Below are positions 1 through 64,000 of a stretch of 64,000 bases of DNA, one piece after another. Made by a program: the position numbers and the translations under genes. How positions within the stretch are numbered: position 1 is the first letter of the stretch; the number at the start of each line of letters is the position of its first letter. A model generated the notes under the pieces. The model had not been told where the DNA came from. It did not search any database and saw nothing but the letters and a program-made list of their open reading frames with translations. Origin of the DNA: Ylistrum balloti (taxonomy: Eukaryota); contig NW_026782188.1 of assembly GCF_031769215.1 (NCBI RefSeq), forward strand, positions 1,240,001-1,304,000, given 5' to 3'.

Positions 1-849
1 TGAAAATCCTGGTGATTTTAGTTGATAAAAACAATTATGATTTCTATCAATTGTTCACTACTTCTATCTAAATTATGCCTTCATTTGGCGATCATACGAC
101 GTTGCACGTCCATTGCATGCCATTCGTAAGGACTATATATTACTACAATAGATGTTTGCATAGTGCAACCAGGTCTTGTCACTGACTGGGAAAATTCAAA
201 ATAGCCGACATCGTACAGGTCGGAAAGTTCATCCGTTCTAAAAGTTTTGTGCAGCTTAAAATTTTTTGCGCGTATCACGATGGACGGATGATTGATGGAC
301 AGAGAGTATAAAACACGTATGCAACAAGTACACAACGGATGCATAGCGTTTTCCAACGGAGAGCACGATTTTTTTATGTTATGTTTTACATCCTCTTTGC
401 ATCCGCAAGTGCAGTGGGGCCGGGCCTTTAAGGATACGATGTACATCCGCAACATATACGAGCTACAGACGTTCTATATCCGTTATCATCCATTAAACGC
501 CCGCTGTATCCTCTCTGCATCCTCTGGGCATCCTCGTAACTCACATCCGCTGCAGCTGAAAAAAGGAAAGAGAGGGGAAAGATAAGGTAAATGGAACGTC
601 TATACATCGTTAGTAGCACGGAAATAGAAAAGATGTAAGCGTATGCATCTCGTATATAGTGTATATAAGTATTCAAAACGGACAAAGAGTTTGTATCTGG
701 GACGTATCTCGTATAATTAGGATGTCTGTAGTATATCTAGAGTATGTAGATGGACACTTAGCGGACAACTGATATTTTGTATAAAAAGGGGGAGAAAATC
801 ATCTGGATCTCAATATGAGTCGAGCTGCCGAGGCGTACAGACCTTATCA

Positions 850-1970
850 CCCTTGGTCTTCAACATCATCAGTTGTTCTCAACCATGGAGCCTGGGGTGG
901 AGGAGCAGACCTGGACAGAGTGACACGAGCTTCAGTTGGGCCTTAAGGGTTATGGAGAAGTGCTGCAATCGTCTGCTTCATCACCTGGTACTTGGCTTCG
1001 GGCAGGTCCATCGGGGTCTGGCTCACGTAGGTGATGAAGGGCTTTCAGGCCGAGGATGCCCTGTCCAAATCGACCAGCTGAGAGAGAAGCTCTGGGCTTG
1101 TCTTCATTGTATCCCTTGTCTCCAACAGTACACTGTCGTCCTCTGGAGCTGGTTCCTTCAATTGTGAGAGCAGGGTGTCATCCTCCATCGGGATCCTCAA
1201 AGTTTGGCACCACGGAGAGTGCAGCTGTCGAGGGGGTGTCTGCTGTGGGGCTCTCTGAAAAAAACCTGTCTGGCCAGGGTAAGTGGCTCCTGGCTTGAAG
1301 ATGCTTGGCTCTCTGTGGGCTGGCTGAGGAAGAGGGGTTTCAACGGGGTTGATCCTCGGTGTCGGATCTCACCCTCCAGGAATGTGCACTTGGCCATAAC
1401 GTACTTCTCCCGGTCAGTGAGCTTGACGGCGGTCTGCCCGGAATTCTTGAGGTGTAGCTTCCCATACCAAGAGTGCATGTGATTCCACCATCCAAGGAGT
1501 AATTTATGTAGTGTACCTCAGGCTCTCTGCCTTGTCTCTCCAAGCGGCCTGCTTCTTCTTTGTGTCATGGTTCAGCCTGTGACCCTTTCTCCAGAGATAC
1601 TCGTTCTCTCTCTGCCATTCCAACACATCGTCCTCATGCTACACGGAAACGGTGTACTGTGTCCTCTCTATCTTCTTCTTTCCTTGCCTCTTCCTCCCTC
1701 CGGCTGGAGCTTCTTCAGGGACTTCAGCAGGGCCTTCATGGGACTGAGCACCAGGACCTTCCGGACCTTGTTCTGGGCCTGCAGGGGATTGAGCATCAAG
1801 GCCTTCAGCAGCATGCTTCTGAGGGGCTTGATAGCCTTGGGGCTGGTCTACACAGTAGCAGCTTCACCATCAGAGTCAGGGTGTGGAGTGCTGGTTCTGG
1901 CCTTCTTCACATTTTCCGGGCTTGAACGAGTAGGCCTGGACTTACTCTTCTTGCCTGACTGACGCACCAT
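850..1970 (-). pseudogene. Decayed intronless MADF (Myb/SANT-like) gene with a BESS-like C-terminal segment, probably the accessory gene of a PIF/Harbinger transposon
   Basis: Manual minus-strand translation from ATG at 1970 across frames gives MVRQSGKKSKSR..., HEDDVLEWQRENEYLWRKGHRLNHDTKKKQAAWRDKAESL, then after a frameshift LLGWWNHMHSWYGKLHLKNSGQTAVKLTDREKYVMAKCTFL (ORF 1197..1478). This has MADF-type Trp spacing. Further on, FITYVSQTPMDLPEAKYQVMKQTIAALLH resembles BESS. It contains in-frame stops and frameshifts and forms a GC-rich island in AT-rich DNA. Confidence 0.7.
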
Positions 1971-2089
1971 GGCGTTGATACAAGGTGTAATAGAGATACA
2001 TATAAATGTACAGCCTTCTTCAATAATTATTGGATCCCAACTTACACAATTACATATTGGGAAAGCAAACTCTGCTGAAACAAACTCCA

Positions 2090-2815
2090 CCCAGACTGAG
2101 TACTGAGTGCTGTGCAGTATTCAAAAGTGTATAAATATTAAGACAGACTGTGTAGTATTGGGGCAGGCTATGTTAACACAAACTCAATGTGAGTATTGGG
2201 TAGTTTTGGGGCAGACAATGTTAACAGACTCAGTGTGAGCATTGTGCACGGAGAAGACTATGTTAATACACAGGCTCTGTGTGAGTACTGTCTCGTTTCG
2301 GGCAGAGTACTGTGTACTATGGGACAGATTCCGTTAATACACAGGCTCCTTGTGAGTACCGTACAGTATGGGGCAGAGTAGTGTGTACTATGGGACATAT
2401 TCCTTTGGTACACAGGCGCCGTGTGAGTATCGTACAGTATGGGGCAGAGTAGTGTATACTATGGGACAGATTCCGTTGGTACACAGGCTCTGTGTCGGTA
2501 CCGTACAGTATGGGGCGGAGTGCTGTATACTATGGGATAGGTTCCGTTAATACACAGGCGCCATATGAGTACCGTGCAGTATCGGGCAGAGTAGTGTATA
2601 CTATGGGACAGATTCCGTTGGTACACAGGCTCTGTGTGGGTACCGTATAGTATGGGGCAGAGTGCTGTATACTATGGGATAGGTTCCGTTAATACACAGG
2701 CGCCATATGAGTACCGTGCAGTATCGGGCAGAGTAGTGTATACTATGGGACAGATTCCGTTGGTACACAGGCGCCGTGTGAGTACCGTACAGTATGGGAC
2801 AGAGTACTGTATAAT
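2090..2815. repeat. 71-bp minisatellite, degenerate at the left end
   Basis: The GGGA anchor of the unit (tactatgggacagattccg...) recurs at 2321, 2392, 2463, 2534 and 2605, a 71-bp spacing. Confidence 0.95.
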
Positions 2816-3964
2816 ATGTAGGAAACGAACTTTATACCCTCCCAAGTGATTTTTTGATACAGAAGAGGCGAACTGCGTGTAGACTCTTTGTGTGGACGGG
2901 ATTGTTCTGTTTGACCATGTAAGACGAAGTATTGCTTTCTATTATAGTGTTTTCGTCAGCATTTGACCTTGGCATTGTTTCTTAAAGTTCACATAGAAAA
3001 ATGATACATGTACATACATTATATGTATATCAATTTACTAGATATGAAATAGGTGGCAGATGTTATCCATTACATTCCTGACTGTGTGATGTTGTCAGTG
3101 TACAACATACTTCCTAACAACTTCAGAACCCTATATAGATACAAATCAAGCGTGAAATGTATATAAAGATCAACCCCACATATCGAGGGATGTAATTTAA
3201 TTACTACATCGCGAGACTGGTAATTGCATAAATTGTATACAGTGTTTTTGATAGAACAGTTATGTCTTGCTTCTATATTTGATATATTAAATGTAATAAA
3301 GGAACGATAAGAAATGAAATAATTACATATACATAAAACACGAGATCAGGCTGATTACGACAGCTTGATGTTATAAAACATTAGGAAATGATTCACGTGA
3401 ACACTTGTGTATTTTAAAGAGTTTGTAATTGACCGAAATCTGTATTTGTACTAGTTATTTAATTTGGCATTTTATGACTTGGATGCTCTAGAGGAATCGA
3501 ACATAAACTATTACACTAAAAACGATTGTTTAACTGCCTTTGTTCATTAACATTGTCTCTGCTTTACTCGAAGACTTATTACCTCCCTTAATTTAATCAT
3601 GACATGACCGAAGGTATCCGTGTCCCTTTATAGGTTTAGTGATCGTGCGTTCCTAGCTGACGATATTTACAATGCGAGGTCTCACTTGGGATCCTGTGAT
3701 TGATACCATGATACGTGAAATAAGTATATCATATACATGTGTGTGATATGCTTTAAAAAAAACAAAAAACAAAAGTCGTACAAGGATTTGAACATATATT
3801 TTCTGTAGTCTGTCCAAGATGCTCTACTGCAGAGAAAGGACACTTTCTATAAACATAAGGTATACCTAGATAAATAGACAGTTATACTCTTGTAAATGGA
3901 CATCAGTCGTTCGTGTTCATCATAATTATACGTGGTTAAGTAAAAAATAATGGGTTATTAATGG

Positions 3965-4410
3965 CACTGAAATATACACAAACACATGTCTAAGTCTTAT
4001 GGGAACACACTCTACACACTGAAATAGATACAAACACATGTGTAAGTCTTATGGGAACACACTCTACACACTAAAATAGATACAAACACATGCCAAAGTC
4101 TTACGGGAACACACTCTACACACTGAAATAGATTCAGACACATGTCAAAGTCTTATGGGAACACACTCTACACACTGAAATAGATACAAACACATGTCAA
4201 AGTCTTATGGGAACACACTCTACACACTGAAATAGATTCAGACACATGCCAAAGTCTTATGAGAACACACTCTACACACTGAAATAGATACAAACACATG
4301 TCAAAGTCTTATGAGAACACACTCTACACATTGAAATAGATACAGACACATGGGGAAGTCTGATGGGAACACACTCTACACACTGAAATAGATACAAACA
4401 CATGTCAAAG
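3965..4410. repeat. 52-bp minisatellite, about 8 copies
   Basis: Unit catgtcaaagtcttatgggaacacactctacacactgaaatagatacaaaca; anchors at 4141 and 4193. Confidence 0.95.
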
Positions 4411-5265
4411 TTTGAAAATAGTTTTATTAGAATGAAAAGGTTTACCATGATATCACCATTTACCGTAATCTAATCTTACGGATCTCCAGAAATGTGTGTG
4501 GAAACCTGTAGACAAAAGGTCTGCCATTATAACTAATAACGATAACCTAACTCATTCAGCAGTGGAATTAGGATGTATGTTTTCGTTGATTCAAGTAGGT
4601 CAAGCAATTTTTTTCCAATAAATATGACCACCTCAAAACCTTCCCGGGCTTGTACTGTCCAGCATAGAGTACCTACTGTAATGGAGAAGCTATAAGCCAA
4701 TTAGGAATATAAGTCTCATTTCGTGTAGAGTTATGGTGTACATTACGTTCATGTCCTTCCAAAGAATACACAGATTCACTCTCAGTGGCGATCGTGTTTT
4801 TGAATGTCAAGCTGTTATACAGACGGATATAATCTGGTTTCAAAATATAGTATATGTATTAGGGTTTGTATCGATTATTGAAGAAGTCCAGGAAAGCAAA
4901 AGGATGTTTTCCCGATGGTTTTTTTTTGTAAAATGAGTGTAGTAAACCATAATTTTACAGTAGCCTTTGCCCTTCCTTATACAATATTGTGTATGCCAGG
5001 GAAAAGTTGATACTAGCGTATTATTACTGAATGAAACATGAGTATAAACATCCTGATGATCGATAAAGGAGATCTTTATCCTGCTTGAAACGAACGGCTA
5101 CATGTGTTATAGACAAAGGAAAGGATTTTTACGTATTGTTGAACATTTCTGTCTTTATTAACTGTATAAGTGGTGTTTACTTTAGGCGGTATGATACAAA
5201 TGGATATTGATTAAGTACAATATATCAAAATGAAACATAGGTGTAAATTGTTGGTTGTCATGCTT

Positions 5266-5420
5266 AACGGATGTGAACAAAGTCTAGGGTCATTCAACTG
5301 ACCAAGGGGGTTTTCTCCTGTGACCCACTCTTCCCATAGAAATTAATCTCCTACGCTTCCGCCGAACAAACCGTGAGTATAACATGGTTCAATACTGATA
5401 TGAAGTAAATAACTTTGTGT
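5266..5420 (+). mobile_element. Old 5'-truncated copy of the SINE family seen at 51455
   Basis: aacggatgtgaacaaagtctagggtca...gggttttctcctgtg aligns by eye with aacggacgtgaaaaggtaaggggtca...gggttttccccgggt of the 51455 copy. Confidence 0.55.
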
Positions 5421-7477
5421 CCGTTGACCAAGATTTAAAAGACGACGAAGTAGAAGTCGCTTGCTCTTCCGGAACACCTTTTCTTATTATCCAAGAGTCG
5501 TCGTGTAATTGTTTTTTCATAATTTGACCTACTTTCATTCAATTTGAGTTTGGATTATGATTGGCATGACGGCATTTTCTTGTTGTTTATTATCTATGTC
5601 ATTTATTTGTGAAGGACGACAAGGTCAACATCACAGTCGGTGAAGCGAATTCTTTAAGTAATCTGGTGAATCTAATGAAGGAAAACATTGGTTTTATATA
5701 TTCTGCATAGCACACTATCACTCCACTGATAGCGAGAAATAAAACTATCGAAAATGTTGACACGGATTGTTGTTTTTCGTGATAATACAAGTTCACATTT
5801 ATGTATTCTTTGGAAGTATATGCACATAATGTACAACATAACTACACGTAATGACACTTAAATTGGCTCCTAGCTTCTCCATTACTGTAGGTAATCTATG
5901 TTACTCTATTAGGGTAAATGATGCTATCAATGTAAACCTCTTTATTCTTATAAAACTATTTCAGACTTGTATATGTGTTCGTATCTATTTCAGTTATATC
6001 ATCTGTATTTTCAACTCGGCCGTAAACTATTTTGATTCCAAGCAAATCGAAAGCAAGAAGAAGACAATGGAATCAGTGGATAGGTCAGTTACATACCAAC
6101 ACATAAAGAAATATGCCTGAAGACGACAAAACCAATCTATTTCTTAAAGCCTCATTTACAAACGATTAGTTTTAAACTTCGTCTTGGGATGTCTCCATGA
6201 AATTCGATATCACAAAGAATTAAAAGAATGCCACGAAGTCATTTCTTTACCAGTAGTTACATAACAATCCTTGATATCATTTTTATCTCTGTGTCTATCA
6301 TTAGTCATTTGCATATCGCAATCGTTATGGGCACCATGGTGTAGGTGATACGGATATCAATGGAGTCAATATTCGTGTTTCATGTGGAATTTATTCGTCC
6401 ACGACAAGACAATGAGTTGAGAAATAGTCACGCAGACCTAGACAAGGTCATAGAAAAGCCGGACGGCGATGCTTTATACTGTTGTGATACCTGTTTACTG
6501 GGAACTGAAGGGATCCCTCTAATGGCTTTCGGATGAAATGAAACTATCAGATCACTTATGCATTGTGACTTAGTGATATTTTGATTTCTACTAGATTTGT
6601 TTGTTACTAAAGAAGGAAAACCGTAACCCTGTTTACAATGATTACAAATATGAAAATAGAGGAATGTACAAAAGACGCACAAGTGAAGTACAGTATCTAA
6701 TACGTGGAGTCAACACAGTCAAACATCAAACTGCATCATACAGCTGGTTAGTCCTTTTAATTAGAACCTGGTATGAATGTTACGGAAACAGTTCGTGATA
6801 ATCATTCTATGTCTTTTTACCGTTTATTGATATCTCCGATATCAATCAACAAGTGCGTAGTAAAAACCTAAAAATTGAATAAAAAAAGGCAAAGTATAGA
6901 AAAGAGGCGATAGATTATCCCGGAAATTCTTTTTAAAAATGCGAGGAGACACTGACCAAATGGTTCGGAAGGGTAAGCGTCCTTTGTTTTCTCGAATCGG
7001 ATATCATGTATATCTATATACTTACATTTCAGGTGCATATTCTCTGTTTGGCACTACCTACAAGATTGTTGAGACTTATTTCTTCGAGATTGCAGCTGGT
7101 AGACAATGCTGGTGGAGTGTTTGTCCTCAATTCATACGAATATTGGCACGGTTCAAAATATACACATGTACTTGAATATGTTCCACAATCACCAGACATA
7201 TTTAAATGATGTGAGTAGTGCATCTCCCCGTCATGTTAGGTTGCAATAATTTAGGCCCTAAAATTGCTAACGAGTTCTGGAAGTACAAACTAATTGTTTG
7301 ATGAAGTTAAACAGCTGACAGGTATCTAATGGTTCATTTTATTGAAAGATGCTATTCATTTGTATGTCTTTTGTACAATCTTAGACAGATAAAACAATTG
7401 ACAACATGTGACACTATGTATGATAATGTCAAAATATTATTTTAGTGTGTGGCATTGTTACATGAATCGAATCAACA

Positions 7478-7703
7478 TGTTGTAGGGTGCGGTCTCATTC
7501 TAGAGAAATTCTTGTTTCTGGGAGCGATATTATCATTCTTAAGAAGTTTATGTTGTAGGGTGCGGTCTCATTCTAGAGAAAGTTATGTTACTGGGAGCGA
7601 TATTATCATTCTTAAGAAGTTTATGTTGTAGGGTGCGGTCTCATTCTAGAGAAAGTTATGTTACTAGGAGCGATATTATCATTCTTAAGAAGTTTATGTT
7701 GCA
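7478..7703. repeat. 73-bp tandem repeat, 3 copies
   Basis: tgtagggtgcggtctcattctagagaaa recurs at 7481, 7554 and 7627. Confidence 0.95.
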
Positions 7704-9052
7704 GAATGCGTACATGTTACTTGTAAAATGCTTTCCCACAAAGCACTAAATAATTGATGTATTAAGAATCAGCTTGAAAACCGGATACCTGCGAGTGAAA
7801 GACTAGATGATGAAACGTAACTTTTTTTGGGGGGGGGGGGGGATATACTCGTGGATATTCGGTCTCAAATAAATCATCTTTCATACATACTGTGTATTTA
7901 GTCAGTTTGAAAGTTGCTGATTCCATGCCGTTTCGTATTTTAGTTGAGTTGTTCAATCTAGTTTTGTAAAAGGTCAATAGGATTGAAAGCTTGTGTTAGA
8001 ACTGGCGGGTCCTGTCGTTTCCACATGATTGAACAGCGTGATTCTTATTCTTTAAATTAACTATGTTTTGATCTTTGACAGCTGTATTTGACATTGGGCA
8101 CAGGTGATTTGGTATGTCTAGACTGATTAACGCAATATTGTTCGAATATTGCGACCGGCTTCAATTTCTTGGAATCTGAACACTTTCACAGACTAGAATT
8201 CCTAATTATTCTGATAAATAGATGTCGAGAACTGACGCGAAAAACTACCTCCACACAAAACGCTGGTCTTGGAGATACAGCAGTTTCCAATTGGTCTGCT
8301 CGATGTGAGACATGAAGACAGATTTGTTCGAGGTTTGCAAGTATGCGATATTAACCAGGCTCTCAATTTGAGAACATCTTATTCTACTTTGGTGGTAAAG
8401 GTTGTCAGATTTCATGTTTACCGAAGACTGCACAAAGGACACATCTCAAAAGCACCTTTAAATACAAATTTGGAATTAAATACAGTAGAGACAAACAGTG
8501 ATTTGAACTGCATTTATACAATTGTCGGACTCGTCAGTGATGAAAGGAACCTAAAGTTTGAAGCCTAGGAGGCGACTGTGGAAAATCCCAAGTGATCGAG
8601 AGGAAAGTCAAAACCTAGATAGGGACCTGCACTAGCTCAATAAGTCGATCAATTTCGCTTTTTCATTTATCTAAAAATGAATTTCCATTTTGAGAGACAT
8701 GTCATGTCGAGCACATCATATTGCCTAAGCTCCGAATAATGAATTTATTAGACTTACTTTCTTTTTTTAACACTAAAAAAGTGTAAAATGCAAATGTACT
8801 AATTTAAGTGCACAGATATTGATATCGAAAACGTATTTACCATAGAAATATCATAATACTTCATGAATATTTAATATTCCATATAATTGTAGGAAAATCT
8901 GGTCTCATTCGTCTTTTTTGTATTTTGACCTTGTGAATTTGAGCTGAAGATTCTAAATGGCATATCGGTATTTTGTTTGTTTTATCTATTTTTTTAATGA
9001 AATGCGTTATTTCAATAACTTTTCAAAACATTAGATGTTCCAGTCAGCATAA

Positions 9053-9217
9053 NNNNNNNNNNNNNNNNNNNNNNNNNNNNNNNNNNNNNNNNNNNNNNNN
9101 NNNNNNNNNNNNNNNNNNNNNNNNNNNNNNNNNNNNNNNNNNNNNNNNNNNNNNNNNNNNNNNNNNNNNNNNNNNNNNNNNNNNNNNNNNNNNNNNNNNN
9201 NNNNNNNNNNNNNNNNN
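9053..9217. other. Assembly gap (165 N)
   Basis: Run of N. Confidence 1.
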
Positions 9218-10002
9218 ATATTGGTTTGTGTGTCATGTCTTGTCTTTTTATGTATATGATAAAAGAAAAAAGAAAAAAAAAGGAATTTCCAGTTATTAGG
9301 GGATTGTATTGAACACAGCACGTGACATGTATCACCTGTAAATACCCAAAACGGTGTTATACACAGCACTCTCCAAAAACATCAGATATCTCCCACCACT
9401 ATGATATGAATTTTCGACCACACCTTTAAAGTACCCCTTTCCTGGGATCAGTACCTCTTTGTATTCGCTACAGTTTCTACATACATTTATGTACATATCT
9501 ACATTTCTGCCTGGAAAGCTTTCTAATCAGTCACTCAAATAGAAGTGGATGGTGAACACGACCCCGACACCGCAATACTATAGCAGAAGGACCGATGACC
9601 AGATGTACCACTTAAACCCACTTACGATATTGTGAAATTGTGACGATCATTTCAGTTAGTAATAGTGTATAATTAACGCTTTAATACTTTTTGTATTTAT
9701 GATTATCTAAATGGAGTGTTTCGCAGACAAATGAACCAGAATAGAAGAGGTCTGTATGCTATGTTTGCCCTGTATAAGGTATTTCGAACATTGAGACTCT
9801 ATTTGGTGTACTGTGCAGTGACAATAATCGAGCGAAATTTTATTTTGCTATGTAAGCGATCATTAAATCAACTTATAACGGTGGAACAAAACGTCAGAAA
9901 TCTGTGTTAAATTTTAGTTAAAGTCAGTGTAGAAAGAGACATAGCGCTGAACTATGCCAGAGGACCTATTTCAACTCCTTGCCTAAATCGATCTGAATAC
10001 AA

Positions 10003-10415
10003 TGTACGTGCAATCGGTGTTACGGCCTCTAAATGTCGAACATGTACAATCCTTATCACAGCGTCTAAATGTCGAACATGTACAATCGGTGTCACAGCGT
10101 CTAAATGTCAAACACGCGCAATCGGTGTCACAGCGTCTTAATGTCGAACATGTACAATCCTTATCACAGCGTCTTAATGTCGAACATGCTCAATCGGTGT
10201 CACAGCGTCTAAATGTCGAACATGCACAATCCTTATCACAGCGTCTAAATGTCGAACATGTGCAATCGGAGTCACAGCGTCTTAATGTCGAACATGTGCA
10301 ATCGGAGTCACAGCGTCTGAATGTCGAACATGTGCAATCGGAGTCACAGCGTCTAAATGTCAAACATGCGCAATCAGTTTCGCAGCGTTTAATGTCGAAC
10401 ATGCGCAACCGGTTT
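10003..10415. repeat. 36-bp minisatellite, about 11 copies
   Basis: Unit tcacagcgtctaaatgtcgaacatgtgcaatcggtg; it produces the 12-aa periodic ORF 10002..10460. Confidence 0.95.
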
Positions 10416-13400
10416 CACAGCCTCTATATGTCGGACTATTACCACATATGTCGCTCGTAATATTACGATTAAAGCTGAGAAATGAGAAAAGATAAAACGA
10501 AATGTATTTAATGGCCGAATCACCGTTTAACAGTTTGATATGGTGCTTTATGACCATAAAGATACAATGAGTGTTGACTCTTTGTCAATACTATTATTAT
10601 TAGAGACATTGTAGAGTTCCAATCAGTAGTCCTTGCGACGCATAGATACAACAATATCTGCATGTTATACTGGGTTAAATCGATAAAAATCATAATGAAA
10701 AAAAAATATAACATGTATCCTGATGTCACTGACCGCACTTTTAACCTTGATTTAGAAATCCACATCTTAATCGTTAATTCAAGTTGGAATGCATTAGCTA
10801 TAAAAGTTTAGATCCAATTTAATTCTCGGTATCAGCGCTCATTTTCACCAATTTTCAACAACAGAATTCAGTTTAAGTTGAATATACCGGATTATATTCT
10901 GCTTACTAAAGATGGCACATTTGTACACGTTGTACTAAAATAGGATTTTAAATCCTAAAAGCGTTCAAGGAAGCAATGCTGCTGATCTGTGGGAAAATAT
11001 GAGACATATCAAAGGGATTTTTCATTAGCATTTAGTAGTGATTAATTGAAATTGCCTGCCACATCTTGCCGAAATAAAATCTTGTATTTCAGTGTTAAGG
11101 TACAATTAGATCGCACCATACCATAAGTAAATGAAAGTTGGGTATTGCCTTAATGTAGAAATAGAAATATTGTCCAGGAAGTTCAGAGTTTATGGCTCCA
11201 TTACTTTTCATTCTTGTGGTGGTGTTAAGGACATTACCTCGTAGTCATGGTTACAATCCCATTATGGCGTAAGAGCATAGTATTAAGATTTCTCAAGAAG
11301 AATTAACATCGTTACCAGTGATACAGGGTATCAGAAAATAATGTTGTAATTAAATTATATTTAAATATGGTTTCACAAACGTATCCTCTTTTTAGACCTG
11401 AATATCGGACAAATTCTGTCCCAGATAGAAGACATCAGCTATTATAAGAACGGGTTTAATTTCGATGAACATTTATTACAATAAATGATAATTGAGTGAC
11501 TCTACCATGCATACTTGTTGCCTCTGTACATTTCGTATTGTTCAATGTTCTTCCTGTGATGACAATATACACGAGAAGGCAGTTACAAGTCAGGTTTAGT
11601 TCATTCGAATAATGGTACCGTCCTTTCGAAATCATCCATTATAGAAAATCATCAAATGTTGAAATTATTTCTTTGCTATGTTTTGTTCACTCCTCGGTTT
11701 CAACACAGACCTTTAACATTATTGACGAATCCTAGTAGGACAATGCAGTTTCATTATTGGTATTTTTTTTTCTAATCCTAAATTTTTGTAAGGTGCTACA
11801 GACTCAAGCCTAGGAAGCGACTGAGCCCAATAAAAACGGACGGAATTCAATGCCATATGGGGAGGTGCAAAAACCCCTAAACCCAATACATCTCATTATT
11901 TACGTTACTGAATTATTTCAAAATGACGTTAAGTACATGTGTATATTCCGGACCAAACGAATTACAATGTGGCAGTAGGTATATAACCGCTATATAACTA
12001 ACATACTGACCTTACCTTCTATATATTAGGTATTTTATATGTCTAATGTTCCGATGCGGGTAGACTGATAGTTAAAGTATATATTGTTAGGACATGAAGA
12101 TGGTTGACTTACATATTTTTACGTATATAAGTGTTCGGATATTCAGCATTGGATTAAACAGCTATATGACCCATTAATTCATTATTTTATGTTGCATTCA
12201 ATTAATTTTTATTAAGAATACTATTCAAGTGTACATCTTAATGTCCAATCCTTTGATATTACAGGTATATACTTTGCTGGATGAGGTTTCCCGTAACCCG
12301 TCGTGTCATGGTTCTATCATGCATGTGTGAATAGCGGTAAGACTCACATTATACACTTACACCGTACTTTTTAATAATATTAAAATATTGAAAAATACTA
12401 AAATGTTTGGTATTACTGGTATTTCGTTCACCTCCATATAATGATGATTTATTGGTCAATTTACCGACTCAATAATCTGGTATCTACATATTCAATGTCG
12501 TGTCTATTAGAGTATATAAACGCTGTAATGAAGGATCTTCTTAATTGTCAACATATTGAAATGAAAATAAATTAATAAAGATGTTGGACAACTTATGTTA
12601 AGATATATAACATTCACTAGTATCGCTACATGACGTCAGTCTTTGAGTCAGTTTCTGACTATATTTGATGTTTATTTGATTCATTCCTAAACAGTCAGGA
12701 CCCTGTGAGGTAAAGCTGCATGCTTAGCTGTCATGAATCGTTCAAATATGTCATTCGATACGTTACGTTAACAACCAAAACATCGCTACTCGCGGAGATT
12801 TCACAATTTTACTCGGTCGAATATTGATGGAATGAAACCCTAACGGATGTTATGGTGGCAGTACTGTTCGACTATGACCATATTGCTGTTTCAATATACC
12901 GAGAACACACGTGCTCCATACCATGTTTCTAACAGATTACTTTTCTATCAATATCGAAGTATTAGTTTCTTAAAAAAAACATATAGAATGGCGCTTAATT
13001 GGTTCAACGTGATTACCTGAACACAGCAATCTGTACACTTAAAATGAATTACTAAATATAGAGCGATCCGATTTATCTGTATCATCTTAATCAATCGTTT
13101 TCTCAGCTGTGCACGATGGCAATATTCTTTAAGGCATCAAAATCGCTTTTGCAAAGAAAAATAAAACGGAATTGTTCCTTTAAATACTTACCGTGATTAA
13201 AACCATATTTCAACTAAGACTAACGTAAATTAAATGTCTATATCCACACCAGACGGTGCTATATTTGTAATGTTTTTTAATATTTTCATCAAGAAGTCCT
13301 GCTTGTTGTAATCATTTCATCGGACAGACTTTTCTTCTCTCGATATTCTAAGGTGATTTGCAGTTTGAGATTTTAGTCTATAGAGTTTGGAGTGTTATGA

Positions 13401-14299
13401 GACCAAAAAGAAATATATTTTTTGATGTCTGATAAATGCAACTGAAAGCAATAAATGATTAGAATAATTTGTCTGGTTTTCAGAAATAAACAGGTGGTAA
13501 TGTTATAGTCAGAATAGAAAACTCGTGTTTTCATCAAAACGCCCGACTGTAAATCCCTCAATTATTCGTAAGTAGTCTGGGTTGATCGTCGGTCACCCTT
13601 ATGATTGGATGACAATATATGCTGAATCCCTTGTACAACACCTGCAATACAAGTTACAAGCTTAAATGAAAAACGAGTGTTTCGCCCACATTGAGTCAGA
13701 GATCTGACCAAGATTTTTGTCAATGAAATATAGGAATATATCAATTTGGTTAAAAGTGATGATTTTATCGCTTATATAACGAGACATTATAGCCATTGGT
13801 TTGCTTTAGTGGTGATACGCTTACCCATAGTTTCACAGTAAATGGTGAATAACGTGTTACATGCTAGTTTGTCGTCCTAATTAGAATCCTCTGATCTTCC
13901 ACTAACTTTTAGGGCTGTAGGATTATCATAATTGGTTAAATGGTTGTGGGTACCAATTACTATACTTGTCAAATTAGGCTTAAAGTACACAGTTGTAAAC
14001 AGAACATGCTCACTCAACAAAATGTAATACATTTTCAAAAGAAGAAAATTGGACTTGTAAATTGAACGTGACGTTAATTCTCAATATTTTAGGCTTTGGT
14101 GTGAGTATTTCATCTCAAGTTAATTACTGTACGGTATATATATCAATAAACTACACCTGCGATGTGCTGCAAACACCCAAAAGTGTAAAAATGATTCTGG
14201 TCTGACATTCTTCATTCAAACATCTTTTAAAACAAGAGTATACATGTTTCCCTACCTATATATAATAACAGGAAAAAATGCTTATTTAAGGACAGTCTC

Positions 14300-15250
14300 A
14301 CGGAATATCAAAGTCATGAGAGCTTGTGATTGTTGGAACTGATTTGTCTAATTGATCCTGTTTAATTTCCGTGGAATTCTATTCATCCCTTATTTTGTTT
14401 CAAAACCTTCTTCACAGTGGCGAACGCCCAACTAGATGCCAAAAGTGAAGCAGTGTAAATGGAAACAGAAGATAAATGATTTAATTTATAATTCAGTTTC
14501 CTGTTATGAAAATGTAACAGTGGCAGTGGGTGTTATTCTTAAACCAAACTGCATGATAACTAAAATACTTCTAAAAGGATGAAAGAAGAGGACAGTGTTA
14601 AGGAAAACAAGAAAAATCCAACAAATTACGATTGCCTAAGGAAGTAGAATACTTTCCATTGCAATCATTACAACGATGGTAATATATTTATTTCTTTCTG
14701 TCAGCAGTTTTATCACGAAAATGGACAGAAACAACTGGTAATCGAGAAACTGTTACAGAGAGTGAGAAAGGAATATTCTTAACGTACGAAAAACAAAATT
14801 CAGTCTGGTAAATACCTGACCCAATTATTGTTATTTGTTTAAGTAAAGCTGAATTAGATGTAAAAGAGTTGAATCTGAAGTCTATTACGGATGATTTATT
14901 TAATTAGTCTCCTCTTTGAAGGCGATAAAAAGGTAGTCAATGCAGTGAAGTCTGTTTGTTCCCATGGTTATGTAAATTGGATCAGGGAAACACCTGTTGA
15001 TAGATGCGGTTAGAAATAATCATTCAACTATACTTTTCAATGGCTTGCAATGGTACTGTAGGTCGGAAACAATGCATTTACGTACATGGGAAAATAGACA
15101 CTCCATGCGTGCTTTATTTCAAAACAATACCTTGTTAACTAGAACTGAAAAATATTTAAACATCAATATTGAAGATTTTTTTGAAATTACACAATATTTT
15201 TTTAAAACTGTGGTTTCAGTCGTAGCTCTATTTCTTCTAGCTTATATGCC
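14300..15250 (+). mobile_element. Highly decayed non-LTR retrotransposon reverse-transcriptase remnant
   Basis: Broken frames give ENKKNPTNY (cf. DPxNYRGISL), ISLLFEGD (cf. LLFADD) and TEKYLNI (cf. YKYLG) in the expected order, with many stops. Confidence 0.35.
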
Positions 15251-18200
15251 AATGACCTAAATCAAAACTAGGAAGGTGACAAGGTGCGTTCGTGACTAGT
15301 CAACGACATACCAAATAAATATTTGAGTTATTATGTTACAAGGCCTTGTATCTAAACCAAATTATCGGGGGATAAAGTGTGAACCACATTACACCGGATA
15401 TGGTAAGGACATGAACTGAGGAACAAATCACTCCTAATAAGCTCCATTCTGAGGGTCAATGCGATTCCTGTATGTGTAATAACGGTCAGGGTTTGCGGCT
15501 ACACACGGCCGCAATGTCCCCAGTGGTCACTGGTAACGCTTGATTGAACAACACTAAGTTTTAGTGGGATTCTCTGACCACTGCTATAATACACATGCAA
15601 TGACTGCCCACCAACAACGCAATTCAAACTAAACGATTCGAGCAATCATACCTGAATGTCGAGTTCTTGTTAGTGCAGTCTAAAAGATTTTAATGTCCGG
15701 GACTTCAGCTCGCTCGACTTTGCCGTTTTCCAATTTTTTTATTTCGATTTCGAATTGTGATGATTGAGCATGCGTTATAATTCTGAGAACTGGTCACTTT
15801 TACTTTCGAGCCGACTCCGTCCCGTTTTCAAATGGAATTCTCTAAACATTCTTTTATCTAACCGAAAGCCGGTAAGCATGTCAAATTGTTCGTGCGTGGA
15901 AATAATTCATACTTTCATATAAAATCAAACAGCATTCGACTGTCGACAAAGATTGTAGCAATGTACAGTAAACGACACTTAACACGAAATTCGTACTGAC
16001 ATGTGCTCGTGTTGCTATTGTAAATGTCATTTTAATCAATTCGATGTGAAACGGTTTACACCAAATATCATGAAATGTTGCGACCAAGCTGATAGAAAAT
16101 ACAAAAACATTGACACAATATTTGAAAATTACATTGGTATTCCCGGATTGTTGTTTTTCCCCTAAAATCTTTTCATTCATATGTGTATTGGAATTCTTAG
16201 ATGGTTTTATATCTAGTATACTATAACAGATAATCACGTGAAAAGCAAAATACACAAAATCTTGATAAACACAAAAAAATCACGAATATTGATAACATGA
16301 GTACTTGTATGCATAACGGTCCATTGCCCTTGATTGGATGATATAGATTGACTTTAGTAAGAGAAAACATGAGATAGCCGAACAACCGAGACAAGAACCT
16401 TGGCGTACAAATAAGCATCGAATAAGACTTACTTAATACATTATAGCATAAGGACAAGGAGTTTAGCTATAGATGGGATCATGGCGACAACTGTAACAAG
16501 TACATAACTTGGTTAAATTGCAATGTATTATTTCTACTACATCACCTTGCAGTTTATTATCATCATCTACTGGGTATTTATGCACTATTTACATTGATTT
16601 ACACACATGCAAAATTATAGATTATGTAGACACAGTTCCCAATAATTCTCAACGGATTTCTGGCATAATCAACATGATACCGTTATAGAAACACCGAACC
16701 ACAAGGCATCTTGTTCCTATGATCAATTCACGTCTACTCGTACGCCTTAAACAACGAAACGGCCGAGTATTTAGAAGGATCACGGTAAGTTCATAGGGAA
16801 ACGTCATTTAAAAGTCTTCTATTCATCCGAGCATTATCCATTGAACATTGAGGCACGAACTCATTTATACTGAGCAGTAACGCTGACTTGTTTTGACACT
16901 TGTTAAAAGTGCTCATGTACTTATCTTGCGAAAACCCCGTTGTTTATCATTTTAACATTTTCATTAAAACGCATTCTGCGTGATTGCATACAAAATAATG
17001 TAGGATATCTCGTCATCTGAAAACGGAATGAAAAAAGCCGCCATATTAACATTGGATATATTCATTTCCGATTGAAAGACAATTACATAACATAACTCTT
17101 TCTTCTATGTGAATGAAATTTATCGAATGCAGTGTCCTGATCGATATACAGTCATGCGTGCCTGTATATACTGATGAAAGGAATGACCAGAATTCTTGTT
17201 GTTGTTGTGTCTTAAAGAATCCATTTTAAATTTGGTTAGTAATCCCGATTGATTTTGTTTAAACATTCCACACGAAAACAGGGAAGTCAAATGACAATTC
17301 ATCCATTTTCAAAGAGGAAACATGACTCAATGCCACATGTATATGTCGAACAAGAAATCTGCAATGCGGACCAATAATACGTCCATTCCACAGAGAAATA
17401 AATACAAATCTGGAAACGAAACATTGTCAAATGTCTCTGAGAAATCATAATTCACTCAGTGAAACTTATTCATGGATACTGAATCAGGAAAGTTGGCATT
17501 TTGCTTTCTTCTTTTTTTTTTTTTTTAATTCGGCAGACAATTGTAATAACAGTAGTCTTTTATTTGTCATTGACTCAACCGTTTCGTCGCTCAAGCGAGG
17601 CATTCCTTCCAACTAGGTATTATATATCACCTTTTGGTGATATATGTATTGTGTCTGTATTGCTCATCGAGACGCACCGAAATGTAAGTAAATCACCAAA
17701 CGTCTGTCACTAGAAGCCGTAATATACGTGTACTTTCCTAATATAATTTAAAATGTGAGGTTAGCTGTCACTTTCCACTCTGAATCAGTTAGATCCATTG
17801 TCTGGTCAAAGCAGGACTAATCACAATATTACTGAGCTTCATTCCAATGTACGGCCGTTATAGCCGATTCTCAGCGCCATAAATATGGCGGCCGACCAGA
17901 GTACACCACTCGGAATTAAATACTCCAGACAAGAACAATTTCAGCCTTTTTAATATGTCACGTCTTTGTGGTTACGACTCTATGACTTCATGGGGTTACT
18001 TAGAGTTGCATCAACAAGTACAATTCTATTGGAATCTTCTATCGGTCTGTTTCACTAATGAAAGAGGTATGGAGTGCAGAGCACCAATTTCACTTCATCG
18101 CCTTCTTTGATCTAAAATTGCACAAAAGGCAACTAATGAATTGAACTGAATCATACATCTGTTTCCTCCTTCTAGTACACGTCAGTGATGATAAGGCTTT

Positions 18201-19520
18201 AATTTTGAGGAGGCGACTGAGGCAAAACAACACAAATTTGTCAAACTTTCGATACAGAGATTCGCTAGCCTAAAAATACAAATAATTTCATCAGCTAATA
18301 ATTTCATATTATATCATATACTGAACCGTGTGTATAGTCAGTGTGTATATTAATTACAACATGGCATGAGGGTTATCACAAACGTTAGGGGACTTAAAAG
18401 TCCACCAGTGACGTCATCAATTTACGAGCATTCATCTGTCACCATAAAAATACTTGATAGGAAAATATATTGTGTAATATGAAGTTAACGGTGTTTGGTG
18501 CTCGTTAATATGCATGGTGGTTTCGTTGTTGTTCATTTAGGAACTTTTATCCTCACGATATATCAGTCTTAAGGTCATTGAACTTGTTTCAGGACTATCT
18601 ATGTAAATCGTCCTTTTGTTCATATTTCGCCCACGATTTACATTTGAATGTAGATGCTTTTAACATTTCGGTATTTTTGTTTTTGGATGCTAAATAACGC
18701 CCCCACACAAGCCAATTCTATCATTCACACCGTTGTACACCACGAGAACTGGAACGTGCTTTATCAATCCAACAAAAGTGGTTTGTTACCTTTGTATGGA
18801 TATATCTTACATGTGCCTGCATCACAATAGTAAGAGAAGTCTCTAAAGACTGATACTATTAATAATACTGGTAGCATTGCTATTTTTTTCAAATCTATGT
18901 GTATGTACAGTTCATCGGGCTGTTTACAACACCGAGAGGTAATATTTTTAACTGTTGACAGTTACATGAATTATCCAAAACAATCAGTTATTGACCAATT
19001 ATGCTAAGAATTAGACTTCTCTACCTGTACGGTAAGCTATACCTAGAATAAGATTACATCGCGGTCAAAAAGACGCTTTTTAGAAATCGTTTGAACGCTT
19101 GGGCGCTATATCGGCTTGACACGATTTGATATACCAGTTTCTACGGAAATAAGAGAAACAATTTTTAATTTACATTCTGGTAAAGTAGTTATTTAATCAT
19201 GATGACAGAAATGGGTTAGGTTTTCATAAACTGGTCACTATTTAATCATTAGACAGAGTAGATTGCTGACTGTAAATCTGCTATCATCCGGAGAAACTTC
19301 AAAGCAATTCTTATTTAAAGTGTACCTAGATTACGGTATAGTATTAATTAATATTAATTATGTTTCCTTTCTTATTAAAAAAATCGGAAACCCGGTCAAA
19401 ATTTGTCGCTTAGTTTTTGAGATATTTGTCGTTAAATTCACCGTTCGGAACCGGTTTGCACCTGTCGATGGAGGCTAATTAACACACTTCCCAACTTCCG
19501 GTTAACAGACCGGAAAATCC

Positions 19521-19540
19521 CGTGACGTCACAAGGGTAGC
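19521..19540 (+). promoter_or_regulatory. Left copy of a 20-bp subterminal inverted motif containing the CRE palindrome TGACGTCA
   Basis: CGTGACGTCACAAGGGTAGC; its exact reverse complement is at 23489-23508. Confidence 0.7.
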
Positions 19541-19560
19541 GCTTGGTCTAAGAAATGATA

Positions 19561-20944
19561 ATGTCGGACAGTGATAACAGCGAGTGCGAGTGGTTCGAAG
19601 ACTCAAACAATTCGGAAGAATGCAGCCTGAATTTAAGCTTTGAATCTTCTGATTACGACACGGAGGTTATAGAGAGACAAGCTGGTATTCAACCATACCA
19701 ATTTGAACCCGAGGTAGATGGTGAAAGCAGTCCATCTTCACCTGCGTCGTCTACACGTAGCGATGATAATGCTGATCGCCTGGGATCCTTAGACTGGTAT
19801 GTTCAGAGATGTTAGCTTTCACGTATGATTATTTTTTTTCCAGGAATTTTCCCTTTTCAAAATGCATCGTGCATGTTAACAAATGCGGATTTTCAGGATT
19901 TTTTCTCCACTTGCTCAACCTCACAAGTCCGACTTTGTCGAGATAATAACAGCCAATGCCTTTTTTTTGCATTTACAAATATTTGACTTTTACATAATAC
20001 CCACCCCTAAATATTTTGTGTTACATAAATTAATGTGCATAGCATTTCTTTTTACAAAGGAGAACATTTCCTGGAAACAAAGTGTATTCTTTTGCTATGT
20101 CAAATGGTACTTGTATGTACTATAAAGTGTTGAATAGAAAACTTCTAACAAGACATTTTAAAGGTATTTTCACACCAACATACTAGTGAATTATGTATAA
20201 AACACAGAAAATTTTATATGTTACAGGTGTCTTTGCGGTAACTGCAGTCTTATGCCTACCATTGAGGAGTGCAGGTGCTGTAGTGAGATACACAGTGTAC
20301 TGAACACAAAAGACGACATACCAGGGATACAGTGCATAACAGACCATCCTGGATTTGGGCCAGTCTGTTTGGATATTTATGTGCTGAGAACATCTTATTT
20401 CCAGTACAGACAACTTCATGGAGAGATACCAGAATGCCCTGAGTAAGTTATGATGTTTATCTACAGCATCAAATTTATTATTATAAAACTTGAAACATAA
20501 TAAAATAATTCATTTGTTAAGAAGATATTTTAAAAATGATGTTACAAACTTGTCTATCAAGTTACAGGTCTAAAATACTGCAAAAGAACCAATAACCAGA
20601 CAAGATAAAATAGATTTTCAATAATAAGTCAACATTTCTGAAAATCTGGTTTGGAATTGTTACACATATGTATTGTAGAGTTACTTGTGTTTACCATAAT
20701 TCACTAGTGCTTGCATCCTCCGCAGATTAATGGCAAACTTGGCATTAACAATGATTACAGAATATATTTTTCTTGTTTTATCAGGAGATACCGCTATACA
20801 GCATACAGACAATTTGTGAGATGGTGTTGGGGGTACTTGGGAAAAAGCATAAGAGTGCCATTACCTGCGTGTGCTGTGAAGATTATTAGAGAAACATTTC
20901 CTGCACCAAATGGAAATTTTAAAGGTTTTAATTTTGTGCATTAA
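19561..20944 (+). CDS. KolX-like Cys-rich protein similar to the P2X7 C-terminal ballast / Zn-coordinating cysteine domain; 3 exons, 203 aa, intact
   Basis: Exons 19561-19796, 20227-20442 and 20785-20944 total 612 nt, all GT-AG with phases 2/2; an alternative in-frame ATG lies at 19555. Protein has an acidic N-terminus with PYQFEP, then DW-CLCGNCSLMPTIEECRCCSEI, CITDHPGFGPVCLDIYVL and RYRYTAYRQFVRWCWGYLGKSIRVPLPACAVKIIRETFP. Confidence 0.88.
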
Positions 20945-21300
20945 AAATATGTGTTGAAAACATTAAAAGAATGACATGAAACAATAAAATTATAATTGAT
21001 ATCTGATTGTTGTTTTTTATTCATATATACAATTGAAACTGTAATAGGATCTGTAAGTCTCGTCATGTGACCTACTAGAACATACCTCTTAACTTGAACA
21101 ATCATAACTATGAAAACGGAGGATTACCAGTAGGTACGTTTTTAAAAACTCCTTGGGAAATGTGCATTTTGTCGAAATTGAAAATACTTTTCTTCTATAA
21201 GACTACTACCTAAAACGTCAGTTGGTACACAGAAGTAAAGTAAAACAGACTTGCAGACCATATTAAAAAACAGATGAAAATTCATGTACATGTATGTATT

Positions 21301-23304
21301 TTAAATGTTCATGTTAAATCTTGATTCCATCAATGCGACAGCTTCCATTTTTACAGGTCTGACAAAATCACTACAGAGTGGTGGGGGTTGGTCTTTAAGT
21401 AGCATATCCTCCACTTGCATCGTACTTTTTTCTGCCACTTGTAGCACTTCTGCCATCAGTTCATGTACATAGTCTGTAAGATAAAAAGTACATATACAAG
21501 TACACTGGTTTTATTATTTTTTCCAATCACTATTACACAAAATCTGACACTATTGCTAGTAAAGACTTTAAATGTTTTGTATACATGGACATATTTTCCT
21601 GCAACTAAAATGCAAGTTGTTAATTGAAGAATCATGTACTGCAATATATAGAATACTGAACCTAACCTAAAATATTGAACTCGTCTTCATATGCAACATA
21701 ATACTTACCAAATGTTTGTTTTGTTTTGACTTTTCTGACAGTGTATCCACCTTTCTTCTGTTTAGGGTAGATTATCTTAAACATTTTCTCCCCAGCAGAT
21801 GTCATGGCTTGTTCTCTTCTCACATTTTCATTGTGGTGAAGTGCAGCTAGAATCACCCTATTCAAAGAGATGCAACAATATTTAAACTTTCCTGATTAAG
21901 TATCATCAATATCTTAAGAATTAAGACTGGCTGCCTAAATCTTTTACATACTCATTTTAACATATCTTACATCTAGCTACAACACTAAATCTCTTTTAAC
22001 ATTGCAATATTCACCACAGGAGTTTTGAGACAGGTAGACTACTAGTGAATAATGATATTTCCACAACCTGTTGATGATGTTAGATCTTGAGACAGATATA
22101 CATATACGATCAACTTGTCTGTACAAATTGATGTCTAAAGAAATAATAGTCTTATGAGAATCATGTGATCATATACCTGCACAACATTCCATTGAATGAA
22201 AAGCCATGTATTTTAGGGGCAAACTGGTTAACTGTTGAGTGGTACCCTTCTAGTTCTGAAGTTTGGTGATGTGTTGATAGCATGGGAATGTCCTTTTTCA
22301 TTTGTGGTGATGTCAACATCAGTTCTAGCTTCTCCATTACTTTACTCTCTGAAAAGTGAAAGTGAGGATTTCAAATGATGAAGTAAAAATATAATATGGG
22401 ATCATAAGGAATTTAGAACACGAATATTAATTCCATGCTAAGAACAAGAAACTAAAGATACCATTTTCCTGGATGTGCTTTTCATTCAGGTGAAAAATGT
22501 CATTGCTAAAGAAATTAGGCACTTAAAATGTTTTTAAGCAAGTGATAAATGTCATTCGTAATTTAGTTATGATTTGAATTATTGATACGTCACCAATTTC
22601 GAACCAAATGAATAAGTAAGCAAGTTAAAGGTAGGATACACAATAATTGAGTCAATGCCATAACAGGAAAAATACCTGGTTTTATCCATTTCTTCTTCCT
22701 TTCCTGTGTTCTCAAGTCATCATGCAGACAGCAAGGAAACAGATCTGAAGATACCTCGCATACACTGAAACATTTACTGGGAAAAGGTTTATTAAATGCT
22801 TAATAGGAGTATTGTCCACTAAGGAAGGCTGCATTACTCATTACCTTTTCTACTCAGATACTACTATAACTTATATGATATACATAGGCCCTAGATCTTC
22901 ATGTATTATGTAATAATTACCCTTCTGTTCTCTCTTTTTGCGAAAGCAGTCCGTGGTCTTTTGACAGGCGTTTCCTCTACGTTGGTGCAGCCTTTGTTAA
23001 TCGTTGGCACAGCATCTTTTATTAGCGTTTTCTTTTTCGGTGGTGTACGTCCCATTGATTGAAGAAATCTGTACTGCATCGGGTAGCAGTCCTCACCGAA
23101 ATGTTCCGAACACAAAACTGAATGTTTTGTTGGCCCGTCCCACAAATCCCTTTTCCTCCGCACAAATGCAGTCCAAACTTTGCATATTTCCGGTCTGTCT
23201 AATGGGAAAAAATGAAGTGAAACACCGTCTAAAGTGGTGTTTCCACATCCATACGCTACACATCTCTTCCCACGTGAACGTTTGTTGGTCGGAGTCGCTT
23301 CCAT
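21301..23304 (-). pseudogene. Kolobok transposase gene with internal deletion; THAP exon and four C-terminal exons retained
   Basis: Exon 22921-23304 is a THAP domain (CVAYGC...LHFFP...W...LCSEHF...DAVPTI). Exons 22676-22764 (DLFPCCLHDDL...KKKWIKP), 22177-22348 (QTSELEGYHSTVNQFAPK), 21709-21857 (VILAALHHNEN...PKQKKGG) and 21301-21473 (PPPLCSDFVRPVKMEAVALMESRF) splice in frame with each other. The THAP exon ends in phase 0 and the next exon needs phase 2; only 156 bp separate them. Confidence 0.85.
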
Positions 23305-23488
23305 AGTTAAGCTAATACTTCGAATTTCGCACGTTTTGAATAAAAATAAATATCACTTGATACGCACAAATATGGTAGGATATAAATACAGGACGAGAAG
23401 TATGAAGATTAAACAACCAAACGTCTGTTTCACATATTTTCGACAGTCTACACGCGAAAGTTACCTGGCATGGCGGGTCGTCCCAAAT

Positions 23489-23508
23489 GCTACCCTTGTG
23501 ACGTCACG
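23489..23508 (-). promoter_or_regulatory. Right copy of the 20-bp subterminal inverted motif
   Basis: GCTACCCTTGTGACGTCACG, the exact reverse complement of 19521-19540. Confidence 0.7.
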
Positions 23509-24514
23509 AGCAAATAGAGCCTCGATTTGATGTGAGAGCGGTTTATTCAAAGGTATGTTTTTCGGTTTTTGCCGTAAAGCATAAAAACTATAAAACTGAA
23601 ATGATTTTTTTATATATATTTATGAACGTCTATATACATACCAATTAACAACTATAAATAAACATGTAATCTAGGTACACTTTAAGTTGGTTAAAAGGTG
23701 ACCAGCTAGACACAATGGACTGGTCATCGTTAGCATGGATACACGTGATTCTGATAAACAAATCCATTTGTTCACCACAGCAACAGATACCTGTGCAACA
23801 CTTTAATTCACCAACATATTGGCACAATCCGACATCACAGCCATGATCTTTGGTATGTTGATCACTTTTTAACACGAGATATGTCGACCTGGTGAATGCA
23901 GGGCAGATCGAAGTAGAATTTGGAATTCTGTTGTGCAAAATTTAACGTCCTGAATATACATATAAATCTGCCTCATGACCATTAACACCAGAGGAAACAA
24001 CCTGTGACAGAGGTGGTGTATTTCCCTAGGTGATGGCTTACATTGTATGAAATGTTCTGCTGCCAATTAGTCCAGTCACATTTATCTCCCAAGGCGTGAC
24101 ATTTACTTTGATAGCAGATATTAATATTTTCGAGTAACTTTTAGAGCAACACATTGATCACGTGACAATTATATATCAGACACACATAAAACATTCTTAT
24201 AATTAATGTCAAGAATTACTGACGCTACAAGAAGTTAACGGTAGACCAGACATCTGCCTGGAAGGTCAGCGGGATTTATTGGTTTTGTCGTATTAGGTAC
24301 GTCGTCATCAGAACAGCCATTGTTTCAGTTTATTGTATTGAAAAAAGATGACGCAAAATACTTCATAAATTTTATTCTTAGGTTTGCATAAGTTAAAAAC
24401 TACATTGGCATGAAATATGTTTGCTGAGAAACATACCAGTATTGTACATCTGTAACAGTAGATCGCGTGATCAAGGTTGGGGTCAGAGAGTCGGGTTCAA
24501 TATTTAAGGGAAAG

Positions 24515-25200
24515 CTGCAGATAACCCGAGTTACAGATAGTGGGGTCCAACACACAGAGAATTGGTGAATTAACCCCTGTCCCTCATTCCCTACACAGAT
24601 ACAGAGACTGAGTTAGAGATAGTGGGGTCAAATACAGAGAAGAGGTGAAGTTAACCCCTGTCCTTATTCTCTAGACAGATGGAGACTGAGTTAGAGATAG
24701 TGGGGTCCAATACACAGAGAAGAGGTGAAGTTAACTGAGTTAGAGATAGTGGGGTCCAATACACAGAGAAGATGTGAAGTTAACCCCTGTCCTTATTCTC
24801 TAGACAGATGGAGACTGAATTAGAGATAGTGGGGTCCAATACACAGAGAAGATGTGAAGTTAACCCCTGTCCTTATTCTCTAGACAGATGGAGACTGAGT
24901 TAGAGATAGTGGGGTCAAATACACAGAGAATAGGTGAAGTTAACCTCTGTCCCTCTTTCCCTAGGCAGATGGAAACTGAGTTAGAGATAGTGGGGTCCAA
25001 TACACAGAGAAGAGGTGAAGTTAACCCCTGTCCCTCTTTCCCTAGGCAGATGGAAACTGAGTTAGAGATAGTGGGGTCCAATACACAGAGAAGAGGTGAA
25101 GTTAACTCCTGTCCCTACTCCCTCAGTACAGATCTCCAAGTAGATCCACAGAGACAAGAGGTCCAAAACACTGGAAACAGGGTAATTTTACCCCTGTCCC
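24515..25200. repeat. 78-81-bp minisatellite downstream of FAM98
   Basis: Unit atggagactgagttagagatagtggggtccaatacacagagaagaggtgaagttaacccctgtcc...; anchors at 24888/24969 (81 bp) and 24611/24689 (78 bp). Confidence 0.95.
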
Positions 25201-26700
25201 AATTCTAAATACACACAAGAGACTGTAATAGGTCTGATAGGGGGGTCCAAAACAAAAGGTGTCATGAAGCATTTGTTCATATATAATAATATTAAAATAC
25301 ATATATATGTATTTCTATTTGCAATAGCAGAGAGGTAAAAACTAGCACTAAAATTCATTCACTAACCATGAGGCTTTTAACATCTTAGCTATCACACTTT
25401 TTACAATATTATCAAGTATGATTAGGACAAAATAGCACTTTCTACATTTCATAGTGTCACTTTACACCTGGGAAGAATATAAAACAGAAACATTTCAACA
25501 ACACTTTGGTTAGAAATGGCCGGATAGAGCTTATAATATTGCAGCAGTAATATTGAGCTCAAAACTTTTCATCCAATCAAAGAATTGAAGACTCAAAATT
25601 CAAAACTTTTTTAGCATGTAAAATCATACTAATTCAGTTTTCCAAGAGCTTTCTTGTAAAAGATAAACACAAAATGCATTCAGTTTATTAAATAAGTTAA
25701 TATCAAATAACAGAGTGTATTGAAATAAAAAACACTGAACTGTACACAGAGGGAAATGCCAGTATTGTGAATTCTCTGTTATAAACAATTTATTGCATAC
25801 CCTTAGGTCTGAGTATAAGTAACACTTTGTATAATAATTTCTTACTTCTATACAAATAACAGTGAGCTCAAACAACATTCTAGTACTTTAGTGGTAAGAT
25901 TTGAGGTAATGTCGCCCAATAAATGGGCGGTGATAAAAACATTCACTAACAATACATATCTTTACATTTATATGTAAATATAAACTAGACCACAGTATCT
26001 CTGTAAACAAACAAACATTAGAGGATATATCAGACACAGATGGCAGGTTAAAGCTTCTGTTGTAAATATATCTGTTGGGAACTTAATACCAGTCCTATAT
26101 TATAAACTTCAAGTTATAAGACAATAAATGTTAAAAGAAACTATAAATTAGATTGCAAGATTAACTGATAAAGACCACAAACTCTTGCCTCCAAACAACC
26201 GTCCTATATTTCACTATCAATTACCTAAACCTATTGCTCTAATGCCCAATACCGGGATATTTTTAGACCTTAATTCCTTCAAATATTAAAAATATATAAT
26301 TCTAGTGACAGGATATAGCTACATAATTCACACCATAGCTTTCCCATCACCTTGTTGTACCTGTCAGTTTATAAATATGTTTACAATGTAAGAAGTTGAA
26401 GCTAGAGAATCTAAAATAAGGCTATTTATATCTAGTAATACAACTCCATTTCTAACAAGACTAGGTTTTATGGAATTCAACAGATGCTGTCTTGCCTGTG
26501 ATTATACAGGCATCATTGGCTTGTCTTGTTGCAGGGATCACTAGTATACACTGTACCACTTTATGTATTATACCAAACACCACATAACACCAATTATGCT
26601 TTCAAAGCGCTCAATCTCTTACTCATCCATTCCAACAATTCATCAAAACAAATGACCAATCAGAAGCTTGATTACATTCATTATAAAATATTGCAATCAA

Positions 26701-29700
26701 TCAGTATCCTCCACCTCGTCCTCTGCCACCTCGACCACTTCCTTTTCTTCCTCTACCCCCTCGTCCTCCACCCCCTCCTCCTCCTTGATAATTATCACTT
26801 TGTCCACCTTGATGATAACCTCCTCCTCCTCCTTGGCCACCATAGCCACCACCCTGGTTACCATAGCCTCCTCCTTGGCCACCATAGCCACCACCCTGGT
26901 TACCATAGCCTCCTCCTTGGCCACCATAGCCACCACCCTGGTTACCATAGCCTCCTCCTTGACCACCATAGCCACCACCTTGGTTACCATAGCCACCGCC
27001 CTGGTTACCATAGCCACCCCCACCTCTCCCTTGGTTGTAACCACCGCCACCTTGACCCCAGTTGCCACCTTGTTGGTTGGGATTTGCATCACCCCATCCT
27101 CCTTGCACCTTTCCTCCTCTTCCTCCACCTCCACCTCCACCTCCTCGACCCCGACCACCTCCATGTCCACCTAATACAAAAGTAATCATGTGATCTGATG
27201 AAGATAAGAACATAAAGAAACACTGTGTTGTGTCGCAGTTTCATTTTACCAAAGTTACTGCACAATCATAATTTCCATATCTAAACCATCCTAGATTTGT
27301 TTTATGTTGTTAGGGCTGAAGCAAGAGATCAGTTTTAGTTATGCTGAATATTACGATGTCTTGCAGAAAATGCTGTCATACATTGGAAGTGTTTACACAT
27401 CAATAACAATGATTCCAATATGTTTGCAAATTTGCTAAAACTGCAAAGTTTCTACAGTGCTGTCATTTAACCAGCTCTGATATCTATACATAGTTATCAG
27501 ATTTTTTTTCTGTGTGTATTTTGTATATTTCTTTGTTATTTGTGATGACATTAATGGATAGTCTTTAAGTACATTTAACAACATATCTATACACTGTTGG
27601 CACTCACTTTGTGGTCGCTGTGGTGCCGCCTCCCTCTTCATAAAGGACGGCATTTCTGGCGGAGGTGGCTCTAGTTCCCATGCCCGACCTCCTCTGTCTG
27701 GTACCTACCAGCAACAAAATGCACTGTTGTTTCAAAGGTTTCAAACTGTGAACTACATTCATTGAAATTAAAATGAACATTTTCCATACCATCTTTTAAC
27801 TTTAAAATAATATATACAAAATATTACAAATGTTGTAATCAATTCTCACAACAAATTGGACAGTTTTCTGACACTGGTTACCTCCCCTCATTCTGCCTAC
27901 CTTTGGTATGAGGACTCTGTTTATGGCACACTTTGTTTTCTCCCTGGCATCACCACTGCTAGTCTTCTCTAGGCGTGTCAAGTCTTGAGAAATAACATAC
28001 AGAATGATAAGGACTAATAGACCTGACTATAATACTGTCTAGTCTTAGAAAATAGCAAACATGGAGGACTACATCTGTTGGTACTAAGAGGAGATAACAA
28101 AACAGTCTTGTCGGTGAAAACAATGGAGGACTGTTTTTGTTGGTAGTGAGAGGAAATAACAAAACAGTCTTGTCGGAGAAAACAATGGGGGACTGTTTTT
28201 GTTGGTAGTGAGAGGAAATAACAAAACAGTCTTGTCGGAGAAAACAATGGGGGACTGTTTTTGTTGGTAGTGAGAGGAAATAACAAAACAGTCTTGTCGG
28301 AGAAAACAATGGGGGACTGTTTTTGTTGGTAGTGAGAGGAAATAACAAAACAGTCTTGTCGGAGAAAACAACGGGGGACTGTTTTTGTTGGTAGTGAGAG
28401 GAAATAACAAAACAGTCTTGTCGGAGAAAACAACGGGGGACTGTTTTTGTTGGTAGTGAGAGGAAATAACAAACCAGTCTTGTCGGAGAAAACAACGGGG
28501 GACTGTTTTTGTTGGTAGTGAGAGGAAATAACAAAACAGTCTTGTCGGAGAAAACAATGGGGGACTGTTTTTGTTGGTAGTGAGAGGAAATAACAAAACA
28601 GTCTTGTCGGAGAAAACAACGGGGGACTGTATTTGTTGGTAGTGAGAAGAAATAACTAACCAGTCTTGTCGGAGAAAACAACGGGGGACTGTTTTTGTTG
28701 GTAGTGAGAGGAAATAACAAAACAGTCTTGTCGGAGAAAACAATGTAGTTAGATGACATTCAGGTACTTTACATTTGGCTGTATTCATGACTGATAGAAT
28801 TTCACAATATTTGCTGTCAATAAAGAAAATGGGGCATTATATCATGAAACAATCTTACCCTAAGAAACAACCAACAAAGACGACTGTTAATTGTGAGAGT
28901 TAAGAGAGAACAGGTGTCTTTGGAAATGACATATGATCATTGGATATATAAAGAGAAAATGAATTTCTAATCTGAAGCCAACGCTAAACTTCTTAAACAC
29001 CTATCTAATTGCATTTTCATATACAAATATTTTCATCAAATCTCTACCACATACTCACCGTCCCTAGCTGAAAGGATTTGAGCAACTCCTATGGCTGGTT
29101 TTGTCTGAAGACTTTTTCGAACGGGTTGATATACTGCAGCAATATCATTTTCTTTTTGCTAAAAAGAAAGAATAATGAATCTAAGTCCCGTTCTTCAATG
29201 ATGTATATATTATGTGTGTGGTGATCTTGTTTAAGTCTGTAAGCACAACAAGATCAAATATGATCAAAGGGAGGTAATATTGTTGTAATAGCAAATATAC
29301 CTAATAATGACCAATACGAAACCATATCATACCTGATAATCCTCAGGAGACCTTGTGAAGTCATTTCATAGTTTACTTTCTTGCATAGACACTTTCAAAA
29401 TGGAAATCATGATAAAGTCGGAGAATCAAAATAACGACCAATGCTCAGACAGACAATACTGATGTAAAATTTAAAAGCGGTGATACTCAGTTTTATGTTC
29501 ACATAATGTTTAAACTTTCAAGGACATTTTTTAAATGGAAATCATGAGAAAAAGACATACATCTACCCTAATTTGAAAATATAAAACTATATTTAGTGTA
29601 TGTAAATCACATGGTGAAGTGTTCTGGGAAATATATCTACATACAAAGTAGATGATTTTTAGGACATTTGGTATTACATTACACAACAAAGCAACCTAGA

Positions 29701-32700
29701 CAAGGTGAAGTAAGGATGGAGATATGATTTTGATATGAATTTTTAAAATATAAAATAGTTCTATGTCTTAACAAGAATCCAGTGCCTGTTATTTTAAACA
29801 ACATTTAGATGTAAAAGAAAAAAGTTAGGTATGTCAATTTGATAGAAATTGCCATTTGAATATTTGACTGATACAGTATTCTAAAATGTCTTTTCATGTC
29901 AATTCCACACAGTACGCAACTTTTGCTTTAAGATTGCAGTCAATACACACCAGGCCTAATAAACTGTATCAGTAACTTTTTACCAGAATGGAAGAGGACG
30001 GTACCTAGAGTGACTCAATGTTTTACCTACAGTGAATTGATGTTTTACCTACAGTGACTCGATGTTTTATATACAGTGACTCAATATTTTACCTAAAATG
30101 ACACAATGTTTTACCTACAGTGACTCAATGTTTTACCTACAGTGATTCAATGTTTTACCTACAGTGACTCAATGTTTTACCAAAAGTAATTTGATGATTT
30201 ACATGCAGTGACTCAATGTTTTACCTACAGTGACTCAATGTTTTACCAAAAGTGATTTGATGTTTTACTTACAGTGGCCTGATGTTTTACTTACAGTGAC
30301 TCAATGTTTTACCTACAGTGGCTTGATGTTTTACTTACAGTGACTCAATGTTTTACTTACAGTGACTCAATGTTTTACCTACACTGACTCAATGTTTTAC
30401 CTACAGTGGCTTGATGTTTTACTTACAGTGGCTTGATGTTTTACTTACAGTGGCTTGATGTTTTACTTACAGTGACTAGATGTTTAACCTACAGTGAATT
30501 GATGTTTTACTTACAGTGACTCAATGTTTTACATACAGTGACTCAATGTTTTACCTACAGTGGCTTGATGTTTTACTTACAGTGACTAGATGTTTTACCT
30601 ACAGTGGCTTGATGTTTTACTTACAGTGGCTCAATGTTTTACCTACAGTGGCTCAATGTTTTACCTACAGTGACTCAATGTTTTACCTACAGTGACTCAA
30701 TGTTTTACCTACAGTGGCTCAATGTTTTACCTACAGTGACTCAATGTTTTACTTACAGTGACTCAATGTTTTACCTACAGTGGCTTGATGTTTTACTTAC
30801 AGTGGCTTGATGTTTTACTTACAGTGACTCAATGTTTTACCTACAGTGACTCAATGTTTTACCTACAGTGACTCAATGTTTTACCTACAGTGGCTCAATG
30901 TTTTACCTACAGCGACTCAATGTTTTACCTACAGTGGCTCAATGTTTTACCTACAGTGACTCAATGTTTTACCTACAGTGACTCAATGTTTTACTTACAG
31001 TGACTCAATGTTTTACTTACAGTGACTTGATGTTTTACTTACAGTGGCTTGATGTTTTACTTTCAGTGACTAGATGTTTTATATACAGTGACTAAATATT
31101 TTACCTAAAATGACTCGGTGTTTTACCTTTAGTGACTTGATGTTTTATATACAATGACTCAATGTTTTACCTACAGTGACTCAATGTTTTACCTACAGTG
31201 ACTCAATGTTTTACCTACAGTGTCTCGATGTTTTACCTACAGTGACACAATTTTTTACCTACAGTGACACAATTTTTACCTACAGTGACTCGATGTTTTA
31301 CCTACAGTTACTCAATTTTTTACCTACAGTGACTCAATGTTTTCAATACGATGAAGGTACCACATGAATAGTTATACTAAAATTGTTAGTTGTAAGAAAT
31401 AAGATCAATTTTCTAGGCCTTTGAACTTGTTGTTAAAAATAAGATCAATTAAAAAATGTCAGAAAAAGATATTGAAATCAGCAACGAATATTTCTGATTA
31501 GATGTCAACATGTTCATCAGGTAGTTCTCATTGTCAATGTAGCAATTCAAATATCTGCAGGAAGTTAACATAACTGGATATATCTGATATATATAACACA
31601 ATTATTTTGTAATTACTGTCTGTAAATGTCCAACAGAAATATCAAATTAAATGCTGATTATAGCGATCAACAACAATGTAAGGCTAAAGTTCACGACAAT
31701 ATTACAGGTACGGCTTTGTTGTTTCATGTGCACAAGGTGCGAAACTTACTTGGATAGGGATGACTGCAGGATTACTGCTGTTAGGCTAATAAGTGTCAAA
31801 TGAAATGTACAGGTGTACAACAAATACCTTGATGATTTACAAAATTCTAATCAGAATGAAAATTGGACAATTAGTCCACAGAGAGCAGATTAATTTCAAC
31901 CACCTTGCAAATGTTGATATTTTACCATTGTGAAAAGGAATATTCAATTACCATTTTCCTATTCAAATACTGCCCTACCAAACAAAAATGTGAATATTTG
32001 ATGACATCCCCCACAAGAAATTCACTTTTTTCTTGTATCTACAGATTACACCCTGAAATGCTTACCTTGGCTTTCTCTGACCACATGAATGACTGGACCG
32101 TGACATCTAGACGTTTCAATAACATTTCACGCCTTGTCTGGTACTCGCGACATAAAGCCTCGTTTATCTTCAGCACCTGATCCCACTGTTTATCAGACAG
32201 GCGAGCCTTCAGTAAAGATGTACCTGCCTGATTTGGGAACTTACTCACAAGATCTTGAATCTAAAACATCGAAAGTTTAAAATACTGGGCATTTAAACTA
32301 ACTCATAACTATAGATTAAAACAATGACTCAGTTGATCAATGACACACAAGAGACAAATTGATGGTATTTATGAAATTATGTTTTGAGATGTGATAACAA
32401 TTTTGATTCAGTTCAGGGAAATGCGGGTAAAAACTCATCAAATGAATCCTACATAGGACACGAATGTCAGGAGGCCAAAATTTCTAGAACTGCACTAACT
32501 TGAACAGCCCTTGATGCACACTTTTTATAAATTCTTAGCACACATTTTGCTACTTCAGTAATTTATAATAAAAAGCATTTCTAATAGAATGACAAATTAA
32601 CTAAAAAACAAAAAAAAAAAATCCCTAGATTTTGTCTGAGTCTCCATTTCATTGAAGAGCCGAAAGCAATTAATGTTCCCAAGAGATTTGGACACAAATG

Positions 32701-35700
32701 AACTTACCTTAGCCTCTACTTTACTGAAGAGTTGAAACGAAGTAATACTGGCTGGAGGTTTAGAGATCTCAAGTGCTATTAAAAGGATACGTAGATGCTT
32801 GGCTACATCACTCTCTATCTGTTAGACATCACATAAAAAAAAGGAAAATACGGAAAATTTATCATGAGATCACCAGTTTCAAGACAAAGATACTTGACCA
32901 GAGACACAATATAAGAATGGTATGCTATTTCAGTTGATTCAAAAAAGTTGTTGATAAGGCAAAGGAGACTATAACCAGCTACACCTGCAGTAATTATACT
33001 GTGCACATTCCACAATATCAGTTACATAATAACTCTGTGCAAAAATGAGATATTCATTTTTGCTGAATAAGCATTTTAAAAAATGTAAACACAAGATTAA
33101 CTGGTTAGAACTATCTATATTATATAACATTTTATCAATATTACTTTTATTATTATTATTATTAGTAGTAGTATTACTGCAATAATGCAGGAGTTTGGCC
33201 AGGCATTTATCAATGTTTCACTACAAATTGGAAAAAGAGCATGTTTGGAATTCAAATGGCAAAAAATAACAAAAACTCAATAAAAGCACTGAACATTTTC
33301 AGTTTTAATTGATACCTTCAGCCTGCAGCGTATCCTTAAATTGGTAACAGACCGAATGATAGTACAAATTTCCTTAGTCTCCCCAAAATTTGGTGCAATC
33401 AGACAATTACCTATCAAATGTACATTATTTCAAATTTGAATACAATGAAATATTTTTAAGACTTTTCATACAATCAGCTGATTGGAAAAAATTAAGGTCA
33501 AATTTGGGAAAAACACAAGACAATGTTTTATTAGGAATAAGATACATTACCAGACACTACAAACACCTCACAAAATCCCTATAAAGGTATGCCTTTGTTC
33601 CAAAATAAAGCAAATAGAAATAATTTTACTAGCTTTGGAAACTGAGGTTTTGGTCATATTCTAGAGTTAAAGATAAAAATTTCCAAGCCCCATAAATACA
33701 TGTTTACTGAAACACTTATGGCTTACTTGATACATGCTTTCAGTGAACACTGCTAGACTGGTCTGTAAGAACAAATCAAGTGGTGACACTTATTTAAATA
33801 GACATTTTATGCTCTCCACTCTTAATTACCATTTCTACAGGCTTTGTGGAGGTAGGGGCACTGTTGGCCTTCAGCTGACTTGGTTGTTTAGCTGCTATCA
33901 TCCTCACTGAGGCAAGCTCTGATGTAAGGTAATCTGTAAATAACAATACAAACATATTTGTACAGAAAAGATTCTACATGGAAGAGAGATACTCTTAATG
34001 GGCCTGTATCTCATGTATTGAATATCTTGTCTATGATATGGATACAAAAATATTAAAATTTACAACATAAATTTGTTTCTTCCCCATTGCCTTCTACCTA
34101 TTCCCTGCAGTCTGAGCAGAAATGACCAAAGCTTAGTGAATCTAACTGTAATATCTATATATCACAGATCACCAACTTCTTAGTTATTTTAATGAATAAA
34201 AAAGCAATTTTTACAATAAACCAGTACACAGATAGTTTATAGAAGGAAATCAACTATCAAAAGATACACCCACAGCTACTTTACTATGTCTATTTTTACA
34301 CAAAACCTTCTGATTCAGCATATGACCTGTCCCAATTTTTTTAAGCCCATGAAATTGGTAAACCTACAAATAAATAACCAAGAAAACATAGCCTTATAAC
34401 AATTTTTGAAGCAGAACATGAATACTAACTGTAGTATCTATGCCAGTCAACTTTCTCCTCCTATTTTCTGATCATAAAAGTTGAATAATGAAAGGAATTA
34501 ATATCTTTTGAGCATAATGTTTTGCCAAGTATTGGTAACACATTTAACTGATTCTAACTGCTGTTGAGAGAACATCTTTATACTATGTTTGTCTGTAAGT
34601 CACTTTAAAGGACAATTCAACTTACATATAGCAAGGATGCACAATCTGAAGAACTTTTACTTGAAACACTATCTTGAACAGAATATCTAAAAGATGTATA
34701 TATGATAGAGGTTCTATGGACCTGTTCAACAGTCCACACAGAAAACTGTTCATAAAGTCAATATCTGTTAACTTGAAATCCTTTTCCTCAAGCATGCTAC
34801 TACACAAATATCATGATCCAGGACATATTACTTGTTAAAAGAAGAAAATTTAAGTTCTGAATACATTTGACCCCAGTGACCTTGAATGTGGGCCACGGTC
34901 GTTCACTTGAAAAAATTGGTAGCCTTCATCCCAGCACGCTAAAGTCTAATAATAGAACCCTTGGCCTTTTGCTCACTGAGAAGAAGTCATTTAAAGATTT
35001 TAACACATTTCAACCCCTCAACCTTGAAAGTAAATCAAGGTCATTCATGTTAACATACCTGGTAGCCCTTCATCCCAGTATGTATGCTACAGGCCTGATA
35101 TTGGCACCCTGGGCAATTTTGTAACTGAGAATTCATGTGGTGATTTAAACACATTTGTATCCTGTGACCTTGAAAGTGGGTCAATGTTTTTCATTTTAAC
35201 AAACTTTACAGCCCTTTATCCTAGCATGCTACAGGCCCAATATCAACACCTAGGGTATTCTTGTAACTAAAACGTCATGTGAAGATTTAAAGACATTTGA
35301 CCCCTGTGACCTTGAAAGTGGGTCAAGGTCATTCATTTTAACAAACTTTACAGTACTTCATCCTAGCATGCTACAGGCCCAATATGAACACCCTGGGTAC
35401 TCTTGTTATTGAGAAAAAGTTGTTTGAATGGAAAGTTTGCACATAACGACGGAACACATCCTTATGATGCATTTCATATGTAGACTCAATTTTTTTTGAT
35501 GAGAGTACTTACCAAGCAACTGTAGTCGACTTTTCTTTGTGTTGAGTCTGTCAGAGACTTGTGTTCCCTCAAACAATTCCTTATATGGACAATCTACATA
35601 TGTACAGAAGAGTATATATTGCATAAGAATCATCATTGTTAGTGTTACTAATTCAAAAATATTTCAATTGTCTCAGTTTATTATTATTTGAGACAAAAAC

Positions 35701-37737
35701 CCTGAATACACTGACAAATCCGCTATGGATCATGTTTCAGTGAAAAATAGTGGATCCAGTTGCAAGACTGTATCAATTCAGAAATTTCAAAACAATATCA
35801 AGAAAGACACTTTGAAATATGCCAAATTTAGTCTCATGACAATCAAACCAAACTTGCTGTATCATAAATGATTAGAGATATCACTCACTTAATTCTCGCA
35901 AACAACTTCCGAGTTCCATAATAAAGTTGGAGGCTTCATCAGGACCTTCAAAACAAAAATAAGGACTTTTTGTTACCACAATATTATCATCAACAATGAA
36001 AGATTATCAATGTCCAATGTATATACCAATCACATACCATGTAACTACTTCTGGGAAAACCAGTCCTTGAAAGAGAGTGCTGATGCAGATTATAAAAGAT
36101 ATATATGTACTTTCATTTAAAATCTGAGAAATATTTTAGAAATATGACGTCATGTCATTTGCTAAATTGCTTAAAAAAAAAAAGAAAAACTGATATCTAT
36201 TTATCTTTCAACACTTATAAAACAAGTTCTTTTACTCATACTGGCCTGTATATGGACAAGGATAAAGGTAACACAAGTTCATTCCCTCATACTGGCCTGT
36301 ATGTGGACAAGGATAAAGGTAACACAAGTTCATTCCCTCATACTGGCCTGTATGGGGACAAGGATAAAGGTCTTCATGTGGGAGGGCACAAGAAGACCTA
36401 GAGAAATTCAAAAGTCAAAACCACATAATCAGTGATTATGTGACTAAATACCTAATACATGTACTGTATAACAGGTCTTTTTCACCGAATGCAAATTTTG
36501 CCATTAGGTGTCGAAACTGGAATACTTATCTAATCTCAGTCACATCACATAACCTATTGCAGCTACCATTCTTGATGTTATGATTTTAATCTGACTGGTC
36601 GAGAAATCACTATATATGAGATCATTTACATTGACAAGTCTTCATTTATGCAACCTTGAATGTTAAATCAAGTTCAGCAACTTACTGTTGATGGCATTAG
36701 CACACTCTTCCAGACCACAAAAGTCTCGAAGTTGTCCTGTCAGCCAGGCTACCAGCTTAGTGTACTCCACAGAGGCAGGTCCTGCTTCCACAGCATCATT
36801 GAATGCCTGTTCCTCTGACAATGGGCCATCATACCTATGGAATTAATCACAGAAATATGTCATTCTCAACATTTTTACTCACTTTTTCCTTTTTGATGAG
36901 GGAGGCAGGCAACACATATCATTTAGCCATGTCAGAAACATATTGTTCCTTTTGTTGAAAACATGTAAAAGATCTTCATGTTTATCAACTTCAATATGAC
37001 CCTGCATCTGAGTACCTTATTGATTACTCCTAGTAGTAACTATCCCTCAAATCCAGGACTATTACCCATATACAAGGTGGTACCTAATCTATTTAACAGT
37101 GCACAGGAACAGTTTAGGCTAGGTACAAAAAATCCCCTCCCTTTCCCTTTGTTGAAAAAAAATCATGAACCCACAGCACACAGTGACATGTGCCTATGGC
37201 AAGATACTTGAAGCAATTGTACTATAGTAGTCTGTCCTTGCTATGTTGATCAGGTTCTAACAATCTAAATATATCATATCTAATAATTTATTACGATTTA
37301 TTACGATACATGATGGAAGCGGGCTGGCTAGTCTCTATATCCATATCAATATTTAACAATTCATGAAAAAATGTGTTAACATTACTTCTGATGCTAATAA
37401 TATTAACACACTCTACAAATTTCAATGTAAATTTCAGTATACATCAGTTTTACGCTTGCTATTATTAAAGTAACAATGATAAGATATTTCTCCATCACCA
37501 CATCGAATATTATCATTGCAGTTCGACTGTGATGCTGCACAGCGGATGACATTTCTTTTACCTTCTGTCAGGAATCTTATCTTTTAAATACTGAAACTGC
37601 GTATTTAAAAGTAACACTAATTCCTAGCTAAAACATCACATGCTACTGTTTAAAACGATATAAAAATATCAATAAACTCTGTCACAATAAAATATCAACC
37701 TTAAATCTTCTAGAGAGTCTAGTATATCATTTTCCAT
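26701..37737 (-). CDS. FAM98: FAM98 family protein (partner of the RTCB-DDX1 tRNA ligase complex); 11 coding exons, 494 aa, Gly/RGG-rich tail
   Basis: Exons 37700-37737, 36686-36834, 35889-35945, 35513-35593, 33830-33933, 32708-32818, 32066-32260, 29059-29158, 27901-27983, 27608-27704 and 26701-27170 total 1485 nt, all GT-AG and phase-consistent. Motifs include MENDILDSLEDL, YDGPL, REYQTRREMLLKRLDVTVQSFMWSEKAK, EKTSSG, VPDRGGRAWELEPPPPEMP. Confidence 0.95.
28085..28745. repeat. 62-bp minisatellite in FAM98 intron 8, about 11 copies
   Basis: gttggtag anchor at 28139, 28201, 28263 and 28325; it explains ORFs 27959..28759, 28014..28619 and 28084..28788. Confidence 0.97.
30003..31345. repeat. 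22-bp minisatellite in FAM98 intron 7, about 60 copies
   Basis: Unit agtgactcaatgttttacctac with variant agtggcttgatgttttacttac. Confidence 0.97.
34855..35400. repeat. About 143-bp tandem repeat (4 copies) carrying TGACC motifs, in FAM98 intron 4
   Basis: catttgacccctgtgaccttgaaagtgggtcaaggtcattc-type unit; tgacc anchors at 34877, 35165 and 35307, with a diverged copy near 35020. Confidence 0.85.
36222..36370. repeat. 51-bp tandem repeat, 3 copies, in FAM98 intron 2
   Basis: acaagttcattccctcatactggcctgtatgtggacaaggataaaggtaac is repeated; ORF 36105..36401 shows a 17-aa period. Confidence 0.9.
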
Positions 37738-37790
37738 GTTGTCAGCACGTTCCTTGCATTACCGGTCTGCAATCACAACACTTATCAACG

Positions 37791-37798
37791 ACTTCCGG
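37791..37798 (-). promoter_or_regulatory. ETS/GABP-type motif upstream of the FAM98 start
   Basis: ACTTCCGG (CCGGAAGT on minus) 54 bp upstream of the ATG; motif match only. Confidence 0.35.
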
Positions 37799-40221
37799 TG
37801 ACATTATCGACTAGTTTAGACTTTCGTGATTTTGACTTTCTTAAAGAATGTGCGTGTCGGAAATGATTCAAATATTTTTTCTAAATGTGTTTCTTTATTT
37901 AAATGTAGTAGTGAAAAATGTATATCTGAATCCGTCAATACCTAGTTGTATTTACACAGGTAGGTGTCTTTTCTTTCGAGCTATTGTTTAATATGTAAAC
38001 TTTATTTCAACAGTCACAGATATTTACATCACGCCTATTATAAGAGCGATCACATCTGAATCTGACTCGGAAACAAACTTTTCAGTTTACATAAATCCTT
38101 CTCCTTATCTGAGACACGTGGATTAATGTTACACGACGACAAGTGGAAAAGTGACCAAGTAGGCGTTGGTTCAATATGGAAGGAAGTGAAAGCGTAATAG
38201 AGAGGAAAGTTGCCATCTAACGGTAACAACTGTGTAATTGGGACAGAAAGCAATCATTCAAAACTCTTGGAGCTGATAATGAAGTTTTGCACACTTGAGA
38301 AATTCGACGAATTTGCATCGTCGGTAAGCTCGTTGTCACTGAAGAGTAGTATTTTAGTTGAAATATTAAGTACCAAAACAACATATGTAAATCAGAGTCA
38401 GAAAAAAATCAACAATGCGATAAAACTATGTGCTCGTCGGTCTCGTCCTGTTGATTACAAGAGCGAAGTGAGTAAACTGATCTACTACACTGGTATATAA
38501 TACAAGTAAACTGTATCCCATATCCTCATTCTGGCGAACCTTAGATGACACGAAATGTTCATCTAAGTCGTTGATCTGACCCACCCTGCTTACCGCTATA
38601 GAAATAACATTGAACTTTGTAGCCTGGTACACGTAGATAAATGATTTTTTAAATTTGGTTTTTGATATAACATTTTTTATTAAATCAAGCAACGAATTCG
38701 AGAGACAAATTACAGGTGGCAGAAACGATATATAAAGACATGCACGACAAGACAGAAGACGGAAATTCCTACCAACACGAGTGTTATGATCATGGATGCT
38801 GTTATTATTGAGGAGATCAGGGATCATTTTATGAATGACTTTAAGATGTTTACGTCTTTGATCTAGAGGAAGCCAACCAATCTGGATATAAAGTTTCACT
38901 GTACTAATTTGCCTTGTTCCGACAGTAAATATACACATTGTTTCTAATTGGACATATTCTATTATGTCAGTTTGAGATTTGTGTGATTATCCCAGATGAT
39001 GCAGACATATTAAAACATATGTCGAATAAGCGTTAAATACAGAGTTTGAAGAGAAGAACTATCTTGACAAAATTTGATGAAATCTAAGATTTGATTAAGT
39101 TAATTTGATTTAGTATAGTGTGTTTAACATACATGACAACTATAAGGAGGAAGAATATACAATGTATAGTGATGTCAGTGACAGGCGATGGAAGCCGAGA
39201 ATATGTTCGGAAGGACAGCGGTAGAATCATCAGTAGTTGAATGAAGACAGGAAGAAACCCAACACTGAATAGACTTTTTTTCAAAATCATCTGAAAGAAC
39301 ACTGTCATTGTGAAGAAATGGTGATATAGTTTCAACCAAAGTTACTTTCATACATCTTTTAGGCTTCACAATGTGAAGTGTATGTAATTAACCTTGCTGT
39401 CATATATACTATTTTTCTCCAGATGTGCTTAACGAATCTTTTCAAAATGAACTGTAGTATACAGCTAAATGAAGTTCAAATTTAATTGGTGACAAACAAT
39501 TCCGATGTCTAAACTAAATGCATCATCGTCGCTAAATATTTATTTATCTAATTATTTGTGATTAACTGAAATATTACCTTATATGTTTTGTATCAGAGCC
39601 ATGTACATGTACACAGGTCCCTGATTGTATATACAGTTTCTCAGGTAGATCTGATTATCTGTCAAAGCTTCAGCCTGTCCCGGTCAGATATTTCCGAATT
39701 AAATAGTAGGTATTGTTCATGTCCATCGAATGCTGTAATAAAAGATTATTTAATGTTAACCCCTTTTTCCTAAACCTCTAGATTGCCTATATACCACGCC
39801 TAACCTTCTTTCAAAATTTCAAATTTACCGTATTTCAATAATACTAGAACTGTATTTAAAAACGTTTACCAAATTATTACAGTTTAAAAATCCTAATTTA
39901 TCTATACTACCAGAGACGTATGGAATTATCGGTGACATTAAAAGTACACAGTGCTATTGATGTGCGTCTCCTTGTTCTAGGATAGCAATTGTCAGACACT
40001 GATAATTCAATAATGTTTATATGTCCTCTTCGAATTGTAAACATTTTTTTCTTTCTGTGACTGTTTATCTTTAAACGTTTGCATGCAAATAGTAAAGGCG
40101 CAGATAGGCGATAATCACTATAGATCAGTAATAAGCACTGCAGTTTAGCAAGAGTCGACGAGAAAAATTTTAGCCAATCAGAACGCGTCATACAATTTTC
40201 CTCTGACTGAAGAGAGACAAC

Positions 40222-43200
40222 ATGTCTTCCCTAAAAGAAATTGTTATGATGTACCAAAGTTTGAAGAGAGAATGGGACAAAAAACCGCCAAACTTAGACC
40301 GCTGTGGAGAACTACTTGCGAAGTTAAAGGTCTCAGCTTTGTCTTTGAATAATATTCAATTATTTCCCTGACGGAATTGTAGTTAGAAGCTCATGCCGGC
40401 TTTGTTGCTTTTTCAAAATATGCACTGTCACCGCAGTCAGTGAAGCCGTTTTGGATGTCAAAATGGGGGTTGAACGGCACCAGTAGTTATATGTTATCAT
40501 CGTTATTGCTTCTTTCTAGTTCATCATTTGTACAGTTCAGAAAAGAACGGATGTTTTGACTTAAAACCAGGCTGCTGGTAATATAGTTATATATTGCCAG
40601 AATGAATATGTTTGTATGCTAACTATGGTATTGGCTGTAATAAATGAATCTTCATCTTTTATTTAAACAATAATATAATGCCTGTGTCAGATCTAGATTT
40701 TATAACAGAAAGAATGTTATTGTTTTATATTACAAGGTAAGTGCTGAGGGGGAGGATGCGTTGCATTTCCGGTCTTTACCCTGTGCACATCTACAAATAC
40801 TAAGCATGAGATTCCCTGTTGTCTTTAATTAACACTTTTTTAATATAAATGTAATGCAATCAGAATGGATTTTTTTAGATAACATGACAGTAAAGGTTTA
40901 CTGATCATGTGCTTATAAATTGATTTCATGCTCACTTGGATTTTGTTACATAATGTATATCAATGTGCTAGATTTCCAGGTATCAATGTTAGGCCAACTT
41001 GATTTTATAAATGGTTGTCATGTACTTACATGGGGCAGCCACCTTAACTCAGATTTGGCGGGGTCATAAATTAATAACGTTGAATTCTTAGGGAAATACA
41101 GAGACATATACCCAGGTGCATAACACATGTGTATGTGTTATATACATTTCTGGTTAATAGGAATTCAGATAAATATTTCTGGATGCAATTTTGTTTATAT
41201 ACCACATCAAACTTAATGGTAGATCAAATGAAAGTAAACATAATATATCACAAAAAATTTGAACTTGTATATAGATGTATGTCTTTATATCTTGATAATG
41301 AGACAAATTGCATTTCTGGCCTGAAATCACTCAACTTTATAGGCGGCTTGCTTAAGCCTTAGAAGTGCTTTCTTCCAAACAATGCTAAACATATTTTTCA
41401 TCAGCCTTCATGTCTAACCAGAAATCAAGGTACAATGTTTCATGGCAAAAATGGCAAGAAGTACATCTGTAACACAGTTAACTTACATACATGTATTTTT
41501 GTCTACAGATAACAGGGATTCTCACAGCTCATTGTCTTGAGAAAATGTATATCCTTACTACAGTCTGCATGACAAGAATGTAAAGCAATTGTAATGCAGC
41601 AGTCATTAAGAAATGAAATTCTTCCAGTAAAATGTTGCAGCTGTTTGTTCTCATTGCTAAAGTTTGAGGTTATGGAAGATCTTTTTTAAGATTTCATATG
41701 TTAGTGTTGTGTCTTTTGAATTTTGTTGATAAGCTCGTTGCATAAGTTGTCTAAACCAAAGTGATGTTAAGTTCACAAATTTTCTAGAACAAACAGCAAT
41801 ATTTAGTCTTTATTTGGTTTACCAGTAAATTTATTTTAATCCCATACTTGAGCAAATCCATCAAACACTGTAACTGCACCTGGAAAATAAATGTAAAAGA
41901 TTTGTTTAAAAAAATTGTTGATTAATTACACAGTTCTGTAGTTCTTTCTCTGACATGTACTTTTAATACTTGGAAAGGGATATGGAGATATTCCCATATG
42001 TTATATTGTAATATTTATTCTTGTCAGCACTTAGCCTTCTTTATTACACATTAGTCAAGGTGGAACTGCAAGTGGAATTGTATTGTTGTATGTTTCATCT
42101 AACTCTAACCAATGCTTCAGTTATCAATATAAAGATACCTATGTATCTTCTGTACAGCCTGAAACATGTCAGGGCAATATAAAAAGCTCATGGCCAAATA
42201 ATTTCACTATTCCCAAGAAAGTGCAAATACTTTATCTCTATCATTTTGATTAAAGATATGTTTCTATAACTAACACTAATGTTTCTGATTTTCAGGTCGC
42301 CTTGACAGGTGTGATGTTCCTACCCACAGATGATTCCTCACCCACCAAACAGGAACTCCTTGTTGCACGTATGTATATCCATTATAGAATAACAAAACAA
42401 TTTAAACCTGTCTGGTCCAAACATGGCCAGCACCAGTAGTAACTTTCAGAAAACACAGGTTTCCAAGTTAAGGGCCGTTATACACTTGTTCATACAGTCA
42501 TGTTTGATTCTGTAAACCACTGAAAGGTGAATACAATTTGTGTTTTACTTGATTTACTTTATTATGTCTGCCTAGGTGAAATTATTGCTTACATATGTAA
42601 TTATGTGATAGACACAGTATGATTATCTAGTACAATGAACACAACTTTATATACATGTTCAAGTAATTATTAATCATATATTTTTTTAAATCTTGTTTTA
42701 GGTGATATTTTAGAAATTGGAGCACAGTGGGCTATCTGTAAACATGACATACCAGCTTTTGAAAGATACATGGCACAACTTAAATGTTATTACATGGATT
42801 ACAAGTAAGTAATTACTATCTTTACATCTTAACGTCATTATGAACAAATGAAAATTGTTATTGTCATAATATTCCTTGCTATCCCTTCATATTTGCTGAC
42901 AGGAACATAATCAACAAAAACACACAAAGCATACTGCACTACACTACACATTCTACTTAACATGATAATTTTCTCACATTTTATATCAAACATCACCTTA
43001 GTTGTTGTATTTATGGACAACTCTGGATTACAAATTATTTCGTAGCAAGTACATTTTCAACCAGTTCTAGTCCTAATTTAAGTGAAGTCCTTAGTTTAAG
43101 TGAGGTTTAAGTAAAGATGTCTCACTTTTTCTGGTCCTGGTTCAAATGAGGTCTTGGCATCTCCCACTTTTGTGGTCGTGGTTAAGATGAGGTCTTGACA

Positions 43201-46148
43201 TCTCCCACTTTTCTGGTCCTTCGTTTGAATGAGGTCTAAACATGTCTCACTTTTTCAGGTCCTAGTTTAAATGAGGTCTAAACATGTCACACTTTTTCAG
43301 ATCCTAGTTTAAATGAGGTCTAAACAATGAGTTTGAGCACTCAGTTATTTGAGTCGTGGGTTTATAATTTTGCTGTTATACTTACACAAATTTCAAGGCC
43401 TTATGTATCTCTTTGTATTGGGAATCATCTAAAATTTTGGAATTGGTGTTCTGTACTACAATCCTACAAAAATGAGAGGGTTTCAGCATGTTGCACTTTG
43501 TCTTGTCCAGGTTTTTAGTTAAATCAAAGTTTTGAATAAGTGATCTGTTAATCAAGGTTATAGTTATATGATGCAAAAGAGATTTTCTGTATGAGCGTGG
43601 CATTGGACTTGGTAGATCAAAGACTATATGTTTGTTTGATAAACTTAAATCGTGTATCAACAACAGTATGTATGATCGACTTAAAAGGTAGATAAATAAC
43701 ATATATATTTTATCCTGTAATTATTGAAAGTATTGCATACTTTTACCACATACCTGGAAATTTAGTCTTCTATTGCTACATCAAATTAAAAAGTATTAGA
43801 AGCAATCAGTTAGGTACTGATTTTAGGTATTAGTGACCATAATGAAGAGCCTATGAATTTGTGAAATAGATTGTTTGATCATGACAACACAAAATATGCC
43901 AACGTTCTTCATTACAGAGACAACCTGCCGGAGTCCACATATAAATACCAGTTACTGGGCCTCAACCTTCTATGTCTCCTTGCTCAGAATAGAGTGGCAG
44001 AATTCCACACTGTAAGTGACTGTTGTCAAATTTCTTTGTGTATGTATTTAAAAACATGATTATATGGTTTTGTAATAAGTGCTGTAGAATACCTTTAAAA
44101 AATGTATCTAATTGCAAGGAGGATAATTTTCTTTGTGACAAGTAAATGTGTGATTATTGATTATGAATTGACTGTTGTTTAAATTTAATGAACAGTTTGG
44201 ATTTTATATGTACATGTGTATCAGTAATTATTGTTTTGTGTTATGTCCATATATCCTTCCATTCTTGTGCTATCTTGTCCGGGCTCTTTCGCCTATACTT
44301 CTTTTCACTGTAACTTCATACTTGGGATATGAGTTAACCTTTGTTGGGATGGTGTGTCTCTTATCAAAAGTTGGTCACTCTGACCTATGATTTCACCTTT
44401 GACCTACATCATAGAAAAAGTTTGTACAGGATCAATCTCCTACACTAGCACTGTAATTGTACACTTAGTTTATGGGTTCACCTTGGTGAGGGAAGTTGTT
44501 GGTGGGTGACTATGATTCAAAGAATTGCCATGTTGCTGTACCATTTGTGTTTGTGTCTTGGTTTAGGAGCTTGAGCTCTTACCTGTGAAAGAACTACAGA
44601 ACAACATCTACATTAAACACCCAGTGTCAATGGAACAGTATCTGATGGAGGGATGTTACAACAAGGTAAGGATATATAGTTTTATAGTAAGTTATATCTA
44701 ATACCACAGAGCAGTTTATAAATTATAAAGTTCCTGCATAAAGTCTGAATATAACATAATAACCTATTGATTTCAATAAAAGCAGCTGTATACAGTTTAC
44801 CTGGTAGAGATAACAAAATGTCAGTAATCTACATCCATACTTTACAGACTTAACATTATCCAGTTATTGAATTCATTTTATTTTCCAGGTCTTTTTAGCA
44901 AAAGGAAATGTACCGGCAGAAAATTACACATTCTTCATAGATATTTTATTAAACACCATCAGGTAGGCAACAAAGTGTTAATTTGATTTGAAATATAGTT
45001 ACACTTCTCTCTGAAATTTGTGTTGTGCTAAGTGTACAGATTATCTAACAATTTTTGATACAGATTTACTTCAAATGAACAAAGATCTGTACTGAATGTT
45101 ATAAAATACAGTGATTAATGTCATGTTTTGAAAATTCTGATGCATCAGTTTAGTGTGATATGAAAATAAAAGAATGATGATAAAATGTCAAACTTTCTGT
45201 ATTATTCATTGACCTGTGTATGCTCCTGGAAGCCTGTACAATGAGTGACCTTTGTTATATTTTCTGTCATTGTGTAGAAACGAGATAGCCAGTTGTATAG
45301 AAAAGGCCTATGAGAGGATAGCTCTGGGAGAAGCAGGAAGAATGCTATTTTTCGAGTCACAGAAGCCCATGAAGGAATATGCTGTCAAGGTTAGTTTACA
45401 CTTTATTCCATACATTATGCCTATTATTACTTACTAAAAGCACTGTCAGGTTTATTCATATTTGACTTTGCTACATCTACATGATCTTGTAAAACAACCC
45501 ATTAATGAAAAGAGATAAAAAATTATTTTTGGAAGGTTTTAAGTCATCGCAAAAAATTTGTCTCCAAAATCAGGAAAGATGGATAATTTTGTTTCCATTT
45601 AAAATATCTGTTAAAATTCTCGTATTGAGTGATTTCAACTGCCAGTTTTATACATGATTTAAAATGGTTACCAGGGTTTTCCATAAGAGGCGGCCACCGG
45701 CCAATTTGACCGGCTACCTTGATCATTTGGCCGCCTACACCAATCCAGTTCCGTAATAATGTTCCGTACACGACTACACGTACACGGCAGGCCAGCCTCC
45801 TACTTTCACTACACAGCCTACTACTAACAAAATTATGGAAAACCCTGGGTTACAGTATAACACAAAAACAATAGTGATTTAATAAAACAGATAACAGTAA
45901 AACCTCAGTTTTAATCTACCATTCACACCATAAATTTCTGTTAGCTTTAAATGAATTGATGAAGTGATGTTCTAATCTGTAATTTCATCATTTTTTCCCC
46001 CTTTTTTCAGAGAGGTTGGTCAGTGTCCTCAGACAATTTCTTCCACTTTGCTGTACATGAACAGAAAGACACAGATGAATCTATACCTGCCATGCAGCTT
46101 GCAGAACAGACAATAGAATATGCACGTGAACTAGAAATGATTGTGTAG
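40222..46148 (+). CDS. PSMD8: 26S proteasome non-ATPase regulatory subunit 8 (Rpn12); 8 exons, 266 aa
   Basis: Exons 40222-40329, 42296-42368, 42702-42804, 43918-44011, 44567-44665, 44889-44962, 45278-45389 and 46011-46148 total 801 nt, GT-AG and phase-consistent. Motifs include [62 protein letters not shown] and the C-terminal [11 protein letters not shown]. Confidence 0.97.
43088..43326. repeat. 40-44-bp degenerate tandem repeat in PSMD8 intron 3
   Basis: tctcactttttcaggtcctagtttaaatgaggtctaaacatg-type unit; anchors near 43120, 43160, 43201, 43245 and 43287. Confidence 0.85.
45672..45847. mobile_element. 176-bp MITE with 15-bp TIRs and a 6-bp TSD in PSMD8 intron 7
   Basis: CAGGGTTTTCCATAA (45672-45686) and TTATGGAAAACCCTG (45833-45847); GGTTAC directly flanks both ends (45666-45671, 45848-45853). 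Confidence 0.9.
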
Positions 46149-48374
46149 TGAAAGTTCTAAAGTAGAAATAAAATGATTACATCTGTGTTCCACACAGTGG
46201 TTTGATGGCATATTAATTAGGTAGCACATCTGTGGTTTGGAGAAGTGTCCTGCAACACAACAGGGCCGACAACCCCTGCTTAACAATTGCCGTGGGAGTA
46301 CTCTACAAAAAATGTTATAAGCAGCTGTTGCCATCTATTGTTACTTTGTAGTACAGTGTACCTGTGTTTCTGTCCATCTGATAGAAACACTATCTCACTA
46401 ACATGGTGTGGTAGTCAAATACCACACAAAGATATTTAACTACTTTGAATTCTCCATCAAGTGTCTGGTAGTAGCATAAAAACATACTATTAACCAGTAG
46501 TATAAATGTGTTCATCAATGTGTGTGTGAGAGAGTGTGAGAGAAGAGGAGACAAACGTTCATTCTGGGTATATGCTTACAACTTGTACTAGACAGTTCAT
46601 ATTTTGTTGTATGGAGATGCAATCTACAGATACATGTACATGCGATGGAGATGTTTGATGAATAACTTGTGGATATTCAAAGTAAAGAATACATCAATGG
46701 AAATACTTAAAATGTTATATTTGGTGCATAATTTTCATCAGGTGCACATCTCTTTTTTTTTCAATAAAAAAAGCATTTCTTATATTGGTGTTTTTGTTCT
46801 GAATGTATGAATTGATGTTCACAAAATAGTTAATAAATAATGTGATTTTCACAAGTACTAGGTATGAAAAACATATTGAAGTACACATAAGTTTTCAGAT
46901 TATATTGAATTATCTTGTCAACAATTAGTGAATGTTATTTAGGGCTGTAGAGGTGAATTACATATTTTTCATAATTTGTTTAGGTAAATTATTTAAATTG
47001 CGTTCTTTCAAAATGCCCCTGTCAAACTTTATTATTTCATAGAACTCCCATGATATTAGGCCCTTAAATATCGTGGTGTGTCTGTGTATTGTTGTGTGTG
47101 TGAGGGTGTGTGTGTGTACTCCGACCATGTGTGAGTGTGGCGTTGGCATGGGTGCGAGTGAAATATTTATGTTTTGAAAAATCGTCGAAAAATAAAAAAA
47201 AAAATTATGAATTTAAGAAAAAAAGAAAATGGAATGACAACCTGGTTACTTGATAAAGCACCCAACACAACAGAGAAAACTGATATAAATAAATATAGGA
47301 TATTAAACAAGTTTTCATCCCGTGACCTTTATATTAAATGAGTGTTACCTGTTTTCATTTTTGCAAGTTTAGACCAGCAAAAATTTTAAATGTCCCGAGA
47401 TAAATTTAATGAAACCTCATATGAAATTTAATTAAATTTAGGATACTTTTTATGACATAACTCGGAAAACATGACACAACATTGTACATATTATGACATC
47501 ACAATTGATTTCTGACTTACACAGCAAAAGATAAAATTCTCCAGGTTATGTTACATTAGAGACGCACAAAAATACTGCTTGGGCGAATTTAGTGGATACC
47601 ATTTGAATTATGTGATAAATATCTCACTAACACTGTGATATTCAAGGTTGCAGCTATTTACCATGGGGTATTTAAATATTACAGCCTTCCGGCCTTCCAG
47701 TGGAAGAAAAAAGATAGGAAAATGAGAAGAAAAATAGGAAGTGATGGGGAAAGGGGATATAGAGATGAGGTAGAGAGGGGATGTCTCTGATACCACACCT
47801 GATTTTAAACTAATTTATAAGACAATCCTTTGGCCTAATTGCAGACTAACCTAACACTAAGCAAGTCGTAGTAAGAGGACTGGTTAAGGATACAGAGGAA
47901 GGGGATCCTACGCAAGATAAATTTCGATATGTTGATAGTATTTTGGAAGTCTGTCAAATTAACTGAGTAAATAATCCTTATTGCTAATGTAACTCTAACC
48001 TCAGGGTCGGTGTTATCGCGCTTACTCTTTCTCGAATAAAAAAAAGGGATCTTTATTATGCGAGTTCTACATGGCCACCATCAGACAGACTGAGGACTGC
48101 AGCTCTGTGGTATGAATTATCTCCCTTGTACCGCTTGATCACAATGTCGTACAATTTTATTTTTCATGATTGATATTTACATGTAATATATAGGGGTAAA
48201 TTAAGGATTTTGTTTCAGCATTTTGGAATGACCAGTGAATTTCTGTAAATATTTCCTGGGATACAGCAATGACTTTCAGGTGTTTCGTCTGCAGGGGACA
48301 TACAAGATAGATTTAGTAGGGAGTGGGCGTGAATTTACCTGATTATGCTCATCATAACTCTTGTCTTATTGAAG

Positions 48375-48850
48375 GCTAGATAGTGAGAGTACCAGGTTAG
48401 TAATGACTGGATAGTGAAAGCACCAGGTTAGTGGTGACTGGATAGTGAAAGTACCAGGTTAGTGGTGACTGGATAGTGAGAATACTAGGTTAGTGTAGGG
48501 TGGATAGTGAGAGTACCAGGTTAGTGCAGGGTGGAAAGTGAAAGTACCAGATTTGTTGTGACTGTGCAGTGAAGTGTCCAGATTAGTGCTGGATGGATAG
48601 TGAGAGTACTAGCTTACAGGTGACAGTGTAGTTAGACATCCGGATTAGTGGTGACGTGATAGTATGAGTACAAATAAAGTGTTGACTGCAGTGAGAGGTT
48701 TAGATAAGTGCTGGGTGGATAGGGAGAGTACAAGATTAGTGTTGACTGTGCAGTGAGACGTTCAGATAAGTGCTGGGTGGATAGGGAGAGTACAAAATTA
48801 GTGTTGACTGTGCAGTGAGACATTCAGATAAGTGCTGGGTGGATAGTGGA
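48375..48850. repeat. 31-bp tandem repeat grading into a 62-bp dimeric repeat
   Basis: gatagtg anchor at 48379, 48410 and 48441; agataag anchor at 48702, 48764 and 48826. Confidence 0.85.
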
Positions 48851-49817
48851 GATGCTAGATTAGCGTACAAGATACTTTTTTAAACGTTACATTTATATTT
48901 AGGTAGGTATGTATAAGAGAATTAGGCAACCTAGAGGTCGATATCGATCAACTATTGATTTATAAATATGTGTTGGTTTTGTACTTTCAATTTAGGTCGG
49001 AATTGATTCCAAAAAGTAAATTGGATAATAATTTCAACACCTGTTTCATGATGGTCATAAGAAATTCGAGTTTCTTTCGAATTATGGAGAAAAAAGAGCT
49101 TCGTGTCGCTCCACGCAGGTAACGCGCGTTGTCTGACGATACTACTATATATAGATGACTAGTCACTTCTGTAATTAAAAATCATAACGATTTTGAACAA
49201 CTTACGATGTGCTTTCCTGTTTTCAACAACGATTCAGATGATCGTATAAAGAACTAATCGAGTATGAAATTTACGTCACTTAAATACAAATGACAAAGGG
49301 AATTACAACAACCCGGAATTGGGTATCCTATATTTATTTCTGGCAAATTCCAACATTAGTGGTAGACGTTTTTATGGTTCTTCATTGTTACAGTTTAGAG
49401 ACCCAGAGATACAGGAGCATGGATCCTGGTATCTGTCACTATGATACGTTTTAGTCGTAAACCGTTTACAAGTTGACATTTTCTACACATACATATATAT
49501 TTTTTTATCCGTCTTAAAGTATGTTTCGTCAACATACCAGCACAGTATTTGAAAATGATGATTTGTTGTATTCTTATAAGTATAAGTGAATGATGGCAAA
49601 AACGAAGAGATCATTATTACACCCTAAACGTCTGTAAATTTTCAAAAGCTCAAACACATATAGTGTAATAACATAGTTAGACATCGATCAAAGTCCGTGG
49701 TGCAATATACCAAGAACGGGTACTAGCAATTGCTTGTATAAGCCAAATACCTTGACAGTATTCTATATTTAGATAATCGTGATATTTTTTTTGTAATGCG
49801 GGTGTTGATCATGACCA

Positions 49818-50113
49818 GTCATGTGAATCCATTTCGGAGAGAGTGGTATAGTAGATACGAACGTTACATGTCATACTTGTAAAACTAGGGATACTTAGTC
49901 TTTTCATAGTCATAGATATGATTCTTTTTATTCGGTTTGAAAATAATAGCCTACGACGTAAGCAACCTTGGCAGTCAGTGACACAAACACATATTTTGTC
50001 GCCCTCTGAGCAGTAAACACAGAAAACACGTGGTAGTGTGTTGACAATTGGTCATGTGACATAAAACTTTCACCCAATCAGCGCGGCGGGCTGAAGCCTT
50101 AGTAGTGACGTCA
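49818..50113 (+). promoter_or_regulatory. Putative MAP1LC3C promoter: two M-box/CLEAR-like sites, a CCAAT box and a CRE
   Basis: GTCATGTGA at 49818-49826, GTCATGTGAC at 50051-50060, CCAAT at 50074-50078 and TGACGTCA at 50106-50113; the ATG is at 50243. Confidence 0.6.
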
Positions 50114-50242
50114 CATCTAAACTCTGCGCCATCGCACTTCCGAGAGTGACAGAAAGTCACTTGAGAGTTAGTAGTTAGACGTGGATCCGAGTTTAGTCGG
50201 ATTTCTTTGATTTTTGGCAGTTGATCTGGGATCTTTACAAAT

Positions 50243-54817
<4,575 letters not shown>

Positions 54818-56809
54818 TATTTCACTTTAACTGACATGTATCTCATTATGTCACTGAATGGAAGGATAAAGTAATAAATTATCAGTACCATTGGTGACAC
54901 AACACAGACCTCCTGGTGATTAACAGCAATGAGCCGTGACTGCAGGAAATGTATTGATATAACAAGCCAACTGAACCGTGAACTGATTGTGTATAAGACT
55001 TACCGAGTGTGAAAGTGGAAGGTATTTTATGTAAGGAATACTTAGAAATATAAAGTGAAGGGTTGTTTGTGTGATTAGTGGATGATGAACTTTGACCAGT
55101 ATCGATAGTTAAGAAATCCCCCCCTTTACCAAACAGTAAAAAAGGGAAAAGTGTTGTCATGCTTCAGTTGTAATTTGGTAAGTAGATAATAGTAAGAGGC
55201 AGACATCTTCATTTTACTGAATATCTTTTACAAAGTTTATATAGATACAGTATTTTAAACTCACAAAATGTGCAAAGATCACATACATTTAGAGACGGCC
55301 ATAAGCATTTCAGACTAAACAATGCATGTCAAAAATTCACCCAAAATATCAAAACTGGACAATTGCTGGTGTTGTAATATGTGATGTTATATCTTATCTG
55401 TATTGGGAAGGAAATAGTTTAAATGGGAAAATAACATCATTTAAATGGTAATTAAATTTCCAACACCAACCACTGTTTGATGGTTGCTGCAAGTGAATAT
55501 ATGAGGGAGGGATATTATTAAAGATGTGTGTATTGTCTCTATCATTGTTCATGGTCTTCAGTTAAGAGAAAGAATGTGTGATGAGTATGGATGCTTAGGT
55601 GTTCAACTGATATTAGTAATTGTATCACTGATGTCTATATATCAGTTCTAATTCTTAAATCTTTGTATTTCATGCTGTTGTATGAGCAAAAACCATGTTT
55701 CAAAGGATGATTTCAACTGTTTTTTGTGTGAACTGAACCAGACTCGTCCTATATTTGTGTGAACCAAACAATACTTTAAAATTTGGTGTTTTTGTAAATT
55801 GAAAGTCCAATTAACAATAATTGTTGTAAACCGGATGTGGAATAAGACCTTGATCCATTGTCTAAGTGGCTGTCACTATATCTTATTGTGGGGGTCAGTA
55901 TATAGGGCAGTGAGAGAACTGTGATAGTATACTTAATAATAGTTAGTGATGGTAAGTTCTGCTGGTCATTTTTGATGGTCAGTTAGAAGTGATTTAATAA
56001 TAAGTAGAAGTATGTCAGTGTGCTGAGTGTGATGAAGTGGTTAATTCTGACCAGTTACTGGTCACTTAGAGGACTTGTCATCTGCTGGTGAATTGTAGTG
56101 CTGATATTGTGATAGTTATATACATAATTTGTTTTGAGTGTGATCACACGTAATCTGTGATCATTGAGTCACAATGATACTATTATGTTTGTGTTGATAA
56201 TACTCTTATCGACTTTGTGTATTTATTTGTCATGAGGTGAGATCTTTCTGTACAGTGTATTATATACTGTAAAAACATACATCACTGTTGCCAACTTTGT
56301 TTCTGTAGAGGATTATATGTCTTTATATACATCTATATATGCATCTATATATATATAAATTGTTCTTCCATAGATCATTACCTCGCATCATTTTGTATAT
56401 TTATCACGAACATTCACATTCATCAAAATTAAAGCTAATCCGACATTCTTGTCTTAATCTATGTTGAAACTTTACAGCTTATCATCTTTGTCACATTTAA
56501 ATTTTGTGTCCTTGAATTTGTTTTTGGGATTGTTCAATGTAAAACAATTTTCTAAGGCTGCCATAACAGTTGTTGTAACTTACTTAAAACTAATAATTTC
56601 CAAACATTTGTGTGCTAAATTTATCTATAAAAACGCTGCAAATGAAGTGTTATTTCTACTGCAAAGGTCATACACAGGATTGCAGTCTTACTGAACTCCT
56701 TTGTCATTTGGAATGGTCTTTTAGATCAAGGTTCTTTTATCACAGGCCAGGAGGGATGTAGAATTGTAATGTAAGTGCTAAACATGAAGTTACTAGATCT
56801 CACATTCTA

Positions 56810-58520
56810 TATTCTTACTCTGTATCTGTTCTAGAAACATCGGATGTCCTTCCTTATTCTGTATCTGTTCTAGAAACATCAGATGTCCTTTCTTACTCTG
56901 TATCTGTTCTAGAAACTTCAGATGTCCTTCCTTACTCTGTATCTGTTCTAGAAACATCGCATGTCCTTCCTTACTCTGTATCTGTTCTAGAAACATCAGA
57001 TGTCCTTTCTTACTCTGTATCTGTTCTAGAAACTTCAGATGTCCTTCCTTACTCTGTATCTGTTCTAAAGACATCGCATGTCCTTCCTTACTCTGTATCT
57101 GTTCTAGAAACATCGCATGTCCTTCCTTACTCTGTATCTGTTCTAGACACAACAGATGTCCTTCCTTACTCTGAATCTGTTCTAGAAACATCAGATGTCC
57201 TTCCTTACTCTGTATCTGTTCTAGACACAACGGATGTCCTTCCTTACTCTGAATCTGTTCTAGAAACTTCAGATGTCCTTCCTTACTCTGTATCTGTTCT
57301 AGAGACATTGCATGTCCTTCCTTACTCTGTATCTGTTCTAGAGACATCAGATGTCCTTCCTTACTCTGTATCTGTTCTAGAGACATTGCATGTCCTTCCT
57401 TACTCTGTATCTGTTCTAGACACAACGGATGTCCTTCCTTACTCTGAATCTGTTCTAGAAACTTCAGATGTCCTTCCTTACTCTGTATCTGTTCTAGAGA
57501 CATTGCATGTCCTTCCTTACTCTGTATCTGTTCTAGAGACATCAGATGTCCTTCCTTACTCTGTATCTGTTCTAGAAACATCAGATGTCCTTCCTTACTC
57601 TGTATCTGTTCTAGTCACAACAGATGCCTTTCCTTACTCTGAATCTGTTCTAGAAACATCAGATGTCCTTCCTTACTCTGTATCTCTGCTAGAAACATCG
57701 GATGTCCTTCCTTACTCTGTATCTGTTCTAGACACAACGGATGTCCTTCCTTACTCTGAATCTGTTCTAGAAACTTCAGATGTCCTTCCTTACTCTGTAT
57801 CTGTTCTAGAGACATTGCATGTCCTTCCTTACTCTGTATCTGTTCTAGAGACATCGGATGTCCTTCCTTACTCTGTATCTGTTCTAGAGACATCGGATGT
57901 CCTTCCTTACTCTGTATCTGTTCTAGAGACATCGGATGTCCTTCCTTACTCTGTATCTGTTCTAGAGACATTGGATGTCCTTCCTTACTCTGTATCTGTT
58001 CTAGAAACATCAGACGTCCTTCCTTACTCTGTACCTGTTCTAGAAACATCAGATGTTTTTCCTTACTCTGTATCTGTGCTAGAAACATCAGCTGTCCTTC
58101 CTTACTCTGTATCTGTTCTAGAGACATCGCATGTCCTTCCTTACTCTGTATCTGTTCTAGAGACATCGGATGTCCTTCCTTACTCTGAATCTGTTTTAGA
58201 GACATCGGATGTCCTTCCTTACTCTGAATCTGTTCTAGAGACATCGGACGTCCTTCCTTACTCTGTATCTGTTCTAGAGACATCAGATGTCATTCCTTAC
58301 TCTGTATCTGTTCTAGAGACATCGGATGTCCTTCCTTACTCTGTATCTTCTTGAAACATCAGATGTTCTTCCTTACTCTGTATCTGTTCTAGAAATATTG
58401 GATGTCCTTCCTTACTCTGTATCTGTTCTAGAGACATCGGATGTCCTTCCTTACTCTGTATCTGTTCTAGAAACATCAGATGTCCTTCCTTACTCTGTAT
58501 CTGTTCTAGAGACATCAGAT
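56810..58520. repeat. 39-bp minisatellite, about 44 copies
   Basis: Unit gatgtccttccttactctgtatctgttctagaaacatca; it explains the 13-aa periodic ORFs on both strands. Confidence 0.98.
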
Positions 58521-59874
58521 AGATCTGATGAATTCCATTATCATTGGTTTTTGTTTCAGACAATGGATCTTTTTTTTGTAAATTAAATCAAACAAATCAA
58601 CAAATTGAAATTTCCCAGGTACATGTATATCTGTTATATGTTAATCATAATTGGTATGTTATCATTTGTACAGAAAATCATTCTTTATCTAAACTATAAC
58701 TTACATATACTATTATATATTAGTGCAATAACAACGTTTTACATATTTCTGGGATTTTGTATGCTGTTTATTGGGATGAGTAATGTGATACTGCTTTCTA
58801 CTGCTAAAGTTGTAGGACACGTGAATGAGTTAGCTGTTCTACTGCTGGCTGTACTGGTGAAATATGCATGTGTACCAAGCATGCCATGTCTTGCTCATGT
58901 ATTCTTACATGTGACTGATATTTTAGATGGTCAATGTTACAAAATGTAAAGTATATTTAGATTATATGCCACATAGAAGGCCTGGTTCATGTACAACTGG
59001 ATATTTTGATTTCTCTCTAAATTATTTGGACAGCCTTATAATGATTACTGTCTGGTAATGATTTTCGGGACATGATGAAAGTTTGTAAAGATATTGATAC
59101 TGTTCTGTTAATAAATACTACGTGATGGGAAATTAAAAAAAAAATCCAATTAGGTTAACTTTATAGGTAAAACTCCATCAGGATGTTCACAGATCTATTT
59201 TCGTTATTGACTCAACTTAGAACATGGTGATTGTAGTGTATATAGCCTGATTAATTATCATTGTAAACAGGTGAAAGTATGTATTTTGTTTCTGTCTTTC
59301 ATCTGTCTTTATGTTTTAATACTAGCCAAGAGCTGAACAAAAAAGTGCTGTCGTGTTCATCAACTTTGTGAGAGATGTGAGAGTGTATACCAGTCATTAT
59401 ATATCAGTAGTCATCTATACATGGCTGTCTTCTATACTACTGTCATACATTTTTTGGTATGATTAAAATGTATTTTTGTAAAGCGAGTCCACATTGTTTG
59501 TCCTAGCTTCACACACAGATCTAGATAGATATTCTGCTACTAACTTTTACCTGCCCTATCTTTGAAGCTTGCACGTTAGTCATCTCAAGCAATTTAAGTC
59601 GAAACTGTGTATAAACTTGCATAATATATGAATGAGAATTTTCATAAATTCCTTTCGATAGGTCACACGCACCGCTGAATGTACGCTGTTAAAACAGGAA
59701 ATGCCCACTTGAATCCTAGATCTACTCTTTATTATCACAACTGATGACATGGGAACATGATATACTTGTTAATTGTCATTGGTTGGATTTCTTTATTTTT
59801 TAACTGGTTTAACTCTATCCATATCCGGCTCAGAGTATTCAGCGAAAACAAATTGTAGACAGGACTTTAATATC

Positions 59875-60900
59875 CAAATATTTCCAGTGATTGTTAGATT
59901 TGAAGGAGTTTAATGTATCAACACACACAATTTCCTCTGTTAAATCAATTCAGTTAATTTATGTGAAAAGCCGGGTTTCCTCAACATCAGTGCAGCATAT
60001 TTTTTTATCTGAAGCTTTTTACTATGTTCCGCGGGTATTATTTGACGGAAGCGAAGTTCACCCTCATCGCAATGTAATTCAAAATGCGAGAAACGTACAC
60101 AACATTTGCTCACAAGCGTCAGGAGAGGCTGTACGAGAGACGTGTAAAGACTGATATAAAGTACAATTGATGGTCCCCAGTACCGTCCGTTTTGCTTTTT
60201 GGCAGATCTCTGTATATGCTAATTTGAGTTTGCTGTTAATTCTGAACTATTTTCCTCTACATTTATGCTTTCCATTGAAAGTGTAGGGGTCTGGATCTGA
60301 ATTGCCAAGATGTAGGTGCTAATATTGGTGGAATTGAATCGGAGTCGCCAATCTATTGACCATTTGTGAAGAGTGTCAGTATTTTGTTAGAGAGTATTTT
60401 GTTCCATGGGGGAGTTAACTACTGCTCAACCTTCATCAGCAAAATTATAGACTATACTTCTGACAACACATGGTAGGCCGCTGACGCCCTGAGGCATTCC
60501 ACTTCTGTCCTTTCAGATGAGCTACTAATGATAGTTATTCTCTGTTTTCTGTTGGTTATGAAATTTGTCACATGCATGGCCTTTGCGGAAACTGTGTTGT
60601 GTATAGTTAAGTTGTTCCGTTTCTTGTGGTCCATTAATTCACCCCTTTCAAATTTCTCAACGAATTCTGAAATTGCAGCTTATTAGCCTATAGTTTTCTG
60701 CCAGAACTTTAGAAACCTTCTTGTGAAGAGCAGTCACATCAGACTCCTTAATTTAGCGATTTGTGAAAGATTTCTGTAAGTGGATCCTTATTTTATCGAT
60801 TTGTGAAAGATTTCCGTGAGTGGATCCTTAATTTAGCGATTTGTGAAAGATTTCCGTGAGTGGATCCTTAATTTAGCGATTTGTGAAAGATTTCCGTGCT
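59875..60900 (-). mobile_element. Decayed CR1-type LINE, RT C-terminal half
   Basis: Broken minus frames give VTALHKKVSKVLAENYRLIS, EKFERGELMDHKKRNNL, DTLHKWSIDWRLRFNST, LYTSLVQPLL and EEIVCVDTLNSFKSNNHW, the CR1/L2 RT motifs in order. Confidence 0.75.
60745..60900. repeat. 40-bp tandem repeat, about 4 copies, at the 5' break of the LINE
   Basis: tccttaatttagcgatttgtgaaagatttccgtgagtgga; anchors at 60785 and 60825. Confidence 0.9.
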
Positions 60901-60999
60901 TGGGTGTACTTAAGATTATCAAATTTTACTTTTAAAGTTTTAAAATTATGTTCGATGTAAATTTTTAAATTATGTTACGCTTGAATGATCAGCACACGC

Positions 61000-61725
61000 T
61001 GGAATATCTCGGAATGATATGGCGAGACACTTTGGGGTGCACATTAATGCTTTGTGGACTCGTTGTCATCCGACGAATAGGATGTCCCCCGTGTGACGTT
61101 ACGTCAACAAGATGCATATAGAAGCATACTTGAATCTGGCCGGATCAGTTCAAGGACCGTACGAATTTAAGCGAAATTAAGAGAAGCTGACATCCGCCCG
61201 CGGTGTCCCTCTATCCGTCCAGCTTTGCTTCAACGTCACAGAGCTGCACGTTAAGCTTGGTATAGGAGACATCTGTGATTCATCAATAAGGACTAGTCAA
61301 AGTGATTTCTACAGGTTTGTGCAGATTTCACATTGACAACAGTGAACTTACTCTATCATGTGAGTAATTCAGCGTTGTCAGTTTGACGAAGAGAACATTA
61401 TGGTCTGGGTTGACATTGCAACGCAGGGATGGACCCCCCTTTAGTTATAGAATTGTCAACTTGACTGGTTTGTGCTACCGTGACGAAATTATACATCGTC
61501 ACGTTCTTCCTGTGTTGTCGGACATATCCACAGCAGCGGCATGTCACCTTGCTACCTTGGCCAGCTGTGTTACCAGATTTGTCGCCAAACGAAATTGTTT
61601 GGGATAAATAGATCGGCATCAGGAACCAAACTCTCTCTTAGTCGTACATTGGCAAGCATACAGCAGAACATTCCACAAGCATGTCAGTATAGTTTGATCA
61701 GCTCCATGCTTCATTATCTGTAACT
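61000..61725 (+). mobile_element. Decayed Tc1/mariner transposase
   Basis: DMARHFGVHINALWTR (HTH region), NLTGLCYRDEIIHRHVLP (cf. GNLTGxRYRDEIL) and QQNIPQACQYSLISSM (Tc1 C-terminus); frameshifted, and no TIRs were identified. Confidence 0.7.
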
Positions 61726-63221
61726 AAACTTTCTATCCCGATTGACTGATTCCTGTGTCATTACAAAGATAAAGGGAGACTTGATATAAAACTTAACATA
61801 TTTTTGCGTATAAATTTTGAAATTAAAAGGTCAAAATACAGTGCCCTTTTACCAGAAATTCACAAACAATCTCTAAGCATGACTGATAAATATCTGTAAA
61901 TAAAGGTATTGCTAGATAGACTGTATTTCTAAAACAATGATCGGTACATGTATTGGTGAAATAATTCAAAATTTTCACAGATGGCTCATCATTGGGGCGA
62001 TGAAAATGTATTTCAGATGGTCGACGCTTGTCCGAAGAACCAACAGCGGTAGAAGAGAAGACAAGTAGACACTCTATAGAAACCGTCATAAGTGACTAGT
62101 TAAGAGAACCAAAACCATGAAGACGGTAAACAGTTTCAAGGATCCATGACAAGAATAAATAATCGCAACTATTAATTAAAGAAAGAACACGATAGAACTG
62201 GTGAACGCCAACTTACGGCTTGTTTGATACACGAGGAGACTAATTCAAATAATCTTGACCAACGGAAAAAGTTCTACTTGAGAAAACAACTGAACTTAAG
62301 ATCAAAAGTTAAAAAACTAAAATCGATATTGTTTTCAGGTGTTATAACGTTACTGATGTAATTCTAAAGTCGGGAGATTCTGATGAAAATCTCCCAATTT
62401 GAGCAATGTTTTAAAAAGATGAAGGTCCCATCGCCAAGTTGGACCGCTCACACAGGGATTTGTTCGTCAATGAATATCGTCAAAACACCGACTGCCACAC
62501 CCTGATAACAAATGTTCCACAGTCCTCTGACGCCACGGTACATAAAGGTCAAAGACAAGGTCATCGTCGCATCTTTCGTTCATTTCAGGAAAACGTCTTG
62601 TGTGACAATTAAACAGATAACGAGGCGTGGATAGCATGTACACAGAAGCCCTACACATCATTGCGGAAGGTCAACCACAAAGGCAAGATCTCACCAATAT
62701 TGCCGATCCGACTTCATGGGTATCTGCCAATCACTTACCAGCAACAACTTGTGGATCTGTAACCCAAGGTTAAAAACCAATGACGCTCCCTAACGCCTCT
62801 GTGTTATCAAAAAAGAAAGAGTGGTATTGTGCACCCAGAACAGGGTTAAAGAGTTCCGGTTAAGGGGGAAAACCTGTTAGAATTAACCAAGGAGGAACCA
62901 ATATTAGACCAGGCGGGAATCGTGAAGAGTCTTGTTCGTATCAAACAGTGTGGAATGACAGGAGATTCCGCCGTGTGTATCATGGACGACGACACTGTCA
63001 TATTGACGTATGAGTTGAGTTCCTGTCCGACTCTCGAGAGGTAGAACGTCGCTGGTTTGTTGATATTATTGATATATACGTTGCACTAAATACAATCATA
63101 TCTTCTTCCGGTTGTGTAGCCAAAGTAAGGATAAGACTCTGCAAGTTACTCTGTTGAGAGTTTTCTTTGTGATACTGTACCCCTGTTATCTCTGTGGAAG
63201 CCATCTTTTCTGTTTGTTGTT

Positions 63222-63601
63222 TCTGGTCCATGTGGACAGACTGAGAAGCTGTTTCTGGTCCATGTAGACAGATTGAGAAGTTGTTACTGGTCCATGTAGA
63301 CAGATTGAGAAGTTGTTACTGGTCCATGTAGACAGATTGAGAAGTTGTTACTGGTCCATGTAGACAGATTGAGAAGTTGTTACTGGTCCACGTAGACAGA
63401 TTGAGAAGTTGTTTCTGGTCCACGTAGACAGATTGAGAAGTTGTTTCTGGTCCATGTAGACAGATTGAGAAGTTGTTACTGGTCCATGTAGACAGATTGA
63501 GAAGTTGTTTCTGGTCCATGTAGACAGATTGAGAAGTTGTTTCTGGTCCATGTAGACAGATTGAGAAGTTGTTTCTGGTCCATGTAGACAGATTGAGAAG
63601 T
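63222..63601. repeat. 32-bp minisatellite, about 12 copies
   Basis: Unit tggtccatgtagacagattgagaagttgttac; anchors at 63256 and 63288. Confidence 0.97.
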
Positions 63602-64000
63602 GGAAATAAATTTGTCATAAAAAAGGGATTCTTCCTTTTGTTTTGCGATCGGTTTTAATGATAAAATGAAATGAAAAAAGTATGGAATATTGTGTTAATT
63701 TATCAATCTAATTACGAAATATTTGTTCTCCGATCAAATTGATACACCAGGTATCCAAATAAACCTGAAATGACCTAGCTTTATCAGGTCAGTGCGTTTC
63801 CTCTGATGAAACCTATATGGTGTATACTGCTTACCATATACATTTTCTACAAGTATACTTTACGATTTGTTACCCGTGGAACAGGTACTGTTCTGAAACG
63901 TCATTGTTCATTGTCCTTAAGTTCTGCGAACTTTGTTTAGGAAGACACCGACCTTTATTCCGGGTATGACCGGTAATCTGGGTTGTTTACCTGAGGTCGA

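What the first reader, a model, noticed from the sequence alone, without database searches (positions are those of the whole stretch)
19315..23685. Complete-ended Kolobok transposon with two convergent spliced genes
Seen: perfect 16-bp TIRs, an unmutated TTAA TSD and no stop codon in any retained exon of either gene. Established: Kolobok elements have RR termini, TTAA TSDs, a THAP DDE transposase and a second gene, KolX. Inference: a young insertion still mobilisable in trans, possibly presence/absence polymorphic. The predicted empty site is ...aattcttatt-TTAA-gttggttaaaagg...
Basis: partly seen in the sequence, partly recalled or inferred. Interest (0 to 1): 0.7.

Follow-up and report, generated by a model that had tools for sequence, protein, structure and literature searches.

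The report
Gutted young Kolobok transposon copy
This is a real, very young copy of an already described kind of jumping gene (a two-gene Kolobok DNA transposon) in a scallop genome that has lost the 3.1-kb catalytic middle of its transposase gene; it is an ordinary decayed copy that can only move with help from its full-length sisters.

Summary
Window 19315-23685 has perfect 16-bp inverted ends (AG...CT), each flanked by TTAA. It carries two inward-facing spliced genes.

It is a Kolobok DNA transposon of the Kol0 lineage in the scallop Ylistrum balloti. The plus-strand gene is an intact three-exon KolX gene of 205 codons, related to the P2X7 "ballast" domain. The minus-strand gene is only a remnant of the THAP-DDE transposase gene.

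Full-length sister copies of about 7.45 kb, 99.2-99.8% identical, lie on other contigs. Compared with them, the window copy lacks 3,090 bp, with the junction at 22745 and 1 bp of microhomology. The loss covers the exon-2 acceptor, the variable exons, both catalytic-D exons and two thirds of the zinc-finger exon. The only simple product left is a THAP-only protein of about 131 residues.

The family is small: 9 left and 10 right ends in the assembly, at different sites, mostly flanked by TTAA. That rules out a domesticated single locus.

In four public DNA runs the right-flank contigs diverge from the window exactly at the TTAA, and none follows the deletion junction. The insertion is therefore probably absent there and polymorphic, but no empty-site joint was reported.

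This is a known kind of element and an ordinary mode of decay. The scan has already noted several Koloboks in this genome.

The parts
19315..19318 (.). Left copy of the TTAA target-site duplication
19319..19334 (+). Left 16-bp terminal inverted repeat, starting AG (the RR terminus)
   Evidence: Perfect complement of 23666-23681. The same end is found at 8 other loci.
19521..19546 (+). Left copy of a 26-nt subterminal inverted box holding the palindrome TGACGTCA (at 19523). It ends 9 bp upstream of the KolX ATG.
   Evidence: Inverted pair I1, 92% complementary; CRE positions
19555..19796 (+). KolX exon 1: acidic N-terminus, ends with a split codon TG|G and donor GTATGT
20227..20442 (+). KolX exon 2: Cys-rich part (WCxCGxC ... 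ECxCC ... CIT.HPGF)
   Evidence: Translation. By eye it fits the KolX rows of Fig. S6 of PMC9587614.
20785..20944 (+). KolX exon 3 with stop codon; an AATAAA signal follows at 20983
   Evidence: Pfam P2RX7_C 1.5e-9, 38.5 bits against a cut-off of 23.5. Matches P2X7 residues 544-593 in solved structures, E 0.005. Coordinates.
21301..21473 (-). Last transposase exon (F), retained and open, stop at 21301-21303
   Evidence: tblastn of bivalve homologues; splice sites read
21709..21857 (-). Transposase exon E, retained and open
22177..22348 (-). Transposase exon D with the third catalytic residue (motif ELEGYHS), retained and open. One private substitution at 22209 (I for M).
   Evidence: motif compared by eye with the Kolobok-1_XT and Kolobok-1_BF rows of Data S5
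22676..22745 (-). 3' third of transposase exon C; the H2CH zinc motif is cut in two by the deletion
22745..22746 (.). Junction of the 3,090-bp internal deletion (full-length copy L031 positions 4170-7259 missing), with 1 bp (C) of microhomology
22746..22920 (-). Remaining 5' part of transposase intron 1 (donor GTAATT at 22920). The exon-2 acceptor is deleted.
22921..23304 (-). Transposase exon 1: complete THAP DNA-binding domain, 128 codons
   Evidence: Pfam THAP 8.8e-15, covering positions 1-87 of the 87-position model. The exon end is confirmed by the NCBI gene model on a sister copy.
23483..23508 (-). Right copy of the 26-nt subterminal box with TGACGTCA (at 23499), about 180 bp upstream of the transposase ATG
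23666..23681 (-). Right 16-bp terminal inverted repeat (ends ...CT)
23682..23685 (.). Right copy of the TTAA target-site duplication. Contigs of four public runs start matching the flank exactly here.

Best explanation
Window 19315-23685 is a non-autonomous, internally deleted copy (4,363 bp plus two TTAAs) of a young two-gene Kolobok DNA transposon of about 7.45 kb, of the Kol0 lineage, in the scallop Ylistrum balloti.

Shown:
- It has complete ends and a TTAA duplication.
- It has an intact KolX gene.
- Its transposase gene keeps the THAP exon and the last three and a third exons. It has lost 3,090 bp that hold both catalytic aspartate exons.
- Sister copies about 99.2-99.8% identical, with all conserved exons open, exist elsewhere in the genome.

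Inferred:
- A full-length element integrated by cut-and-paste at a TTAA.
- The middle was lost by interrupted gap repair or end joining, given the 1-bp microhomology. This happened either at this locus or before insertion.
- The copy can now be excised and reinserted only if transposase from a full-length copy binds its intact ends.
- On its own the transposase remnant can encode at most a THAP-only protein of about 131 residues.
- The insertion is probably not fixed in the species.
For: Ends and duplication.

Family census: 9 left ends (7 flanked by TTAA) and 10 right ends (8 flanked by TTAA), all at different flanks.

Structure relative to full-length copies:
- Copies on contigs C698, C339, C578 and C185 carry an extra 3,090 bp at window position 22745.
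- That segment holds the exons with GDGRCDTPGH, TDRH and DVWH.

Homology:
- The first catalytic exon has 3,381 homologues, the best in other bivalves (55% identity). Long homologues carry THAP plus the same core.
- The motifs fit the Kolobok-1_XT and Kolobok-1_BF rows of the published Kolobok alignment.

KolX: Pfam P2RX7_C, P2X7 structures and the published KolX alignment.

Published definition of the family: TTAA duplication, RR/YY ends and a KolX gene in the Kol0 lineage (PMC9587614); AG ends and the THAP, DDE and H2CH motifs (PMC6004289).

Frames: all conserved exons are open in the full-length copies. Joining the exon-1 donor to the exon-D acceptor gives RVK-stop, and read-through gives VIIT-stop.

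A second, independent deletion derivative on C566 has its own TTAA pair. NCBI annotates it as a 152-residue THAP-only protein.

Reads: in four runs the right-flank contigs begin matching exactly at 23682 and carry 69-275 further letters that do not lie on the element. At 22745 all listed contigs follow the full-length sequence.
Against: - No 19318-to-23682 joint was listed by read laying, so the empty site itself was not seen. The 200 bp left of the insertion have very high contig depth and break the contigs.
- Contigs drop rare variants, so absence of the deletion junction in reads is weak evidence.
- The only two complete full-length copies (C698, C339) lack TTAA flanks, and C698 lacks the last 4 bp of one end. 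Whether any copy is itself mobile is unknown.
- The variable middle exons of the transposase were not defined, so 'intact helper' is shown only for the conserved exons.
- No RNA data were available.
- Similarity to named Kolobok transposases was judged by eye against a published alignment, not scored.
Confidence: 0.9

Rival explanations
1. The deletion, or the whole insertion at this site, is an assembly artefact. The real locus would hold a full-length copy or none.
For: None of the four public runs shows a contig across the 22745 junction or across either element-flank junction. The deleted form is single-copy in the assembly.
Against: The runs come from other haplotypes, with about 1% differences in the flanks. 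The copy carries 8 private substitutions spread along its length and a clean 1-bp-microhomology junction. A sister copy has an independent deletion of the same type. Collapsed-repeat errors do not normally produce a perfect TTAA pair.
Confidence: 0.05
2. The locus is a domesticated, fixed Kolobok-derived host locus that keeps KolX and a THAP protein for host use.
For: KolX is intact and the THAP exon is intact. Kolobok transposases and KolX have been domesticated elsewhere (PMC6004289, PMC9587614).
Against: About ten near-identical copies lie at different loci with their own TTAA flanks. The ends are perfect. Read contigs of four samples leave the element exactly at the TTAA. At 0.2-0.6% divergence from its sisters there has been no time for selection to show.
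Confidence: 0.02
3. It is an autonomous, currently active element.
For: Both ends are perfect and no retained exon has a stop codon.
Against: Both catalytic aspartate exons and half of the zinc motif are deleted. The remaining exons cannot be joined in frame through the natural splice sites.
Confidence: 0.01
4. It is a piggyBac-type element, the other superfamily with a TTAA duplication.
For: TTAA duplication. A few piggyBac families also carry a KolX-like gene (PMC9587614).
Against: The ends are AG...CT, the Kolobok RR/YY rule. There is no piggyBac transposase domain in Pfam, and the weak hits go to the MULE and Mutator models. The THAP domain and the core motifs match Kolobok-1_XT and Kolobok-1_BF.
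Confidence: 0.01

Closest known systems
Kolobok superfamily, Kol0 lineage (type element Kolobok-1_XT; Kapitonov and Jurka 2007, as described in Kojima and Bao 2022, PMC9587614)
   Same: TTAA duplication, AG...CT ends and a THAP-DDE transposase with the C/DxxH and H2CH motifs. A second gene, KolX, is related to the P2X7 cytoplasmic ballast. The two genes are transcribed inward from the ends.
   Different: This is a new host (a scallop) and a family with its own 16-bp ends. The window copy lacks the catalytic exons. The paper's list of Kol0 hosts names vertebrates, annelids, cnidarians and sponges, not molluscs, although Kolobok as a whole is known from molluscs.
Xenopus XKol elements and T2-MITEs (Hikosaka et al. 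2018, PMC6004289)
   Same: AG termini and TTAA flanks. Full-length copies of 7-14 kb occur beside internally deleted non-autonomous relatives and show recent activity.
   Different: The Xenopus non-autonomous forms are short, high-copy MITEs. Here the derivative is 4.4 kb, single-copy, and still carries an intact KolX gene.
KP elements of the Drosophila P element (internally deleted copies encoding a THAP-only repressor; from my own knowledge)
   Same: An internal deletion leaves the N-terminal THAP DNA-binding domain as the only translatable part of the transposase.
   Different: It belongs to a different superfamily. Neither expression nor any repressor activity is shown here, and the copy is single, not amplified.

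Membership tests
Kolobok superfamily | [quoted passage not shown] | tested here: met
   TTAA lies on both sides of the window copy. In the genome, 7 of 9 left ends and 8 of 10 right ends are flanked by TTAA.
Kolobok superfamily | Termini 5'-RR ... YY-3' (AG in Xenopus Koloboks) | tested here: met
   The element starts AGTG and ends CACT. The rule is taken from PMC9587614 and PMC6004289.
Kolobok superfamily | [quoted passage not shown] | tested here: met
   Met in the full-length sister copies: GDGRCD, TDRH, DVWH and ELEGYHS. In the window copy only the E exon survives.
Kolobok superfamily | Transposase core alignable with reference Kolobok transposases | tested here: met
   Compared by eye with the Kolobok-1_XT and Kolobok-1_BF rows of Data S5 of PMC9587614. 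The blocks around the first D, the second D, DVWH, NHL-W, KKW and LE-HS all match. No score was computed, because reference sequences may not be typed into the tools.
Kolobok superfamily | N-terminal THAP domain and H2CH zinc motif | tested here: met
   THAP 8.8e-15, full model length, with an AVPTI box. H-x4-H ... C-x2-H is present in exon C of the full-length copies and is split by the deletion in the window copy.
Kol0 lineage of Kolobok | Second gene KolX with the P2X7 cytoplasmic-ballast fold | tested here: met
   Pfam P2RX7_C 1.5e-9, above the cut-off. P2X7 chains match at E 0.005. The Cys pattern fits the published KolX alignment.
Autonomous (self-mobilising) element | Complete transposase reading frame | tested here: not met
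   The 3,090-bp deletion removes exons 2 to B and part of exon C. The surviving splice sites give a frameshift.
piggyBac superfamily | piggyBac-type transposase and its characteristic termini | tested here: not met
   No piggyBac domain appears in Pfam scans of the exons or of long homologues. The ends follow the Kolobok rule.
KP-like THAP-only repressor | A truncated product that is expressed and lowers transposition | not testable with these tools
   Only the coding potential is shown: exon 1 followed by an early stop by either route, and a 152-residue NCBI model on the sister deletion copy. No RNA run holds the stretch.

The most novel reading that the evidence does not exclude
The THAP-only proteins left by the window copy and by the independently deleted C566 copy bind the family's ends or its twin CRE-containing boxes. 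In that way they would damp transposition of the full-length copies, a Kolobok counterpart of the P-element KP repressor.
Probability: 0.08. Interest if true: 0.5.

Novelty: new member of a known kind. Interest (0 to 1): 0.2.

Why it matters
The finding gives a clean, dated example of how a Kolobok family decays. The same genome holds full-length copies, two independent deletion derivatives and one-ended fragments, all within about 0.8% of each other. The family is small and young, and it keeps an intact KolX gene whose function is unknown, so it is convenient material for testing what KolX does. It does not change what is known about Kolobok elements.

Tried and rejected
- I looked for an empty-site haplotig in the assembly using both flanks. 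Only the locus itself matched.
- I looked for paralogous empty sites. The flanks of the window copy are not part of a repeat that the genome search can see.
- Read laying reported no empty-site joint. That tool and the look-up of sequencing runs are capped at one call each, so no second look was possible.
- The joint '21043/22745, opposite strands' is explained by a 95-bp inverted, 76%-similar copy of 21043-21137 inside the deleted segment. It is not a rearrangement.
The gene neighbourhoods of the bivalve homologues could therefore not be checked.
- Names of homologues gave nothing. All are 'uncharacterized' or 'hypothetical'.
- Pfam has no Kolobok model. It gave only sub-threshold MULE, Mutator and ISL3 hits.
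- KolX exons 1 and 2 have no Pfam or structure match on their own.
- The N run near 9050-9300 was left alone.

Full report
**Observation**

The stretch 19315-23685 begins TTAA-AGTGTACCTAGATTAC and ends with the exact reverse complement. The repeat finder reports the two 20-nt arms as 100% complementary, 4,331 nt apart. By my own arithmetic, about 1e-5 such pairs are expected by chance in 5 kb. The same boundaries recur in other copies.

**The two genes**

*KolX, plus strand.* The gene has three exons with GT-AG introns and consistent phases: 19555-19796, 20227-20442 and 20785-20944. Together they make 618 nt, or 205 codons.
- The last exon matches Pfam P2RX7_C at 1.5e-9, 38.5 bits against a cut-off of 23.5.
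- It also matches residues 544-593 of solved P2X7 receptors.
- Kojima and Bao 2022 (PMC9587614) showed that the second protein of the Kol0 lineage of Kolobok, KolX, is exactly this P2X7 ballast relative.
- By eye, exons 2 and 3 fit their KolX alignment block by block: WCxCGxC, ECxCC, CIT.HPGF, YR..AYRQ, LG...R.

*Transposase, minus strand.*
- Exon 1 (23304-22921) is a complete THAP domain (Pfam 8.8e-15).
- Three further open exons lie at 22348-22177, 21857-21709 and 21473-21301. They match the C-terminal part of bivalve homologues.

**What is missing**

The element was searched against the window's own genome (648.5 Mb; the window is C331:1240001-1304000). This found copies on C698, C339, C578 and C185 that align 99.2-99.8% to the window copy or to one another. 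Each carries an extra 3,090 bp at window position 22745. The junction has 1 bp of microhomology.

I used homologues found with HMMER (3,381 hits; the best is a Mizuhopecten protein at 55% identity, and an 871-residue Mya arenaria protein has THAP plus the core). With these I mapped the exons of the full-length copy L031.
- The deleted segment holds the rest of intron 1 with the exon-2 acceptor.
- It holds the acidic variable exons.
- It holds the exon with GDGRCDTPGH (first D).
- It holds the exon with TDRH and DVWH (second D and the C/DxxH signature).
- It holds the first two thirds of the exon with the H2CH zinc motif.

These blocks, together with ELEGYHS in the retained exon D, match the Kolobok-1_XT and Kolobok-1_BF rows of the published Kolobok transposase alignment. 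This was a by-eye comparison, because reference sequences could not be typed into a tool.

In the window copy, joining the exon-1 donor (phase 0) to the next natural acceptor (exon D) gives RVK-stop. Read-through gives VIIT-stop. The remnant can therefore encode only a THAP-only protein of about 131 residues.

**The family**
- The assembly holds 9 left ends and 10 right ends, all with different flanks. Seven and eight of them, respectively, are flanked by TTAA.
- There are complete or near-complete full-length copies on C698, C339, C578 and C185. C578 has lost its right end and the ATG. C185 is cut by its contig start.
- C566 holds a second deletion derivative with a different breakpoint and its own TTAA pair.
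- There are older relatives at 91-98% identity and several one-ended fragments.
- All conserved transposase exons are open in the four long copies.
- The window copy has 8 private substitutions in 4,363 bp, one of them a conservative change in exon D.

These data refute a domesticated single locus and support a recently active family.

**Host**

A protein search with the THAP exon returned an NCBI model of Ylistrum balloti: 152 residues, 98% identical, on a contig of 1,344,093 bp. That is C566. This model joins exon 1 to 24 codons of exon 2 and then stops at that copy's deletion. It confirms the exon-1 donor and shows that the sister derivative is also read as THAP-only.

Kolobok is known to be common in bivalves (PMC10294476). 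The genome has at least 48 P2RX7_C matches.

**Polymorphism**

Nine public runs hold the stretch. Four were laid on 18515-24485, which is 5,971 letters and within the operators' limit. All are contig sets.
- In every run the right-flank contig starts matching at 23682, the first T of the TTAA. It carries 69-275 more letters that do not lie on the element. A contig from an occupied site would include about 26 nt of the element end.
- At 22745 all listed contigs end or start, and the loose ends read on into the full-length sequence. None follows the deletion.
- At seven of the eight private positions the contigs show the family letter; 22064 and 22801 are not among the listed differences, and 20123 is listed although the assembly copies agree there.

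Taken together this suggests that the copy is absent from these four samples.

Caveats:
- No 19318-to-23682 joint was listed.
- The 200 bp left of the insertion have very high depth and break the contigs.
- One run has no depth on 18515-19114.
- Contigs cannot prove absence.
- No haplotig with the empty site exists in the assembly.

**Mechanism**

Shown: intact ends, a TTAA duplication, loss of the catalytic exons, and full-length sisters with open conserved exons.

Inferred:
- Integration was cut-and-paste at a TTAA.
- The internal loss arose by interrupted gap repair or end joining.
- Any future movement depends on transposase supplied in trans.

Because the deleted form is single-copy, nothing shows that it has moved since the deletion. 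It may simply mark where a full-length copy once sat.

**Comparison and verdict**

Every defining Kolobok and Kol0 feature that could be tested was met. The piggyBac and autonomous-element readings fail. This is a new family member of a known kind, decaying in the usual way.

Earlier notes of this scan describe several other Koloboks in this genome, including an intact two-gene copy, other gutted copies, KolX genes and a twin CRE box. The scan has therefore found this kind before on other DNA. My own data agree with those notes where I tested them.

Noticed in passing
L032 (G000:C339:3209900-3218900), element at about 738-8173; L031 (G000:C698:771000-780000), element at about 742-8196: The only two complete full-length copies lack TTAA flanks. 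C339 reads ACCT-[element]-GATA. It sits inside an older dispersed repeat whose other copies read AC(T)TTAATTAT-GAT at that point, so there is no duplication and 6-10 bp of target are missing. C698 reads GACA on the left, and its right end lacks the last 4 bp. Either integration was non-canonical or the flanks eroded later.
   Followed up: partly
window 19521-19546 and 23483-23508: A 26-nt inverted pair (92% complementary) containing the CRE palindrome TGACGTCA lies upstream of both genes, 9 bp before the KolX ATG and about 180 bp before the transposase ATG. I confirmed only its presence here.
   Followed up: partly
L034 (G000:C566:1173500-1178700), element 721-4453: This is a second, independent deletion derivative of the same family. 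It lacks full-length positions 2642-6366 and has TTAA on both sides. NCBI annotates it as LOC132557684, a 152-residue THAP-only protein.
   Followed up: yes
window 19115-19314 and 18515-19114: In the read contigs, the 200 bp left of the insertion have 234-784x depth against 15-17x for the flanks, although the genome search finds no other copy. One run (X5) has no contig at all on 18515-19114. There may be a further structural polymorphism beside the insertion.
   Followed up: no
window 21043-21137 and the deleted segment (e.g. G000:C185:3214-3308): The full-length element contains an inverted, 76%-similar copy of this 95-bp stretch inside the segment the window copy has lost. It causes the 'opposite strands' joint reported by read laying.
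   Followed up: partly
window 26701-27213 (minus strand) and 27959-28788: A long glycine-rich GGGYGNQ-repeat reading frame, and a tandemly repeated open frame of about 130 nt period, lie 3-5 kb right of the element. They were not examined.
   Followed up: no
G000:C578:13602-13748: Another P2RX7_C (KolX-like) match lies 1.4 kb beyond the point where the C578 full-length copy is truncated. This suggests nested or adjacent Kolobok elements there.
   Followed up: no

What the first reader, a model, noticed from the sequence alone, without database searches (positions are those of the whole stretch)
21301..23304. Transposase deletion leaves a THAP-only product, a possible KP-like repressor
Seen: the THAP exon (128 codons) is followed after 156 bp by late exons containing the putative last catalytic Glu (TSELEGYHS). 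The zinc-finger region and both catalytic Asp regions are missing. Splicing to the next acceptor is out of frame and gives 142 aa; read-through gives 132 aa. Either way only the DNA-binding domain is made. Established: deleted P-element derivatives such as KP keep THAP and repress transposition. Inference: this element may be a THAP repressor plus intact KolX module that regulates its family. I do not know of this being described for Kolobok.
Basis: partly seen in the sequence, partly recalled or inferred. Interest (0 to 1): 0.7.

Follow-up and report, generated by a model that had tools for sequence, protein, structure and literature searches.

The report
Internally deleted Kolobok transposon copy
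One copy of a young scallop DNA transposon has lost 3.1 kb of its transposase gene, so it can only encode the DNA-binding THAP part; this is how such elements usually decay, and nothing yet shows that the leftover protein represses its family.

Summary
Window 19315-23685 is a complete-ended Kolobok (Kol0 lineage) element with TTAA duplications, AG...CT termini, an intact KolX gene and a truncated transposase gene.

- **Deletion.** Against full-length sister copies that are 99.5-99.7% identical, it lacks 3,091 bp. The junction is at 22744/22745 with 1 nt of microhomology.
- **What is lost.** The intron 1 acceptor, exons 2-6 and most of exon 7, which is residues 129-595 of the 781-aa transposase. 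That covers the zinc-finger region, both putative catalytic Asp motifs and the DxxH signature.
- **What can be made.** Every canonical splice choice, or read-through, gives a THAP-only product of 128-142 aa.

The KP-like repressor reading is not supported:

- The junction occurs once in the 648-Mb assembly.
- No contig of four other sequencing runs bridges it.
- No RNA run was on offer.
- No protein from this copy turned up in the databases, although all sister copies have RefSeq models.
- The product has no evident dimerisation segment.
- Its stop codon lies upstream of remaining introns.

A second, independent deletion copy on contig C566 is annotated as a 152-aa THAP-only protein. Most likely this is an ordinary non-autonomous deletion derivative.

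The parts
19315..19318 (.). Left TTAA target-site duplication
   Evidence: BLAST matches to the sister copies stop here.
19319..19334 (+). Left 16-bp terminal inverted repeat, starting AG
   Evidence: Inverted repeat I3, 100% complementary; end alignment.
19521..19546 (+). Left copy of the 26-bp subterminal inverted box holding the TGACGTCA palindrome, 9 bp upstream of the KolX ATG
   Evidence: Inverted repeat I1. It is the only word shared by both ends besides the TIR. It is conserved in the C34 mosaic. A role as promoter or binding site is inferred only.
19555..20944 (+). KolX gene, three exons (19555-19796, 20227-20442, 20785-20944), 205 codons, P2X7 ballast-like
   Evidence: Pfam P2RX7_C, E 2.3e-09 on exon 3. 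Splice sites were read from the sequence. No window-private substitution falls in its exons.
21301..21473 (-). Transposase exon 10, including the stop codon
   Evidence: Exon model, identical to RefSeq protein P0165 residues 726-781 apart from polymorphisms.
21709..21857 (-). Transposase exon 9
22177..22348 (-). Transposase exon 8 with the SELEGYH motif (putative catalytic Glu); carries a window-private Met-to-Ile change
22676..22745 (-). Remaining 70-nt 3' tail of exon 7 (from LFPCCLH onward)
22744..22745 (.). Deletion junction: 3,091 bp missing, 1-nt microhomology
   Evidence: The 30-mer across it occurs once in the genome.
22746..22920 (-). 5' remnant of intron 1; the natural acceptor is deleted, and cryptic acceptors give exon starts at 22818, 22776 and 22764
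22921..23304 (-). Transposase exon 1: THAP zinc finger (C15, C20, C65, H68, AVPTI box) plus a conserved basic tail
   Evidence: Pfam THAP, E 8.8e-15. The fold matches THAP1, THAP2 and the P-element THAP domain. The protein is identical to exon 1 of P0165 and P0155.
23483..23508 (-). Right copy of the 26-bp subterminal box, 179 bp upstream of the THAP ATG
23666..23681 (-). Right 16-bp terminal inverted repeat
23682..23685 (.). Right TTAA target-site duplication

Best explanation
Window 19315-23685 is a non-autonomous, internally deleted copy of a young Kol0-lineage Kolobok DNA transposon. The genome is almost certainly that of the scallop Ylistrum balloti.

A single 3,091-bp deletion with 1 nt of microhomology removed the catalytic core of the 10-exon, 781-codon THAP-DDE transposase gene. 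This is the footprint expected of interrupted gap repair or end joining after excision or a break; that origin is inferred, not shown. Both termini, the TTAA duplications, the subterminal boxes, the KolX gene and the THAP exon are intact.

The copy cannot move itself, but the intact transposase genes elsewhere in the genome could in principle mobilise it. If it is transcribed from its unchanged upstream region, it can only yield a 128-142-aa THAP-only peptide. Its stop codon lies upstream of three remaining introns, so nonsense-mediated decay is likely (inferred). It is most probably a neutral by-product, not an evolved regulator.
For: - **Deletion mapped** against the sister copies, which are 99.5-99.7% identical over shared columns.
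- **Gene model.** All ten exons are open with GT-AG introns in copies C698 and C339. Exon by exon they match RefSeq proteins of 781 aa on contigs of exactly the lengths of C339 and C698.
- **Homology.** Bivalve homologues align to exons 1 and 5-10.
- **Kolobok hallmarks.** TTAA duplications, AG termini, THAP and KolX/P2RX7_C are all present (PMC9587614, PMC6004289).
- **Junction is unique** in the assembly.
- **A distinct locus.** The copy carries 8 substitutions not seen in the five sister copies of the assembly, lying on both sides of the junction, which fits a separate locus.
- **Deletions recur in this family.** A second derivative with different, blunt breakpoints exists on C566.
- **Products.** All canonical splice options give 128-142 aa.
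Against: - No long-read or PCR confirmation of the junction was possible.
- Contigs of four other runs carry only the full-length continuation at 22745. Such contigs drop rare variants, so this shows neither absence nor presence.
- Transcription and nonsense-mediated decay are untested.
- A THAP-only peptide could still bind the element's ends.
- Two independent derivatives both keep the THAP exon. That is also expected simply because the exon lies within 770 bp of the terminus.
Confidence: 0.8

Rival explanations
1. KP-like repressor. The copy is transcribed, and its nuclear THAP-only peptide occupies transposase-binding sites at Kolobok ends and dampens transposition of the family.
For: - The THAP domain is complete and folds like THAP1 and the P-element THAP domain.
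- The basic motif after it is conserved among bivalve homologues.
- The upstream region matches the gene-bearing sister copies at all but three positions that vary among those copies; none is private to this copy.
- Intact 781-aa transposase genes coexist in the genome, so there is something to repress.
- A sister derivative is annotated as a 152-aa THAP-only protein.
- KP sets the precedent (PMC7776569).
Against: - Single copy, with no amplification.
- Not seen in four other runs.
- No RNA evidence.
- No protein from this copy turned up in the databases.
- The natural acceptor is deleted, so any product depends on cryptic sites or read-through.
- The premature stop lies upstream of further introns.
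- No coiled coil or zipper: only a 12-residue helix follows the THAP domain, whereas KP dimerises (PMC7776569).
- No repeated subterminal binding motif was found.
Confidence: 0.1
2. Assembly artefact. The locus really holds a full-length copy, and the 3.09-kb segment was lost by mis-assembly.
For: Contigs from four runs show only the full-length continuation on both sides of 22745. The family has several near-identical copies that could confuse an assembler.
Against: - The two breakpoints share only 1 nt, so there is no repeat to collapse on.
- The copy has its own substitutions on both sides of the junction.
- A sister copy has a different clean deletion.
- Short-read contigs are expected to drop a single-copy branch inside a roughly six-copy repeat.
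Confidence: 0.05
3. THAP plus C-terminal fusion. Use of the AG two bases inside exon 8 (exon start 22346) would join exon 1 in frame to exons 8-10. The product would be about 290 aa and would lack the catalytic Asp residues.
For: The frame arithmetic works: one search gives an open tail through exon 8.
Against: The strong native acceptor two bases upstream gives a stop after 3 codons. No Ylistrum protein of 122-388 aa with these exons is on record.
Confidence: 0.03

Closest known systems
Kol0 lineage of the Kolobok superfamily (type Kolobok-1_XT; Kapitonov and Jurka; Kojima and Bao 2022, PMC9587614)
   Same: TTAA target-site duplications, 5'-AG...CT-3' termini, and a transposase with THAP, DDE, the DxxH signature and an H2CH region in the full-length sister copies. 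A second gene, KolX, has the P2X7 ballast fold.
   Different: This copy lacks transposase residues 129-595. The family here is a young, low-copy scallop family with a 10-exon transposase gene convergent with KolX. I could not compare it with Repbase consensus sequences.
KP element of the Drosophila P element (207-aa type II repressor; PMC7776569 and references 62 and 64 therein)
   Same: An internal deletion of a THAP-bearing transposase gene that leaves the N-terminal DNA-binding domain as the only product.
   Different: KP belongs to a different superfamily (P, 8-bp duplications). It keeps the leucine-zipper dimerisation domain and has been shown to bind P ends and repress. By my recollection, not checked here, it is also amplified to many copies in natural strains. 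The window copy is single, has no evident dimerisation segment, has lost its splice acceptor, and is untested.
Sister deletion copy on contig C566 (RefSeq XP_060078185.1, 152 aa)
   Same: Same family at 99.7% identity, with complete ends, TTAA duplications, an intact THAP exon and KolX, and a THAP-only coding capacity.
   Different: An independent 3,725-bp blunt deletion that keeps intron 1 and 71 nt of exon 2. The natural exon 1 to exon 2 splice is therefore usable, and RefSeq models it as a gene.
Ordinary internally deleted non-autonomous DNA transposons (Ds, deleted P, hobo and mariner copies)
   Same: Intact ends, a heterogeneous internal deletion with little or no microhomology, and coexistence with autonomous copies.
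   Different: Nothing essential; this is the category it fits best.

Membership tests
Kolobok superfamily | TTAA target-site duplication | tested here: met
   TTAA lies at both ends of the window copy and of C566, at the left of C578 and at the right of C185. C339 and C698 lack it.
Kolobok superfamily | Termini 5'-RR...YY-3' (distinguishes it from piggyBac) | tested here: met
   The 16-bp TIR begins AG and ends CT. The criterion comes from PMC9587614 and PMC6004289.
Kolobok superfamily | DDE transposase with the C/DxxH signature and H2CH region, homologous to Kolobok transposases | tested here: inconclusive
   The full-length sisters have GDGRCD, VTDRH, DVWH, SELEGYH and the H...H...C..H stretch, and 3,247 homologues. 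None of the database names says Kolobok, Pfam gives only sub-threshold Mutator/MULE hits, and no Repbase comparison was possible. In the window copy this region is deleted.
Kolobok superfamily | N-terminal THAP domain (C2CH, P/W/F, AVPTI box) | tested here: met
   Pfam E 8.8e-15; invariant C15, C20, C65, H68, P34, W44 and F69; fold match to THAP1.
Kol0 lineage | Second gene KolX with the P2X7 cytoplasmic ballast domain | tested here: met
   Pfam P2RX7_C, E 2.3e-09, above the gathering score.
KP-type truncated-transposase repressor | Retains the site-specific DNA-binding domain only | tested here: met
   All canonical products are THAP-only, 128-142 aa.
KP-type truncated-transposase repressor | Retains a dimerisation (leucine-zipper) segment | tested here: inconclusive
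   The AlphaFold model (pLDDT 72.5) shows a disordered linker and a single 12-residue helix at 120-131. No zipper is evident, but no oligomer test was run.
KP-type truncated-transposase repressor | The same deletion present in many copies or at high frequency | tested here: not met
   The junction 30-mer occurs once in 648 Mb, and no bridging contig exists in four runs.
KP-type truncated-transposase repressor | Expressed, and represses transposition | not testable with these tools
   No RNA run was on offer; it needs an excision assay.
P superfamily | 8-bp duplications and a P-type transposase core | tested here: not met
   The duplication is the 4-bp TTAA, and no Tnp_P_element hit appears on the exons or on P0165.
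piggyBac | TTAA duplications with CC..GG termini and a DDE_Tnp_1_7 transposase | tested here: not met
   The termini are AG...CT, and there is no piggyBac Pfam hit.

The most novel reading that the evidence does not exclude
The two independent deletion copies of this young family (the window copy and the C566 copy annotated as a 152-aa protein) both supply nuclear THAP-only peptides. These peptides would compete with the 781-aa transposase for the element's ends. That would be the first KP-type self-repression described outside the P superfamily, in Kolobok.
Probability: 0.1. Interest if true: 0.55.

Novelty: new member of a known kind. Interest (0 to 1): 0.22.

Why it matters
As it stands, this is a routine example of how cut-and-paste transposons decay, useful mainly for annotation. 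It shows that Ylistrum balloti carries a very young Kol0 Kolobok family that may still be active. Two of its 781-aa transposase genes are intact, and the copies differ by only 0.1-0.5%.

If a THAP-only product were shown to repress, the KP principle would extend to a second superfamily. The scallop would then offer a natural set of autonomous, KolX-bearing and THAP-only copies for testing it.

Tried and rejected
- **RNA evidence.** The look-up of sequencing runs offered no RNA run, so transcription, isoforms and nonsense-mediated decay could not be examined.
- **Reads.** Only Logan contigs of four DNA runs could be laid. They neither bridge the junction nor can they exclude it.
- **Pfam on the catalytic exons.** Only sub-threshold Mutator, MULE and ISL3 hits, so the family assignment rests on hallmarks and literature criteria.
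- **Repeated binding motifs.** A search of the terminal 240 bp of both ends found nothing beyond the TIR and the TGACGTCA box.
- **The look-up of encoding contigs** for the 152-aa protein returned nothing.
- **Short THAP 'proteins'.** P0156-P0159 end just past the conserved KRENRR motif that closes exon 1. I take them for read-through calls of exon 1 on short contigs, not evidence for natural THAP-only proteins.
- **Spliced model.** The joined transposase sequence was not assembled or sent to any search. Exons were searched and compared one by one by reference, and the model was checked exon by exon against RefSeq protein P0165.
- **Rejected families.** P superfamily and piggyBac membership (see the membership tests).

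Full report
**What is there.** The finding's span (21301-23304, minus strand) is the remnant of a transposase gene inside a complete element at window 19315-23685. The element has TTAA on both sides and 16-bp terminal inverted repeats that begin AG. A second 26-bp inverted box holding the TGACGTCA palindrome lies about 175-205 bp in from each tip, just upstream of each gene's start. Two convergent genes are present:
- On the plus strand, a three-exon KolX gene (19555-20944) whose last exon hits Pfam P2RX7_C (E 2.3e-09).
- On the minus strand, the THAP exon (22921-23304, 128 codons, Pfam THAP E 8.8e-15), followed by late transposase exons.

**Mapping the deletion.** A search of the window's own genome found four long sister copies (contigs C698, C339, C578, C185) that are 99.5-99.7% identical over shared columns. 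Each has about 3.09 kb extra at exactly one point. Alignment places the deletion at L031 3928-7018. It is 3,091 bp long, with the junction at window 22744/22745 and one shared base at the breakpoints.

**Gene model.** In the full-length copy I derived a 10-exon model totalling 2,346 nt, or 781 codons. All introns are GT-AG and every exon is open in the phase required. Each exon was searched or compared by reference. Three lines confirm the model independently:
- Bivalve homologues align to exons 1 and 5-10.
- A RefSeq protein of exactly 781 aa (P0165, XP_060072400.1, Ylistrum balloti) sits on a contig whose length equals that of C339. It matches all ten exon peptides in order, with only the polymorphisms of that copy.
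- A second 781-aa model lies on a contig with the length of C698, and truncated models lie on contigs with the lengths of C578 and C185.

The genome is therefore almost certainly that of the scallop Ylistrum balloti.

**What the deletion removes.** It takes out the last 84 bp of intron 1 with its acceptor, exons 2-6 and the first ~189 nt of exon 7. That is residues 129-595 of the protein. This stretch contains:
- the CxxC...CxxC region;
- the GDGRCD and VTDRH motifs (the two putative catalytic Asp);
- the DVWH signature, the C/DxxH motif shared by Kolobok, hAT, P, MuDR and Dada (PMC9587614);
- most of the H2CH region (PMC6004289).

The last 70 nt of exon 7 remain, as do exons 8-10. Exon 8 carries SELEGYH, the putative catalytic Glu. 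Its numbers are reproduced: 128 codons, an acceptor 156 nt downstream giving 142 aa, and read-through giving 132 aa. Other acceptor-like sites give 128-139 aa, and a skip to the native exon 8 acceptor gives 131 aa. Only a weak AG two bases inside exon 8 would restore the frame.

**Family context.** The family is small and young.
- The six copies compared differ by 0.14-0.50%.
- C698 and C339 have all ten exons open. C578 lacks the first 12 nt of the coding sequence. C185 is cut by a contig end.
- A second derivative on C566 has complete ends and TTAA. It carries an independent, blunt 3,725-bp deletion that keeps intron 1 and 71 nt of exon 2. RefSeq models it as a 152-aa THAP-only protein (XP_060078185.1), whose sequence is exon 1 plus 24 residues.
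- Older copies at 91-96% identity and several fragments also exist.

The window's junction 30-mer occurs once in the 648-Mb assembly. The deletion is therefore not amplified.

**Other individuals and expression.** No RNA run was on offer. Nine DNA runs hold the sequence, and I laid four of them as contigs. In all four, the contig on either side of 22745 runs on into the full-length sequence, and none bridges the junction. Because these are short-read contigs of a roughly six-copy repeat, a single-copy branch would be dropped, so this is no proof of absence. The single-copy right-flank contig continues leftwards from the TTAA at 23682 into sequence found nowhere in the assembly. The locus therefore differs structurally between individuals, which I could not resolve. 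No protein from the window copy turned up in the databases in any length class searched, although all sister copies have RefSeq models.

**Is it an artefact?** It is unlikely.
- The breakpoints share one base, so there is nothing to collapse on.
- The copy has eight substitutions not seen in the five sister copies of the assembly, on both sides of the junction. One of them, at 22801, also appears in contigs of other individuals.
- A sister copy shows that clean internal deletions occur in this family.

Only long reads or PCR can settle it.

**Mechanism.** The best-supported reading is an ordinary non-autonomous deletion derivative, produced by interrupted gap repair or end joining (inferred from the footprint). 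It keeps everything needed in cis and could be mobilised by the intact transposases (inferred).

The THAP-only peptide is plausible as a product. The region upstream of the THAP ATG carries no change private to this copy. The fold is a bona fide THAP finger, with best structural matches to THAP1, THAP2 and the P-element THAP domain. A basic motif conserved among homologues follows it.

The points against a KP-like role are:
- single copy;
- no expression evidence;
- loss of the natural acceptor;
- a stop codon upstream of three introns, which invites nonsense-mediated decay (inferred);
- no evident dimerisation segment, whereas KP keeps a leucine zipper and dimerises (PMC7776569).

That two derivatives keep THAP and KolX follows from geometry. 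Both genes start within a few hundred bases of the termini, so internal deletions spare them.

**Comparison and novelty.** The element meets the Kolobok criteria that I could test: TTAA, RR/YY termini, THAP, and KolX for the Kol0 lineage. P and piggyBac membership fail. KolX as a P2X7 ballast homologue is already published (PMC9587614). I found no paper describing truncated-transposase repressors in Kolobok. The evidence here does not establish one either. Verdict: a new member of a known kind, of low interest. There is a modest chance, about 0.1, that THAP-only derivatives of this family act as repressors.

Noticed in passing
G000:C566:1174219-1177952 (L034 505-4234): A second, independent deletion derivative of the same family: 3,725 bp missing, blunt junction, complete ends and TTAA. 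It keeps intron 1 and 71 nt of exon 2, and RefSeq annotates it as a 152-aa THAP-only protein (XP_060078185.1).
   Followed up: partly
L032 (C339) and L031 (C698) element ends: The two copies with intact 781-codon genes lack TTAA flanks. C339 has complete termini flanked by CACCT and GATAT. In C698 the right TIR lacks its last 4 nt. The reason is unknown.
   Followed up: partly
window 23682-24100 and 18900-19219: In four other runs, the single-copy right-flank contig runs leftwards from the TTAA at 23682 into sequence absent from the whole assembly. The left-flank contig stops at 19219, where a high-copy repeat begins (depth 650-2150 against about 16). The locus is structurally polymorphic.
   Followed up: partly
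L036 (G000:C34:497800-499300): A mosaic of the element's right end. Blocks identical to window 23150-23660 alternate with blocks replaced by copies of a ~22-nt motif that also forms a tandem array beside it.
   Followed up: no
window 22346-22348: A tandem AG two bases inside exon 8 would put exons 8-10 in frame with the THAP exon, giving THAP plus about 160 C-terminal residues. The native acceptor gives a stop after three codons.
   Followed up: partly
window 22921-22995 (end of exon 1): A basic motif (KRxRxAFxKRENRR) at the very end of the THAP exon is conserved in bivalve homologues. It may be a nuclear localisation signal; the AlphaFold model makes it a short helix.
   Followed up: no
L008/L009/L010 (C695, C825, C558): An older subfamily (91-96% identity) shares a 524-bp gap over KolX exon 2. 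C695 and C825 are the same locus because their flanks match, while C558 is an independent insertion.
   Followed up: partly
window 24860-25208 and 26526-27213: Tandem repeat ORFs of about 35 aa, and a glycine-rich GGYGNQGGG repeat ORF on the minus strand, lie downstream of the element.
   Followed up: no
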